The notes under the pieces: generated by a model
What the model saw: the letters and a program-made list of their open reading frames with translations, nothing else
Database searches by the model: none
Told to the model about the DNA's origin: nothing
NCBI RefSeq assembly: GCF_003991905.1
Contig: NZ_RSCL01000015.1
Coordinates: forward strand, 1-64,000
Length of the DNA stretch: 64,000 nt
Reading direction: 5' to 3'
From: Dulcicalothrix desertica PCC 7102
GTDB lineage: Bacteria > Cyanobacteriota > Cyanobacteriia > Cyanobacteriales > Nostocaceae
Part shown: positions 1 to 64,000 of the stretch, in pieces
How the letters are laid out: each line of letters begins with the position of its first letter
Numbering within the stretch: position 1 is the stretch's first letter
Position numbers and translations under genes: made by a program

Positions 1-250
1 TATTAGTATGTTTATTTACTAATGCCAGTACGTATTTATGTAATATTTTATGCGACATTCTGAAGTGCGGAATATGGGTTGTAACCTTCATAAAGTGCAA
101 ATGTCAGCTGTAACATGTTAAAAATTTTTTATAGTACTAATGAATTAAAATTACTTAAACAAACGGTTTATTTATTTTTGTGAATAATTGTAAAATATTG
201 TATATGGGTAATAATGCCCGATTTGACTATACTTATATAATTAATCACCT

Positions 251-700
251 ATGTCATCACTAAGTACAAAAACATCTGACTGGAAAATTAAGCTGTTATA
301 TGACGGTGAATGTCCCTTATGTGTACGCGAAGTCAACTTTTTAAAAAAGCGAGATGCTGGTAGAGGGTTAGTTGCTTTTGTAGATATTGCGGATGAAAAC
401 TATAACCCTTCGGCAAACGGTGGGGTTGACTTTGAAACTGCGATGGGTCGTATTCACGCAGTATTACCTGATGGAACACTAGTCAAAAATGTTGAAGTGT
501 TTCGCCGTATTTACGAAACTTTGGGGATGGGATGGGTTTATGCTGTAACGAAGTTGCCCGTTATCGGCGCCATAGCTGATTTTATATATGGTATTTGGGC
601 AGACTGGCGCCTTGCTTTGACAGCAAGACCAAATTTGGCAACAGTTGTGCGAGAGCGTCAAGAGCGGGCAGAGTGTACAGAGCGCTGCCGCATTGATTGA
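251..700 (+). CDS. DCC1-like thiol-disulfide oxidoreductase family protein (DUF393)
   Basis: 149 aa; N-terminal YDGECPLC motif typical of the DUF393/DCC family; ATG start, clean ORF. Confidence 0.6.
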   Translation: MSSLSTKTSDWKIKLLYDGECPLCVREVNFLKKRDAGRGLVAFVDIADENYNPSANGGVDFETAMGRIHAVLPDGTLVKNVEVFRRIYETLGMGWVYAVTKLPVIGAIADFIYGIWADWRLALTARPNLATVVRERQERAECTERCRID

Positions 701-710
701 TTAGTGTAAG

Positions 711-817
711 AGTGGGATGGGCATCTTGTGGGATGGGCATCTTGTGGGATGGGCATCCTTGCCCGTCCCTACAATATTAAACATGATAAACGGGCAGGGA
801 TGCCCGTTCCACAAGAG
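711..817. repeat. Palindromic MITE-like dispersed repeat (full copy) with internal 16-bp tandem (GGGATGGGCATCTTGT x2.5); core arms CTTGTGGGATGGGCATCCTTGCCCGTCCC / GGGCAGGGATGCCCGTTCCACAAG
   Basis: Inverted repeat read directly; related copies at 12745-12834, 13751-13767, 23706-23735, 56791-56878. Confidence 0.7.
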
Positions 818-823
818 TGATTG

Positions 824-1858
824 TTATTGCCAAGATAAATTTAGAAAGTTTGCTAGCTTTAGAACAATTCTGGCGCCAACATTACCATCCCACTCAGCAT
901 CACCAACTTCGCACAAGTCAAAGCCAATAATTTTTCTACCACTGTTTACTAGTTCTCTAAATAAACAATAAGCTTGTTCTAGTTCTAAACCACCTGGTAC
1001 TGGTGTTCCTGTTTTTGAACAAAGTTTAGGGTCTAAACCGTCAACATCGAAGCTAATATGGACGTGTTGGGGTAGATTATTAATGATTTCTCGACATAAG
1101 TCTATCCAGGTGGCGCCAGAATATTGTCTTTGCTTGATTAGTGAGTCGTAGTAGGCGACTATACGATTGTTTGAGTTGTTAATGAAATCAACTTCTTCAT
1201 GACAAATATCGCGTAAAGCTACTTGAACTAACTTAGAGATTTGCGGAATTTTCATGGCGTTAAACATAATTGACGCATGAGAATATTTAAATCCCTCATA
1301 TGCATCACGTAAGTCAGCATGTGCGTCAATATGTAAAATTCCAAAATCAGGATACTTTGCTGCTAATGCTTGGAAGTAACCTAGTGGAACACTGTGGTCT
1401 CCACCGATAACACCAACTCGCTTACCTTTATTGAGTGCTTCTTGACAGTTTTCAAATAACCATTGATTTACATTGGCGCCTGCCTGGTTAATTTCTGTAA
1501 CAACAGGTGTTAAGTCTGGTGTTTCTGTGAGTGACTTACCTTGTTCTAATCTTTCAATAATGGATGCTGCGCGCGTGCGGTAATATTCGTTTTTTTCCAA
1601 TATATCTTGGGGAATCTCTTGCATAAAAATTCCCTGTTTCCACCCATCAGGATTATCAAAATCAAACAAATCTAACTGGGGTGATGCTTCTAAAACTCTT
1701 TGTGGTCCTGAAGCTGTGCCGGCGCCGTAAGATACAGTTACCTCCCACGGAACCCCAAAAACAATCAAATTCGCCGACTCATAATCGAATGGTAAACCAA
1801 AAAGATTCCCATTCGCTTGGCCTACTCCACTAGGGTTGTAGTCTTGGAGATTACCCAT
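824..1858 (-). CDS. Arginase-family ureohydrolase (agmatinase/guanidino-acid hydrolase-like)
   Basis: 344 aa; Mn-binding motifs GGDHSV and DAHADL characteristic of the arginase/agmatinase fold. Confidence 0.7.
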   Translation of the reverse strand: MGNLQDYNPSGVGQANGNLFGLPFDYESANLIVFGVPWEVTVSYGAGTASGPQRVLEASPQLDLFDFDNPDGWKQGIFMQEIPQDILEKNEYYRTRAASIIERLEQGKSLTETPDLTPVVTEINQAGANVNQWLFENCQEALNKGKRVGVIGGDHSVPLGYFQALAAKYPDFGILHIDAHADLRDAYEGFKYSHASIMFNAMKIPQISKLVQVALRDICHEEVDFINNSNNRIVAYYDSLIKQRQYSGATWIDLCREIINNLPQHVHISFDVDGLDPKLCSKTGTPVPGGLELEQAYCLFRELVNSGRKIIGFDLCEVGDAEWDGNVGARIVLKLANFLNLSWQ

Positions 1859-1954
1859 AATACGCTTCCAGCATTCTGAACTAAACCATTACTATGTTAA
1901 AGGTTTAACGTAGAAAGGGTTATTATATAGAGTGTGTGTACCAGCGTGTAACTT

Positions 1955-2704
1955 ATGGTTCTACAAGCTCCACCCCAGAAGAAACAGCCAAGCATCACTT
2001 GGGAAGCACTTCCTCCCGACTTTGCTCTACCAGATGACCCTGTGGAAAACATTCAACAACCCCCTCTCGCTGCTGGACTTACTGATGCGTTAGGTGCAGC
2101 TGGACGTATTCAACCGCAGATGCTAATTGGTTCCAATTTTGGGCTGGTTGCAAACGTTAACAAAAAAACAGTTGTAAAAGCACCAGATTGGTTTTATGTG
2201 CCAAATGTGCAACCTGTGGCATCCGATGTAATTCGTCGTAGCTACACTCAGAATTTAGAGGGCGACCCCATTGCAGTTGTAATGGAATTTCTCTCGAATG
2301 AAGATAATGGAGAACTTTCTGTACGTGCGACTCCACCATATGGAAAACTTTACTTTTACGAACAAGTTCTCGCTGTTCCCACATATGTAACTTATGACCC
2401 TTACGAACTAATTTTAGAAGTACGGCGCCTGCAAAATAAACAGTACGTACTACAGCAACCATCCGAGCAGGGGCGCCACTGGATTGCTGAGTTAGAGTTA
2501 TTTCTAGGAATTTGGCAAGGTGAGCGACTGTGCCAAACAATGAATTGGCTACGATGGTGGGATGCAGATGGCAATATGTTGTTATGGAGTAGCGAGCAAG
2601 CTGTCCAAGAACGTCAGCGCGCGGAGCAAGAACGCCAACGCGCGGACAAGCTAGCCGCAAAATTACGCGAATTAGGTTTAGACCCTGATGAAATAGGTTC
2701 ATAA
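1955..2704 (+). CDS. Uma2 family (DUF820) putative endonuclease
   Basis: 249 aa; PDWFYVPNV-type core and ERQRAEQERQRAD coiled C-terminal tail typical of cyanobacterial Uma2 proteins. Confidence 0.5.
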   Translation: MVLQAPPQKKQPSITWEALPPDFALPDDPVENIQQPPLAAGLTDALGAAGRIQPQMLIGSNFGLVANVNKKTVVKAPDWFYVPNVQPVASDVIRRSYTQNLEGDPIAVVMEFLSNEDNGELSVRATPPYGKLYFYEQVLAVPTYVTYDPYELILEVRRLQNKQYVLQQPSEQGRHWIAELELFLGIWQGERLCQTMNWLRWWDADGNMLLWSSEQAVQERQRAEQERQRADKLAAKLRELGLDPDEIGS

Positions 2705-2762
2705 TTATGGCGCCTCTTAAATAATTAGGAGGCGCACACAAGTTTATTTATAAAGTAAACAT

Positions 2763-2797
2763 TAATATCCGTAGGTTGGGTGGAGGCTTTGCGGAAC
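2763..2797. repeat. Short hairpin repeat GTTGGGTGGAGGCTTTGCGGAACCCAAC (second copy at 12701-12728)
   Basis: 8-bp inverted arms GTTGGGT/ACCCAAC; identical sequence immediately after the leuC stop. Confidence 0.6.
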
Positions 2798-3334
2798 CCA
2801 ACTAATATAACTATTTTTTATTGTATAAAACTTACCTTATAAATAGTATTTATCTTATATCTCAAAATTTTAATCTGTAATCGACTATTTATACTTGTAT
2901 TTTTAACATCGCAATTTAACTAAAATAGTCAAATTTTAAGAATAATTTATATTAAATATAAATCCAAAATAATAATTCAAAAATTATTGGTACAAACTCA
3001 TGCTTATAATGGTACAGTGATGGTACTAAAAAATCTTTGGAAAGGTTATATTCCCGTCGATTTTTGGTATTGTACCACGGTACCGTACCACTATTTTTAT
3101 GGTAAAAACAAGAGTTTTAGTTAGTTTCAAAAAGATGTTGAGTCATATTATTAAGCTATTATTGACAAATAATTTTATGTTAGTACCAATAATTTTTGAT
3201 TTGGTACTATATTTAATAGCTAACTTTAAGTTTATAAGTTTTAATATATACAAGTAGTAGGCAGTGGGATTCAGAAACAACCCACTGTAAAATGTATTTA
3301 GCAGTACTTAAAAACTATTACGAAATCTTTAGCA

Positions 3335-4159
3335 TCAATATTGGTTCGGACTACTAGTTTTTCCCAGCATGATACTTTCTACTAGAGACCTCCATAACTG
3401 ATCAGGTAATATGGTATGTAAGAAAAATATTGCTTCACCGTAAGGGGAATAACGTAGTTTACCTGATTTATCGTTTGCTGCTCTATATATAACTTTGGCG
3501 ACTCCTTCAGGTTTTGCTAGGGAGTCATTTATCATATCCATGAAGTTTCTGACATGATTTTCCATCTCAGTATAAGCTGGGTGAGGCGCCCATAATGCTC
3601 CATGATTAATAAAATTTGTTTTAATTCCACCAGGTTCAATAATTTTGACACGAATGTTAAAGCGACGCAGTTCGTAACGCATAGCTTCTGAAAGTCCTTC
3701 TACTGCCCATTTTGTTGCATGGTAAGAAGACGTAAACGGAAAACCTATACGCCCACCTATCGATGCAACATTAATAATTGTGCCCCCACCAGATGAGCGG
3801 AAGATTGGCAGGATTGTTTGAATAGTTGATACAAGTCCGAAAAAGTTGGTTTGAAATTGCTGGTGTAATTGCTCTGGTGTGACACCCTCGACTGAACCCA
3901 TGAGCGCATACCCAGCATTATTAATCAATACGTCTATACTGCCAAAGTATTCTAAGGTTTCATGGATTGCGGATGTAATTGTCTCTGGTTTGGTTACATC
4001 AAGTTGAGGACAAATAACTTTGTTTGTTTTCGTCCAATCAAGTGCTTTATTTGGTGTTCGCATTGTGGCTGCAACATTCCAACCTTTTTGGATAAAATAT
4101 TTTCCTGTTGCTTCGCCAATACCACTTGAGGCGCCTGTTATCAAAACTGTCTTACTCAT
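3335..4159 (-). CDS. SDR family short-chain dehydrogenase/reductase
   Basis: 274 aa; TGASSGIGEA Rossmann motif, YxxxK region (SSYHATKWAVEG). Confidence 0.85.
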   Translation of the reverse strand: MSKTVLITGASSGIGEATGKYFIQKGWNVAATMRTPNKALDWTKTNKVICPQLDVTKPETITSAIHETLEYFGSIDVLINNAGYALMGSVEGVTPEQLHQQFQTNFFGLVSTIQTILPIFRSSGGGTIINVASIGGRIGFPFTSSYHATKWAVEGLSEAMRYELRRFNIRVKIIEPGGIKTNFINHGALWAPHPAYTEMENHVRNFMDMINDSLAKPEGVAKVIYRAANDKSGKLRYSPYGEAIFFLHTILPDQLWRSLVESIMLGKTSSPNQY

Positions 4160-4252
4160 TGCTTGCTTCCAAATGTCGTTATGAAGCAGCGTAAACTATG
4201 GAGTATACTCCACAGTCAAGTGGTATTTATTCAAAATTTTTTGGTTACTGTA

Positions 4253-4609
4253 ATGCTAATTGGTCAACTATCGAAGAAAACTGGTTTGTCGAAGGACACT
4301 ATCCGCTTTTATGAAAAAATCGGGCTAATCACTGCAACTGACAAGCAAGCAGGAACCAGAATTTATAAAGAGTATGACGAAGAGATGGTAGAACGTCTTT
4401 CGATGATTAATCAAGGTAAGGGGTTAGGTTTTACTCTCGGCGAAATGAAGCAATTGCTCGACGAATGGGGAAATGGCTCTATTCCTAAAAGCGAACAAAT
4501 ACGAATCATTGAGCGTAAACTCGAAGAAGTTGCGACTAAGATGCAACAACTTCATCAAGTGGAAAATTATCTAATAAATAAGTTAGGCAAATTGAAAGAT
4601 GATTTCTAA
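4253..4609 (+). CDS. MerR family transcriptional regulator
   Basis: N-terminal HTH LIGQLSKKTGLSKDTIRFYEKIGLI; the track ORF begins at an upstream TTG, the first ATG is at 4253; divergent from the SDR gene. Confidence 0.7.
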   Translation: MLIGQLSKKTGLSKDTIRFYEKIGLITATDKQAGTRIYKEYDEEMVERLSMINQGKGLGFTLGEMKQLLDEWGNGSIPKSEQIRIIERKLEEVATKMQQLHQVENYLINKLGKLKDDF

Positions 4610-4670
4610 AAATAGGTGTTGCATTCAGAGGTGCCTTCTGTTTCTAACACTTGATGATTTGCAATAATTA

Positions 4671-4822
4671 GAGATGCTTCGTACCTCAGCATGACAGGAG
4701 GAGATGCTTCGTACCTCAGTATCACAGGAGATGCTTCGTACCTCAGTATCACAGGAGATGCTTCGTACCTCAGTATCACAGGAGATGCTTCGTACCTCAG
4801 TATCACAGAGGATGCTTTGTTT
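4671..4822. repeat. Tandem repeat, 27-bp unit GGAGATGCTTCGTACCTCAGTATCACA, about 5.5 copies
   Basis: Read directly; it generates the artefactual repetitive ORFs at 4606-4873 on both strands. Confidence 0.9.
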
Positions 4823-4979
4823 TTTAGCATGATGTGGTTGGCGCCTCACAAATTTTTGTGTTACAGTGTGTAGTAAGGCAGTAATACAAAGCGATGCTAT
4901 GGTTTGGGTTCTGTATGCCCAACTGGTGCGCTCTTAAGATTTAATTGTGCGTATGCCGCATTATTGTAGCTGTCTTATC

Positions 4980-5052
4980 GTGTGATTAGCTCAGTTGGCA
5001 GAGCATCCGAAGAATCGGCTGGACGAAGGTTCGAGTCCTTTATCATACACCA
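4980..5052 (+). tRNA. tRNA-like gene with defective anticodon arm (possible tRNA pseudogene), CCA encoded
   Basis: Perfect 7-bp acceptor stem GTGTGAT/ATCATAC, D-arm GCTCAGTTGGCAGAGC, T-arm GAAGGTTCGAGTCCTTT, ACCA 3' end. Only 20 nt lie between the D and T arms, with a 4-bp stem and 4-nt loop (CCGA-AGAA-TCGG), so no normal anticodon loop. Confidence 0.4.
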
Positions 5053-5125
5053 AAAAAGTTAGCTCATTAGGTAGAGCGGTCGGCGTTTAACCGATTGGTA
5101 GTAGGTTCGATTCCTACACTTTTAC
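5053..5125 (+). tRNA. tRNA-like gene abutting the previous one; anticodon loop CGTTTAA (TTT, Lys-like) but atypical (G33, A1:A72 mismatch, no CCA)
   Basis: D-arm GCTCATTAGGTAGAGC, anticodon stem GTCGG/CCGAT, T-arm GTAGGTTCGATTCCTAC; acceptor AAAAAGT/ACTTTTA has a first-pair mismatch. Confidence 0.35.
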
Positions 5126-5547
5126 CAACCCTGTCCGGGTCAAAAGACACTACTTTGAGGAAGTAGCTCCTACAAAAATGGAAAAAGGGAGAAATCCCAA
5201 AACGGTTCGATTCCGTTATTTTACAAACTCTGTGGTGCAGGTGCGCGTTTTTGCTTGTCATTCGTGGTGAGCTTTAATGCAACAGTGAAGGCGCCTGTGC
5301 GTTTACATTTTATCTGACTTGAGTATGCCCTTCATTTGTAACATCTAAGTTCTTTACAGAATTTGGAATTAGCAAATTGAACGGTATATGTGAGCGTTGT
5401 TTTCTTAACTGCCGAAAGGTACTTGAGTGACAATAATCTTAATCCAGTAGATAAATATGTATTTGTCCGCACCTTAACTGTAGACACTTGCACTTGCGGA
5501 GTTTATAATTATTTTTCATGTAGTATATATGCTACAAGTTATAAATT

Positions 5548-7128
5548 ATGGCTTTATTTAATTTTGACTGGGTAAAAATACCCAAATTATCTATCAATAT
5601 CACTATGTGGAAAACTTTTTATATCAAACCTAATGAGCTTGGAATTTTGTATCATCGCAGCGATTTTAAGAAAATTTTGCAGCCTGGTACTTATACTTAT
5701 TTTGGTAGTCACTGGCAAGTTAAAGCATATGACCTGAATGTGCCAGAAGCTAAGATTGAAAACTTAGAATTGTTGCTGCGAAACCACGGTTCTGAGTTGG
5801 AAGATTATCTATTAATTGTGCGAACTGCATTTAACCAAACTGCTTTGGTTCGTTTGGGTCAAAACTGGTTGAGCGTTGCACCAAATCAACTACGTGCGTT
5901 TTGGCGTGGTTTTATTGAAGTGGAAGCACATGTCTTTAATTTGGAGGAAAGCTTAGAGTTACCATCTGAGTTTGTTCAACAAACGCGCAGTCTGGTTTTG
6001 GGTGGAATTAGAAAGTTCCAAATTTCTGAGTCTGAGATTGGTTTATTGTATGTGCAAAATAACTTTGTTCGACCTTTAGAACCAGGTGAGTATGCATTTT
6101 GGACTTTTGATAGAGATGTGGCTGTTCGTACTCTTAGTCGAATTATCCCAAATCCAGATTTTCCTCTTGAAGATGTTTTGATTCAAAGACATCCTGATTT
6201 TGTTGCTGCTTATTGTGAGGTCGTGCAACTGCTGAGTACTGAAGTCGCTATTGTACGATATCAAGGTAAAGCTATTTCTATACTGGCGCCATCTAGTCGC
6301 AAGCTGTTTTGGCAAGGTGTGGAAGTTGAAGTTATTGATATCAGCACAGATGCTAAGTTATCACCTCGCTTGGTAGCTGAGTTAAACTCTGGTTTACCTG
6401 AAGTAACTTATCTTGCTTGCAAGAGTTTGCATTTATGCGAGGTTAAGGCACAGCACATTGGTCTACTATATATTAACCAAGAGTTCAAGAACGAACTTCA
6501 ACCGGGTGTCCACGCTTGGTGGATATTTGGACGGTCTTTCCAAACTGAAGTTTTTGACTTGCGTCAACAAGCAATGGAAGTATCGGGTCAAGATATCCTT
6601 TCTAAAGATAAAGTGCCTTTGCGGTTAAACTTGACGGCTGGTTATCGTATTCTAGACCCATTACGAGCAAAAAATGCTTTGTCAGATATAAGTAATTTCT
6701 TGTACAAAGAATTACAGTTTGCTTTACGCGGGGCTGTTGGTGAAAAGACTCTTGATGCTTTGCTCGAAGATAAAGGCGCCGTTGATACGAGTATTTCTGA
6801 GTACATTCGCGCGAAGACAGCAGAGTACGGAATTGAAGTTGCTTCTGTGGGAGTTAAGGATATTATTTTACCTGGTGAGATTAAGACTATTTTGAGTAAG
6901 GTAGTCGAAGCTGAAAAAGCTGCTCAAGCTAACGTAGTACGGCGCCGTGAAGAAACTGCCGCAACTCGTAGTATGTTAAATACCGCTAAAGTGATGGAAG
7001 ATAATCCTGTTGCTTTACGATTAAAGGAACTTGAAGTGCTAGAACGAATTGCCGAGAAAATTGAGAAAATTCAAGTAAACGGTAGCTTAGACAGCATTTT
7101 AACCGAGTTAATTAGCATTAATAGATAG
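5548..7128 (+). CDS. SPFH/band-7 (stomatin/prohibitin-like) domain protein with N-terminal triplicated repeat
   Basis: 526 aa; C-terminal SPFH region (GYRILDP...VVEAEKAAQANVVRRREETAAT...LRLKELEVLERIAE). Three N-terminal copies of about 35 aa (IGLLYxxxxFxxxLxPGxYxxW). Confidence 0.7.
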   Translation: MALFNFDWVKIPKLSINITMWKTFYIKPNELGILYHRSDFKKILQPGTYTYFGSHWQVKAYDLNVPEAKIENLELLLRNHGSELEDYLLIVRTAFNQTALVRLGQNWLSVAPNQLRAFWRGFIEVEAHVFNLEESLELPSEFVQQTRSLVLGGIRKFQISESEIGLLYVQNNFVRPLEPGEYAFWTFDRDVAVRTLSRIIPNPDFPLEDVLIQRHPDFVAAYCEVVQLLSTEVAIVRYQGKAISILAPSSRKLFWQGVEVEVIDISTDAKLSPRLVAELNSGLPEVTYLACKSLHLCEVKAQHIGLLYINQEFKNELQPGVHAWWIFGRSFQTEVFDLRQQAMEVSGQDILSKDKVPLRLNLTAGYRILDPLRAKNALSDISNFLYKELQFALRGAVGEKTLDALLEDKGAVDTSISEYIRAKTAEYGIEVASVGVKDIILPGEIKTILSKVVEAEKAAQANVVRRREETAATRSMLNTAKVMEDNPVALRLKELEVLERIAEKIEKIQVNGSLDSILTELISINR

Positions 7129-7210
7129 TAAAGTTTTGAGAGGTTGTATGGTGGGCAATGCCCACCTTACTGCACAGTTCGTATGCCTGTGCTATGAGTA
7201 ACGTAGGGTG

Positions 7211-9277
7211 TTAGTTTGTTTCTCCAAGTAAGATGAATGAAGTTTTTAGTTGTTTAATTACTTGCGTTGTAACTTCACTGACTGCTAATCCTCCAGCAGT
7301 ACGGTAGCGCACGGAACGCAAAATTACTATATCGGTATTTAATGCTTCTTGAGTAATTATTCTGGCTATATCATTACCTTTTACTGTTTTAATAATAGTG
7401 TTTATTTTTGATTGGTTTTTTGAGGCTATATCTAATATTTTTGATTCAAAAACTTCAACTTGAATTTGCGTTGTTTTTGGGTTACGAATGTGTAATAAAA
7501 TTATTTCTGCTTGATTTCCTTCTGCTAGTATTTGAGCAAACCTAATGGCGCCTGTTGTTTGAGATGTTAAATCTCCGACGGGTACGAGAATTTTTTTGAA
7601 CTCTGTTGGACTTTTTAAAAGACGAGTTACGGCAACTGGGCAGTGAGACGACCAAAAGATACTATCGATTATATTACCGAATACTTTTGCCTTTAAACCG
7701 ATGTTTTGTGACCAACCTAATATTAACAGGTTAGCGTCTTGCTCTCGACTAACACGACTAATACCTAAAGCTATATCATCATCTATCCGAATTGCTGGCG
7801 CCACTTCTATATCAAATTCTTTGCTTATATCTGTGGCTAAATCTAATCTTTCTCTAGCTTGTACAAGTTCCGTTTTCAATTGAGGATTATCCATTTGGAT
7901 ATGTCCTTTTGTTATTGCTAATGGCACCAGTCTTCCTGACTCATAACGAGCTAAAATTGCTGCCATTTCTAGTAAATAACGTTGGGTTTGCGGGTTATAA
8001 ATTGGAACTACTACAGTGAATGTTTGATGAATTGTATCTACCACATCATCGCGGTAATTACTCCACCAAGTTGAGAGAGGTTCAGAAGCTAAATCTGCTT
8101 GGGGAATAGTCAGGGAAGTGGCAGACCTCGCTGTTATTACTGGGCCAAGAATAGCTGTGATTAGCATTAAAACTATAACACTATTTAAAACACCACTATT
8201 AATTAGTCTTTCATTGTTGGCATTTACAGTTTCATAGGCAACTAATGCAGCAGCGAGTGTGGCAGCTACTTGTGGTAAAGATAATGACCACATTGTTAAT
8301 AGTTCTGCATTATTATAACGGTAAAAAACTTTAGCTAGATATGCGGCAATAAATTTACTACCTATTAAACCTATGACTATTGCTGCTGTTAAACCTATTG
8401 AGCTTAAAGTTTTAATAAATGCTGGTATATCAATTAGTAATCCCATGTCTATGAAAAAACAAGGGATAAATAATGCACTGCCAATAAACTCTATTTTCTC
8501 TTTGACTGGACTACGTCCTAAAACATCATTTACCGCTAAACCCGCTAAAAAGGCGCCAACTATTTTTTCTACTCCAATAAGTTGGGCACCTACCGATGCT
8601 AAAAACAATGCTAATAAAATGAATAAAAATTGGTTACTTTGCTCATCGCCTGTACGTTTAAAAAATTCTTTTCCTGCCCAATCAAATCCAAACAAAACAA
8701 TTACTGAATAAATAGCTAATCCACCCAGTAAAGTAATTAAACTCAAAGGTGTAAATTCTCCACCATGAATCCCTACACATACTGCTAGTACTAATAAAGC
8801 ACCTGTATCTGTAAAAATGGTGGCGCCGATAGTAACTGTTACCGCTTCATTTGCTACCACTCCTAAGCGACTGACGATTGGATATGCTAAAAGGGTATGT
8901 GAAGCTAGTAGAGAGCCAATTAAAACAGAGCTATTCCAACCAAAATTAAATATTCTACCAACTAAAATACCCGCAATCATTGGAACTATAAATGTTAAAA
9001 ATCCAAATCCTATCGAACGGTTTTTTGTTTTACGAAATTGTTCTAAGTCTATTTCTAACCCTGCCACGAACATTAAATATATTTTGCCAATTTCAGATAA
9101 TAATTTGATGCTTTCTGACTCAGGATTGAGAAGTTTTAATCCGCTATCACCTAAAAGTACACCTGCTACAAGCAAACCTACTAGTCCAGGCAGCTTTAGC
9201 CGCTCGAAGAGTGGTGGAATTGTAAATATTACTATTAAAAGAATGGTAAATGCAATGATTGGGCTATTTATAAGCAC
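7211..9277 (-). CDS. Cation:proton antiporter (CPA family Na+/H+ exchanger) fused to two C-terminal universal stress protein (UspA) domains
   Basis: 688 aa; 11-12 TM helices in the first 400 aa. Two USP-like alpha/beta modules (VVVPIYNPQTQRY... and ILVPVGDLTSQ...). Confidence 0.7.
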   Translation of the reverse strand: MLINSPIIAFTILLIVIFTIPPLFERLKLPGLVGLLVAGVLLGDSGLKLLNPESESIKLLSEIGKIYLMFVAGLEIDLEQFRKTKNRSIGFGFLTFIVPMIAGILVGRIFNFGWNSSVLIGSLLASHTLLAYPIVSRLGVVANEAVTVTIGATIFTDTGALLVLAVCVGIHGGEFTPLSLITLLGGLAIYSVIVLFGFDWAGKEFFKRTGDEQSNQFLFILLALFLASVGAQLIGVEKIVGAFLAGLAVNDVLGRSPVKEKIEFIGSALFIPCFFIDMGLLIDIPAFIKTLSSIGLTAAIVIGLIGSKFIAAYLAKVFYRYNNAELLTMWSLSLPQVAATLAAALVAYETVNANNERLINSGVLNSVIVLMLITAILGPVITARSATSLTIPQADLASEPLSTWWSNYRDDVVDTIHQTFTVVVPIYNPQTQRYLLEMAAILARYESGRLVPLAITKGHIQMDNPQLKTELVQARERLDLATDISKEFDIEVAPAIRIDDDIALGISRVSREQDANLLILGWSQNIGLKAKVFGNIIDSIFWSSHCPVAVTRLLKSPTEFKKILVPVGDLTSQTTGAIRFAQILAEGNQAEIILLHIRNPKTTQIQVEVFESKILDIASKNQSKINTIIKTVKGNDIARIITQEALNTDIVILRSVRYRTAGGLAVSEVTTQVIKQLKTSFILLGETN

Positions 9278-9577
9278 TTTGTGTATCCTTTTGATTAGTT
9301 TTTGACGAGTAAAAAAACAATTGCTAGTAGGATAAGGGTTATCTTCTATTTACAGTTCTACCTTTAGATGGGATTTTAATTATTCAATATTATCATTAAT
9401 TAACTTTGTGTATAAATTAGTTCTATTGTGGTAATAATAATGTTCAGTAGCGGAGCCACCTGGTTAAATTATCCAATACCTGAAGCTTTGATGATTTTGG
9501 TGATGTTAGGGGTAGGCGCCGTTTGCTGGATACGTAGGAATTTCTATGTCCTTTGGCTCGAATAGGCAAGACTGGCA

Positions 9578-9603
9578 ACGGATGTAACGGATGTAACGGA
9601 TAA
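9578..9603. repeat. Short tandem repeat (CGGATGTAA)n
   Basis: Read directly. Confidence 0.8.
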
Positions 9604-9653
9604 GTACTTGGTAACAACTGCAACAAAAATTGTAAATCAGCGTCTAAGCCTCT

Positions 9654-9740
9654 AGAAACCGGGTTTCTTTGTTAAGATATTGTAATAAAAACGATGATTT
9701 GTCTGCGACAATGAATGCATAGAAAGCCGGTTTCTTTACG
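9654..9740. repeat. Dispersed element about 85 bp long with terminal GAAACCGGGTTTC palindromes (family copy 1)
   Basis: AGAAACCGGGTTTCTTTG...TGTAATAAAAACGATGATTTG...AGAAAGCCGGTTTCTTT; homologous copies at 26918-26985, 34783-34826, 51151-51225. Confidence 0.65.
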
Positions 9741-9767
9741 TTATTATATGCACGAGAGTTATTTAAG

Positions 9768-10253
9768 ATGTTGAAGTTATTAAGTAATGATAAAGACTTT
9801 AGATATTGGTTCGTAAAATCAAAACTAGTAGGAGTCAGCTTTTTTGTATCTATTATTTTAGGTGTAATTTTATCACAACCTGCAAGTGCTTGTAGACCCG
9901 CACCAGGAAGCACGCCCGCTACTTTAGCGGCAAGAGTGGATAATACTCCTTATGTTTTTGATGGTACTGTCATTCGAGTGAATGAAGATAAAGTGACAGT
10001 TCGAGTCAAGCGGTATTTTAAGGGTAAAGGTTCAAGAATTGTTACCTTAACGGGGTTTAATAGAACTTCTTGCGATAATTTTATTACTACTACTGGCACC
10101 CGCTATTTATTTTTTGCTAAACCCGCAGAAAAAAAGATTTTGACTGCGGTTTATGATGGCGCCTTTGGTTCGGTGCGTGAGTGGTCTAATGATACTGAAA
10201 GTGAGTTAAGGCAGTTGGGTTTACTAGGTAAAAGTAAAAAACGTACATTGTAG
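9768..10253 (+). CDS. Hypothetical secreted/membrane-anchored protein
   Basis: 161 aa; N-terminal hydrophobic segment then a Cys-containing soluble domain; no recognizable family. Confidence 0.3.
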   Translation: MLKLLSNDKDFRYWFVKSKLVGVSFFVSIILGVILSQPASACRPAPGSTPATLAARVDNTPYVFDGTVIRVNEDKVTVRVKRYFKGKGSRIVTLTGFNRTSCDNFITTTGTRYLFFAKPAEKKILTAVYDGAFGSVREWSNDTESELRQLGLLGKSKKRTL

Positions 10254-10277
10254 AGACCGAATTAATTCGGTCTCTAC
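10250..10277. terminator. Bidirectional hairpin terminator GTAGAGACCGAAT-TAA-TTCGGTCTCTAC between convergent genes
   Basis: Perfect 12-bp inverted repeat overlapping the stop codon of the upstream ORF. Confidence 0.55.
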
Positions 10278-11166
10278 GTGGATATAATTTTTTGTTGAAT
10301 ATAACCAGGTAGCGCAAACGCTGCTTGATGAATATCTGGGTTGTAGTAGCGCAGGTTATGTAATGCCGTAAATTGCGTTGAAGAGTCACGGTCAAAATTA
10401 TTAACTGGGTGTTGTCCTTGTTTAGAGCAATATGTCAAACTCCACATTCCCGTGGGGTACATGGGTATAAATACTAAATACGGATGTACAAAGTCGGCGC
10501 CGAAAACTTCTTTAAGACATTTATTTAAGTCTACGAATGCGTCGGGATGGAATAGTGGTGACTCGCTCTGTATTGTTACTACTCCACCTGGACGCAAGCA
10601 ACGGTATACGTCTTCGTAAAATGATTTGCTGAAAAGTCCTTCTGATGGGCCTACTGGGTCGGAGGAGTCGATAATGACTAAATCATAAGATGCATTGGCG
10701 GCATCTTTGACAAATTTAATGCCATCGTCGATGAGCAAATTCAATTTGGGATGTTCTAGGGCTGATGATATTGTGGGTAAAAATTGCTTTGATGCGCGTA
10801 CTACAACTTCGTCAATTTCTACCATTGTGACTTTTTCGATACCTGGATGACGCATTAGTTCCCGAATTGTACCACCATCTCCGGCGCCGATTACTAATAC
10901 ATCTTTGATACTGGAATTAGCAAACATTGGTACATGAACAATCATCTCATGATAGTTTGCTTCATCTGATTCGGTACACATAACCATGCGGTCAATAGTC
11001 AGCATTTTCCCTCGGTCGTATGTATCAAATACTTCTACTACTTGAAATGGTGATTGCTCTTTAAAAAGACATTCTCCTTTGACGCGAATTGACAGCGCGC
11101 TTTTATTGTTATGGTCTATTACCCATTCGTCTTGGTTAAATTCTGCTCCGGTCTCAGGTGTAGTCA
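10274..11166 (-). CDS. speE: Spermidine synthase (polyamine aminopropyltransferase)
   Basis: VIGAGDGGTIRELMRH and DLVIIDSSDPVGP motifs; the track start at 11197 is a TTG, the first ATG (MTTPETG) is at 11166. Confidence 0.85.
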
Positions 11167-11296
11167 TTTTAAAGGGCGCCCTTATCAAATAAATCAAATG
11201 CCAGTGGATTAGTATACATCAAGAAGGCGCCTCTACATATATACCTATTTTTTGCTAATATTTAAGATTCGAGAGATAAGAACACGGATTTGAGAT

Positions 11297-12700
11297 ATGA
11301 GCAAGGGCACGCTGTTTGATAAAGTTTGGGAATTGCACACTGTTGGTACGCTTCCATCAGGGCAAACACAATTATTTATAGGACTTCACCTTATTCACGA
11401 AGTTACTAGTCCCCAAGCTTTTGCGATGCTACGCGAACGGGGTTTGAAGGTATTATTTCCAGAACGGACTGTGGCAACGGTTGACCATATTGTTCCTACT
11501 GACAACCAAGTGCGTCCATTTGTTGATACTCTTGCTGAAGAGATGATGCAGGCGCTGGAGGATAACGCTTCATCTAATAATATTACTTTTTATAATATTG
11601 GTTCGGGCAATCAGGGAATAGTTCACGTTATTGCACCTGAACAAGGTTTGACTCAACCGGGTATGACTATTGCTTGCGGTGATAGTCATACTTCCACACA
11701 TGGCGCCTTTGGTGCTATTGCTTTTGGTATTGGGACTAGCCAAGTTCGTGATGTTCTCGCTTCGCAAACGTTGGCTTTGGCAAAACTCAAAGTTCGTAAA
11801 ATCGAAGTTAACGGCGCCTTAAAGCCAGGTGTATACGCTAAAGATATTATTTTGCATGTTATTCGCACTCTTGGTGTTAAGGGTGGGGTTGGGTATGCAT
11901 ACGAATTTGCTGGAACTACCTTTGATGCGATGAACATGGAAGAACGAATGACCGTTTGTAACATGGCTATTGAAGGTGGCGCCCGTTGTGGTTATGTTAA
12001 TCCTGATAAAATAACTTACGATTATCTCAAAGGACGCGACTTTGCTCCTAAAGCTCTTGACTGGGATAAAGCTGTTGCATGGTGGGACTCGATAAAAAGT
12101 GATGATAACGCTGAATATGATGATGTAGTTGTTTTTAAAGCCGAAGATATTCCTCCTACTGTCACTTGGGGAATTACACCTGGTCAAGGTATTGGAGTTG
12201 ACCAACAAGTACCAACTCCCGAACAGTTGAGCGAAGATGACCGTGTAATCGCTCAAGAAGCATATAAATATATGGATTTGGCGCCAGGTCAATCTATCGA
12301 AGGCACTAAAATAGACGTATGTTTCATTGGTAGCTGTACGAACGGACGTATTAGCGACCTTCGCGAAGCTGCAAAAATTGCGAAAGGGCGCCAAGTTGCT
12401 TCTGGAATAAAAGCCTTTGTTGTTCCAGGTTCTGAACGAGTCAAAAAACAAGCAGAAGAAGAAGGACTCGATAAAATTTTTGTGGAAGCGGGTTTTGAAT
12501 GGCGTGAAGCTGGATGTTCAATGTGTCTAGCAATGAACCCCGATAAATTAGAAGGACGACAAATAAGTGCTTCTTCTTCTAACCGTAACTTTAAAGGGCG
12601 CCAGGGTTCTGCAAGTGGTCGCACTTTATTAATGAGTCCCGCAATGGTTGCTGCTGCTGCTGTTAAAGGTGAGGTCTTTGATGTGCGTGAGTTAGTGTAG
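11297..12700 (+). CDS. leuC: 3-isopropylmalate dehydratase large subunit
   Basis: 467 aa aconitase-family protein; Fe-S ligands region [11 protein letters not shown] and [14 protein letters not shown] motif. Confidence 0.92.
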
Positions 12701-12834
12701 GTTGGGTGGAGGCTTTGCGGAACCCAACATTATCTATATATAAGGGACGGGCAAGGATGCCCATCCCACAAGATTTCCACAAGATTTCCACAAGATTTCC
12801 ACAAGATTTCCAGTTAAAAATATCTAGAATTTAT
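12701..12834. repeat. leuC-leuD spacer made of three repeat types: hairpin GTTGGGTGGAGGCTTTGCGGAACCCAAC, a half-copy of the GGGACGGGCAAGGATGCCCATCCCACAAG palindromic element, and an 11-bp tandem (CACAAGATTTC)x4
   Basis: Read directly. Confidence 0.8.
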
Positions 12835-13428
12835 ATGCCAAGTGAAGTAAAATCAGTTTCTGGTCGCGGTATTCCTTTAGTAGGTAATGACATCGACACC
12901 GACCGCATTATTCCTGCGCGTTTTTTACGTTGTGTTACCTTTGACGGGTTAGGCGCCCATGCTTTTGAAGATGACCGTATTGCCCTTAAAGGTCAACATC
13001 CTTTCGACCAACCGCAATATCAAGGCGCCAATATATTAGTAGTCAACCGTAACTTTGGCTGTGGTTCATCGCGCGAACACGCACCGCAAGCTTTAGCAAA
13101 ATGGGGTATTACTGCGGTAGTTGGTGAAAGCTTTGCCGAAATATTCTTCGGCAATTGCGTAGCTATGGGAGTACCCTGTTTAACAGCCGATAGCGAAACA
13201 GTAAAACAACTCCAAGACCTAATTACCGCAAATCCAGAAATATCAGTAACAGTAAACCTAGAAACAATGCAAGTTCAATGTAATGACTTTACAGGCGCCG
13301 TCTCAATAAATGAAGGAGCAAGAAACATGTTTGTCTCCGGTTCCTGGGACGCATGTGGACAACTAGTAGCGCAAGCAGAACAAGTCAGAGCCACCGCAGC
13401 AAAATTACCCTACATAGCTTGGAAGTAA
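12835..13428 (+). CDS. leuD: 3-isopropylmalate dehydratase small subunit
   Basis: Begins [31 protein letters not shown] (LeuD signature); the track ORF from 12706 is an artefactual upstream extension across the repeats. Confidence 0.9.
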
Positions 13429-13919
13429 AGTAGGGTGCGTGATGCCTACAACTTTTCATCAACAAACATTACAATCAAATGGCATCACGCACCATCTAAC
13501 ATATAAAACCACCAAATTACGATAATTCAAGAAAACCGTTGCAGGAAAAACCGCTTAGTAACTACAGGTTCAACAGTGCCAAACGATACATAGGGTTTGC
13601 TTAAATGCACTTTCAATGATAATATATATATAGTTAAAAAAGTTTTGCGGCGCAGAACAGAGTTTGTCAAGGTGCTTTTACAAAAATTTCTAAATAGAAA
13701 AATATTCAAAATTTGATTGTGGGGTGTCGCGAGCCACCCTAAATTTGAAATGGGCAGGGATGCTGATTTTAGATTGCAGGAAAATTATTAATTTTTATAA
13801 TCTCCTGATAGTACTGCATAAAGTTACGTTGATTACCCCTATAAGATACTAGAAAATCATTTACGTTGACCTCGGATTACCGATTCCCAGTTTAATTATA
13901 ATAATTTAAGGGTAAAAAA

Positions 13920-14375
13920 ATGTCTTGTGATGCACTCAAAGCAATTTATACTATACAACCAGATTTGCTGACAGAGGCTGCTAAGATTGCAGCTTTAGTT
14001 TTCCCTGATACTGAGTACAAGTTATTGTATCGGCAAGCTAGCTGTTTCGATGCTGCTTTTATTTTTCCAAAAAATCAATATCATTTGTTAGGTCAAAAAA
14101 TTGGCAATAATAACTTGTCTATAACTTTCAAAAAAGAAAAACATATTGGCAAAAATGTAAATTTCAGTGTGTGCTTTTTCCCAAAAATTAATACTATGAC
14201 TTTATCTGGGTACTATTCTGAAGGAATGGCTCACCTTATTTATACACCATTTAATAATTATAACTGGTTAAATGGAAAAGGGTATAAAATTACTACTCCT
14301 GATTGTGTTGGAGAGAAATTTGAGTTGTTGGCGCCGAAGTTTTATACTTTTTTTGAAGAATTTTTTATAGACTAA
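13920..14375 (+). CDS. Hypothetical protein (AT-rich, possibly acquired)
   Basis: 151 aa ORF preceded by an AAGGG-rich RBS-like stretch; no recognizable domain. Confidence 0.3.
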   Translation: MSCDALKAIYTIQPDLLTEAAKIAALVFPDTEYKLLYRQASCFDAAFIFPKNQYHLLGQKIGNNNLSITFKKEKHIGKNVNFSVCFFPKINTMTLSGYYSEGMAHLIYTPFNNYNWLNGKGYKITTPDCVGEKFELLAPKFYTFFEEFFID

Positions 14376-14391
14376 TGGTGTCCATTGGTGC

Positions 14392-14913
14392 GTGATGCTT
14401 TATTGTATTACGCATCTAATATTACATGTGTATGTGATGACGAGTGATACAGCATTATATTTACGTCAAGCAGCAACTGAATTTCTGGAACAGGATGCTC
14501 AACAGCGTTTACATATACTTAAGCAATATGGAATCGCACGCTATACGTTTTTGTTACAAATGCGTTTGAATGAAGCGAATATAATTTGTGTAACGAGATA
14601 TTTACAAAATCCTAGAGGATTAAAGTTTCCAAATTTGATCGGAGCAGATTTATCTGGTTTAAACTTGGATGGAGCTAATTTGATTCGCGGTAATTTGTCT
14701 GGCGCCAATTTAAGCAATACTAGTTTAGTTAAAGCTGACATGATATTTGTTAATTTTACTGGCGCCGATTTAAGTAACACTAATTTATCGGGCGCCACGC
14801 TTAATGAAACAATATGGCAAGATACATTAGTTACAGGATGTCAACTTGATAATACTATTGGTCTAACTTTAGCACAACGTCAAAATTTACTTTCGCTGGG
14901 CGCCAGATTGTAA
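14392..14913 (+). CDS. Pentapeptide repeat protein
   Basis: Tandem A(D/N)LSGxNLxG pentapeptide repeats (ADLSGLNLDGANLIRGNLSGANLSNTSL...); the true start may be the internal ATG near 14437. Confidence 0.7.
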   Translation: MMLYCITHLILHVYVMTSDTALYLRQAATEFLEQDAQQRLHILKQYGIARYTFLLQMRLNEANIICVTRYLQNPRGLKFPNLIGADLSGLNLDGANLIRGNLSGANLSNTSLVKADMIFVNFTGADLSNTNLSGATLNETIWQDTLVTGCQLDNTIGLTLAQRQNLLSLGARL

Positions 14914-15081
14914 GTTGTACTCAGTATTTATACGACTAACATGCGATGGTACCAAGCTTGATATTTACATCACAACAGCATTAGTGCGTTAAAAAACTAG
15001 CAATTACCACACCCCTAGATAATTTAAATATGGGTCAAAATAGAGGAAGATAATTCTTCTGTTAATAAGATTGTTTCAAAT

Positions 15082-15810
15082 ATGAGTAGTAGCAGCAACT
15101 TCCGCGAAGCCATTAACCAGGCGAAAAATCAAGCCCTGGTTGGTCCAAACGTAATTGCTAACGCCCTTCCTTTTGTGGGTGGGGGTCTTGTGTTGACTGC
15201 TGTCGGCACATATGGTGGTTTGTTTGTGCGCGCGAATAACCCAGGAATCTTTTTTCCTACGTTTATTGCGGCGTTTGTCCTAGAACTGATACTTTTCTTC
15301 GTTGCCCAGAACGTTGCAGAGAAAGCGAATAATAAAGTCGCATTACCTTTATTGGCAACATATAGTCTGTTATCTGGCTATACACTTTCGGGTATTGTGG
15401 CAGTTGCCTTGGGTACCACAGGTGTAGGCATTGCAGGAATTGGGTTTGCAGCACTTGGTTGTGGAGTCACCTTTATTGGCGCCCGTCAAATTGGCTCTAA
15501 CCTCTCTGAGTCTGATGGGATGGCGCTAAGTAAAACAATTGGCTTAGGGTTAATTGCTTTACTTGTTGTGATGCTAGTCCAAGTAGTTTTCCGTATGTTT
15601 GGTGTATACACACCAGGTTGGTTAGAAATTGGAATTTCGGGTATCGGAGTATTTTTGTTCGTAGGAGCAGCAGTTGTTGACTTCTATATATTACCGCGCG
15701 CTTATCGTGATAACCAGTATTTAAGCGCTGCTTTATCAATGTACCTAACCTACATCAATTTGTTTATTTTCATTTTGCGGTTACTAATTGCAATAAATAG
15801 CCGTGATTAA
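15082..15810 (+). CDS. Bax inhibitor-1/YccA-like multi-pass membrane protein
   Basis: 242 aa, about 7 predicted TM helices; family assignment tentative. Confidence 0.45.
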   Translation: MSSSSNFREAINQAKNQALVGPNVIANALPFVGGGLVLTAVGTYGGLFVRANNPGIFFPTFIAAFVLELILFFVAQNVAEKANNKVALPLLATYSLLSGYTLSGIVAVALGTTGVGIAGIGFAALGCGVTFIGARQIGSNLSESDGMALSKTIGLGLIALLVVMLVQVVFRMFGVYTPGWLEIGISGIGVFLFVGAAVVDFYILPRAYRDNQYLSAALSMYLTYINLFIFILRLLIAINSRD

Positions 15811-16534
15811 TCTCTACCTGAATATTAATAAGGTGTTCTAGATTGATGAGATAAAATATTCAATTTTGTCCAGATTAGCTCAAGCCCGCAGCGAATACAA
15901 ATTCTAGATGCACCCTGATTAATCTTTGCCTCAGCCCCTAGTGGGTTGAGGTTTTTATTATTTATATGTAAAGATAAAAAATCAAGAAATGAAATAAATT
16001 TTAAAGCAATTTAAATTTATTTACAAATAATTTTAAATATATAAAATTTACGCTTCATTTTCAAAATCACGGAGATAACGGTTAAAGTAAATTTCGCGTG
16101 AACTCATATCTTGCACTTACATTTTTTATGTAAGATTAATTGCTCAATTTGTAACTACGCTCATACCCGCCTAGGAATAGAAGTTCCTAGGCTAATAGCC
16201 AAAGTCCATTAAAATGGACTGAATAAATAGTCATATTAAACACATACTTTTTGAAAATTAATAATTTATTTCCATAAGTGAAAGATGTGAATAAATGTAT
16301 TGATTTAAATTGTTTCTGAAGTATCAAGTTAAGTAATCCTGGCTAACTTCAAAGTTGTTAGCTGGGATTATGCAATAGCACCACTAATTTGCCCTGTAAA
16401 AAAGGCTATCGCCATTAAGGGTAGTGATGAATTTAGAATGCTTTGGTATATATTTCATATATATCTATCTTAGGAGGAATTGTTACTCAAGCTACGCTTG
16501 TATATTGTAAGAAATCACTGATTGGAGGTTTATT

Positions 16535-16783
16535 ATGAACATAGAATTTTCTCTCTGTCCTATTGGTCGTATCTACATTCCACGTCCAGGTAACTTGCCC
16601 TCTGAGTTAGAGGACTTATTGAAATTAGTTGATGTTATGCATCGTCATAGGAATGTTACTTGGTTTAGAACTAAAGACTACTCTGTGTATAGAAGGTTAT
16701 CAGAATGGTATCCTCATCCTAGGTACTCTTTTACTTCCCAGATATACTTTCATGGTATTTCTACGTCAGATAACAGGTTCTAA
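16535..16783 (+). CDS. Hypothetical small protein (82 aa)
   Basis: Strong SD (GGAGG) 8 bp upstream of the ATG; no recognizable domain. Confidence 0.35.
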   Translation: MNIEFSLCPIGRIYIPRPGNLPSELEDLLKLVDVMHRHRNVTWFRTKDYSVYRRLSEWYPHPRYSFTSQIYFHGISTSDNRF

Positions 16784-17032
16784 TTATTACCGTTAATAGG
16801 TTACAATCTATTCTACTGACCGACAATACGCCTCTACTATAAATAAGTATATTTCTCCATCCTCTTCTGCCAGGTAAAACATAAGCTCTCCTCTTCATTT
16901 TTTTGTACCTGTTCGGTCTCATTGACTAGTTCTTGGCTTATACCTTCTAAATCTTGCATATATTCTCTTAATATTCCTCCAACGGAAATACCTCTAGTTT
17001 TGTGTAACTGTCGGGTTAACTCTAAAAACCAC

Positions 17033-17782
17033 TTAGCGTCTGCTACCAGGTCTGACTCTTATTACCTGATACTTAAGAATTTCTGGGATGATAATTTTAG
17101 GGTCTTGATGCTTTGCTATAGCACTGACATGAACAACAGGTTGATAGTTGACTCTTAAACATTGTTGCCATGTGTCTACCCACTTGGCTTGTGTAATGTA
17201 ACCATGACTAAAGTACGATGGGGGCGCCATTGCTAAAATGTGTAGGTGTGGGTGTGCTGATACTCCATCTTGCCCTCTAGTTACTTCGACTGACTTTATC
17301 CAACCTTTAAAACGCCAAATTTTTAACTCTGTTAAGCGTTTAAAGCTTTTGTTGATAAGATTTAAGGTTGACCGCAATTCTTTAATATCGCAGTTTTTTA
17401 GAGTTAATGTTATAAACAGCCACCGATGCTTAGGGTAATCACTTATAATCTGTGGAAGGATTTTACAGATTTTTGCTTTCCACATTAGACTACGGCGCCA
17501 CTGACAAACTGGACAATGACGAACCCTACAGAAGCGCGCGTCTGTTAGCTGTAGTTGAACTGTGCCTTCATCATCGTCTAACAAGTTAAACTCTAACCAT
17601 TTAGAGCAATTTTTTACTCGCCAAGCGTAACGAGCAAAACCATCTTCTTCTGCATCAGCATAATATTCAGAGATTTTTTGCGCGCTAGCTCTGTGCTTGT
17701 CCCAAATTTTACCAGCAACAGAGACATTAGAAAGCTTAAGTTTATTTTTTGTTTTTATTATAAGTTCTGGAGATAAGTCCAT
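17033..17782 (-). CDS. rep: Rolling-circle replication initiator protein, Rep_1 (pC194/pUB110) family HUH endonuclease
   Basis: Motif I WLFITLTLKNC (FxTLT), motif II AHPHLHILA (HUH), motif III EILKYQV (catalytic Tyr), plus CxxC (RHCPVCQW) upstream. Confidence 0.65.
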   Translation of the reverse strand: MDLSPELIIKTKNKLKLSNVSVAGKIWDKHRASAQKISEYYADAEEDGFARYAWRVKNCSKWLEFNLLDDDEGTVQLQLTDARFCRVRHCPVCQWRRSLMWKAKICKILPQIISDYPKHRWLFITLTLKNCDIKELRSTLNLINKSFKRLTELKIWRFKGWIKSVEVTRGQDGVSAHPHLHILAMAPPSYFSHGYITQAKWVDTWQQCLRVNYQPVVHVSAIAKHQDPKIIIPEILKYQVIRVRPGSRR

Positions 17783-18343
17783 CTATGAGATATATATGAT
17801 TACAATATATCTTCCTCTAAAATTTACTTACTGATTGCAGTATAATTACTGAAATTTAGATTATAAATAATCTAACATTGTCTAATTAAAGGACTTTATA
17901 ATACGATAGGCGCCAATTTCCAAATTTAATGACATGAAGCACGCTTTGGTCTGTGTTATTAGTTTTGCCAGGTTGGCGTATATCGTAAGGAGGGCATTGC
18001 CCACCCCACAACCGTCCAAAACTTATGACATATACCACTAGTAATAGCACTGAGTTTTTTTCAAGATGATAAAATTTATTGTTTGCCATATTACTTTAAT
18101 TTAAGTTGATTGAAAACCAGACTGTTCACTGTAGCGATATCTGTAAATATTATTATTTTTAAAAGTATTAAATAATCGTTGCCAGTGGACAATTATATCG
18201 TTATCTTGTGAGTTACTCTTTAATTGCAAGCCGATGAGAGATTCTATATTCCCGCGACTGTAAGACGCAGAAGTTGGAGGTTGATGTCTAGAATTAGCAA
18301 GAATTTCTACAAAAGTCGGCCATGCTTTTGTGACTCTAATAAA

Positions 18344-21300
18344 TTATTGTGGTGTACCTTGATTATGGCTTATTATTAATAGCTCATAATTATCTCCATA
18401 ATTAACCATTTTTTGCCATTCGTTTTTTGTAACATGTATGTAGTGTTTGTGATACGTAATTGCCTTAGCTTCTACTCTAATATTTTCTGCACCTTCTTGA
18501 GAGTAAAGTAAATCAAAGCCACTGCCATCGCGTGCTAGAATAGTGTATTCTAAAAATTCTTCATACAAACGTCTTGCCCAAAGTTCACCTATTTGACCGT
18601 ATCTTTCCGCATTTTCCCCAGAGCTTGGGCTATCATCGTTTTGATTTGGAATAGATATTAAAGAATTAGTAACCAAATTTTCGGTAACAGAATAGTTATC
18701 AGGTTCTTCAACTAAAGAATAATCTTCAGGATTTTCAATTAAGCTCGTAGAATTATCGTTTATATAAATAACTCCTTGATTGGTAACTGGCAGAACGCAA
18801 TTAATACCAAGTTCTGCAAGTAATGAAACAACTATTTCAGTCTCTACGTTTGATTCTCCTTTTAAATTTTCTAATGCTTTATAAGTATCAATCTTTTCAG
18901 CGAGTTGATTTAGGTCATTAGCTGTGATATAAGGTTTGCGAGCAATATTAGCTATAGCATCAAGTTTATCCGGAGGAGCTTGCAAAACATCAAAAATATT
19001 ATTTCTAACTTCGTCATTGCCCAAGGTTTGCAAAACTAATTCAGCCCGACGTTGAAAGAAGTAAGTAAATAATTTTTCAAATTTTTTTTCTACTATCGAA
19101 TTAGACCAATGCAAGAGTTGTTGTACAACTTGCCTAAAATTGTTATCTTCCTTATCACCTTCATAATCACGGATGGCATTATCAATTTCATTAGCAATAT
19201 CTTCAAGTGTTACAATCTCTTTTACGTCAATTATCTGTCGTGCTTTTGTGAATGAATCGTTTTTTAATAGAAGGAAATCATTCCAATCCTGTAACCTTAG
19301 ATAACGTGCAATTTCTTTCAGTTCTTCTGGTATACCTCCATCTCTTTTTAAAGATTTTTTTAATTTAAAATCTTCGTTTTGAGTTGGAAGAATTGCATAT
19401 TTATCAAATAGTGTATAATCAATTGTATTAACGAAACATAGGAAATTATTGAGCCAACTTGTTGTTAGCTCTTTAGTTTGGGATAAAAAGCTTGCAAGAG
19501 TAGTTAACCTGCTTGCTTGTGCTACCTCTTCAACAATAGCAATTATTATCCATTTGTTACATTCCTCCCAGTCAAATTCTTCTAAATTATCTATTTCTAC
19601 TTTGTCTGGAATCGCTTGATTATAGATATCGCGCGCAAATTGCCAAATTTTTAAGCGATTTACTTCTCTACTGCCAAATTGAAAGTAGCTAATTAAGTTA
19701 TAAATAGCTCGTTTAAAGTCTTCGCTTTGGTCTCTACCTTTACCTCTAATAATATCGTTAATTTCCTTCGAGTTGTTAGCAACACGATATTGCTCTAAGC
19801 TTTTATCAAAATTTAATATATTTCGATGTAAAAGTCTACTTCTGCAAGAAGCGTTTAATCTTTCCAAAACATCTTTTAACTGTTCAGGTACGTTTTTATC
19901 AAAAAGTAATTCTGCTTTTTTACGAAAAACTCCTTGTTGGTTAGGGAAGATAGCTATTTCGCTATACAGTGATTGTTTTTTATTAGCTTTAAGAAAGTTA
20001 ATAAAACTGCTTAACCAATTAATACTTTCTAACTCTGTAGTTTTTCCTAAATTTGTGTGTAATGTAATAACATCTTGGTACTGGGCGATATCTTGAATTA
20101 AAGTATTTAAAAGCCACTCGTCATTAATATCCCAGAGAGAAGGAGTCCAATCAAATAATTTCTTAATTTCAGGCACATTATTATCTAAAGCTTTTGCAAA
20201 CTGCCAAATTTGGATTCTCTTTTCTAAGAAATCAGTTTTAATAGCTTTTTTGTTGCTTTCGCTGTTGGGAAGATAACTAGCTAATAGGTAAGCTGCATCT
20301 CTTAAATTGGGATGTGCTTTTTCTGTAAAAATGGCGCCGATACGTTCGGATATATTACGTGTGCTGTAACTTCTTTCTAGTTTAGAATTTACATTTAAGT
20401 GTAATAGTTCCTGCTTCCAATCTTCGCCAAGTATAAAAAGAACTTCTTTTAACCCATCAGGAATATTTTCATCTAATCGCAATTGAGTTCTTAATTGGAA
20501 TACTCCGTACTGGTTTGGTAAGATAGCATACTTGTTATCCAAAAGTTCAAGTTGCTTAGATTCAATAATAAAGCTGATAACCCTGTTTAACCAAGTTAGA
20601 GTATTAGTATCTCTCAAACCGAGCCGAGCAGATAAATTTTCTAAAGTTTTTTGTTCGCTAATCTCAGCGAGCAACCTTTGTAAATTATATCGCAGTTCTT
20701 TTGGATAACGATTATCAAGCCCAATAACTTCGCTCCATTCTTTTATATCCTGTCTTTGAGGTAACTTAGAAGAATGAAGGAATGCTGTAATTTCCCAAAA
20801 TTCTAAAAGATTTTTATTGTTATATTCGGGAATTAAAGCATCTTTCAACTTGATATTTACCCCCTCATTGGTACGAACAATTTTACTTTCAAGTACTTTA
20901 GCTCTAATAAAACTTTGAATATGTGATTCATACCATTCGGAATCAATATTTTTTGGTAATTCTGCCAAAGCCAATAAGTGAGGGTTTAACCAATTTTGTG
21001 CTGCGTAATCTAATAAAATACCGTAAAGTGATATGGTTTCTTCAAAAATTGCTCTATTTTTTTTACCACCAGTCTCATTTCTATCGTCAAGCAATATACT
21101 GTCTCTAGGTTCAGTTGGCTCCAATAATGGACTGTTAATTACTACCGGATACTTGAATTTAGTTTCAGAGCCAATTAAAGGGAAATCGCAAAATAGAAGT
21201 GGTGCAGAGGAATTAAGCTTAACAACAGAATATTGATTATTTATTTGTTCTAGCTGAATGGCGATACTTATCTCACCTTGTTCATCGGCTAAGTTAATGG

Positions 21301-22138
21301 TTTTTGAGCAATTTGCAATAATTATTTTTTCTATTTGGTCATCAACGTGCTTTTCTATATGCGATATTGTTATTTCTTCTAGTTTTTCGCGATTTTGAAT
21401 ATAATAAGATGTCTTTGTTGATTTTGTTTCATCTTTAACTATTACAGATTCTAGTTCAGGGATGAAAACAAGGGTATATATAATTGCATTGTGTAAATCT
21501 TCAATTCCTTTTTGAGCAACTTTAAATCCTTCTTTATTAAGCCGGTAACGAAATGATGTATCACAAGTTTGGTATAGCTGATAATCAGGAGGTAAAGTAG
21601 GACATATGTTTTTATCGTCTAGATGGCGCCGAATATCAGAAGCTTTTTTGACTGCTTCAATCATTTCTTCGATTGTTGCAGCACTTCTATCTAAATTTAA
21701 ATTAAATCGCTTATAAATTTTACATTTTGGATCTTCAAATATACTACTTAACTGAACTACTTTAGATAGTAAGTGGGTGGTCATAAAACCTGTACCAAAC
21801 TTACCAGTAGTTCTGACTTTATTACTATCGCTTTGATTTTCTGTAGGTTTATTACTATTTCTATCTTTTGTTGAAACTTGTTCAATTAAATATGTAATAT
21901 TTTTCATCAAGAACGGCTTACCGTTATGCTTGAACTCAAGATAGTCTTGATTCAAAATTATTTCTACTTTAACCTGATTATGAGCAACATCTTTAGCGTT
22001 TTGTAAAAGCTCCCAAATCCAACGCCGGGGTGATGACTCGCTACTATATAACCTACGAATACCGTCAAATAGTTTAGTTGCTGTTTGCTGTCGGTGAGCA
22101 TTTTCTAACTCGTCACGATACTCTTGTTCGTAAGTCAT
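18344..22138 (-). CDS. Large multidomain protein: N-terminal sacsin/GHKL-like ATPase, three internal repeat modules, C-terminal PD-(D/E)xK nuclease-like (DUF3883-type) domain
   Basis: 1264 aa; ELLQNAKDV and GKFGTGFMTTH motifs (Bergerat fold as in sacsin). Three paralogous modules (YAILPNQYGVFQLR...IPDGLKEVL / IAIFPNQQGVFRKK...VPEQLKDVL / YAILPTQNEDFKLK...IPEELKEIA). C-terminus GFDLLYSQEG...IRVEAK fits D...(E)xK. Confidence 0.6.
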   Translation of the reverse strand: MTYEQEYRDELENAHRQQTATKLFDGIRRLYSSESSPRRWIWELLQNAKDVAHNQVKVEIILNQDYLEFKHNGKPFLMKNITYLIEQVSTKDRNSNKPTENQSDSNKVRTTGKFGTGFMTTHLLSKVVQLSSIFEDPKCKIYKRFNLNLDRSAATIEEMIEAVKKASDIRRHLDDKNICPTLPPDYQLYQTCDTSFRYRLNKEGFKVAQKGIEDLHNAIIYTLVFIPELESVIVKDETKSTKTSYYIQNREKLEEITISHIEKHVDDQIEKIIIANCSKTINLADEQGEISIAIQLEQINNQYSVVKLNSSAPLLFCDFPLIGSETKFKYPVVINSPLLEPTEPRDSILLDDRNETGGKKNRAIFEETISLYGILLDYAAQNWLNPHLLALAELPKNIDSEWYESHIQSFIRAKVLESKIVRTNEGVNIKLKDALIPEYNNKNLLEFWEITAFLHSSKLPQRQDIKEWSEVIGLDNRYPKELRYNLQRLLAEISEQKTLENLSARLGLRDTNTLTWLNRVISFIIESKQLELLDNKYAILPNQYGVFQLRTQLRLDENIPDGLKEVLFILGEDWKQELLHLNVNSKLERSYSTRNISERIGAIFTEKAHPNLRDAAYLLASYLPNSESNKKAIKTDFLEKRIQIWQFAKALDNNVPEIKKLFDWTPSLWDINDEWLLNTLIQDIAQYQDVITLHTNLGKTTELESINWLSSFINFLKANKKQSLYSEIAIFPNQQGVFRKKAELLFDKNVPEQLKDVLERLNASCRSRLLHRNILNFDKSLEQYRVANNSKEINDIIRGKGRDQSEDFKRAIYNLISYFQFGSREVNRLKIWQFARDIYNQAIPDKVEIDNLEEFDWEECNKWIIIAIVEEVAQASRLTTLASFLSQTKELTTSWLNNFLCFVNTIDYTLFDKYAILPTQNEDFKLKKSLKRDGGIPEELKEIARYLRLQDWNDFLLLKNDSFTKARQIIDVKEIVTLEDIANEIDNAIRDYEGDKEDNNFRQVVQQLLHWSNSIVEKKFEKLFTYFFQRRAELVLQTLGNDEVRNNIFDVLQAPPDKLDAIANIARKPYITANDLNQLAEKIDTYKALENLKGESNVETEIVVSLLAELGINCVLPVTNQGVIYINDNSTSLIENPEDYSLVEEPDNYSVTENLVTNSLISIPNQNDDSPSSGENAERYGQIGELWARRLYEEFLEYTILARDGSGFDLLYSQEGAENIRVEAKAITYHKHYIHVTKNEWQKMVNYGDNYELLIISHNQGTPQ

Positions 22139-22578
22139 AGTATTTTACCCTGTTTATGCTAAAAGTACTGGTAATTATTTTCGCTATGCTTAGTATTCCC
22201 AGAAATATGTAGAAACTAAACCTGGGCAGAGCAACTTTATCGAAATTAATGTTATTAATGTCAATTCTTCTCTAGCTTGGTCGCGACAGTATGTTGGCAT
22301 ATATTCCTGTATAAGTTTTAACTTAAAATCATTATTCCATACAGTTAGGATACCCACGATTAGAACGAAACTAACCTTGTGATAAGAAGCGGCGCCTTTG
22401 TAGCAAGTGTATGATTTCTAAGACTTGCTTTCTATAAATGATTTAATTTCACTTACCGTTTTATGACTGTTAATCATTGCCTGTACTGCCGTTACTTTAT
22501 TCCTGGGTATTGACAACGAGCGTCCTTTCCATTCGCCGTTTTCTGAAACCTCATATGAATATGCCCAATACTAGTGTT

Positions 22579-23031
22579 CTAATTTGTTTGGGTCACGTTC
22601 ACCTTAAGAGCATCTACAGTTATGAATCTTACGCCAACAATAGGAGCGATTTCTGTTGCAACGTACTCCAGTGCCCATTCTACTAAGCAGCGACCAACTC
22701 CTTTTGCCCTTTGGTCAGCAGCTAACAAGCCTATTTTTATCGCTGGGAAAGTTTGATACTGCACGCCTTCTTGAATCAAGATTTGCTCGTCAACTTCTAG
22801 CTTATCTGCCAGTAAAGTTATATATCCAGCTAGCGCATCACCAACACGAATAATCCAACACTGGCTAATTAAAGCATTTACTTCACGTTGTACTCGTCCC
22901 TGTCGCCAGTAGGTTACAAACTCACCTCGCAAACACCTAAAACCCTGACCAGGAACATCCAAATCAGGGGTTAGCTTTTCGACATCAATCTGAGAGAAGT
23001 CAACTCCGGCAAATTTACTGCTGGCTGCCAT
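22579..23031 (-). CDS. GNAT family N-acetyltransferase, toxin-like (TacT/AtaT/KacT-type)
   Basis: About 150 aa from MAASSKF; acetyl-CoA binding region QRAKGVGRCLVEWALEY; its start ATG overlaps the stop of a small upstream ORF (ATGGCAGCCAGCAGTAA). Confidence 0.55.
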   Translation of the reverse strand: MAASSKFAGVDFSQIDVEKLTPDLDVPGQGFRCLRGEFVTYWRQGRVQREVNALISQCWIIRVGDALAGYITLLADKLEVDEQILIQEGVQYQTFPAIKIGLLAADQRAKGVGRCLVEWALEYVATEIAPIVGVRFITVDALKVNVTQTN

Positions 23032-23188
23032 TAGCTGCTTGTTTCTGACGACGACGCTCGGCAATCTTTTTTGATAAAGCAATAGCTGTTTCATTTGCTA
23101 CATAGCCACCTGACATAATCGCATGAGCTATTTTTCTAGCTTCATCACCAGTTACCCGTTGAGATACAGTACCAAGAGGATAATCCAT
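23015..23188 (-). CDS. Putative antitoxin (small RHH/DUF1778-like protein, 57 aa) translationally coupled to the GNAT toxin
   Basis: ORF MDYPLGTVSQRVTGDEARKIAHAIMSGGYVANETAIALSKKIAERRRQKQAANGSQQ found by hand on the minus strand (below the 60-aa track cutoff); 4-codon overlap with the GNAT gene. Confidence 0.4.
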   Translation of the reverse strand: MDYPLGTVSQRVTGDEARKIAHAIMSGGYVANETAIALSKKIAERRRQKQAANGSQQ

Positions 23189-23337
23189 ATAAGCTTGATA
23201 TACACTTTTTCTAGTATAACAGTTTTGTAAATGGTTATAATGCTAACAAATATAAATTTACAGGTGCCTTTAATAGTTCTAGTTTTTATAAAAGAAATGC
23301 TGAAAACCCTGTCCTTTTAAGGCAGGGATGAAAGCTG

Positions 23338-23372
23338 TATGAAGCCTTTTAAAGCTTCATATTTTTTTTTAA
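23338..23372 (+). terminator. Rho-independent terminator-like hairpin TATGAAGC-CTTTTAAA-GCTTCATA followed by T9
   Basis: Read directly; no annotated plus-strand gene upstream, which suggests an unannotated small RNA or an orphan terminator. Confidence 0.4.
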
Positions 23373-23761
23373 TTCTGTGGTAAGATTTTATAGTCAGTAC
23401 AAGACGTTAAAACCTACCCCTGGACTGAGGGAAAGTAGACGCCTGTTCGCGAAGCGTGCCGAAGGCATAAAACCTTGAGGAGACATCAGCACGCTCAATT
23501 TTGAGCAAACGTGTTGAGCCTGGGAACCCAAAATACAAGGCAAGTCCCTGAATCTGGGATACGGCACAAGATAGACTGAAATGAGCCGTGAATCTCTGCT
23601 CCTAAAGGACACCGAGAGTCAAAAGCGAGAAAAGAGTGTTTTTCATTGCTTAACTTTTCGCGCTTAATTTCTGATTTATTCGCGCTTAACTTTTTCTTGT
23701 GTTGAGGCAGGCAGGGATGCATGCTCCACAAGATTGTTAATTGTTAATTGTGATGTTGCTG

Positions 23762-25414
23762 TTAGACGTTACATGTTAGGTCGCCGGCTTTTTGGGAGAA
23801 GCGTGCGTTTTCGCGGTAGTCTACTGGGCAGTCTATTACTGCGGGTACGTCTTGGGCTAGTGCTTCTTTGAGGACGGGTATAAAGTCGGTAGCGGATGTG
23901 ACTCTGTAGCCTTTTAATCCCATGCTTTCGGCGAATTTTACGAAGTCGGGGTTGCCGAAGTGGACGAAGGATGAGCGACCTTTACCGAAGTGGTTTTCTT
24001 GTTTCCATTCGATTAGTCCGTAACCTCCGTCGTTGAATATTAAGGTTACAAATGGTGTGCCTACTCGCAGTGCGGTTTCTAGTTCTTGACAGTTCATCAT
24101 GAACCCTCCGTCTCCTGTGGCTGCGATGACTTTGCGGTTAGGATGTACTAGTTTGGCTGCTAGGGCGCCTGGTATGGCTATACCCATTGCTGCGAAGCCG
24201 TTAGATATTATACAGGTGTTGGGACTGTGGGCATGATAGTGACGGGCTATCCACATTTTGTGGGCGCCTACGTCTGATATTACGATGTCTTCTGGCCCCA
24301 TTACTTGCCGCATGTCGTAAATTAATTTTTGCGGTTTTATTGGGAAACCGTCATCGGATGCATATTGTTCGTAGTCTTCGCGGATGTTGTCACGTAGGGT
24401 GAGTGAGTAGGGTTTTGCTTTGCCGTGTCTGTCGGCTACTTTTAATATTTCGTTTAATGAGTCTGATATGTCACCAACTACTTCAACTGTTGGTATATAA
24501 CTGCTGTCTATTTCTGCTGAGTTGGCGCCTATATGTATGATGGGTATCTTACCGTTGGGATTCCATTTTTTGGGTGAGAATTCGATTAAGTCGTAACCAA
24601 TGCAAATTACTAGGTCTGTGTTATCAAAACCGCAGCTTACAAAGTCGCGTTGCTGTAACCCAACTGCCCATAATGCTAATGGATGAGTATAAGGTATTAC
24701 ACCTTTACCCATGAATGTATTGGCTGTAGGGATATTTAGTTGAGTGGCAAATTGTGTTACTGCATCACTCGCTAACGCGCGGATTGCTCCGTTTCCTACT
24801 AAAATAATTGGGTTTACTGCTTGAGATATTGCTGCTGCTGCTGCGCGGATACTAGCAAAAGAAGCAAAAGTTCTATCGGGTTTGTCGATGCGTAAGGGTT
24901 CACCTTCTACTGGCATCGCTGCGATGTTTTCGGGTAAGTCGATATGCACTGCACCAGGTTTTTCGCTTTGCGATTTTTTGAACGCTTTACGTACTAGTTC
25001 GGGTGTGATGCTTGGTCGAACTATTTGTTTACTCCATTTGGTGACTGGGGCAAACATTGCTACTAAGTCTAAGTACTGGTGCGATTCTATGTGCATTCTG
25101 TCAGTACCAACTTGTCCGGTTATTGCTACTAACGGCGCCCCATCTAAGTTAGCGTCGGCAACACCTGTCATTAAGTTGGTTGCACCGGGACCAAGTGTAG
25201 AAAGACACACGCCTGCTTTGCCGGTTAGGCGCCCGTATACGTCAGCCATGAAGGCTGCACCTTGTTCATGACGGGTAGTAATGAATTGAATCGAAGAATT
25301 TTTAAGTGCTTCGAGTACGTGTAAATTTTCTTCTCCAGGAAGACCGAATACGTACTGTACGCCTTCGTTTTCCAAACATTTTACTAATAATTCTGCTGTA
25401 TTCATTGTATTCAT
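23762..25414 (-). CDS. Thiamine-diphosphate enzyme of the acetolactate-synthase family; likely 2-oxoglutarate decarboxylase of the cyanobacterial TCA bypass
   Basis: 550 aa; TPP-binding GDGGFMMN...NDGGYG motif. Sits directly upstream of, and co-oriented with, an SSADH-like ALDH, as in the Synechococcus PCC 7002 2-OGDC/SSADH pair. Confidence 0.7.
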   Translation of the reverse strand: MNTMNTAELLVKCLENEGVQYVFGLPGEENLHVLEALKNSSIQFITTRHEQGAAFMADVYGRLTGKAGVCLSTLGPGATNLMTGVADANLDGAPLVAITGQVGTDRMHIESHQYLDLVAMFAPVTKWSKQIVRPSITPELVRKAFKKSQSEKPGAVHIDLPENIAAMPVEGEPLRIDKPDRTFASFASIRAAAAAISQAVNPIILVGNGAIRALASDAVTQFATQLNIPTANTFMGKGVIPYTHPLALWAVGLQQRDFVSCGFDNTDLVICIGYDLIEFSPKKWNPNGKIPIIHIGANSAEIDSSYIPTVEVVGDISDSLNEILKVADRHGKAKPYSLTLRDNIREDYEQYASDDGFPIKPQKLIYDMRQVMGPEDIVISDVGAHKMWIARHYHAHSPNTCIISNGFAAMGIAIPGALAAKLVHPNRKVIAATGDGGFMMNCQELETALRVGTPFVTLIFNDGGYGLIEWKQENHFGKGRSSFVHFGNPDFVKFAESMGLKGYRVTSATDFIPVLKEALAQDVPAVIDCPVDYRENARFSQKAGDLTCNV

Positions 25415-25437
25415 AATCTATTGCCCCTGTTCTCTAA

Positions 25438-26811
25438 TTATTTCTGCCACACTGTTTTAACATTTACAAACTCATGTATCCCCTGGATACTTAGTTCGCG
25501 ACCGTAACCAGAATGTTTAATGCCCCCGAAAGGTAAGCGGGGGTCTGATTTTACCATGCCGTTTATAAATACTGAACCTGCTTCGATTTCGTTGATGAAA
25601 CGTTTTTGCTCGCTTTCATCGTTACTCCAAGCACTGGCGCCTAAGCCAAAGGGTGTATCATTGGCAAGTTCAATAGCTGCGTTGATATCTTTGACTCGAA
25701 ACAACATTGCTACTGGTCCAAAGAATTCTTCTTTGGCAATGGGGTTTTCTTTGGAAATTTTTAAGATTGTTGGTGGATAAAAGTTACCAGGACGGTCATC
25801 GATAGGATTACCACCTGTTAATACTTTTGCACCGTTGTTGACGGCAGCTTTGACTTGCGAGTCTATATCTTGGAGGATGTTTGGTGTCGCGAGTGGGCCA
25901 ATGTCGGTGTCGGTTGACATGGGGTCGCCGATTTTTAATGCTTGGAATTTTTGTAGGAGTAATTGTTCAAATTTATCTGCTATTGTTTCAGTGACTATAA
26001 ATCGTTTGGCTGCGATGCATGATTGTCCGTTGTTTAACATGCGCGCGCTTGTGGCTGTTGTTGCTGCTAGCTCTAGGTCTGCACTCTCCATTACTATAAA
26101 TGGGTCGCTTCCACCTAGTTCTAATACGACTTTTTTAATTTCTTTGCCTGCTGTTGCTGCTAGTGAGGCGCCTGCTGGCTCGCTACCTGTTAGGGTTGCC
26201 GCTTTTACGCGGTCGTCGGTTATAATGTCAGCGACTTTGTTGGCGCCGATGAGGAAAGTTTGAAATACACCTGCTTCAAACCCTGCTTTTTGGAAAATTT
26301 CTTCGATGGCTATGGCACACTGAGGTACGTTTGAGGCATGTTTTAATATACCAACATTACCTGCCATTAAAGCTGGTGCCGCAAAGCGAAAGACTTGCCA
26401 AAACGGGAAATTCCACGGCATCACAGCAAGAATAATACCTAATGGCTGGTAGCGAATAAAACTAGCGCTCGCATCTGTTTCGACACTTTTATCAGCTAGA
26501 AATTGCGGTGCCGTTTCGGCATAATAACGACACACTAGAGCACATTTTTCGACTTCAGCAATAGCACTTTTATAAGTTTTGCCCATTTCTAAAGTCATCA
26601 AAGCTGCAAATTTAGCTTTGTCTTGTTCTAAAATTTCTGCTGAAGAATTGAGTAAATGCGAGCGCGTATCGAAACTTGTGTGACGATATTTCAAAAATAC
26701 CTGCTGTGCCAAATCTATTTTGGCGCCTATTTCACTATCATTGAGCGGCTCGAAAGTCCTGAGTAGTTCCCCGGTAGCGGGATTTATGGTGGCTATTGCC
26801 ATGACAAACAC
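25438..26811 (-). CDS. NAD(P)-dependent aldehyde dehydrogenase, succinate-semialdehyde dehydrogenase-like
   Basis: 457 aa; ALDH catalytic region ELGGSDP (Glu) and NNGQSCIAAKR (Cys). Confidence 0.75.
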   Translation of the reverse strand: MFVMAIATINPATGELLRTFEPLNDSEIGAKIDLAQQVFLKYRHTSFDTRSHLLNSSAEILEQDKAKFAALMTLEMGKTYKSAIAEVEKCALVCRYYAETAPQFLADKSVETDASASFIRYQPLGIILAVMPWNFPFWQVFRFAAPALMAGNVGILKHASNVPQCAIAIEEIFQKAGFEAGVFQTFLIGANKVADIITDDRVKAATLTGSEPAGASLAATAGKEIKKVVLELGGSDPFIVMESADLELAATTATSARMLNNGQSCIAAKRFIVTETIADKFEQLLLQKFQALKIGDPMSTDTDIGPLATPNILQDIDSQVKAAVNNGAKVLTGGNPIDDRPGNFYPPTILKISKENPIAKEEFFGPVAMLFRVKDINAAIELANDTPFGLGASAWSNDESEQKRFINEIEAGSVFINGMVKSDPRLPFGGIKHSGYGRELSIQGIHEFVNVKTVWQK

Positions 26812-26917
26812 CTCCCGTTAAATACACCTATAGATAACATTGATTTTTGACTTAACCATTATGGTAAAGAGCAAAAATTAATTATGTATAACACTATTAT
26901 AATTTTAGTGTCTGCTA

Positions 26918-26985
26918 TAGAAACCGGTTTTTTTTATTAGATTGCAATAAAAATGACAATTTTGCTTAAAAACCCGGTTTATTGC
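26918..26985. repeat. GAAACCGGGTTTC-family dispersed element (copy 2)
   Basis: AGAAACCGGTTTTTTTTATTAGATTGCAATAAAAATGACAATTTTGCTTAAAAACCCGGTTTATTGC. Confidence 0.6.
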
Positions 26986-27092
26986 ATTTTAGATTTAAAA
27001 TTTACAATGTTAATTAGTATATATATTTAAAACAATCACTTTTGTATTTACTTATTCAGTATTTATACTGATGAAATTAATATAATTATAAA

Positions 27093-28730
27093 TTAGTGCA
27101 TCCTTGTTTGATATACTTTTACTAGACGGTCAATACCTTTAAAGCGGTACTCACCCATTTCGTAAAATGAAGAATTGGAATTAAGAAGTTGGTAAGTTGC
27201 TTCACTTATGACGCATTCACCTGGTGGACATACACTTTCTAAACGTGATGCTAAATTAATTGTTGCTCCTAATGCAGTGTATTCTACCCGTTGTGAACTG
27301 CCAACATCACCTACAACGGCTTTACCACTGTTAATTGCTATTCGTAATTGTAAAGGTTCTTGCCAGAAGTTATTGGCATTTAGATTCTCTAACCGAATTA
27401 ACATTCCTTGTGCAGCAGCAACCGCACGTTCTGCGTGGTCGGGCTGTAGTTCGGGGGCGCCGAAAAAAGCCATGATACAATCACCGATATATTTATCTAA
27501 AGTGCCACCGTAGGCAAAAACCTCTTGAAGCATTTCTTCAAATAAATTATTGAGCATTTCGGCAATTTGCGTTGGTGTCATCCGTTCGGAAATAGCTGTA
27601 AATCCAACGATATCGGCGAATAAAATGCTAATTTCGCTTTCTTTGGGTGGTAAACGTCCATCGGGTAAAGCACCAACCTCGATTAATTGCTGAACAACTG
27701 CTGGTGAATGATATCGTTCTAAACGCTGACGTATTACTTCTTCGCTTTTGAGTTTTTCTGCTAACAACCAACGTTGAACGCTCGATGCTACAATATTTGC
27801 TAGCGCTGAGAAAAAACTTAACTCTTGCTCTCCTTCTGCTTCCCAATGGTATGAAGAAAGATGCGCGTCTGCATATAAAACGCCAACTACTTTATTTTCA
27901 TCCCATAGAGGTACAGCCATTGCGCTGCGTATATCGTTCATTAATATGCTATGTTCGCTTGCAAATCTTTCGTCGTTTTGTGCGTCAGCAATTTGAATCG
28001 CTATTTTTTCTTCAAATACTTTTTGGCAAATACTGCGACTTACCCAACTGCCATCTGCTGAGAGTTTTTTTTCTTTAGCAGAAATTCGTACTGCTGCACT
28101 TATTAATTCTAGCTTGCCACAGCCTTTAACATCGATTAATAGGGCTAAACGGTCGATGCTGTCTAAGTAGCGAAATACAACTTCTTGCACTTGTAAAAAA
28201 ATTTCTTCTATTGACGCTGCTGCTGAGAGATTTTTCGCGATGTTTACTAAATCCTTAAGACGTGCAATTGTTTTATCTTTGTTACTATCGCTACCTGAGT
28301 TTCCTTGTGCTTCTATCCAGCTTTCTTGTAACTGCTTGACGTTTCGCAAGATAGTTCGCTGTTCTCCTGCTTCTGGGAACCCCGGCGCCTGAAGACGAAA
28401 ATTATTATCTTTGAGAATAACGAGCAGGCTGATGTTTCCCAACCATATTACATCGCCATGATGGAATTGTTGTGGTGCCGTAATCATTTTATCATTAACG
28501 TGTGTCCCGTTTTTGCTTCCCAAATCCTCAACTGTCCATGTGTCGTCAGGTGCTTTTACTAAACGAGCATGATAGCGAGAAATTCCGCCAAACGGTAAAT
28601 ATAAGTCGCATTCCGGTAGACGACCAATTGTAAACACATCTTGATGCACTTCTACCGTTTTTTCAGTATTTCCCTCTTTGAGTCGTAGCTTCAGGTGGGT
28701 CATGGGTGACGAAAACTCCATCCAGGGCAA
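27093..28730 (-). CDS. FHA-GAF-adenylate/guanylate cyclase (class III nucleotidyl cyclase)
   Basis: 545 aa; N-terminal FHA (TIGRLPECDLYL...ISRYHARL...GSKNGTHVN), central GAF-like, C-terminal cyclase core ILFADIVGFTAISERM...GDCIMAFFGAPE. Confidence 0.8.
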   Translation of the reverse strand: MPWMEFSSPMTHLKLRLKEGNTEKTVEVHQDVFTIGRLPECDLYLPFGGISRYHARLVKAPDDTWTVEDLGSKNGTHVNDKMITAPQQFHHGDVIWLGNISLLVILKDNNFRLQAPGFPEAGEQRTILRNVKQLQESWIEAQGNSGSDSNKDKTIARLKDLVNIAKNLSAAASIEEIFLQVQEVVFRYLDSIDRLALLIDVKGCGKLELISAAVRISAKEKKLSADGSWVSRSICQKVFEEKIAIQIADAQNDERFASEHSILMNDIRSAMAVPLWDENKVVGVLYADAHLSSYHWEAEGEQELSFFSALANIVASSVQRWLLAEKLKSEEVIRQRLERYHSPAVVQQLIEVGALPDGRLPPKESEISILFADIVGFTAISERMTPTQIAEMLNNLFEEMLQEVFAYGGTLDKYIGDCIMAFFGAPELQPDHAERAVAAAQGMLIRLENLNANNFWQEPLQLRIAINSGKAVVGDVGSSQRVEYTALGATINLASRLESVCPPGECVISEATYQLLNSNSSFYEMGEYRFKGIDRLVKVYQTRMH

Positions 28731-29109
28731 AGTTGTGCTAGCATCTTAACTCAGCAGCCTGTTGGCTTGGTAATTGATTAGTCATTTTTAGCCCACACTC
28801 CTTGATATGAGTAATATAAAGCACATAATATTTTCGCAATCTAATTCCAGAAACGCAAGGTTAAAAGTACTGGATAGCTTAGACAAAAAATTTAATCTGA
28901 GTAATTTCAACTAGAGTATAGCTTATTGGCATAGGTCAGGCGAGTGCTGTAGGTCAGGTGAGATGCCTCATTTACGGTTATTTTTTATACAAATACAAAT
29001 ACAAATAAGTATTTTTGCATATTCTTTACAACGGCTTTATTCTATCTTGACCTTTTTTTAGTCAATATTATATAGACAAAATATTTTAGCGACTAGATAT
29101 TAATAAATA

Positions 29110-30609
29110 ATGAAACGAGACAAAGCATCTTCCGTATTACTAATTTGGGGTTTTCCAGCAGATTTATTGTTGGTGTTTGTTGGTATTGCAGCAGTCGCAA
29201 TTGCAACATTATACCCGTTTAATTTTTCAGTACCAGATAATTTTTCGCTTGGCGCCATTTTTGAGCGATTTGACAACACGAGTTTTTTTAATGATCAAGT
29301 AAATAATATTTTACTGTTTATGCCGCTTGGTTTCGGTGTTGCAAGTATTTTACTTAGAAAAAATGTTTCGCCATTAATTCAAATACTTGCTGTGATTGCC
29401 ACTGGCGCCTGTTTATCTTTTACGGTAGAATTTTTACAATCGTTTTTACCTTCACGAGACCCTACTCCTGCTGATATTTTTAATAACACGCTGGGTAGTT
29501 TTGTTGGGTTGCTTAGTTTTTATATATTAGACACACGTCAATTCCGTTCTACGCTTGATTATATCCAAAATAGCCGCATTAGTAATTCTCGTGCTGGTAT
29601 TGTAGGATTTTTGACTGGATATATTATTTTGGCGTTTTTTGTTGGTATTTCCTGGGAAAACAATATTAGTTTAAACCAATGGAACACAAATTTCCCTTTG
29701 GTGATTGGTAATGAACGAACTGGTGATAGGCCTTGGCAAGGAAGTGTATCGCAAATAGCTATTGCTGATAAGGCTTTTTCAGATAGCGAAATTGAAAAAG
29801 TTTTCTCTAACCCTAATTATTTAGCTAGTACAAATGATGCGATATTAGCAAAATATGAATTTGATGGGAAAGATAGCTATCGTGATATTACAGGGAAACA
29901 ACCTGATTTATTATGGCAAGGACAAGTATCTAACGGTTCAAGCAGCAATCAAAAAGGTATATCTGTTGATTCGAGTCGCTGGTTAAAGACAGAAGAACCA
30001 GTTAAATTAATTAATCAAAGAATTAGTGAAACTTCAGAGTTTACGATTATTACTACTGTAGCGTCTGCTAATCTTTTGCAGAAAGGACCTGCACGGATAA
30101 TTTCTGTTTCTGGTGACCCGATGCATCGAAATTTTACTATTGGTCAAGATAATACTAATTTATCGCTGCGTTTGCGAACTCCTATAACTGGACAAAATGG
30201 TTCGGATATTAACTTGTCGGTGCCTAATGTGTTCTCTGATACTAGTCCACGTCGTATAATTATTAGTTATGCGAAGGGTAAAATTCAGGTAAATGTAGAT
30301 AAACCAGAAAATGTTTATTTGTTTAACTTGTTAGAACTGTATCCTAATAATCTAAAAGTTTTTGCCTATGCAATTACTTTTATTCCGTTAGGATTGTATT
30401 TAACAGTGTTGATTATTATGGTTAAGCGCAAAGCGTTTAATTTGATTCTACTTATTTGTGGTGCCGTTTTACCTTCTTTGATAATTGAAAGCATTTTAAT
30501 TCATGCTAGTGATAAGAGTTTTAGCTTGGTGAATTTAATGCTGGGAGTATTTTTTACTGCTTGTACAGCATTGATGTTTAAAGCACGAACTTTGATATTG
30601 AGTAATTAA
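29110..30609 (+). CDS. Membrane protein with N-terminal VanZ-like domain and a large extracytoplasmic domain
   Basis: 499 aa; about 4 TM helices at the N-terminus, 2 at the C-terminus; family assignment tentative. Confidence 0.4.
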   Translation: MKRDKASSVLLIWGFPADLLLVFVGIAAVAIATLYPFNFSVPDNFSLGAIFERFDNTSFFNDQVNNILLFMPLGFGVASILLRKNVSPLIQILAVIATGACLSFTVEFLQSFLPSRDPTPADIFNNTLGSFVGLLSFYILDTRQFRSTLDYIQNSRISNSRAGIVGFLTGYIILAFFVGISWENNISLNQWNTNFPLVIGNERTGDRPWQGSVSQIAIADKAFSDSEIEKVFSNPNYLASTNDAILAKYEFDGKDSYRDITGKQPDLLWQGQVSNGSSSNQKGISVDSSRWLKTEEPVKLINQRISETSEFTIITTVASANLLQKGPARIISVSGDPMHRNFTIGQDNTNLSLRLRTPITGQNGSDINLSVPNVFSDTSPRRIIISYAKGKIQVNVDKPENVYLFNLLELYPNNLKVFAYAITFIPLGLYLTVLIIMVKRKAFNLILLICGAVLPSLIIESILIHASDKSFSLVNLMLGVFFTACTALMFKARTLILSN

Positions 30610-30640
30610 TTAGTAAGGTTGGGGTTATACCCAACCGAAG

Positions 30641-31537
30641 TTATTCGTCACCGCTAAATTGAGTGGGTATTTCTAGGGGTATTTGACCTAAAAATCCTTT
30701 GCGATAGTCTGTGAGTAGCTGACGAGCGGTACGTTCGACATCTCCTTTGTAACGATGTTCTGCTAGAGCATGAAGATAACCTTCACCTGTATGCTCTGTT
30801 GGGTCTAGCTTATAACGCTCGTTTAATGCTTGTTTTGGTAGTAGTTCTGGCGCCACTGCTTCTAAGTAACTAATTATATCAAGAAAAGCAGCAGCGACTA
30901 ACTGATTATCATACGACGCATCACCGATATCATCGCAAATCGCTAATTTGACGGCAGCATCTTGATTTTGTAGTTTTAAAGGAATTACTCCGGGTGCATC
31001 GAGTAATTCTAATTCATCAGAAATTCTGACCCAGCGTAGCGAACGTGTTACACCAGGACGTGCGGCACTTTCAACTACACGCTTTCCTAATATACGGTTA
31101 ATTAATGCCGATTTTCCAACATTGGGAAAACCAATTACAACCGCACGGACAGGACGTGGTAGCATTCCTCTGCTTTTGCGACGTTCATTTAATTGTACAC
31201 CCTCTGCTTGAGCGGCTTTGAGTACAGCTGGTACACCTTGCCCATGTTGAGCATTGGTATAGTAGGGAACTTCGCCTTGTCGCTTAAACCAGTTTATCCA
31301 GGCTTGCTTCGTTTGCGGTAAAATCATGTCGAAGCGGTTGATTACTAAAACGCGGGATTTGTTTCCTATCCATTCTTGTAATTGTGGGTGATGGGTAGAT
31401 ACTGGGATACGCGCATCACGCACCTCTAATACCACGTCAACAAGCTTTAGCTGCTCTTTTAGTTGCTTTTCTGCTTTGGCTATGTGACCTGGGTACCACT
31501 GGATAGTATTTAATTTATAGTTTTGTGTTATTCCCAT
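30641..31537 (-). CDS. rbgA: Ribosome biogenesis GTPase A (YlqF/RbgA)
   Basis: Circularly permuted GTPase: NRFDMI (G4) precedes GFPNVGKSALIN (G1) and DAPG (G3). Confidence 0.85.
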   Translation of the reverse strand: MGITQNYKLNTIQWYPGHIAKAEKQLKEQLKLVDVVLEVRDARIPVSTHHPQLQEWIGNKSRVLVINRFDMILPQTKQAWINWFKRQGEVPYYTNAQHGQGVPAVLKAAQAEGVQLNERRKSRGMLPRPVRAVVIGFPNVGKSALINRILGKRVVESAARPGVTRSLRWVRISDELELLDAPGVIPLKLQNQDAAVKLAICDDIGDASYDNQLVAAAFLDIISYLEAVAPELLPKQALNERYKLDPTEHTGEGYLHALAEHRYKGDVERTARQLLTDYRKGFLGQIPLEIPTQFSGDE

Positions 31538-31544
31538 TGATTTA

Positions 31545-31578
31545 AGTTAGGAGTTAGGAGTTAGGAGTTGGGAGTTAA
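31545..31578. repeat. Heptanucleotide tandem repeat (TTAGGAG)x4, STRR-like
   Basis: Read directly. Confidence 0.85.
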
Positions 31579-31593
31579 GCTAGATTTATAATA

Positions 31594-32799
31594 CTACTTT
31601 GTGGTGTTTTTGATTGCGGTTGCGGTTTGTTCTGGTTTGCCTTCTAGGGGGAATACTAAAATGCTTTTGATTTTGGGGTTGTCAACTAATTGTTTTAAGC
31701 GATTTAATTGTTTATCTAGAATTGCGACTCCTGCGTAATTTTCTGCGTAGTCTAATTCTTCGTTAAAGTTGGCATCGTTATATGATTGAATAAAAACTCT
31801 ATCTACACCCCAATTTTTCCAATCAGCGGCAAAATAACGTTTCGCCCAATAAGGGTTATGATGACATATGTCGAAACTAACTTTGGAATTAGCTTTTTTC
31901 ATGTCTGTTATCATTTGCCGCACAAAGTTGGTTAGATGAGCAGTACGGTCTACTTGACCTGGTAGTTCTGCATGATAGCCTAAATAATCATCCCATTGGA
32001 CTGCATCTATGTTGGGATATTTTTGAACAAATTCTGTTAAGGTTCTTTTAAATAAATTACCTACTTCTGGAATTTCTACATCTAATACATAGTGGTCAAT
32101 TCCTGCATAGGTTCTATCGACTCCAGGGACAATCCACTTTTTAGATATTGCTAAGTCAAATATTGGGCTGTTTTTATCTATTTTAATGCCTTTCTCAAAA
32201 TAGGCGTGAACTTGCATTCTTTGTTTATGTGCTTCATCTATTAACCAATTTAACCATTGGTCTTGAAACTGGTTGGGGCAACTTTTATAACCAAGAATTT
32301 GCTGTGTCACTTCACTATTATACATTGTACAACCATTACCCCATACTCCATGAATAATGGTGTTGATTCCTTGGGCGCGATAATTACGAACTCGTTGACG
32401 AATTGTTTGCTCGTCTGCATTATTCGTTATTTGATATCTACTTAAATAAATTCCTCTAATTACTTTTTTATCCCAAGCTGTTTGAGGTAATGCTTGTCGA
32501 GTGCTTTTTGGTGTACTATTTGAAACAATCGGCGCCTTTGGTAGAGGGGTAGTAACTGTATGATTCACTATAGGCGCATGAAGCAAAGTCGGAGCAGTTA
32601 TTTGCTGGTTATTAGGTAAGAATTTGCTGAGATTAAAATTGCCTAAATGAATAAACCACCAATAACCACCGCCAAGAGCAGCTAAAATTACTGAGATTGG
32701 AATACTCCCGCATCCACACCCACTTTCTTTTTTGCGCGACATATTTACAAAAGAGAGCAATATATAGTTACTACAACCTGGCTCTCTCGTATTCCGCAA
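31594..32799 (-). CDS. Glycoside-hydrolase-like TIM-barrel protein (GHL10/DUF4015-like), membrane-anchored
   Basis: 401 aa; N-terminal TM, C-terminal about 300 aa with W/Y-rich barrel-like pattern; tentative. Confidence 0.35.
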   Translation of the reverse strand: MRNTREPGCSNYILLSFVNMSRKKESGCGCGSIPISVILAALGGGYWWFIHLGNFNLSKFLPNNQQITAPTLLHAPIVNHTVTTPLPKAPIVSNSTPKSTRQALPQTAWDKKVIRGIYLSRYQITNNADEQTIRQRVRNYRAQGINTIIHGVWGNGCTMYNSEVTQQILGYKSCPNQFQDQWLNWLIDEAHKQRMQVHAYFEKGIKIDKNSPIFDLAISKKWIVPGVDRTYAGIDHYVLDVEIPEVGNLFKRTLTEFVQKYPNIDAVQWDDYLGYHAELPGQVDRTAHLTNFVRQMITDMKKANSKVSFDICHHNPYWAKRYFAADWKNWGVDRVFIQSYNDANFNEELDYAENYAGVAILDKQLNRLKQLVDNPKIKSILVFPLEGKPEQTATAIKNTTK

Positions 32800-33577
32800 T
32801 AGTATTAGCAGAAATATTCGGGTCTGCTGACCAAGGGTTTTTATAGAATCTAAATTTTTGTTTAAGAACTAACCAGAAGAATGGCGCCACATCGAGCAAA
32901 TACCTCTTCCAGAGTCGCTGGGGTTCAGCGGAAAGTCTATATAACCACTCTAGACCAGCTTGACTCATCCACCTTGGCGCCCGTGTTATTGTTCCTGCTT
33001 CAAAATTGATGGTGGCGCCTATTGCTAAGAAAATTTTGATGTTATTTAATTTATGTCTATACTTATAAATCCACATTTCTTGCTTAGGGGCGCCTACTCC
33101 AATTGCTAGAACTGTTGCTCCTGAGTCATTAATTAACTCTATTATATTTTGACATTCTTCTTCGTTTTTCTCAAATCCCATTGGTGGGGAATAAGTTTCA
33201 ATAACGATATTACGCCCTACCTTGGAGTTGATATTACGCTGGGCAGTATATCCAACTTCTCCAATTCCTCCTAACAAAAATATTTTGATATCATCGTCAT
33301 CTCTATAATAATTATAGAAAGCTGGAAATAAATCTGAACCTGAGATTTTTTCTCGAATGGGTATACCTAAAAACTTAGATGTGAACATCAAAATTTTACT
33401 ATCGCAAACTATGTAATCTGCTTTTTGATAAGCATGATAAAAATCTAAGTTTTTTTGTAGCTTAATTAGATGGTCTACATTAGGAGTAAATACAATACCA
33501 CCAAATTTTAGTTTTTTGAGTAACTGATACATTGTTATGTTATCAATAGTCAAATTAAATAGTTGAACTCGATTCAT
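32771..33577 (-). CDS. WecB/TagA/CpsF family glycosyltransferase (N-acetylmannosaminyltransferase-like)
   Basis: 268 aa; C-terminal GLEWLYRLSAEPQRLWKRYL signature of the family. Confidence 0.8.
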   Translation of the reverse strand: MNRVQLFNLTIDNITMYQLLKKLKFGGIVFTPNVDHLIKLQKNLDFYHAYQKADYIVCDSKILMFTSKFLGIPIREKISGSDLFPAFYNYYRDDDDIKIFLLGGIGEVGYTAQRNINSKVGRNIVIETYSPPMGFEKNEEECQNIIELINDSGATVLAIGVGAPKQEMWIYKYRHKLNNIKIFLAIGATINFEAGTITRAPRWMSQAGLEWLYRLSAEPQRLWKRYLLDVAPFFWLVLKQKFRFYKNPWSADPNISANTIAEYERARL

Positions 33578-33756
33578 TGCCTTATTATATAATTAAGTAG
33601 TTATTTGAGAAAGCAAAAGACAGAGAGCAGTAGCGAATCATTATGAACTTTAAAGGGTTCAATCAGCAGGCTTTATTTCTAAGCTTTGTGTATTGATTGT
33701 GGGGTGGGCAAAAATGCCCACCCATATTTGTTTGAGCTTAAAAAATGTTCATATTT

Positions 33757-34716
33757 CTACTTTTGTTTGGTAAAATGAGTTATCATATTAAGTTTTACCA
33801 ACATTGTTTGGTCTAAAATGTCTAAAATAGTGCTATCAGTGTTCATATCAAATTTACGTGCAAAATAATATTTATTTTGTTGTATCAAAGTATAATCATC
33901 CTTGGTTAGGGTTGCAGGGCTACCATAACGAGATTGAGAAAAATCTATGTAATGTTTAGATTCATTCGATAACTTGAACAGTTGATTGTTGACTAGTACA
34001 GTATGAATAAAAGATTCTTCAGGGTTGATTACATATTTATAATGCTCAAGAAGATCGGGATGCTTTTGAGTAAAATCATGTATATATTTAAGGCATTTTT
34101 TAGACAGAATACAAAAATAAGAACCTCCATAACAAATAAATTCATCATTAAATGGAGATTTAACTCTGCTTCCTATCATCAAACCATAAAAGAAATGAAT
34201 TCGCAAAACAGGTTGTAAGTAATTCAAAAATTTTAATGGTTTTAATAGTGATAGAAACCATTTAGGTAAAATTTTTGAAAGTGTATAATATTTATACAAG
34301 TATCTATCACACCCTTGTCGAATATTCCATAAAGCTTCTTTAGAAAATACTTTAAAGTATTGTATGTAAGCATCATAACTAGTTCTAGATAATAGGTTTT
34401 CTAACTCTGAAATAGGTTGAGTTGGATAATCTTGTCCAGTTAGATTCACAAACCAGTCAAACTCTAGATTATTACTTAATATCCACTTAACAGTTGATAG
34501 ATATTCTCTTAAAATCGAAAAATCTCCTCTTCCTGTTATTACATTGAATAAATGAATTTCTGAATATTCTTTTAATCTAGACATATCTAAAGTACAAGAA
34601 ACCGGATTGTGACTTAATATAATTATCGAGTTCGGGCTAGTACTTTTGATATTGCGAACAAGGCGATATATTTGCTCTGGGTTTTTGTAAGTTTGAATTA
34701 AGAAACAGATTTTCAT
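33757..34716 (-). CDS. Glycosyltransferase family 14-like (core-2/I-branching enzyme type)
   Basis: Begins MKICFLIQTYKNPEQIYRLVRNI, the hallmark GT14 N-terminus. Confidence 0.5.
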   Translation of the reverse strand: MKICFLIQTYKNPEQIYRLVRNIKSTSPNSIIILSHNPVSCTLDMSRLKEYSEIHLFNVITGRGDFSILREYLSTVKWILSNNLEFDWFVNLTGQDYPTQPISELENLLSRTSYDAYIQYFKVFSKEALWNIRQGCDRYLYKYYTLSKILPKWFLSLLKPLKFLNYLQPVLRIHFFYGLMIGSRVKSPFNDEFICYGGSYFCILSKKCLKYIHDFTQKHPDLLEHYKYVINPEESFIHTVLVNNQLFKLSNESKHYIDFSQSRYGSPATLTKDDYTLIQQNKYYFARKFDMNTDSTILDILDQTMLVKLNMITHFTKQK

Positions 34717-34782
34717 ACTCTAAACGTCTTGTGATTGATGAAAAATTAATAGGGAAGTAAAGAAAATCAGATATTAATATAA

Positions 34783-34826
34783 AGAAACCGGGTTTTTTTA
34801 AAGATTTTGCATAAAAACCCGGCTTC
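34783..34826. repeat. GAAACCGGGTTTC-family element (short copy 3)
   Basis: AAGAAACCGGGTTTTTTTAAAGATTTTGCATAAAAACCCGGCTTCTGG. Confidence 0.55.
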
Positions 34827-34835
34827 TGGCTAAGG

Positions 34836-35813
34836 TCAAGTTGATAATTCTGGTTTACGGAAAGTGGCTTTTAGAGGGTTTAAGAACCAGAGCAGATAAG
34901 CTGCAACACCAGTTAATAAAGTCTTACCTGGTTCTTCTAACAGAATGTGCCAATGATTAATCAGAACAAGGTTAAATAGTTTGGCGGCAGTTATTCCGTC
35001 ACCTAAGCTCACTAGACGACGCACTGTATAACGCATATGATAAGCCTTTGCAGCTTTTTCACAGTGCGCGATGATATCTGGAGCATAGGAACGAGTTTTT
35101 TCTACTACTGTTTCTAATGCTTCTAGTTGTTGTAAAGCGTTTGCAGAGAGTCCGGACGTAGTTATCCGGTACAAAGTCAACACTTCTGGAATTCCTTCGT
35201 GGCGCCAGTGAGTCAGAATAGAGATTCGTAACCAACATTCGATATCTTCAGCACGACGCAAACGCTCATCAAAATAATAGTTTTCGGCGATGCCATACAC
35301 ATCGTCTTGAAACTCAATACCTTGAAATACTTCACGTCTGATTACGGCAGCTGAACCATTACCAACAGGATTACGACAAAGTACATATGATGGTGTAATG
35401 TCATAGAGTTTTCGCGGTTTCTGATAAAGTCCTGTAAGATTACCTTCTTCATTAATAAACGCGGAATAGCAAAAACTAATTCCTACAGTTGGTGAATTAT
35501 CCAAATGATTGACATGTTTTTCCAGCTTGGTGGGCAACCAGATATCATCAGCATCTAAAAAAGCTAAATAATCTCCTTGAGCATGACGAATACCTGTATT
35601 CCTAGCTCCTGGTAATCCCCTATTCGCTTGATGGATAATCTTGATTCTTGGGTCAGTAAACTGCTGACACACTTCTACGCTACGGTCTGGAGAACCATCA
35701 TCGATAATTAAAATTTCAAAATCCTTATAAGTTTGTGCTAGTACAGACTCAATCGTAGCTGCAATATATTTTTCAGCATTGTAGAGGGGAATAATTACCG
35801 ATACTTTTTTCAT
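34836..35813 (-). CDS. Glycosyltransferase family 2 (paralog 1)
   Basis: MKKVSVIIPLYNAEKYI...IIDDGSPD...DADD GT-A motifs. Confidence 0.8.
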   Translation of the reverse strand: MKKVSVIIPLYNAEKYIAATIESVLAQTYKDFEILIIDDGSPDRSVEVCQQFTDPRIKIIHQANRGLPGARNTGIRHAQGDYLAFLDADDIWLPTKLEKHVNHLDNSPTVGISFCYSAFINEEGNLTGLYQKPRKLYDITPSYVLCRNPVGNGSAAVIRREVFQGIEFQDDVYGIAENYYFDERLRRAEDIECWLRISILTHWRHEGIPEVLTLYRITTSGLSANALQQLEALETVVEKTRSYAPDIIAHCEKAAKAYHMRYTVRRLVSLGDGITAAKLFNLVLINHWHILLEEPGKTLLTGVAAYLLWFLNPLKATFRKPELST

Positions 35814-35871
35814 CTTAAGGAACCTGTGTAAACTTCTAATAGCTGCAAAAATTCGTAATTTAGTGATTAAT

Positions 35872-36801
35872 TCATAATTTACTCATATTCAAATTGGGTA
35901 TAAAATATCTTGAATATACGGCGAGCAAAGTTAAAAGAGTTCTACGAGGTTCTTTAAAAATCAATTTCCATTCTGAACGAAGCGCACGATTCATAAAATT
36001 GATGCCAATTTCAGACGAAAGGTGTAAACGCAGTGTTCTTCTGGCTAAATAGCGTAGAAGTAAAGCTTTTGCATGGTTATAATGTGTCTTCACTAATTCA
36101 GGTGCATAAGCTTGTACTTTGGAATTGACTCGACTCCATTCTTCTTCCATTCGGTAAAGCTGGGAAGACATTCCTCCTAAATTGGTTCGGTAAAGTACTA
36201 ATACTTTGTCAATACCTTCTACTTGCCAACCATGACAGCAAACTCGTAAAAACAACTCAGCATCCGCAAATCCACTTAAATCTAGATCAAAACCTCCTAC
36301 TTGCTGTAAAGCGACTCGACGAATTACAGCATTTGATGGAGTTACAGCAGGATTCTCTTCATATAATTTTTTGGAGGTAAGGTCTTTAAAGCAAGGATTT
36401 GAATACTGTCCAGTCGGTGTGCCATCAAAATTCATAAATTCAACTCTTCCAAAGCTCATACCAAGAGTTGGGTTTGCGCTTAAATGTTGAACATGAATTG
36501 CAAGCTTTTGTGGCAACCATAGATCATCTGCATCAAGAAACGCAATAAATTCTCCTTGAGCCATTTTGATTCCTGTATTTCTTGCTGCTGAGACTCCTTG
36601 GTTTTCCTGTCGAATTATTTGAATTCTAGAATCATTAAATTGCTGACAAATTTGTATACTCTGGTCAGGAGAACCATCGTCAATAATCAAAACCTCAATA
36701 TTTTTATAGGTTTGCAATAATACAGATTCAACTGTTGTCGCAATATACTGTTCCGCATTATACACGGGAATGATTATGGAAACTTTTTTCATTTTTTGCA
36801 C
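35872..36801 (-). CDS. Glycosyltransferase family 2 (paralog 2)
   Basis: VSIIIPVYNAEQYI...IDDGSPD...LDADD; C-terminus NFMNRALRSEWKLIFKEPRRTLLT shared with paralog 4. Confidence 0.8.
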   Translation of the reverse strand: MQKMKKVSIIIPVYNAEQYIATTVESVLLQTYKNIEVLIIDDGSPDQSIQICQQFNDSRIQIIRQENQGVSAARNTGIKMAQGEFIAFLDADDLWLPQKLAIHVQHLSANPTLGMSFGRVEFMNFDGTPTGQYSNPCFKDLTSKKLYEENPAVTPSNAVIRRVALQQVGGFDLDLSGFADAELFLRVCCHGWQVEGIDKVLVLYRTNLGGMSSQLYRMEEEWSRVNSKVQAYAPELVKTHYNHAKALLLRYLARRTLRLHLSSEIGINFMNRALRSEWKLIFKEPRRTLLTLLAVYSRYFIPNLNMSKL

Positions 36802-36817
36802 TATTAAAAAATTGAAA

Positions 36818-37753
36818 TTAGTTCTTTAAAGATATAAGCTTTTTGACAATTTGAGGTGTGAACAATTTCATGATTGACCATTTGAAAATGTAGAATATTG
36901 TAACTGTATCTAGAAGATACTTTGGGTTTAAAGATATCGCTGTCCATAGCTTTTGACCAACTATATTAATATGACTGCTGTTTTTAACATGTGCAAAGTA
37001 TGTTGCCGCTAGGTAATGATATAAGGCTGCTAATGTTTGATTTTTGAGGTATTGTAAATGTGATGGCACAGATTGGTAGATAATTTCTAATGTCATTAAA
37101 AGATTTTGTTCCATGACGGCAACTTTTGATGTTGCTGATGATGGTGATTGACGGTAAAAAACTTGTTGTTTAGGAATGACAGCAAACTTGTATTTTGCAG
37201 CTAATCTAATGTAAAATTCCCAGTCTTCGCCATATTTTAAGTTAACGTTGAATCCTCCTATTTCATCGACACATTCTTTACGCATAAGGGGAGTTGAACC
37301 ATTCTCTAAAAAGTTTACGATGAGTAAATCTTGATAAACGTTTCCTTCTATAAATACGCGGGCGCCGGAATGAAACTTTTTTCCGGTTTCATCCATTTGT
37401 GAAGTCCAACTGTAAACTACCCCAATATCGGGGTTTGCTTTGATGGCAGCGAGTTGAAGTTCTAGTTTATCGTTTGTCCATAGGTCATCTGCATCTATAA
37501 ATGCTATGTATTCGCTTTGTGCAGCTTTTATTCCTTTGTTACGAGCGGCTGATACTCCTTCATTTTGGGATGAAATAATTTTTAATCGCGGTTCTTTTAT
37601 TTTTTCAAGGACTAATTGAGTGTCATCGGTCGAGCCATCGTTGATGACGATAATTTCAAAGTTGCTGAAGGTTTGCTCTTGAATAGATTTAATTGTTTCT
37701 AAAATTGTTTTTTCTGCATTGTAAGCAGGAATAATTACTGTTATTTCTGGCAT
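36818..37753 (-). CDS. Glycosyltransferase family 2 (paralog 3)
   Basis: ITVIIPAYNAEKTI...INDGSTD...IDADD; tail LNPKYLLDT shared with paralog 5. Confidence 0.8.
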   Translation of the reverse strand: MPEITVIIPAYNAEKTILETIKSIQEQTFSNFEIIVINDGSTDDTQLVLEKIKEPRLKIISSQNEGVSAARNKGIKAAQSEYIAFIDADDLWTNDKLELQLAAIKANPDIGVVYSWTSQMDETGKKFHSGARVFIEGNVYQDLLIVNFLENGSTPLMRKECVDEIGGFNVNLKYGEDWEFYIRLAAKYKFAVIPKQQVFYRQSPSSATSKVAVMEQNLLMTLEIIYQSVPSHLQYLKNQTLAALYHYLAATYFAHVKNSSHINIVGQKLWTAISLNPKYLLDTVTIFYIFKWSIMKLFTPQIVKKLISLKN

Positions 37754-37892
37754 CTTTTATTATTCAATTTACTATTATTTTGCTACTCACACCTGAACTG
37801 TAAACAATAATACTATAGAAATCCTAAATTCTTTTTGAAAAAATCTAGTATATGTAAGGTGGGCACTGCCCACCCTACGTGGTGTTCAAAAA

Positions 37893-38837
37893 TCAAATAG
37901 GAATTCTATAGTTAGTTGAAACAATAATATTTGAGATAACATTTTTAATGTAAACAGCTAACATCGTTAAAATTGTTCTTCGAGGTTCTTTGTAAATAAT
38001 TTTCCAATCAGTTTTTAACGCACGGTTCATAAAATTAACTCCCATATGTGAAGAAATTTGATTACGCAATGTCCTCCTTGCCAAATAACGTAAGAAGAAA
38101 GCTCTTGCTCGTTGATAATGTTTATTAACAAGCTCTGGAGCATACGTTTCAACTTTAGCGTTGAATTTTTTCCAATCTTCTTCCATACGGTAAAGATTTG
38201 ATGACACACCGGCTGGATTTGTACGATAGCGTACTAAAGCTTTATTGATTCCTTCAACCTTCCAACCTTTGTATGCAACTCGCAAGAATAATTCAGCGTC
38301 TTCTGTTCCACTCAGGTTTGAATCAAAATTTCCAACGCTGTCAATAACAGTACGACGAACTACGGTATTAGATGGAGTAACTATTAAATTTTCATAATAC
38401 AAATCTTTGGGCGTAATTTGGAACAGTTGTGAATTTGATAATTTACCAGTAGGTTTTCCATTAAAACTCATAAACTCTATTCTTCCAAAACTAATACCCA
38501 AATTTGAAGATTTTGCAAAATGCTGCATGTGTACCTCCAATTTATTAGGTAACCATTGGTCATCGGAATCTAAAAAAGCAATATATTCTCCTTTTGCAAT
38601 TTGAAGACCTTGATTCCTAGCATAAGAAACTCCCTGGTTTTTTTGGCAGAATAATGTAATACGAGTATCTAGTTTGCAGTAATGGTTCACAATTTCAGAA
38701 GTATTATCTGTAGAACCATCATCAATGATAAGTAATTCAAAGTCATTAAAGGTCTGAGCTAAAACAGATTCTATGGTTGTAGCTATGTACTTAGATGAAT
38801 TGAATGCGGGCATGATAATGCTAATAGTGACGCTCAT
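37893..38837 (-). CDS. Glycosyltransferase family 2 (paralog 4)
   Basis: ISIIMPAFNSSKYI...IDDGSTD...LDSDD. Confidence 0.8.
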   Translation of the reverse strand: MSVTISIIMPAFNSSKYIATTIESVLAQTFNDFELLIIDDGSTDNTSEIVNHYCKLDTRITLFCQKNQGVSYARNQGLQIAKGEYIAFLDSDDQWLPNKLEVHMQHFAKSSNLGISFGRIEFMSFNGKPTGKLSNSQLFQITPKDLYYENLIVTPSNTVVRRTVIDSVGNFDSNLSGTEDAELFLRVAYKGWKVEGINKALVRYRTNPAGVSSNLYRMEEDWKKFNAKVETYAPELVNKHYQRARAFFLRYLARRTLRNQISSHMGVNFMNRALKTDWKIIYKEPRRTILTMLAVYIKNVISNIIVSTNYRIPI

Positions 38838-38873
38838 AGATATTTCGATATAGTAGTGATACGGTGATAAATT

Positions 38874-39863
38874 TTAAGAGTTTCTTAATCTTGGGTCGCT
38901 GATTGCTTTTACACTACTAATAAATTTCATAATGTTTGAAGCATTTTTAGGAGTGAGTAGCCATATTAAAAGTAATTTAACTACTAATACTTGAGTATTC
39001 TTTCGCAATAGATTAAGTGGATTTAAGCAAATACCTTTCCATAATCTAATACTTGCTTTTTGAACTGCATTTTCAGTATTGATTTGATTGAAATATAGTT
39101 TACTTGTATATTGATATATATTAGAAATACCTTGACTTTTCAGGTATTGTAGTTCTAGAGGCGCCGATATAAAGGCTCTTTCCAATACTAAAAGTAAATA
39201 TTTTTCCATCACATCAACTTTGCTAGACATACCACCTAAAGACAAGCGATAGATGATTTGTGGTTTGGGTACAACGACGAATTTCCAGTTAGGTGCCAGT
39301 CTTAACCAGTAATCCCAATCCTCACAAGATTTAAGAGTGATATCAAATTCACCAACTGATTTTACTGCTTCAGTACGTATTAATACATTTGAGCCACTAG
39401 CAATAAAATTATTGACTAGCAAATGCTTATAAACATTACCTTCAAAACTGGCTTTGACACCCTGATGAAAATGCTTTCCTGCATTATCTACGCATATAGT
39501 CCAACTGTATGCGACACCTGCTTCCGGTGACTTTTTAAAAGCTTCTAGTTGTAATTCTAACTTATCATATGTCCATAAGTCATCTGCATCAATAAATGAA
39601 ATATACTCACCTGTCGCATGAGTTATACCTCTATTACGAGCCATTGATAAACCGCCATTTGGGTAAGAAAAAACTTGCAACCGAGAATCTTTTACTTCAT
39701 TTATAAGTTCTAATGTTTCATCTGTAGAACCATCGTTAATAAGAATTAATTCTAGATTAGAATAGGTCTGTTCTAGAACTGAATTTATTGTTTCTCTAAT
39801 TGTTTTCTCAGCATTGTAAGCAGGAATAATAACAGAGACTTTTGGTGTGGTTGTAATGTTCAT
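38874..39863 (-). CDS. Glycosyltransferase family 2 (paralog 5)
   Basis: VSVIIPAYNAEKTI...INDGSTD...IDADD. Confidence 0.8.
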   Translation of the reverse strand: MNITTTPKVSVIIPAYNAEKTIRETINSVLEQTYSNLELILINDGSTDETLELINEVKDSRLQVFSYPNGGLSMARNRGITHATGEYISFIDADDLWTYDKLELQLEAFKKSPEAGVAYSWTICVDNAGKHFHQGVKASFEGNVYKHLLVNNFIASGSNVLIRTEAVKSVGEFDITLKSCEDWDYWLRLAPNWKFVVVPKPQIIYRLSLGGMSSKVDVMEKYLLLVLERAFISAPLELQYLKSQGISNIYQYTSKLYFNQINTENAVQKASIRLWKGICLNPLNLLRKNTQVLVVKLLLIWLLTPKNASNIMKFISSVKAISDPRLRNS

Positions 39864-39898
39864 ATATATTGAAATTAAATTGATTATTGTTTAATTAC

Positions 39899-41191
39899 TT
39901 AGACTCTTTTGTAGAAAACATATTTACTAGACCAGACTGCAAATCCTGACATAAAAACTATATGAGTTACTAAGACAGATACAGCGACCCAAAAAATTCC
40001 CCAGTTGACAGCAATTAGTAATCCAAGAACAAAAACAACAGTAAACAAAAGATTAAAATATAAATCAACCCTAGGTTTGCCAATTGCTTTAAGCAAATGA
40101 CCAGCAGCTTCTCCAAAAGGTCTTGGAATAGCAGAAAGACAAACAACTACCAAAATTGGTATTGCATTTAGCCATTTTTGACCAAAAATAATTGGGACAT
40201 AAAAAGGAGCTAAAAACGATTGCAATAGAACCAAAGGAATAATTATGTAAGCCATTGTTTTGAGACTATTGAAATATCGTTTCCGTAGCTCTAATATATT
40301 TGCTCTTACTTCACAAAGATGAGGATATAATGACCATACTAGCGAGTTAATTACATTTAAACTAATTCCAATTCCAGCATTGAAAGCAAAATAATACATA
40401 CCTAAAATATCTATTCCTAAAAAACGTCCAATTATTAAATAATCTAAATTAGCTCGAAGTTTAGTCAATACTTCAACACCTAACACATTAAAAGAGAAAC
40501 TTGCGATTTCTTTCCAACGATATAACGTAAAAGACTTTTGTGGTCTCCATTTATGATTTTTTAAAGTAACAATAGCCCAAATAGGACTAGTTAAAATAAT
40601 TGGTATAATTATAGCCCACATTCCAAATCCGAGGAAAGCAAACACTATAGTTAAAAAATTTCCAAAGAACGATTGTAAAAGGTTACATAATGCGGAAACA
40701 GAAAATCTATTATCGCGTAGTATTAATGCTCCTTGAATTGAATAAATTGGTAGTATTAAATAACTTATAGAAATAACGCAAATTGGTAATATAACTCGAT
40801 TATCTCCATAAAACCAAGCTATAGGGAAAGCTACACAGCACTGAATAATCATCAATGCAATAGATAAAATCCAATTCATCCAGTAAGATGTGTCACATAA
40901 TATATCTAGTTCTTCATCAGTAGCTTGAATTAACTTGGAACCTATTCCTGCTCTTAAGGTAAAAACATTAGCAATTTCGTTAGTAGTTAAAACTACCGCA
41001 ACTAATCCATAGTCGTATGAATTAAAAATACGTGCGAGAACAACGGTTGTTCCTAAACGAAATATTCTATTTGCTAATTCTGTTCCTCCCATCCAGCCAA
41101 TATTCCGTATATATTGACCGGATAACTTGTGCTTGAATTTACTAAGTAACATAAAAAAAATAAATGTAATTGCTAAAGACTTTGTGAACAA
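39899..41191 (-). CDS. Polysaccharide flippase (Wzx-like, MOP superfamily)
   Basis: 430 aa, about 12 TM helices, typical oligosaccharide flippase topology and position in the cluster. Confidence 0.6.
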   Translation of the reverse strand: MFTKSLAITFIFFMLLSKFKHKLSGQYIRNIGWMGGTELANRIFRLGTTVVLARIFNSYDYGLVAVVLTTNEIANVFTLRAGIGSKLIQATDEELDILCDTSYWMNWILSIALMIIQCCVAFPIAWFYGDNRVILPICVISISYLILPIYSIQGALILRDNRFSVSALCNLLQSFFGNFLTIVFAFLGFGMWAIIIPIILTSPIWAIVTLKNHKWRPQKSFTLYRWKEIASFSFNVLGVEVLTKLRANLDYLIIGRFLGIDILGMYYFAFNAGIGISLNVINSLVWSLYPHLCEVRANILELRKRYFNSLKTMAYIIIPLVLLQSFLAPFYVPIIFGQKWLNAIPILVVVCLSAIPRPFGEAAGHLLKAIGKPRVDLYFNLLFTVVFVLGLLIAVNWGIFWVAVSVLVTHIVFMSGFAVWSSKYVFYKRV

Positions 41192-41199
41192 TACTTTTG

Positions 41200-42501
41200 T
41201 TAATTCATATAGACGCTTTGAAAACTTTCAGATTTAAATGTCAGGTGTTTTGGTTGACTTTGAAATGCAATTCCCATAAGAATTAATCCAGGGTAATATA
41301 AATAAGCTAATAAATCTAAGTTTTCAGCGAAGGAAAATACCATTAATATTAGTATAAAACTTAATGCCGCTCTAGCAATTTCACTTTTTTGGGCTATAAC
41401 TAATAGATATAAAAAAGTGCTAGTTATTGGTATTAAAAAAGCGAAAAAACCTACTAATCCTTTTATAAATAGTAAACCAACCCAGTTATGGTGTGAACCT
41501 ATTGGCATATTTGCTGTTCCAACAAAACCTTTTTCTGGCTGACTATGACCCCATATAGGAGCATCTTTAAAACGCTCAAGTGCCATTCTCGTTAAAACTG
41601 ATCTTACCCGTGAAGAACCTTGTCTAGAACTTACAAATTTATCTTCAAAGTCTCTATATAATCCAATAATAAAGCTCGAAGATATTCCTGATATAAAGCA
41701 GGTAGCACTACAGAGAATTTGTGTGTATGGACGATAAAAGTTAGTAAATAACCACATCAAGATTGCTACAGTTGGAAAACAAACAATAGATGTTCTAGCT
41801 GCTGTTAAATAACTTATAATAAGGCTTGCGATTATACCTATCCATCGCCATTTTTGAGTTTTTTCTTGAAGTGCAAAGAAAAAATACATTACAGCTAGTA
41901 AAGCTAATGCAGGAGACCAAGGTGCAAATAAAGTCAGACGAAAACCTTCTCCAAAATCAGCTTCTTTAAAATAAAGTACTACATCAAAATACATTTGACC
42001 ATTTTGAGTTATTCTTTCCAACGGTGAAGAGTAGATTAAGTTAGGAATTTTTAATAAGTAAGCTCCAACACTAATTGGTATAACAAATAGACTTTGTAAG
42101 CAGAGTATACAAACTGCTCGGTAAATTAATTGTGGACGAATTTTGAGACAGCAACCAGCTAACGGGAATAATGCAAATAATGCCCATTCTCTAGTCCAGT
42201 TTAGTACTCCTCGAATAATTGATCTAATGTCCTGACCAGAATTAATAGAACCTATATACCCACCAACTACCATTACAAGCATACAGATAATCCAAAGCCA
42301 TATAATCCAGGGTATTTTTATTTTTTCTTCCGCAGGAGTATCTGGTTTTTGATACCAAAGTTTTACACATAAGTAAAAAAGTAGTATCCAAGCAATTGTT
42401 GAGTTAACAATGTACAGCAAACCAGAAACATATAGAACATAAGTACCGACCATTGGATACCATATTAATCGTTCTTCAAAGTTCTGGGGTTTCATAACCA
42501 A
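41200..42501 (-). CDS. O-antigen ligase/polymerase family membrane protein (Wzy-like)
   Basis: 433 aa polytopic; periplasmic loop with HNWVGLLFIKG-type motif. Confidence 0.5.
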   Translation of the reverse strand: MVMKPQNFEERLIWYPMVGTYVLYVSGLLYIVNSTIAWILLFYLCVKLWYQKPDTPAEEKIKIPWIIWLWIICMLVMVVGGYIGSINSGQDIRSIIRGVLNWTREWALFALFPLAGCCLKIRPQLIYRAVCILCLQSLFVIPISVGAYLLKIPNLIYSSPLERITQNGQMYFDVVLYFKEADFGEGFRLTLFAPWSPALALLAVMYFFFALQEKTQKWRWIGIIASLIISYLTAARTSIVCFPTVAILMWLFTNFYRPYTQILCSATCFISGISSSFIIGLYRDFEDKFVSSRQGSSRVRSVLTRMALERFKDAPIWGHSQPEKGFVGTANMPIGSHHNWVGLLFIKGLVGFFAFLIPITSTFLYLLVIAQKSEIARAALSFILILMVFSFAENLDLLAYLYYPGLILMGIAFQSQPKHLTFKSESFQSVYMN

Positions 42502-42530
42502 TTTATTACCTCTTTATTAGTAGTTAATAT

Positions 42531-43931
42531 TTACTGCTCTTTTGCTGAAATTGTTGCCGGCACCAATTTCAACTTGCTTGACCGTGAATACATTGTTAAT
42601 ATTGCCGTCATCGATAAGATTGAAGCTAATCCTGTGCCCAGTAAAACAAGATTTTTTTGTGGTGAATTAGGTTCATCTGGCAAGCTTGGGTCTGTTAAAA
42701 GTTGAACTTCTGGATAAGAACCGTAAAAATTAGATTTATTTACATCCAAACTTGCAAGGCTTGATGAATAAACAGCTTCAGCTATTTGCATTTCTCTTTT
42801 TAGAGCTTCTAACGTGGATTTATGCTTTGCTAAAGTTTCTACTCTTGTTTGTAGTTGAGCAATTTGACCATCTAACTCCTGAATGGTCGCTTTAGATTCT
42901 TGTTGGTCTACACCAGCTGTTACTATTCCTTCCACAAAAGTTTGCTGGGCGCCATCACCACTAAGTTTATTTAGCAACTGCTGGCCAATAGGATAGCCTA
43001 AAAGAGATTGGCTACGGCTTAATAAAGCAGATTTTGCTAAGTCTTGTTTGCCTTGTGCGTCAATAATAAGAGGATGCCTAGTAAGAAATTTAGATTGTAG
43101 AAGTACTAAATTTGATGTTGCTTCACTATAGTCTTTAAGATGCTGTCTGAATACTTGGTCTGATTGTAAAATAAAAGATTGAGTAGCTTCTGGAGTTGAT
43201 ATTTTAAAATTGCTCGATAATTCGCGTAAACGGGCGCCACTTTGTTGTTGTTTAACCGCAGCTCCATCCCTTTCTTTACGTAATATTTCTAAATTAGTCG
43301 CTAAATCTTCAAGCTGTTTATCGGTTACCAACCCAGACTTATTTCTATAATCAAAAAATCTTTTTTGAGCTACTTCTAATTTGCGCTGAGAATCTCTAAG
43401 AGAAGTTTGTATTTTACCTTCTTTCTGCGCTGATTCTTTACGTCTAAGCAAAGTAAGCCTTTCTTGGAAAGCCTGATAAAATGCCCATGACTTCGCTTGT
43501 GCTTGCTGTGGTTCATCTCCTTTGAACTCCAAGTTCATGACTGTTGTTTTGTCTATTATTTTGAATCTTGGCTTGCCAAATTTTTCTAAAGTCATATTGA
43601 CTTTAGCCGCTGCCGCTTTGTGAACTACAGGACTTTCTATAATTATTTTGTAATTCTCTCTTGGATCTTGAATAGTATTTTCGTAAGGAGATACAGCTTG
43701 AGAAGATGCGGTTCCACGTTCAGGAAGATTGATGTTTGTATATGAAATAGTTCCAGGAAGAGAAAGGGATAACTTACTTGTATAACTAGGCTTGGCATTA
43801 TTTAAATAAAATAAAGCTGCACCCCACATTGCACAGTTGGTAATAATTATTAGCAACAAGTAATTTACCCAACGCTTTGGAGCTTTTGGCAATTCTAGAG
43901 AACTTGCATTTTTAGAAATTAGCTGTGTCAT
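42531..43931 (-). CDS. Polysaccharide chain-length determinant (Wzz/GumC family, no kinase domain)
   Basis: 466 aa; TM1 near the N-terminus, long coiled-coil periplasmic region, C-terminal TM (GLASILSMTAILTMY). Confidence 0.55.
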   Translation of the reverse strand: MTQLISKNASSLELPKAPKRWVNYLLLIIITNCAMWGAALFYLNNAKPSYTSKLSLSLPGTISYTNINLPERGTASSQAVSPYENTIQDPRENYKIIIESPVVHKAAAAKVNMTLEKFGKPRFKIIDKTTVMNLEFKGDEPQQAQAKSWAFYQAFQERLTLLRRKESAQKEGKIQTSLRDSQRKLEVAQKRFFDYRNKSGLVTDKQLEDLATNLEILRKERDGAAVKQQQSGARLRELSSNFKISTPEATQSFILQSDQVFRQHLKDYSEATSNLVLLQSKFLTRHPLIIDAQGKQDLAKSALLSRSQSLLGYPIGQQLLNKLSGDGAQQTFVEGIVTAGVDQQESKATIQELDGQIAQLQTRVETLAKHKSTLEALKREMQIAEAVYSSSLASLDVNKSNFYGSYPEVQLLTDPSLPDEPNSPQKNLVLLGTGLASILSMTAILTMYSRSSKLKLVPATISAKEQ

Positions 43932-44790
43932 ACGGCATTAATGAAGAATATATTATTTTCGAGTCAAAATATTGGTGATGCTGTTATCAAAAAACTTAAA
44001 AATTATCTTAATTCTAATAGAAACCCTCATTACTTGCTCTCTTCGTATTGTTTTGATATTTTAAATTTATGACAGTATCTGCCAATGATTTACTAAAGTT
44101 TCAATCAATAAGCGCTTTAAACTTTTAAATAATACTCAGAAGATATCCATGCCAACGCGGTTTTTGGAACAACTGTGCAGTTATCCAAGAATGCTATTTC
44201 TGTCACTTCTTTGCGCGTATATATTGATTAAGTTTATTGCCTTTTTTGAGCAACTCAAATTAGATCAAAATTATTACTATGCTGGGTCAAACTACAAAAC
44301 TTTAATCAGTCTTGTTCATTTTTTTAAACACGATTCGATGCACTTAAGCGTTGTGTAAACTCTAACTAATGACTAACAGTATGCTTTCAGCTACATAAGC
44401 CTTCGGTAAATACACTTCTTAGTTGCTAGCAGCTGACAAAAACTGACATACCTGCTCTTCCTGATGTATAAAACATGATTTAACTTTGTCTAACTTTAAT
44501 TAGTGTATAACTTATTCACCGTAAGTCAACTGTGTGTAACATTTTGACGGTAAAAACTTTATACTCTTTACATTTGATTTGTAAATTCTTTACAATTCTG
44601 TCTCCGTCTTACAGAAACTACGAAAAGCTAACACGAAAATTTTAGTGTTATGTATATGAATAGACATTTTTCCTAAAATTTCTGCTTAAAACATTAGTTA
44701 TAGTTTATACTTTCTTTCTACGTAGTATTTAGGTTAAAGCAAGGATAAACTTTAATATTAATTAGTTTTATAAACAGTTCAGTATTAATT

Positions 44791-45375
44791 ATGCCTGATA
44801 AAGTACAACTACGCTCTTCTCTACTTCAAGCACGTACGGCACTACCAGTAATTGAATGGCGCCAGAAAAGCGATGATATTTGTAGTCACCTCACTAATTC
44901 GCAATTACTAACGAACGCCAAAACCATTCTTGCGTATTTTAGCTTTCGTACTGAACCTGATTTAAGTTCTTTATTTTATGACTCTAACTACCGTTGGGGA
45001 TTTCCGAGCTGTGTTGGTAAAACTATGTCTTGGCATGTTTGGAAACCTGGAGATTCTACGAACACAGGCGCCTATGGTATTACCGAACCAAACAGCGATG
45101 CCCCTATAATTGAACCAAACGAAGTTGACTTGATTTTAGTACCCTGTGTTGCTTGCGACCAATTAGGATACCGTTTAGGCTACGGTGGCGGCTATTATGA
45201 CCGAATGCTAAGTCAACCTAAGTGGCAATCTATACCAACTATTGGAATAGTGTTTGAATTTGCTTACTTGCCACAATTGCCTATTGAAACTTGGGATAAA
45301 CCATTACAAAATATCTGTACAGAAAACAAGTGTAGAGACGCGATTAATCGCGTCTCTACATTAAATTACGTCTAA
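44791..45375 (+). CDS. 5-formyltetrahydrofolate cyclo-ligase
   Basis: 194 aa; GYGGGYYDR motif and LRSSLLQAR N-terminus typical of MTHFS. Confidence 0.8.
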   Translation: MPDKVQLRSSLLQARTALPVIEWRQKSDDICSHLTNSQLLTNAKTILAYFSFRTEPDLSSLFYDSNYRWGFPSCVGKTMSWHVWKPGDSTNTGAYGITEPNSDAPIIEPNEVDLILVPCVACDQLGYRLGYGGGYYDRMLSQPKWQSIPTIGIVFEFAYLPQLPIETWDKPLQNICTENKCRDAINRVSTLNYV

Positions 45376-45383
45376 AATCTAAA

Positions 45384-46217
45384 ATGCTACTAAAAAACCC
45401 TACAATAAAAACTTTATTGATGTATGGAGTGCTGACTTCCACTGCACTCGTAACACTCTTTCCATTACTATGGCTGGTTGGTACCGCTTTTAAATCGCAA
45501 ACAGAGAATATATTTCAATCTCCACCACAATTATTGCCTGCCCAACCTACTTTTGATAACTTTGTCACTGTTTGGCAAACTAACCCTTTTGGGCAATACC
45601 TGTTCAATAGTACTATCGTGGCGGTCTTGACTGTTTGCTTGAATTTAATATTTTGTGCTTTAGCTGCTTACCCATTAGCCAGATTATCTTTTCCAGGACG
45701 TGACTGGATATTTACTGCCATAGTCACGACAATCATGATTCCTTTTCAAATTGTCATGATTCCACTATATATATTGACGGTGCAAATTGGGCTGCGGAAT
45801 ACCTACTTGGGAATGATTTTCCCAAGTTTGGCTTCCGCATTTGGTATATTTCTGTTGAGACAAGCTTTTTTGGGTGTTCCTAAAGAACTTGAAGAAGCAG
45901 CGCGGATGGACGGATGTTCAGAATTGGGACTGTGGTGGAATATTATGTTGCCAGCAATCCGTCCGGCACTTGTTACCCTGGCTATTTTTGTATTTATTGG
46001 AGCTTGGAGTGATTTTCTATGGCCCCTCATCGTTATTCAAGATGAGAGTTTATATACATTGCCGCTTGGAGTGGCAAAATTAGCGGGAACGTTCTCACTC
46101 GACTGGCGTTTGGTAGCTGCGGGTTCTGTAATTTCGATTGCCCCTGTGATGATATTATTTTTATTTCTACAACGATATATTGTACCCACTGATGCTGGCA
46201 GCGGAGTCAAAGGGTAA
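45384..46217 (+). CDS. Carbohydrate ABC transporter permease (MalG-like), orphan
   Basis: EAA loop EAARMDGCSELGLWWNIMLPAIRPAL; no cognate ATPase or binding protein adjacent. Confidence 0.8.
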   Translation: MLLKNPTIKTLLMYGVLTSTALVTLFPLLWLVGTAFKSQTENIFQSPPQLLPAQPTFDNFVTVWQTNPFGQYLFNSTIVAVLTVCLNLIFCALAAYPLARLSFPGRDWIFTAIVTTIMIPFQIVMIPLYILTVQIGLRNTYLGMIFPSLASAFGIFLLRQAFLGVPKELEEAARMDGCSELGLWWNIMLPAIRPALVTLAIFVFIGAWSDFLWPLIVIQDESLYTLPLGVAKLAGTFSLDWRLVAAGSVISIAPVMILFLFLQRYIVPTDAGSGVKG

Positions 46218-46218
46218 G

Positions 46219-46968
46219 TTAATATGCCCCTGAAGCTTTTATCACAACCCAAATGGTTTTGATAATTAACTTCAAATCGTACATTGCTGTCCATTTCTGT
46301 TGATAGTCAATGTCCATTTGAACGATTTGCTCAAAATCTTTAATGCTAGAACGTCCGTTTGCTTGCCACTCTCCGGTCATTCCGGGTTTGACTTGCAAGC
46401 GTACATAATGATGACCTTGGTAATTTTTTACTTCATCAACTGTAGGTGGACGGGTACCAACTAAACTCATTTCTCCTTTTAAAACATTCCAAAATTGTGG
46501 AAGTTCATCTAAACTCGAACGTCTTAGTAACCGACCAATGGGAGTAATACGAGGGTCATTGGCACACTTAAATATGTGCCCCTGAGCCTCATTTTTAACT
46601 AAATGCTTGAGTTTGTCGGCATTTACGACCATCGAACGAAACTTCCATATTTGAAAAGTTTGCCCATGTAGACCACAACGAGTTTGCTTGTAAAATACTG
46701 GCCCTCGGTCGTAGGAAAAGTTTGCTATTGCAATGGGTATTGCTAAGAAAGCTGTTATTATCAGCCCAACGATGGCGCCGATAATATCAACTAGCCTTTT
46801 TGTTCTACTTTGTACAGAAGGGTGTATTGGCTGTTGTAAATACTGACTCAAGTACTGATTATTCAGTACTGACTCGCGAGTATAGGGACTCGTATCGGGA
46901 ATATATGCAGACACAGTTTTCAATTCGGTTCTTACGTAGGTTTTGTCGTACTTCACCATCATAGTCAA
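46219..46968 (-). CDS. Polyprenyl-phosphate sugar phosphotransferase (bacterial sugar transferase family, short type)
   Basis: PVFYKQTRCG...FWKFRSM...DELPQFWNVLKGEMSLVGTRP signature of PF02397. Confidence 0.85.
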   Translation of the reverse strand: MTMMVKYDKTYVRTELKTVSAYIPDTSPYTRESVLNNQYLSQYLQQPIHPSVQSRTKRLVDIIGAIVGLIITAFLAIPIAIANFSYDRGPVFYKQTRCGLHGQTFQIWKFRSMVVNADKLKHLVKNEAQGHIFKCANDPRITPIGRLLRRSSLDELPQFWNVLKGEMSLVGTRPPTVDEVKNYQGHHYVRLQVKPGMTGEWQANGRSSIKDFEQIVQMDIDYQQKWTAMYDLKLIIKTIWVVIKASGAY

Positions 46969-47157
46969 GTGAATTTACTACTCAACACCTAAAATCCAAA
47001 ATTTTATCTAATCTTTGGATAAAGCAACAGAAAAGTAAACTTTCAGTATTTCTATTTGTAAAGCTTGTATGAAGAAAGATAACGATATATGTAAATTACA
47101 TAGAAAGAAAATAGGGAAAGGGAAAGATTAAATTAACATTCCTTTCCCCTTTCTGCT

Positions 47158-50100
47158 TTACAAAGGTACACCAACCGCAAAGTTAACGGTGTAAGGTTCT
47201 TCTAGTGATTGTTGAGTACTAGCTTTTACTGCATCAAGTAAACGACGCAAGGTGTTTATTTGCTGAATATTGGGACGATATGTAAGACTACCTTGTTTTT
47301 CAAATAACTCGGCTTCTTTTGCTGCTTTGTAATCAAAATTTTCTAACGAAGCTTGAGTTAACCACATTGACTCGGTGTTGCCAGGTACCAAACCTGCGGG
47401 TAGTTCACCTTCTAAAAATGCCAGTAGTCTTTGTTGGCAGTTACGGGTGTTAATACCGCGTTCCTCAAACAGTGCAATGACTTCGCCAAATGTTAAAGCA
47501 TGTTCTGGTAATACGCGCAATAATTCTGTAAACAAGAAATAATCTGTATATTGCTGTCTTGACACTTCTAAAACTTGGGGATGAAGTGGTAGTAAGCTTA
47601 ACCCATAAGCTACACGACTACATGTAGGGGCACCATTTTCGCCAAGATACAAATCTTGAATTATTCTGGCATTTGGAAGTTTTTGGCGTAACCACCTACT
47701 AACGGCGCCAAGTGTTGCAACTCCACCTGTTAAAATCGCTTGGTTAATAGCTTCGGTAGGAATACCACGTGCTACCAATAAACGATTTAGTTCACGGTTG
47801 AGACGACGGACAAACGGCACAAACACTTGTCCCTCTAAATCGCGCCGTTGCAAAACCCAGCGTTGGTCAGCTAATTCAAATGAGAATGATTCTTGATGCT
47901 GCAAAATTAGTTTCATCGCAGTTGCCGCATCTAACAGTGCGTGTCCTAAACGTGAACTTTCAAGTCGCTGTAACAAGCGAATGCGCTCCATAATATCTGG
48001 TTCACCTGGTCGCGGTAAGGTTAACTCTTCCCATTTCAAACTAGATAGTCGTGTTGCTTCTAATCCTTGTATGTTTGGTTGCCAGTGTAAAGCATTACTT
48101 GCTATTGGCTCAGAAGAAGGCTTTTCGGATAAAGGTTGACGCCATTTTGGTGGTAGTAATAACTGACATAAAATGTCTATTTCGATACCTTTACCACCGT
48201 ATGCAAAACTATGAAGCATGAAGTCATTGTGAGACAACTCCAATAAGTTTTCGGGCAACTCAACCAGTCCCATTTCCGTAGCACTGGCGCCGATATTCAT
48301 GATTAAGGTGTTACCTTGTAGTGATTGTTCACTACTTTTGGCACTGCGAAAACCATTTCGAGTATTTAGTTTAACTTCCTCACTGTTGGCGCCGTCAAGT
48401 TCGCTAAGTAAACTAGCAACTGCTTCTTCAACAAAAAATACTTGCTGAGGATGAACAATTAATTTTGAAAGCAGCAAAGCTTCACGAATATTAAAGCGAT
48501 ATTGCTCTGACCAGTTCGACGGACACGAGCAAACAACACCAGATATATTATCGACAATACGACGGAAGCTTTCTTGGTTAATACCCATAGCAGTTGCCGT
48601 TAACCCCAAAGTCGTGCTATTACGGTCAGATTTGAGAGTTAACAGTAACTTTGAAAGTGAGCGTACCATCCATACTAAAGGTACCGTCGCAACTTCATTT
48701 AATTGCAGTACAGGTTCCCATTTATGTGAAGTTTTTGCTACCGACTGATCTAAAGGCAAATCTTGGTCTTCATTTGATTGAATTTGCTTTTCGCTTCTAT
48801 AAGGTAAAGCTATTTGTAAATAAGGCTTGAGTTCGGCAGAAAACAGATTTTGCGTGCTTTGTGTGCTATCTTGGCTACCAATTGGTAAACCAGCACTTGC
48901 AGGTAAGTAAACTTCTGCGGGTAATCGAAACGAACGTTTGGCGCCGTTTGTATTAATATCATCTGTTGACCAGTAAAGGGGATAGACTTCTGCTGTTAAA
49001 CGATTTAATAAAGCAGCAGAAATTCCAGTTGTTCCTAAATCTATGCCCAAATACCACGCTGAGTCTACTGTATCAGGTATGTCTTCATAGTTATCAATAG
49101 ATGGAGTTGCAAGTTTTTCTTCGGGTTTTTCTTCGGGTTTTTCTTCGGGTTTTTCTTCGTTTTGTTGAGGAGAAGGATTTATATATTGCTCACCATCAAA
49201 CTGTCTTAAATCTTGGTCTAATCGCTGTATCTGCTCTTCATCAAGCGAAATATTGGGCATTGCCGCATCAACTTGAGCTGATGCTTCAGAAAGCAATGCT
49301 TCTTTTGGCAAAGTTGTAATAAGGTTATTTGTTTGATTTATGTGATTTTCGGGTATCTCAATACCAATTAAAGCAGATGCATCTTCAAAAACTAAATCTG
49401 TTAATGAGGTAATTGTATCAGCAGCAGTTAGTTCATAATGTGTCGAATCTTGGTCAATGCGAACAAATGTTTCCCATGCATTTGATGTTTGCCCTGCAAT
49501 GCTTGTTTCTTGTGGAGCTTGAAAGTCTTGTAAATCTAGTAGTCCCGCATCTGCGCTATCGAGCCAAGGGTCTGGTACAAATGTTGTTTCTGTCTCTGGC
49601 GCCGAGGATGTTTCTACTATTTCTTCTGTTTCTTGTAACTCAGCGGCTGCTGATGGTGTAATAAATGTAGTAGATGTAATATAGATGGTTTCTTCAGAAG
49701 TTGGTGATTGTAAGGCACTTTCTATAGAAATGCTAGAAATAATTTTTTCGTCTTGGCTTGGAGAAGAAGTTAGAGAATCTAAATTAGCAGCAACATCAAC
49801 TGTATCAAATATATCAACTGTATCTGGAGTGACTTCTGGCTCAGTTGGAGTTAAAGGCGCCTCTAAATTTACTGGCGATGGGATAACACTGATGGGGTTT
49901 GAAAGAGGTAAGCTAACTTGCTGATAGGATGTTGGTGTATCTGAGGCGCCGAATAAGCTCGCATAAAGTAAGTCAACTTCATCAACAGTAGATTGAGTAT
50001 TGATTTTAGTTGTTTGTAATGATTGAATGTTTGAGTTTGTACTAAAACTATTTACATTCGGATTTAATTCCAAAAGTAAAGCATCTAAATCGGGAGTAAC

Positions 50101-51048
50101 GTTAGCATCACCGACTAAAGCAGTGTCAATATCTGGTAGCGAAACCGCGTTTTGAGCTTCTTGTTGCGTTTGGTGTTGCAATGACTGTGACTTGTTAGCA
50201 AGCTCTGACAAAAACATATTTACAGACTGCAATTGCTGCATTAAATTGTCAATCCAATTTTTGAGCAGTTGCTCACTTTGCACACCCTCGTTTTGCATAC
50301 TCACGAGTGCTTCTGTCAAAGACGAGCGGTAATTATTTAAATTACGTTGTAAAGTCTCAAACGAAAGATTTACATTGCCATCGAACTCAACTATTTTTTG
50401 GTCTAACTCATTATAAGAGCGCGAAATACGTTCTAATAGTTCGGCTGATTGCGCTTCGATAACAGAAGGCGCCTCACTTGTTTTAATTAATGGTGGGGCA
50501 GTTGCTAATCTAGCATACATTTGCTCTGGTGTTGAGAGCGGTTGTACAGGATCAGGTAGTTGTGGTGCGGTAGTGGAAACTCTGTTTGCTAGCACCTGTA
50601 AAAATTCGGCAATCATTTGCTCTTGGTTTGCCATTTGGTTAGCCAAGGAGTAATTATGCATCCGTTGCTGTTCAAGCTGGCGAATTTCTTCAACCAGATT
50701 TTTTCGCTCTTGTTGCATGGTTTGAATTTCAACGCGCAACGGCTCAATTAACGTTCTTAAGTCGTTTATTTGAGAGTTCGTAGAATTGATCTGTTGAGAT
50801 TGAGACTCATTATCGGGTAAGTCATCGCTGCCAATGTACTTAGCTAGTAAGGGAGATAGTAACGCTGCCTGGGAGGACTGCGGTTCGGTTTCGATTGAAA
50901 CTAAAAAGTCACGCACTCGCTCTAATACCTGTCTGGGTTCTTGTCCTTGATTAGCGAGAACTCTAACCAAGCGCTTACCTTTATTATTGGCGAGCAAGTT
51001 ATCAATATCTGCAATTAGCGTTTGAATTTCGGTTGAGCGGGAAGTCAC
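47158..51048 (-). CDS. Very large Hsp70/actin-fold ATPase domain protein with N-terminal coiled coil and Ser/Thr/Pro/Glu-rich low-complexity linker
   Basis: 1296 aa (GTG start); YLGIDLGTTGISAAL phosphate-1 motif and ILTGGVATLGAV connect-2-like motif; (EEKPE)x4 encoded by a 15-bp tandem at 49100-49160. Confidence 0.5.
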   Translation of the reverse strand: MTSRSTEIQTLIADIDNLLANNKGKRLVRVLANQGQEPRQVLERVRDFLVSIETEPQSSQAALLSPLLAKYIGSDDLPDNESQSQQINSTNSQINDLRTLIEPLRVEIQTMQQERKNLVEEIRQLEQQRMHNYSLANQMANQEQMIAEFLQVLANRVSTTAPQLPDPVQPLSTPEQMYARLATAPPLIKTSEAPSVIEAQSAELLERISRSYNELDQKIVEFDGNVNLSFETLQRNLNNYRSSLTEALVSMQNEGVQSEQLLKNWIDNLMQQLQSVNMFLSELANKSQSLQHQTQQEAQNAVSLPDIDTALVGDANVTPDLDALLLELNPNVNSFSTNSNIQSLQTTKINTQSTVDEVDLLYASLFGASDTPTSYQQVSLPLSNPISVIPSPVNLEAPLTPTEPEVTPDTVDIFDTVDVAANLDSLTSSPSQDEKIISSISIESALQSPTSEETIYITSTTFITPSAAAELQETEEIVETSSAPETETTFVPDPWLDSADAGLLDLQDFQAPQETSIAGQTSNAWETFVRIDQDSTHYELTAADTITSLTDLVFEDASALIGIEIPENHINQTNNLITTLPKEALLSEASAQVDAAMPNISLDEEQIQRLDQDLRQFDGEQYINPSPQQNEEKPEEKPEEKPEEKLATPSIDNYEDIPDTVDSAWYLGIDLGTTGISAALLNRLTAEVYPLYWSTDDINTNGAKRSFRLPAEVYLPASAGLPIGSQDSTQSTQNLFSAELKPYLQIALPYRSEKQIQSNEDQDLPLDQSVAKTSHKWEPVLQLNEVATVPLVWMVRSLSKLLLTLKSDRNSTTLGLTATAMGINQESFRRIVDNISGVVCSCPSNWSEQYRFNIREALLLSKLIVHPQQVFFVEEAVASLLSELDGANSEEVKLNTRNGFRSAKSSEQSLQGNTLIMNIGASATEMGLVELPENLLELSHNDFMLHSFAYGGKGIEIDILCQLLLPPKWRQPLSEKPSSEPIASNALHWQPNIQGLEATRLSSLKWEELTLPRPGEPDIMERIRLLQRLESSRLGHALLDAATAMKLILQHQESFSFELADQRWVLQRRDLEGQVFVPFVRRLNRELNRLLVARGIPTEAINQAILTGGVATLGAVSRWLRQKLPNARIIQDLYLGENGAPTCSRVAYGLSLLPLHPQVLEVSRQQYTDYFLFTELLRVLPEHALTFGEVIALFEERGINTRNCQQRLLAFLEGELPAGLVPGNTESMWLTQASLENFDYKAAKEAELFEKQGSLTYRPNIQQINTLRRLLDAVKASTQQSLEEPYTVNFAVGVPL

Positions 51049-51150
51049 AGTAATTTACCTAAGCTATAACTGGGCGAGGGTTTGCTAATCGCTACTAGGG
51101 TACAGCATTATTTACAAAATTTCCGCTCTTATCGCCAAAATTATATTTGA

Positions 51151-51225
51151 GAAACCAGAAACTGGGTTTCTTGATTAAAATCTTTGATCAAAATGATGAT
51201 TTTGGATAGAAACCCGGTTTCTTAT
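51151..51225. repeat. GAAACCGGGTTTC-family element (copy 4)
   Basis: GAAACCAGAAACTGGGTTTCTTGATTAAAATCTTTGATCAAAATGATGATTTTGGATAGAAACCCGGTTTCTTATG. Confidence 0.6.
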
Positions 51226-51511
51226 GCTACGGGTATCATTAGTGTAATGCGTGTAAGTAGTTTGGTGATTATATTTGCAATATGTTGTTTGCTGAAAAGG
51301 CATTACACTAGACTAAGAGCTAATTAGAGTCAGAGCTTTATCTTTTTATACCCCTAGATAAAATTTGTATCGGAAAAGCAACTCGATTTCAGTTCTTTGT
51401 TATAAACTTTTCGCTTTATCTTTGAAAGCAGTTATGCTTTGATAGCGTAGGGTTAAGTTTAACTTTTTAGGTTTATTAACGCTTGTTGCTGCAATATTTA
51501 AAAATATTCTA

Positions 51512-52213
51512 ATGGAAGACCGATATAGCTTAATCAGCCCAGCCAATCCTACGATAGTCACCTCGTCACCCTTTTTTCAAGGGTTGCCACAAACTGCTAT
51601 CGATTTGGCACTTACACATCTTGTTACCCGTACCCATCCGGCAAATCAGGTTATTTTACTCGAAAATGACTGGGGAGGTTCAGTATATTTTATTGCTCAG
51701 GGTTGGGTTAAAATTCGGACTTACAATCTTGAAGGTAAGGAAGTAACGCTGAATATTTTAGGAAAAGGTGAATTATTTGGTGAAATGGCGGCACTTGATG
51801 AAGTTCCCCGTTCAACCGATGTAATTACTTTAACGGGTACTATTATAGGTAGTATGCCTTCTCAAGATTTTGTTAAGTTACTTCAAACTGAACCAATGGC
51901 AGGAGTGCGGTTGTCTCAACTAATGGCACGAAGATTACGACAAGTAAATCGGCGCCTGCGGTTGCGCGAATCGGACAGTCAGTCTAGAGTAGCAGATACA
52001 TTAATATTTCTAGCTGAGGGGCAGGGAATTAAAGGAGATTTTGGTATGGAAATACCCATCCTACCGCATCGGGAGTTAAGCAGTTTGAGTGGATTAGCGC
52101 GCGAAACTGTAACAAGAGTTTTAAATAGGTTAGAAAAGAAAGGACTAATCAAGCGTGACCAAGATTCAATATGCATTCCTGATTTGTCAGCATTAGAAAG
52201 GATGATTGTTTAA
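51512..52213 (+). CDS. Crp/Fnr family transcriptional regulator
   Basis: cNMP-binding beta-roll (GELFGEMAAL) and C-terminal HTH (RELSSLSGLARETVTRVLNRLEKKGLI); not NtcA by sequence. Confidence 0.7.
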   Translation: MEDRYSLISPANPTIVTSSPFFQGLPQTAIDLALTHLVTRTHPANQVILLENDWGGSVYFIAQGWVKIRTYNLEGKEVTLNILGKGELFGEMAALDEVPRSTDVITLTGTIIGSMPSQDFVKLLQTEPMAGVRLSQLMARRLRQVNRRLRLRESDSQSRVADTLIFLAEGQGIKGDFGMEIPILPHRELSSLSGLARETVTRVLNRLEKKGLIKRDQDSICIPDLSALERMIV

Positions 52214-52230
52214 ACTGAGCGCGAAAAATC

Positions 52231-52911
52231 ATGGTTCCAGAGAAAGAATGGGCTGAAAAAAAAGAAGTATTAACATCTCCAGAGATAAAAGTAGATGCAC
52301 CACTACGAATGGTAGAAACTGCCTTTTTAGCTAGTACAGGCAGTTTGATTTGGTTTATTAGCTTATATTTTCCGGCGTTTGCACCTGTTTTGCGGATATT
52401 TTTTCCGGTTCCAATTGCGTTAGTTTACCTGCGTCGAGGCAAACGTGCAGCTTGGATGGCAGCTGTTGTATCTGGGTTGCTGTTATCGGTACTAATGGGG
52501 CCGATTCGCAGCTTACAGTTTGTAATGCCGTTCGCGTTGATGGGAGTATTACTAGGTGTCACATGGAATCGCCGTGTTCCTTGGATTGTTTCGATTAGTC
52601 TAGGAGCGCTGTTAGGGACGATTGGTGTATTTTTTAGAATTTGGTTTATATCTATATTAACCGATGAAGATTTATGGATTTATATAATTAATCAAGTCAC
52701 TGGTATAATTGACTGGATTTTTCTAAGGATAGGTATTCTATCGACTCCAAGCCCATTTTATATTCAAATCGGCGCCCTTATATTTGTTCTATTGAATAAT
52801 TTTCTATATTTATTTTTAGTTCACATTGGAGCATGGCTATTATTAGACCGTCTTGGTAATCCTATACCTCGTCCTCCGCATTGGGTACAAGTTTTACTCG
52901 ATTATGATTAA
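52231..52911 (+). CDS. DUF2232 family membrane protein
   Basis: 226 aa, 6-7 TM helices; overlaps the next gene by 8 nt. Confidence 0.5.
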   Translation: MVPEKEWAEKKEVLTSPEIKVDAPLRMVETAFLASTGSLIWFISLYFPAFAPVLRIFFPVPIALVYLRRGKRAAWMAAVVSGLLLSVLMGPIRSLQFVMPFALMGVLLGVTWNRRVPWIVSISLGALLGTIGVFFRIWFISILTDEDLWIYIINQVTGIIDWIFLRIGILSTPSPFYIQIGALIFVLLNNFLYLFLVHIGAWLLLDRLGNPIPRPPHWVQVLLDYD

Positions 52912-54019
52912 TATCTATACTCAGATTCAATCCGGAAAAGCCTGGGTAAGTAAGCATTGCGGGTTGCCAATATTTGTTTGCGTATTAGGATTTACTGAGA
53001 CAGCGTTGATACCAGGTATATCCGCCGCTGGTCTAACTCCAGAAGACCGTATGTACACCGCTTGCGCTGATGCAGAATTTTTATATCACGGTGCCTCACA
53101 TAACCCTGAGTATCCTTTACCACCACTGACCGCAGGAGCATCACCTGTAGTTATTTCGCGTGCCGTTGTCGAAGAACTAAAGTTACCTGTTTATATTTTT
53201 AATGCTGGATTAATTAAGGCGCCGCCTTTAAGTATTAATGCAATTGATTTAAAAGGTACACATGCTCTATGTGTAAGTAGTGGTAATGCAATAAAATTAT
53301 CTGTAGTGCGTCACTTATTCCAGCAAGGATTAGAGTGGGGAGAGAAGCTAGGACGTGGAGCTTCTTTAAGTCAAGATTGTTCTAATCAAAGATATGTAAT
53401 TTTAAGCGAGTGCGTTGTTGGTGGAACGACGACAGCTTTGGCGATTTTAACAGCTTTAGGAATTAATGCTGCGGGAAAAGTGAATAGTAGTCATCCTGTT
53501 TGTAATCACACCCAAAAATTAGCGGTAGTGCAAACAGGACTACAGAGAATGGGTAAAATTTCTGATGACCCACTAGAATTAGTTGCATCGCTTGGAGACC
53601 CAATGCAAGTAGTGGTAGCTGGAATGGCGATAGCTGCGAGTCGTTTTTGTGGGGTAATGCTTGCCGGGGGTACTCAAATGCTGGCAGTGTATGCTTTATC
53701 CCGTGCTTGTGCGAATTTTTATGGCTTAGAGTGGCAACCAACCCAAATTGTAGTAGGTACTACTCGTTGGGTTGCATCCGATACTTCTGGCGCCACAATT
53801 GAATTAGCTTCTTTAATCGGCGATGTTCCGCTAATTGCTACCCAACTTAATCTTACTAACTCTCGTTACGAACAATTGCGTGTATACGAGCAAGGCTTTG
53901 TTAAAGAAGGTGTAGGTGCTGGTGCAGCTTGCATTGCTGCGTATTTATACCAAAACTGGCAACAAGAGCAGCTACTAATGGCAATAGAAAAACAAATTGA
54001 TAAATTGAAACAAAATTAA
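52904..54019 (+). CDS. CobT-like nicotinate-nucleotide-dimethylbenzimidazole phosphoribosyltransferase homolog (TIGR00303-type)
   Basis: Starts MINIYTQIQSG; ECVVGGTTTALAIL core; the track ORF from 52853 is an upstream extension. Confidence 0.45.
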   Translation: MINIYTQIQSGKAWVSKHCGLPIFVCVLGFTETALIPGISAAGLTPEDRMYTACADAEFLYHGASHNPEYPLPPLTAGASPVVISRAVVEELKLPVYIFNAGLIKAPPLSINAIDLKGTHALCVSSGNAIKLSVVRHLFQQGLEWGEKLGRGASLSQDCSNQRYVILSECVVGGTTTALAILTALGINAAGKVNSSHPVCNHTQKLAVVQTGLQRMGKISDDPLELVASLGDPMQVVVAGMAIAASRFCGVMLAGGTQMLAVYALSRACANFYGLEWQPTQIVVGTTRWVASDTSGATIELASLIGDVPLIATQLNLTNSRYEQLRVYEQGFVKEGVGAGAACIAAYLYQNWQQEQLLMAIEKQIDKLKQN

Positions 54020-54020
54020 T

Positions 54021-54049
54021 GTAGAGACCGTACATGGACGGTCTCTACA
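54021..54049. terminator. Bidirectional hairpin GTAGAGACCGT-ACATGG-ACGGTCTCTAC between convergent genes
   Basis: Perfect 11-bp arms; the same GTAGAGACCG core as the hairpin at 10250. Confidence 0.55.
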
Positions 54050-54055
54050 GGTTTA

Positions 54056-54433
54056 TTAATAATTGATTCGTTTGAGTAATAGTTGCTCTTCTAAAGCGGC
54101 AATGCGATTGTATGCTGCGGTTAGTTGTGCAGTTAACCGTTGAATTTGAATTTCGGGTGTTAAATGCCGATCTCCCCCTTGAAAATTAATGTCCGTAAAA
54201 ATTCCATCAGTTAAAACGTCTTTATGCTCTAGTTCTGAATTAGAGAGTGTATATCCTTTTAACTGGTAGCTACCAGTTTCGCTTGACTCGTGCAAACTGC
54301 CTCTAACGGTGGTTTTCTCTGTATTACACGTCGATAAAGCTTGAGAGACTTTATGCTCAAGTTGCTGAATAACCTGGTAGAGGGCATCGACTTTATGGCT
54401 TAAAGTCAAGACCTGTTTCTGCAATGGCTCCAT
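54056..54433 (-). CDS. Hypothetical coiled-coil protein
   Basis: 125 aa ORF; no recognizable domain. Confidence 0.3.
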   Translation of the reverse strand: MEPLQKQVLTLSHKVDALYQVIQQLEHKVSQALSTCNTEKTTVRGSLHESSETGSYQLKGYTLSNSELEHKDVLTDGIFTDINFQGGDRHLTPEIQIQRLTAQLTAAYNRIAALEEQLLLKRINY

Positions 54434-54901
54434 TTAATACCCTCAGCGGTATGTTTACTCTATATTATTCAATTTCAAGTCAATGTTAACTATACTTATG
54501 AATTATTTAATTATTACTACTCTTTGATTGAATACTATACAGAATTTAATTAAATAAAAATACTTCTAAAGATTTAATAAAGTCCCTGCTCAGTTAGATG
54601 TTTCGTTAAGTAAAGCCATAAAAACAAGAAATAACGATAAAAAAGAAGATATCTAACCTTTATTCGCTGTTTTAAACATAAAAATCCTAAAATGACTCCA
54701 TATTGTAGGTTGGCTTTAGGAACGCAACCCAACACCCAGAGTATTAATACTTTAGTGTAAAATCTGACCGACGATAAATTACTTACATGTATTTACGTAT
54801 TATCACTATACATGTCTTAAAGCTTTCAAATTGAATAAAGATGTTACTAATTAGAAAATTGTGGGCATCCTAAGTAAGAATGGAAAGCTGCAAAATATAC
54901 A

Positions 54902-56662
54902 ATGTTATTACTTAATAAACGAATAAATTATTATCTTTTAGCGACTTGTACATGCTTATCCTATTTAGGATTGCAATCTCAAGCAAACGGGCAAATAAGT
55001 ACAGAACCAGTTGATAAGAATGAAATTACACAAATGCCTGATTTGGCGCCGTTTCAGCTAAAGCAAGAAGCATCTGATGCAAAGCCAGTTTTAGAGTATA
55101 CAAGTCGTGCAGAACTGATACGTAGGTTACAGCGTCGGATAGCTGCATCAGATTTAGTGTCTTCACCAGCAATTGCTACAGGTACACAAGAGACATTTCC
55201 CATTAAAGACGTGCAAATTTTAGGTAGTACAGTCTTTAAAAAATCGGAGATTGCGGAAATCGTTAAACCTTATATTGGTAGACAAGCTCGTTTTGAAGAA
55301 CTGCTAGCAATTCGGAGCGCGGTTACAGACTATTACACTAAGCGTGGTTACACAACTTCAGGCGCCTTTTTACCACCGCAAGATGTTTCAAGTGGAGTTG
55401 TGAATGTTCAAGTAGTAGAAGGTGAGCTTGAAAGGGTAGAAATTCAGGGACTAAGACGGTTACGTCCTAGTTATGTGCGCGACCGAATTCGTGATAAAGC
55501 AGGCGCCCCAATTAACTTACGTCGTTTAGAAACCGCGCTTCAATTACTTCAAGTAGACCCTTTGTTTACTTCAGTACAAGCAGAACTAAAAGCTGGAAGC
55601 ACACCAGGACGAAGTATTTTAGCGCTAAATCTTAGAGAAGCACGACCAATAACAACTTCGTTTACAGTGGAAAACCGTGATTCCCCCAGCGTTGGTTCGG
55701 TTCGTGGTACTTCGTCGTTAAGCTATCAAAACTTACTAGGTTTTGGCGATAAATTTACTGCCCAAGTTGGTTATACAAGTGGCGCCAATAGTTATGACCT
55801 TGGTTACAGTTTTCCTATCAATGCACGGGATGGGTCTATAAGCTTTCGTTATGCAGACGGCAACAGTAAAATTATCGAAGAACCATTTTCACCGCTTGAT
55901 ATTCTTGGTCGTACAAAAACCTTTTCACTTGGCTACCGTCAACCAATAGTAAACACTCCAAGTAGCGAATTTACACTCGGTTTCTCAGCAGATTTACGCG
56001 AAAGTCAAACTTATTTGCTCAAAGATATTCCCTTTTCATTCTCAACAGGGCCAGAAGATGGAAACTCAAGAGTAACCGTATTACGATTTAGTCAAGATTG
56101 GATTAACCGCACACCAAACCGCGTATTAGCTGCACGCTCACAATTTAGTTTAGGAATAGGCGCATTAGGAGCAACAGTAAATGATATTGGTGTTGATGGT
56201 AGGTTTATGAGTTGGGTTGGTCAATTTCAGTGGGTACAGAATTTAGGAAGAAATTTTATTGGGGTTGCACGAGTTGCTACTCAGCTAACCCCAGACTCGC
56301 TATTGCCTTTGGAGCAATTTAGTATTGGAGGTGTTGATACAATTCGCGGTTATCGCCAAAACCAATTTGTCGCTGATAACGGTATTACAAGCTCGTTTGA
56401 ACTACGAATTCCAGTAGTAAATCAGCCTGGTGGGTTTGGTAATATTCAGGTGGCGCCGTTTGTGGATGTTGGTAAAGTCTGGAATAATAGTGGTCAATCT
56501 GTTGATACTAGTATTTTTGCCAGCACTGGTTTAGGTTTACGTTGGCAAATCGGTGGCTTCGTGACTCGTTTAGACTGGGGTATTCCTTTAACCTCTATTT
56601 CTCGACAAGGTGACTCACTCCAAGACAATGGTTTATTCTTTTCTTTGATGTATCAGCCGTAA
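54902..56662 (+). CDS. ShlB/FhaC/HecB family two-partner-secretion outer-membrane transporter (TpsB)
   Basis: 586 aa; signal peptide, POTRA region, C-terminal beta-barrel ending in an aromatic residue (MYQP); no TpsA substrate gene adjacent. Confidence 0.65.
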   Translation: MLLLNKRINYYLLATCTCLSYLGLQSQANGQISTEPVDKNEITQMPDLAPFQLKQEASDAKPVLEYTSRAELIRRLQRRIAASDLVSSPAIATGTQETFPIKDVQILGSTVFKKSEIAEIVKPYIGRQARFEELLAIRSAVTDYYTKRGYTTSGAFLPPQDVSSGVVNVQVVEGELERVEIQGLRRLRPSYVRDRIRDKAGAPINLRRLETALQLLQVDPLFTSVQAELKAGSTPGRSILALNLREARPITTSFTVENRDSPSVGSVRGTSSLSYQNLLGFGDKFTAQVGYTSGANSYDLGYSFPINARDGSISFRYADGNSKIIEEPFSPLDILGRTKTFSLGYRQPIVNTPSSEFTLGFSADLRESQTYLLKDIPFSFSTGPEDGNSRVTVLRFSQDWINRTPNRVLAARSQFSLGIGALGATVNDIGVDGRFMSWVGQFQWVQNLGRNFIGVARVATQLTPDSLLPLEQFSIGGVDTIRGYRQNQFVADNGITSSFELRIPVVNQPGGFGNIQVAPFVDVGKVWNNSGQSVDTSIFASTGLGLRWQIGGFVTRLDWGIPLTSISRQGDSLQDNGLFFSLMYQP

Positions 56663-56735
56663 ATTTATTGTGATGAGACTTTAGGCGCCTGCCTAATCGT
56701 TAAAAAGAGGTTAAGATTTAAGTCTTAGCTTGCAT

Positions 56736-56772
56736 AGCGCGTTCTCACCAGAGAGCGCGCCTTTTGTATTTG
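56736..56772 (+). terminator. Rho-independent terminator AGCGCGTTCTC-ACCA-GAGAGCGCGC + CTTTTGTATTTG
   Basis: Read directly, downstream of the TpsB gene. Confidence 0.55.
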
Positions 56773-56790
56773 TATAATTTAATAAACTCT

Positions 56791-56878
56791 CTTGTGGAAT
56801 GTCTTGTGGAATGGGCATCCTTGCCCGTTTCAAATTTAAGACGGGCAGGGATGCCCGCTCCACAAGAGTTTTTTAATA
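56791..56878. repeat. Palindromic MITE-like element (full copy 2) with 12-bp tandem TCTTGTGGAATG x2
   Basis: CTTGTGGAATGGGCATCCTTGCCCGT...ACGGGCAGGGATGCCCGCTCCACAAG. Confidence 0.7.
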
Positions 56879-56892
56879 CTTTTACAAAATAT

Positions 56893-56930
56893 CGGAACGT
56901 TGGGATTTGAACCCAAGACCTCCACTACCC
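56893..56930 (-). other. 3' fragment of a tRNA gene (T-arm TTGGGTTCAAATCCCAA + acceptor 3' strand), att-like junction
   Basis: The reverse complement reads GGAGGTCTTGGGTTCAAATCCCAACGTTCCG; no D-arm or 5' half is present upstream. Confidence 0.5.
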
Positions 56931-57060
56931 CAAGGACAATCGCTGATGACCTGCGACCAAACCCGAAGCTTTTTCTTCTTAGCTTTTTACCTTTGCCAAC
57001 CTTTCAATAAAAATACCAACGTATACCATTATCGTACCATGAGATGTCTTTTACAAGCAT

Positions 57061-57205
57061 TAGTCAATAGTTTGTTTCTAGATAATAGTCAATAGTTAAT
57101 CATGAGTAATAGTCAATAGTAGTGCCTTGATTCCCAGGTAATAGTTAAGGGTTAATTATGAGTAACAGTCAATAGTTTATTACTATATAATAGTCAAGAG
57201 TTATT
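57061..57205. repeat. Iteron-like direct repeats, five copies of about TAATAGTCAATAGTT
   Basis: TAGTCAATAGTTTG / AATAGTCAATAGTTAATC / TAATAGTCAATAGTAGTG / TAACAGTCAATAGTTTAT / TAATAGTCAAGAGTTAT. Confidence 0.7.
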
Positions 57206-57395
57206 TTTTTAGATAAAAGCAATGTTTGTGTGTAAACAAAGTCCGCGCATAAAAACCGCACATACATTGTCGCAGACAAACCCATTGATTAACTGTTAAT
57301 TATTTTTTATGGCGCAATACTCAAAAGTATCATTGTTTATACTGAAAAACTGATAGTATCGCGTATAACTATAAAGTCTTTCAGTAGAAAACTTT

Positions 57396-57881
57396 ATGAG
57401 CTTAACCCAAGATACAGAAATTAGAGGTTTGTCAATCGCTGGATGCTACGCTTTATTAATCGCTGAAGGAACCAAAACTATTGAGTTACGGGTATGGCAA
57501 GAAAAAACTTACAGAGGTTTGGTAATGCTGCACTGTAGCAGTGGTTCCGGGTATGATTTTTCGTATGAGCATTGGGAAATATCAAAGGATGAATGTCCTA
57601 AAAGTTCAATCATTGGTGTAGCTACGCTGGTTGATTGCATAAAATACGACACTGCTAAAAAATGGGATGCTGACCGAGAGAAGTTTCAATGGGATATTTC
57701 CTACAAACAAGCTTTAGAAGAATATCAAGGTAAACCAATCTACGGTCATGTTTTTGAAAATCCCTGTGTTTTTGACCCTCCAATATTAAATATTAAAGGA
57801 ACATTTCGTTATTGGGAACCAAAAACAGACCCACAGATTGAAGCGGCAGAACAAGTAAAGTTTTTGATTAGCAATATTTAA
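57396..57881 (+). CDS. ASCH (PUA-like) domain protein
   Basis: 161 aa; N-terminal KTIELRVW beta-barrel motif typical of the ASCH fold; tentative. Confidence 0.4.
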   Translation: MSLTQDTEIRGLSIAGCYALLIAEGTKTIELRVWQEKTYRGLVMLHCSSGSGYDFSYEHWEISKDECPKSSIIGVATLVDCIKYDTAKKWDADREKFQWDISYKQALEEYQGKPIYGHVFENPCVFDPPILNIKGTFRYWEPKTDPQIEAAEQVKFLISNI

Positions 57882-57884
57882 CCG

Positions 57885-58193
57885 TTAGTTTTCTCCGGGT
57901 TTTATCCTATCAATGCCTCGATGATAACCGCGATTATAACCTTGACGATAAACCTTTAAAATTTCTTCGCTACAATCTTTTGGCAAGTCCACAGAAACAT
58001 CTTCCTCGAAATGTTCACCGCAATAATCGCTACTTACATACTGCGATAATAAATCTGGGTTACTAAAGATTCTACTAGCGAAGTCACCTGGTAGATGTCG
58101 TACTTGTGCGTAAATCCATTTTTTAAAACTGTGTTCTTTTACTAGATTATTCACTATTTGTTGCAGGTTTTCCATTGTTCTTACCCTGGTCAA
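57885..58193 (-). CDS. Hypothetical protein (102 aa)
   Basis: ORF only. Confidence 0.3.
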   Translation of the reverse strand: MTRVRTMENLQQIVNNLVKEHSFKKWIYAQVRHLPGDFASRIFSNPDLLSQYVSSDYCGEHFEEDVSVDLPKDCSEEILKVYRQGYNRGYHRGIDRIKPGEN

Positions 58194-58444
58194 ATTTAAA
58201 AAACAATACCCTCGAAGAATATTATTCTACGACAAAACCAAAAAAAACATAAGCCCAGAGTTACAGTCGCAGCAAAGCTGCTTCTGGGGCATACCTGCCG
58301 CAGTCGTAGATATCCCACGAAAAAACCATGAGAATTTCTCATGGAATTTCATTGGTTTCTACGAAACTCCGCTAATTTATCACCAAATTCCACGAAGTTT
58401 CACAGACCTATCATCGATATCCCATTGGGCTTTTATCGAGGCTT

Positions 58445-58801
58445 TTAGCGATTGTTTTTGGTATAAGCCAAGATAACAGCTAAAGCTTCATCCTCGGTTT
58501 CGTAACTGGAACGCCAATCAAGGAAAAGGAGCGCTGGATGTTTCTTTTGGTGACTTCGATAGCGAGTTGGTCGTTGAATAGGCGTATGAGTTACTTCCCA
58601 GATTTGTCCTGCGTAGGGAAAAAGTTCACCGATTTGTGGCACAAAGTTAAAGCTAAGAAGGTGAACGCCAACGCACTTTTGAACAATATCCTGGGGTGTT
58701 TTATTGCGAACATCTTCGGGTAATCTGAGGACGCACCCAATCGTTATCCGCTGTTGGTTTAAAACAACCTTTTCATAAACCTTTCCTAGATTCTCAAGCA
58801 T
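58445..58801 (-). CDS. Hypothetical protein (118 aa)
   Basis: ORF only; last gene of the minus-strand array. Confidence 0.35.
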   Translation of the reverse strand: MLENLGKVYEKVVLNQQRITIGCVLRLPEDVRNKTPQDIVQKCVGVHLLSFNFVPQIGELFPYAGQIWEVTHTPIQRPTRYRSHQKKHPALLFLDWRSSYETEDEALAVILAYTKNNR

Positions 58802-58870
58802 TGATAGACTCCTTAGTTAATATTTATTAATTTAACAGAAAAGCATTTTGTAAAAGCTAAAATGCCTATT

Positions 58871-59031
58871 GCCCCGCCATCGCCCCAGTTTTTATCTATT
58901 ATTTAATATTTTTGGGGCGGAACAGTGATTTTTCTGGGGCGGAACCTTCGGGCGGACTGGGGCGGAGCCTGTAATGCTTATCGCCCCGTTGTACCCCTGT
59001 CTGTTTTTGAGTTTTCGCCCCAGGTAAAAGC
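58871..59031. promoter_or_regulatory. Cluster of 7-8 GGGGCGG (or complement CGCCCC) motifs in 160 bp of otherwise AT-rich DNA, including direct repeats TGGGGCGGAAC x2, GGGGCGGAGC, GGGCGGACTG
   Basis: Read directly; lies between two co-oriented minus-strand genes. Confidence 0.5.
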
Positions 59032-59037
59032 AAGGTC

Positions 59038-60879
59038 TTATCCTTTGTACGAAATTGTGTAAGTATCAGCGGATATTTCTATTAAGAAGTTGGTCAAGGA
59101 AAGTAGCTTAAGTATTTCTCGAACATCCTGTACTGATAATCTATTGCCATCATTAGTAAAATCCATAAAGTACCGACTCTTGCGAATATGTTCCACGGTA
59201 ACTTCCGATAATTCTTTTTGAATTAAATAACCTTTGACTGCATCTGCGAGTTTAATAATGTAATCAAAATGGCTGGCTTCATGGTTAGGTTGAGAGCTTG
59301 GTTTAAGAATTTCTTCGGTAAATTCCTCATCATGTAATATGTCAGAGGAAGTTTCGCTAATAACAGGTTCGTTGGTGGTTTTATTGGATTCCCAAAGCTT
59401 TCTATAATTTTGATATTCAGCGTAGACAGAACTAGGGACAACTCCCAAAGTCCAATTATTATAGTTACCAAGCACTATTGGTTCATCGGTGGCAACGTCT
59501 ATTGAATCAAGCTGAGATTTCAACAATGAGCGTTTACCATTGTCGCTAATCAAGAAATTATTTCCTAGGGCTAGTTCGATAAATTCTCTCTTGCCATTCT
59601 TCGCTAAGAATATCATATCACCCACAGAACGAGCAGAGGCACTGCCCATGAAAGGTAAATCTTGGACGTTTGATGAATGGCTACTGACAAAAACAGCGCT
59701 ATTATATTCTCGACCCACAAGCCAATATTCGTTAAGTAAAGTCATCAAGTGTTCGTACAGCGGTAAACAATCAAAAGACGCTTCGCTGGCTTCTTTCTTG
59801 CTGTCAAACACTGCATAATTTTCGGGGTTAATGAATTTACCTTTAGTACCAGTCTCAAGGTATTTTTGCATTGTTAGAAAATCATCCAAGAATAATCTGC
59901 TGATATTTCCTGTGTGACTTGTTGAACCATCAATGAATTTAATGATTTCAACAGCAGCGGTAACAGCACCAGATTTAACACTAATACATTTGTCAGATAC
60001 TCCGCGAAAAGCTTCTATATCGCTTTTCTTGACTACTACAGCTAGGCTTTTAAACTTTGACCCATATCGTTGTTTTAAAGCACCCCAAGCTGTACCAAGA
60101 AACGTTGTTTTACCGCTTCCTGGTGCAGCTAATATTACACAACCTCCAAGGACAGAATCATCGGCACGGTTAACTAGTGAATCTCTAATAGAGATTGCAT
60201 TAGCGAATAAATCAGTGTTGCATACCGGATTATTAGCGTTGAAACTATCTTTAGGACTATTTGCAGTAGATGTTAATATATTTGTTTTTTGAGCATCACC
60301 CACTGTTTGCTTCCCTTGAATTAAATCTAGTATTTGCAGCGGTTTTAATCGTAATGCACTAGCACAGTAAGTAAGTGCTGCATCCCAAGAATCCACACTT
60401 CGACCAATCAATTTATTTTCAAAAAGTTGTCCTGTAGATGCTTCATATAAACTTTCTAAGAAAATGTCAGTGCTGGTGCAATGCCATAACCCAGCCCAAT
60501 TATCGAGTGGTGCCTTGGATAAAGCAATCTCATATTTTTTCAATATTTCAATTACAGGTGTCTCAAGTTTATTCTTAAAAACAGAACCACCGACAGTTGC
60601 CAAAGTAAAAACACCAAGGATAGGTATCGCCACTGGTGTAATCATCAAACTAGCTGTTGCAAAAATTGCTGATGCAATCGATGTCCAACTCGTGAAATTT
60701 TTTGCGTTTTCTGCATCATTCTCGCGTTCGCTGATATTTCTACAAAGCTCACCTAAAAACTTTCTCTTTGATTCAAGCGAATCAACATCGTTAAATTGTA
60801 GCCCAGATTTAAATAATAGTTCAAAAGAATTTTTTCCTGATTCAGTCAGTGCCAGCGTTTTTACTGTTAAATTAGTCAT
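59038..60879 (-). CDS. P-loop NTPase with RecA/DnaB-like (AAA_25/RepA-like) core and N-terminal membrane-anchoring segment
   Basis: 613 aa; Walker A ILAAPGSGKTTFLG, Walker B RLFLDDF, downstream AVFVSSHSS (DnaB H3-like); hydrophobic stretch at residues 60-100. Confidence 0.45.
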   Translation of the reverse strand: MTNLTVKTLALTESGKNSFELLFKSGLQFNDVDSLESKRKFLGELCRNISERENDAENAKNFTSWTSIASAIFATASLMITPVAIPILGVFTLATVGGSVFKNKLETPVIEILKKYEIALSKAPLDNWAGLWHCTSTDIFLESLYEASTGQLFENKLIGRSVDSWDAALTYCASALRLKPLQILDLIQGKQTVGDAQKTNILTSTANSPKDSFNANNPVCNTDLFANAISIRDSLVNRADDSVLGGCVILAAPGSGKTTFLGTAWGALKQRYGSKFKSLAVVVKKSDIEAFRGVSDKCISVKSGAVTAAVEIIKFIDGSTSHTGNISRLFLDDFLTMQKYLETGTKGKFINPENYAVFDSKKEASEASFDCLPLYEHLMTLLNEYWLVGREYNSAVFVSSHSSNVQDLPFMGSASARSVGDMIFLAKNGKREFIELALGNNFLISDNGKRSLLKSQLDSIDVATDEPIVLGNYNNWTLGVVPSSVYAEYQNYRKLWESNKTTNEPVISETSSDILHDEEFTEEILKPSSQPNHEASHFDYIIKLADAVKGYLIQKELSEVTVEHIRKSRYFMDFTNDGNRLSVQDVREILKLLSLTNFLIEISADTYTISYKG

Positions 60880-60979
60880 ATGTTTATTTTTTTATAATTT
60901 CAAAGGTAGATATTTACGAATCTACCTTGATTTTTTATCTCAATGTATGATATATTAGGAATAAGCAACAGAATAAAGC

Positions 60980-61717
60980 CTAGAGCTTATATTTTTGTTC
61001 GGGTTCTTCGGAATCGCCTTCAATATTACCAAGCAAAGATATTGTGCTGGCAACAAACTTTAAAGCAAACTCAGGAGCAAACAAAGAAAGTACTCCAAGT
61101 ATTAAACCAAAAGGGTTAAAGTTACCGAGCAAAGTATAGGTAATCATCAGTGTCGTTTCGACAATGTAACTGATTCTACGCGCTGCTTTAAGGTTTTTGT
61201 GGTCATGAGACAACCATTGAGTTAAGCGCTGTTTTACAGAAACATCAGCGTCGGTTTCAAGGTTAGGATTCACGTTATTTTTTGAGTAATATTCCGCAAA
61301 TTGTCTGCTGATTTTCCACATCTCAGAACTAAGCTGAAAAGCATTCACGCAAACCCCGAAGAATAAACCAATAAAACCTGCCGAATAACCACCAATGGAA
61401 GATAACCCAAATAATCTACCGAACCATAACCCTAGTGCGTACCATTGACCAGTAGTCACGATTAAAACCACGCCAAATATAATGATTGACAGCAAACATG
61501 GCGTTGATGGTGAGCTAATAAATTTAATTGCGATAGAAAACAAGAAGACAGCAGTGTGTAAGCATTCGTGAAGAATCTCTGATAAAAGCGTTAGTAGTTT
61601 TCGGAGAATTCTAAATATTTTCTTGACAATTGCTGTAACTCCATCCCAGAATGTTTTTTTGGTTTTCTTTGCTGTATCACTTGATGAATTAGAACCAGGT
61701 TTATAATTTTGTTGCAT
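60980..61717 (-). CDS. Hypothetical integral membrane protein (245 aa, about 5 TM)
   Basis: ATG overlaps the stop of the upstream gene (TAATG). Confidence 0.4.
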   Translation of the reverse strand: MQQNYKPGSNSSSDTAKKTKKTFWDGVTAIVKKIFRILRKLLTLLSEILHECLHTAVFLFSIAIKFISSPSTPCLLSIIIFGVVLIVTTGQWYALGLWFGRLFGLSSIGGYSAGFIGLFFGVCVNAFQLSSEMWKISRQFAEYYSKNNVNPNLETDADVSVKQRLTQWLSHDHKNLKAARRISYIVETTLMITYTLLGNFNPFGLILGVLSLFAPEFALKFVASTISLLGNIEGDSEEPEQKYKL

Positions 61718-62220
61718 TAGTTGTCACCTTTCATTGATAATTGATTTTGAACTTCTTTTATACTGAAAATCCGTGTAACAGTTACCTCGCCATTCGAGTA
61801 AACAACATTAAGGAATTGTTTTGTTTTTGGTACGTAGACGCAACTTGTAGGAATCTTCCCGGTTTCTGTACCTTCGACTGCGATAACATCGTTTATTTTC
61901 AGCGGATAATTAGCTTTATTCTGCCAGCAGGTATCGCTCTTAACATGTTTCGCGATATTAACCAGCGCTCTCTGCCGTGAACTTATCGCTGTTTGCGAAG
62001 AAACATTCGCTGATATTTGCTGGGTCATTCCATAACTAAATATTGAGAAATTACCTAGCACTCCCACCAGAATAATTGTATTGAGATGTTTTTTTAAAGT
62101 TTGAATCATTGCGCTTATTCTTCGGTTAATTGATGGATTATTTTTTACATGTTCAAGAAACATCTGTGAACTGGTTACAGCCCCGCCAACAAATCCAACT
62201 TCGCTAGCGGCTGTAACCAT
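61717..62220 (-). CDS. Hypothetical membrane-anchored protein (167 aa)
   Basis: One TM helix (IILVGVLGNFSIFSY); translationally coupled to the next gene. Confidence 0.4.
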   Translation of the reverse strand: MVTAASEVGFVGGAVTSSQMFLEHVKNNPSINRRISAMIQTLKKHLNTIILVGVLGNFSIFSYGMTQQISANVSSQTAISSRQRALVNIAKHVKSDTCWQNKANYPLKINDVIAVEGTETGKIPTSCVYVPKTKQFLNVVYSNGEVTVTRIFSIKEVQNQLSMKGDN

Positions 62221-62231
62221 ATCTATAGACT

Positions 62232-62750
62232 TTAAGCAATGAGCTTTTTCTTGAACACTTGCATAAAAACCGCGAGTTCATCCTTGGCTGCAACTCCATC
62301 AGCTTGTAGTTTTACATCGTCGCCTAACAGCCCAGATACTTCTTGCAAAATGCCGCGTAATGTTTCACGCTCGTTTCTGTGTTCTTGCTGGAAATGTGCC
62401 GCTAGTTCTTTTTTCTTCTGATTGTGTATATGGATTATTGCTTGGTTTTCTACTTCAGCGATTGTTTCGTGGTACTGTAACCGCTCGACAATACTAAGCT
62501 TGATTTGATGCTCTAACACCTCGCTAGCAGTCAATACAATAGCCTTCTGATGTTCCAATGGCATATCTACTACATGTTCTATTGCAGTGGCTCCAATGCG
62601 CTTTGCATTAACTAGTTTGGTGATAATCTCGAACTCCGCATCAGTTAATTCTTTGACTGAATCCCAGTGATTGTTGGTTTCGGATAATATCATGCGGATT
62701 TCTTCAATAGATAACCCTGTTTCTGTCGAGACTTGATTAATGTTTTTCAT
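62232..62750 (-). CDS. Hypothetical helical protein (172 aa)
   Basis: ORF, acidic, coiled-coil-like. Confidence 0.35.
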   Translation of the reverse strand: MKNINQVSTETGLSIEEIRMILSETNNHWDSVKELTDAEFEIITKLVNAKRIGATAIEHVVDMPLEHQKAIVLTASEVLEHQIKLSIVERLQYHETIAEVENQAIIHIHNQKKKELAAHFQQEHRNERETLRGILQEVSGLLGDDVKLQADGVAAKDELAVFMQVFKKKLIA

Positions 62751-62786
62751 TTTGTAAAATCCTTTTTAGTAAATTTATTGAATGTT

Positions 62787-63107
62787 TTAGTGTTTGAACC
62801 CGGTTTGCTTCCGGTAAGCATACTTTGAAAAATCCGCTGGACTAGCTTTGATTTTGTCAACGATGAATTTCTTGTTCTTAAAAACTTTGAAGGCATCGTT
62901 AATTTGAATTAAAACCCAACATTGGTAGCGAGTCAGCGGTAAACGTTCTGTGTGAGTTTCGCGGTAATCCTCAATTAATATTTTTGCCATCCGCTGATAA
63001 CGATGCAAGGTAGCTGCACCCACGTTTAATATTTGTGATAAATCTTTACCGAGCGTAAACTCTGGTAAACTTGTAATGTCAAACTGTAATAAATCTGTTG
63101 ATAACAC
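62787..63107 (-). CDS. Putative HTH DNA-binding protein (Xis/MerR-like), first gene of the minus-strand array
   Basis: 106 aa; GKDLSQILNVGAATLHRYQRMA resembles an HTH; directly downstream of the operator-like repeats. Confidence 0.35.
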   Translation of the reverse strand: MLSTDLLQFDITSLPEFTLGKDLSQILNVGAATLHRYQRMAKILIEDYRETHTERLPLTRYQCWVLIQINDAFKVFKNKKFIVDKIKASPADFSKYAYRKQTGFKH

Positions 63108-63134
63108 CTGTGTTTTTTCTCCTGTGATTGTTTG

Positions 63135-63200
63135 ATGGAAGTTCGTGGAAGTTCGTGAAAGTTCGTGAGATATTCTCTTGGTTTATCCGTGAGATATTTA
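63135..63200. promoter_or_regulatory. Operator-like direct repeats GGAAGTTCGTG x3 and CGTGAGATATT x2
   Basis: Read directly, immediately upstream of the HTH gene start (63107). Confidence 0.5.
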
Positions 63201-63291
63201 ACAGTAAAAAAAACGAGATTTGATAATCGGTAATTGTTTGAAATGCGTCTCTGTTGTTTTTACGCTTCTGTTATTAGTTTACCACATTTAA

Positions 63292-63520
63292 GATGCAATG
63301 TGCAACTTAATAGAGATTTTTTTTGGCTAAAACCTTTGTTATTTAAAGGTTTTAGCAGTGATGCAATCAGCACATCAAAACTAAGTTTTTATTTAGAATA
63401 TAGCCATAGTAAAGGTTTCACCGATTAACCCACTGGGAAAATGCTAAGATTAATGCACTGATGCAAACTGCACATCAAAACTAAGGTTTACTTTTTTAGC
63501 TGATGCACAATGCTCACTTT
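63292..63520. promoter_or_regulatory. Divergent control region with two full copies of TGATGCAAnCnGCACATCAAAACTAAG plus two half-sites (GATGCAATGTGCAAC, TGATGCACAATGCTCAC)
   Basis: Read directly between the minus-strand array and the plus-strand RHH gene. Confidence 0.5.
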
Positions 63521-63760
63521 AAGGAAAACTATCTTGTAGATAAACCTATTAAAAATCTTATGTCTAATCAAAACACTGTTAAAAGAAGCACCATCAATAT
63601 ACCCACGAAAATCTACGGATTAATCCTTAGCCTATCCGCAAACCAAATTAGTTTTAGTTCCACAGTTGTCATGCTACTGACTGAAGCTCTAGAAGCCCGT
63701 GGTCTTATCGTTGATAAAATCGAACCAATCACTAAGGATGAACTTAAAGAAAAACCGTAA
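63503..63760 (+). CDS. Putative ribbon-helix-helix (CopG/Arc-like) DNA-binding protein
   Basis: KRSTINIPTKIYGLILSLSANQISFSSTVVMLLTEAL fits the beta-alpha-alpha RHH pattern; the start may be the internal Met (MSNQN). Confidence 0.35.
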   Translation: MHNAHFKENYLVDKPIKNLMSNQNTVKRSTINIPTKIYGLILSLSANQISFSSTVVMLLTEALEARGLIVDKIEPITKDELKEKP

Positions 63761-64000
63761 GCTTACTAAAAATGTTTATATATAAACAATAGCTGCGTAT
63801 TTACGGAGTTATTTTAGTATCTTTTTAGACATGTTTTCTCAAACCTTAATAGCTGCTTAGAATTTCGATACGGGGGGTTCCAAAACCCGTCCATAGCCCC
63901 CCTACTTTTTAAAGACTAATATAGTTGCTATGGACGGATTTTTTGCTTACTGTATAAGGCTTTCAGCGATTTAGCCCCTTGCAACGCTTGCAAGCTTTTT

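Follow-up and report, generated by a model that had tools for sequence, protein, structure and literature searches.

Transfer of double-stranded DNA (dsDNA) of the TraB type is considered to be particular to mycelial actinomycetes. The Tra/TraB/TraA proteins of the Streptomyces plasmids pSVH1, pIJ101, pJV1 and pWTY27 comprise ~600-700 aa and combine an N-terminal membrane segment with an FtsK-like motor and a C-terminal winged helix (WH). The clt loci are plasmid-specific, extend over ~150-200 bp, abut or overlap the 3' end of the tra gene and contain 7-9-bp direct and inverted repeats; small membrane proteins (Spd) are encoded alongside, and neither a relaxase nor a T4SS is involved. Tra of pIJ101, for instance, has 648 aa, with FtsK_SpoIIIE at residues 311-493 and a WH at residues 594-631, and is accompanied by spd membrane genes. 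TraA of pWTY27 (688 aa, two transmembrane segments) binds a clt that consists of 16 bp inside traA and the adjacent 159 bp and carries 7-bp direct repeats (TGACACC, CCCGCCC) as well as inverted ones (PMC3583192). TraB recognises 8-bp repeats via its C-terminal WH and resembles FtsK/SpoIIIE (PMC4447253).

Here, we analysed a 64-kb stretch of DNA of the cyanobacterium Dulcicalothrix desertica PCC 7102 (the whole 64,000 nucleotides are called the window) in which a repeat array directly follows the gene of a 613-aa P-loop ATPase, and compared it with related loci. The module resembles the Streptomyces systems in the size and layout of the ATPase (predicted N-terminal membrane segment, FtsK-like motor fold, C-terminal WH), in an array that lies at or abuts the 3' end of the gene and has its own motif in each locus, in small membrane proteins that are encoded alongside without relaxase or T4SS, and in hosts that are multicellular, filamentous bacteria. 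It differs in that no sequence homology to Streptomyces Tra was detectable: PF01580 matched neither the window protein nor 30 family members, even at E ≤ 1, in a search that recovered pIJ101 Tra as positive control at 9e-10, and an hhalign comparison of the family profile with pIJ101 Tra was null (probability 0.2). Further differences are a Walker B motif with DD rather than DE, the diderm host, and membrane partners that were unrelated to SpdA/SpdB in the searches run. The relation to Streptomyces Tra and clt is best described as an analogy in mechanism, not as sequence-level membership.

The repeat array behind the ATPase gene

The array lies within a 236-bp spacer (58802-59037) between two minus-strand genes, 3' of the 613-aa P-loop gene and 5' of a 118-aa gene. 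Its features are as follows.

58868 to 59021, no strand: whole array, eight 8-bp GGGGCGRW units, 52% GC, in the 236-bp spacer 58802-59037
58868 to 58875, minus: unit 1, GGGGCAAT, inverted, one mismatch; overlaps CCCCGCC at 58872
58879 to 58886, minus: unit 2, GGGGCGAT, inverted
58888 to 58912, no strand: AT-rich spacer of 25 bp with 8% GC, between inverted units 2 and 3
58914 to 58921, plus: unit 3, GGGGCGGA, aligned with a single TTCCGCCCC unit inside the arrays of loci L001 and L011
58936 to 58943, plus: unit 4, GGGGCGGA, direct
58949 to 58956, plus: unit 5, CGGGCGGA, direct, one-mismatch copy
58959 to 58966, plus: unit 6, GGGGCGGA, direct; read on the gene strand as TCCGCCCC
58980 to 58987, minus: unit 7, GGGGCGAT, inverted, within the 16-nt direct repeat AATGCTTATCGCCCCG
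59014 to 59021, minus: unit 8, GGGGCGAA, inverted with respect to the direct run; the first unit past the ATPase stop codon, 17 nt downstream

The eight units, which span 17-170 nt past the ATPase stop codon, comprise six GGGGCG sites and two one-mismatch copies, four of the units being direct and four inverted. The sequence-only reading had counted eight GGGGCG(G) sites or complements at this position, a number that is reached if the two one-mismatch copies are included; the CCCCGCC at 58872, which it had counted, is not a complement of GGGGCGG and qualifies only as a one-mismatch unit (GGGGCAAT). The direct repeats that it had reported were exact (TGGGGCGGAACAGTG at 58913, TGGGGCGGAACCTTC at 58935 and TGGGGCGGAGCCTG at 58958), and the 16-nt repeat around unit 7 has its second copy at 58861. 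The spacing, which had been called regular, turned out to be 22, 13 and 10 bp between direct units, i.e. roughly whole helical turns but not strictly regular. Likewise, the surrounding DNA had been described as below 35% GC, which holds for the non-coding flanks (24% in 58802-58868 and 8% in 58888-58912) but not for the coding flanks (35-40%), compared with 52% in the array itself.

Twelve GGGGCG sites were found on both strands of the window, and half of them lie inside 58881-59021 (141 bp). All three GGGGCGG sites of the 64 kb belong to the array, where they fall within one 53-bp stretch, and so do all four occurrences of GGGCGG/GGGCGGA in the window. When 12 sites were placed at random, none of 200,000 trials yielded at least 6 sites within 160 bp, and shuffling the 236-bp spacer 100,000 times never produced 6 sites (maximum 2). 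The degenerate motif GGGGCGRA with at most one mismatch matched 17 times in the window, 7 of them inside the cluster, against 31 matches expected; the rest of the window is, if anything, poor in the motif. The array was thereby confirmed as a non-random repeat cluster.

Since the P-loop gene lies on the minus strand and ends at 59038, the array is downstream of it and cannot hold the promoter of this gene, a possibility that the sequence-only reading had proposed to check. The array region contains neither an intrinsic terminator nor a sigma-70-like promoter on the minus strand, and Rfam gave no match there. Its RNA fold z-score was only -2.4, a value explained by the inverted units; reading the array as an RNA structure was rejected, because direct-repeat arrays of relatives such as L021 cannot form such hairpins.

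The ATPase, its cassette and its hosts

The genes next to the array and the parts of the ATPase, all on the minus strand, are listed below.

58445 to 58801, minus: 118-aa gene, downstream of the array; a homolog stands at the same place in locus L004
59038 to 60879, minus: gene of the 613-aa P-loop ATPase, with the array directly 3' and the stop codon TAA at 59038-40
59041 to 59283, minus: C-terminal WH, residues 533-613, pLDDT ~90; the variable part and candidate for specificity
59380 to 60222, minus: ATPase core, residues 220-500, with Walker A APGSGKTT (253-259) and Walker B RLFLDD (328-333)
60577 to 60687, minus: hydrophobic hairpin, residues 65-101, predicted membrane anchor, hydropathy peak 2.1
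60980 to 61717, minus: multi-pass membrane protein of 245 aa; homologs of 31-57% identity directly precede the ATPase gene in 10 other loci
61717 to 62220, minus: 167-aa protein, a conserved partner in the cassette; 10 loci have homologs

The 613-aa sequence matches a Dulcicalothrix desertica PCC 7102 protein annotated as hypothetical at 100% identity. Alignment, hydropathy and AlphaFold2 together give the order hydrophobic hairpin, ATPase core, disordered linker and C-terminal WH from the N- to the C-terminus. In the family alignment the two-helix hydrophobic hairpin is conserved in an otherwise variable N-terminus, the core is well conserved (Walker A APGxGKTT, Walker B RLFLDD and an SSHSSN strand) and the C-terminal ~90 residues are highly variable. 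Anchoring of the ATPase in the membrane via the hairpin is predicted from these sequences.

The AlphaFold2 model (mean pLDDT 77.5, ~90 in the core and in residues 533-613) shows an ASCE-type ATPase followed by a WH. In the fold comparison EccC came first, followed by HerA at 12.3, the STIV2 packaging ATPase at 12.2 and TrwB at 11.9; RecA-like proteins scored ~12 and AAA+/ORC ~10.4. EccC was also the top Foldseek match, in a list in which FtsK-like motors were not separated from ORC/Cdc6, RadA and Rho (E ~1e-3 to 1e-4). The modelled core probably adopts an FtsK/HerA-superfamily-like fold. Pfam, NCBIfam, PHROGs and PADLOC gave no match above threshold for the ATPase or its seven neighbours, and the sub-threshold P-loop matches among these eight proteins were to DO-GTPase1, UvrD and GajB; a PDB search by sequence found no match. 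Membership in the DO-GTPase family (PF19975) was rejected: the match covers the P-loop only and lies below the Pfam threshold, and the GAP1 partner, the defining feature of DO-GTPase systems (PMC7159879), is absent. A sister group that has only the N-terminal domain in common with the family was considered as a bridge to FtsK and was dropped as too weak, one member giving sub-threshold P-loop matches to DUF87, AAA_10 and FtsK_SpoIIIE.

In a collection of 5.8 billion proteins, 76 other relatives of the ATPase were found at E ≤ 1e-3, and all those with named hosts come from Nostocales (Calothrix, Rivularia, Richelia, Nostoc and Tolypothrix). A profile search of 1.84 billion representatives retrieved just 95 family proteins; the distant members with a named host come from Microcoleus and Nostoc, and a distant homolog is encoded on Fischerella plasmid5. 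As far as organisms are named, these searches suggest a small family confined to filamentous cyanobacteria. A scan of genome contigs with the single protein found no locus, the profile scan found eight loci, the metagenome scan only two, and the IMG/VR viral scan found no relatives.

In most loci the 167-aa and 245-aa proteins are encoded upstream of the ATPase, and the surroundings are those of mobile elements. A primase-helicase is found in L021 (Prim-Pol/D5) and in L015 (D5_N), an integrase in L021, in L015 (a tyrosine integrase) and on the complete 24.5-kb Fischerella plasmid5, and a resolvase, together with a DUF3987 protein, in L020; an actin-like ALP occurs in L021, an MreB-like protein in L020 and ParA on the Fischerella plasmid. 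Relaxase, VirB4 and VirD4 were absent from every annotated locus examined. No homologs of the relatives' integrases, replicases or ALPs were found within the 64-kb window, tblastn of four ALP/MreB-like proteins and one adaptor of relatives against the window gave no match, and megablast of 57000-64000 against plasmid DNA was equally negative. The copy in PCC 7102 could be a remnant or could continue past 64000. The literature searched gave no description of this cassette in cyanobacteria; the ATPase together with its private repeat array is a previously undescribed conserved module of filamentous-cyanobacterial mobile elements.

Arrays and winged helices in related loci

The DNA behind the ATPase stop codon was compared in 21 distinct loci from Nostocales, Microcoleus-type cyanobacteria and one complete plasmid. 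In 20 of them, copies of a short motif are densely clustered in both orientations, beginning 1-25 bp past the stop codon, the exception being a homolog of 25.6% identity on the Nostoc plasmid pNLP3, which has no obvious array. By repeated 7-mers, the 250 bp past the stop codon rank in the top 1% of locus windows in 14 of 18 loci and at 1.7% in L010; three arrays with units of 5-6 nt, present in 5-6 copies each, are not significant by this measure. Its place at the 3' end of the ATPase gene is the constant feature of the array. The gene beyond varies, being an ALP gene, the 118-aa gene or genes of 217, 127, 116 and 64 aa, and so does the distance to that gene (~60 to ~440 bp among loci).

The motif is nearly locus-specific: TCCGCCCC in the window, TCCAACA in Calothrix NIES-4101, GGTTCTACA in the closest relative (L011), and in further loci TCCGACAG, GTTGACA (10 copies), GTGACA, GGAAC, CGGAACA (13 copies), CACGGCA, TGCGGCA, GCGGTCAG, CGGCGCG and GGTGTAGAG. 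The array unit of L004 measures ~23 bp, the motif of Fischerella plasmid5 is GTGTGGC, and the L021 array consists almost wholly of direct repeats. Alignment of the four closest spacers revealed a common layout, with one or more inverted units, a spacer with ACAGGGG and then a run of direct units, within which whole sets of units have been replaced. The 8%-GC stretch of 25 bp in the window is not kept in the arrays of the relatives. In the arrays of L001 and L011, which are otherwise different, one TTCCGCCCC unit is conserved and aligns with the window unit at 58914-21; this unit may be what is left of an ancestral TCCGCCCC array, or a second, conserved factor may bind there.

The WH of the ATPase is the only DNA-binding domain that is linked to the array in every locus. 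Between the window protein and those of L011, L003 and L001 the core is 79-85% identical and the WH only 15-28%, which indicates a domain swap, and the motifs differ. The reverse combination is seen for P0102, a Microcoleus-type member with ~11 GGAAC copies in 175 bp of array, which is 26% identical overall to P0024 and has the 'IRKSRKW' WH and the GGAAC motif in common with it. Six loci share one WH type (…GKKGNNS…KFYLGEL… and …KYYLxEL…), five of them with NNNACA motifs and the sixth, L017, with GTCGA. Over 153 locus pairs, the similarity of motif spectra correlated with WH identity (Spearman 0.26, p 0.001), compared with a Spearman value of 0.15 (p 0.07) for core identity. The motif thus appears to follow the variable WH and not the ATPase core; the covariation, drawn from ~20 related loci, is support rather than proof, because the locus pairs are phylogenetically non-independent.

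A probable cognate site of the ATPase and the alternatives

Judged from the sequence comparisons above, the array probably serves the adjacent ATPase gene as its cognate cis-acting site on the DNA. That the module also works like Streptomyces Tra/TraB and clt, with transfer of dsDNA, is argued by analogy and is a tentative proposal, plausible but short of probable. For the two parts taken as one explanation, a cognate ATPase site used in TraB/clt-like transfer, we lean cautiously in favour.

In this proposal, the WH domains of a presumably ring-shaped ATPase oligomer would dock on the eight GGGGCGRW units, which would load the motor exclusively onto DNA of the element itself. The ATPase would act as a dsDNA translocase independent of relaxase and T4SS, and the two conserved membrane proteins encoded upstream would help to pump the element across cytoplasmic membranes. 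The likeliest route would be between neighbouring cells of one filament or from filament to filament, because every named host is a filamentous cyanobacterium. Integration, replication and partition are already covered in the related elements, which would leave DNA transfer as the function that a self-transmissible element still needs. Binding of the units by the WH, the oligomeric state, the membrane localisation and DNA transfer are in each case what we infer for this family.

KOPS sequences are dispersed and polar along the chromosome. The array motif, unlike KOPS/SRS of FtsK/SpoIIIE, occurs in one cluster and is rare elsewhere, and the ATPase gene belongs to a mobile element and is no housekeeping gene; because the motif is clustered and not dispersed, a description as FtsK/KOPS is excluded.

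The sequence-only reading had taken the array for an operator, an origin or a partition site bound by a multimeric protein, and not for a product of chance. A non-random, multi-copy array of the protein-binding type within a mobile element was indeed found, but each of the three roles is disfavoured by the comparative context, because the downstream gene varies and the relatives have separate primase-helicases and ALP/ParA.

Archaeal Orc1/Cdc6 proteins are ATPases with a C-terminal WH, encoded next to ORB inverted repeats that flank AT-rich DNA, and the present gene likewise stands next to inverted repeats that flank AT-rich DNA. The units could be iterons or ORB-like boxes of a replication origin, with the 8%-GC spacer as unwinding element and the ATPase as Orc1/Cdc6-like initiator. 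The repeats spaced at about whole helical turns, the AT-rich 25 bp bracketed by inverted units, the layout of gene beside site that is typical of initiators, and the appearance of ORC1/Cdc6 (AAA+ plus WH) in the Foldseek list at E 6e-4 all fit such a role. However, no neighbouring gene matched a Rep family and the relatives have separate Prim-Pol/D5 replicases, so that an origin is an unlikely reading that nevertheless keeps some plausibility.

FtsK/HerA-type motors also package viral genomes, as PRD1 P9 and STIV2 B204 do. The array might be the pac site of a virus-like or vesicle-borne element, whose packaging motor would be anchored by the small membrane proteins and would select the genome via WH and array. 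This would be compatible with the array as cognate site of the ATPase, but a capsid, portal or tail family was seen in none of the loci, PHROGs gave no match for the cassette, IMG/VR holds no relative, and the elements have plasmid partition systems (ALP or ParA); we regard packaging as unlikely.

The position of the array upstream of, and co-directional with, the 118-aa gene (units 1-2 lie ~70 bp from its ATG) would also suit an operator or promoter, at which a small regulator bound to the units controls this gene. Genes for an RHH protein (63503-63760, 85 aa) and an HTH protein (62787-63107, 106 aa) are present within the element, and both had been put forward as binders. They are, however, adjoined by other repeats (63136-63205 and 63358-63486), and in the relatives the array is not consistently accompanied by any regulator. 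With an array that is anchored to the ATPase stop codon, a downstream gene and a distance to it (~60-440 bp) that vary, and the lack of a sigma-70-like promoter on the minus strand, an operator is improbable.

The parC site of R1 is an array of repeats with a period of ~11 bp, bound cooperatively by ParR. A parC-like partition centromere, bound by the adaptor of an ALP/ParM or ParA system, is suggested by L001, L003 and L011, in which the array has a period of 11-12 bp and is followed by an ALP gene and then a small RHH-like protein; ALP genes occur in several of the related elements. Unlike parC, the array lies behind the ATPase gene and not the ALP gene, an ALP being absent from the window. 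The ALP/MreB-like gene of L020 and L021 is separated from the array, ~3-4 kb to the upstream side of the ATPase gene, ParA of Fischerella plasmid5 is ~5 kb from the array, and in L001, L003 and L011 a second, different set of repeats immediately precedes the ALP gene, all of which makes a centromere very improbable.

That the array is an artefact of chance or of a GC-rich patch has nothing in its favour beyond the shortness of the motif and can be dismissed, given the outcome of the shuffles and random placements and the equivalent arrays at the same place in 19 other loci.

Returning to the cognate ATPase site and its TraB/clt-like use, a wider picture can be offered as a speculative possibility: filamentous cyanobacteria would harbour a family of elements, integrative ones and plasmids, which travel as dsDNA by means of a self-encoded, membrane-anchored FtsK/HerA-like pump that reads a private clt-like array through its C-terminal WH. 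Such elements would provide a counterpart of TraB conjugation, either of independent origin or diverged to an extreme degree, and for the first time in a diderm phylum; their cell-to-cell spread would probably make use of the septa and the shared periplasm of the filament. To our knowledge, TraB-type transfer has no precedent in diderm bacteria, and we know of no native T4SS-independent conjugation system in cyanobacteria.

The ~20 natural pairs of protein and motif provide material on how a winged helix changes its specificity, and the cassette may supply orthogonal 'handles' with which DNA could be mobilised in genetic work on Nostoc and Anabaena. The MOB-suite label 'non-mobilizable', which is also given to pIJ101, would be blind to such elements, as it is to that plasmid. 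A Pfam-less cassette of two membrane proteins, a putatively membrane-anchored FtsK-like ATPase with WH and a private array recurs in plasmids and integrated elements and is a concrete candidate for T4SS-independent conjugation in cyanobacteria, which suggests a convergent link between the multicellular architecture of the filament and the spread of dsDNA.

Repeats beside regulator genes and tRNA genes of the window

Two sets of repeats lie beside the small regulator genes of the element:

63136-63205: tandem repeat, three copies of TGGAAGTTCG followed by two of CGTGAGATATT
63358-63385 and 63458-63486: direct repeat of ~28 bp in two copies (GATGCAAnCnGCACATCAAAACTAAG), 100 bp apart

The minus-strand gene for the 106-aa protein (62787-63107) has the tandem TGGAAGTTCG/CGTGAGATATT repeat on its upstream side, starting ~30 bp from the start codon, and both GATGCAAnCnGCACATCAAAACTAAG copies lie upstream of the 85-aa ribbon-helix-helix (RHH) gene (63503-63760). 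As an operator for the small regulators of the element, the tandem repeat at 63136-63205 is a likelier candidate than the GGGGCG array in the 3' flank of the ATPase gene, which the sequence-only reading had proposed as a regulator- or initiator-binding site.

A further tandem repeat immediately precedes a pair of tRNA genes that abut each other (region 4671-5126):

4671-4817: 27-bp tandem repeat, 5.3 copies
4980-5052: first tRNA gene, anticodon not assignable by ARAGORN
5053-5126: second tRNA gene, tRNA-Lys(UUU)

Sister group of the ATPase family and mobility typing

The sister group of the ATPase family (P0087-P0140) consists of ~600-aa proteins which have only the N-terminal ~230 residues, hairpin included, in common with the family and carry a different P-loop domain. 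One member gave sub-threshold matches to DUF87, AAA_10 and FtsK_SpoIIIE.

The cyanobacterial plasmids L022 (AP018303.1) and L023 (NZ_CP026695.1) are labeled 'non-mobilizable' by MOB-suite (via PLSDB), as is the Streptomyces plasmid pIJ101 (L025, NC_001387.1). In the literature pIJ101 is known to be conjugative, and because it receives the same label, the typing of L022 and L023 is uninformative about TraB-type transfer.

Repeat sets in loci of relatives

Loci of relatives with a homologous ATPase gene carry the following features:

L001 12028-12034 and L011 ~895-903 (aligned with window 58914-58921): single TTCCGCCCC unit
L001 12280-12420, L003 5200-5350 and L011 1170-1310: second repeat set (GGGTAA/GGGTGA, GGGCATAAAYGG)
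L006 about 6660-6780: second array, AGACAG units, 280-400 bp past the ATPase stop codon
L020 14661-19782: serine recombinase (Resolvase) and adjoining hydrogenase genes

The arrays of L001 (TCCAACA) and L011 (GGTTCTACA) are otherwise different, yet each retains one TTCCGCCCC unit, which falls in the same alignment column as the window unit at 58914-58921; this unit may be a relic, or it may represent a second site of binding. In L006, the AGACAG array is located downstream of the GGAAC array. The L020 element with its serine recombinase adjoins the genes for the small and large subunits of a NiFe-hydrogenase, an arrangement reminiscent of the hup genes of heterocyst-forming cyanobacteria that are interrupted by DNA elements.

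The second repeat set of L001, L003 and L011 is distinct from the first and lies directly upstream of the gene for the actin-like partition protein (ALP). These GGGTAA/GGGTGA and GGGCATAAAYGG repeats are probably the real parC-type centromere of the three elements.
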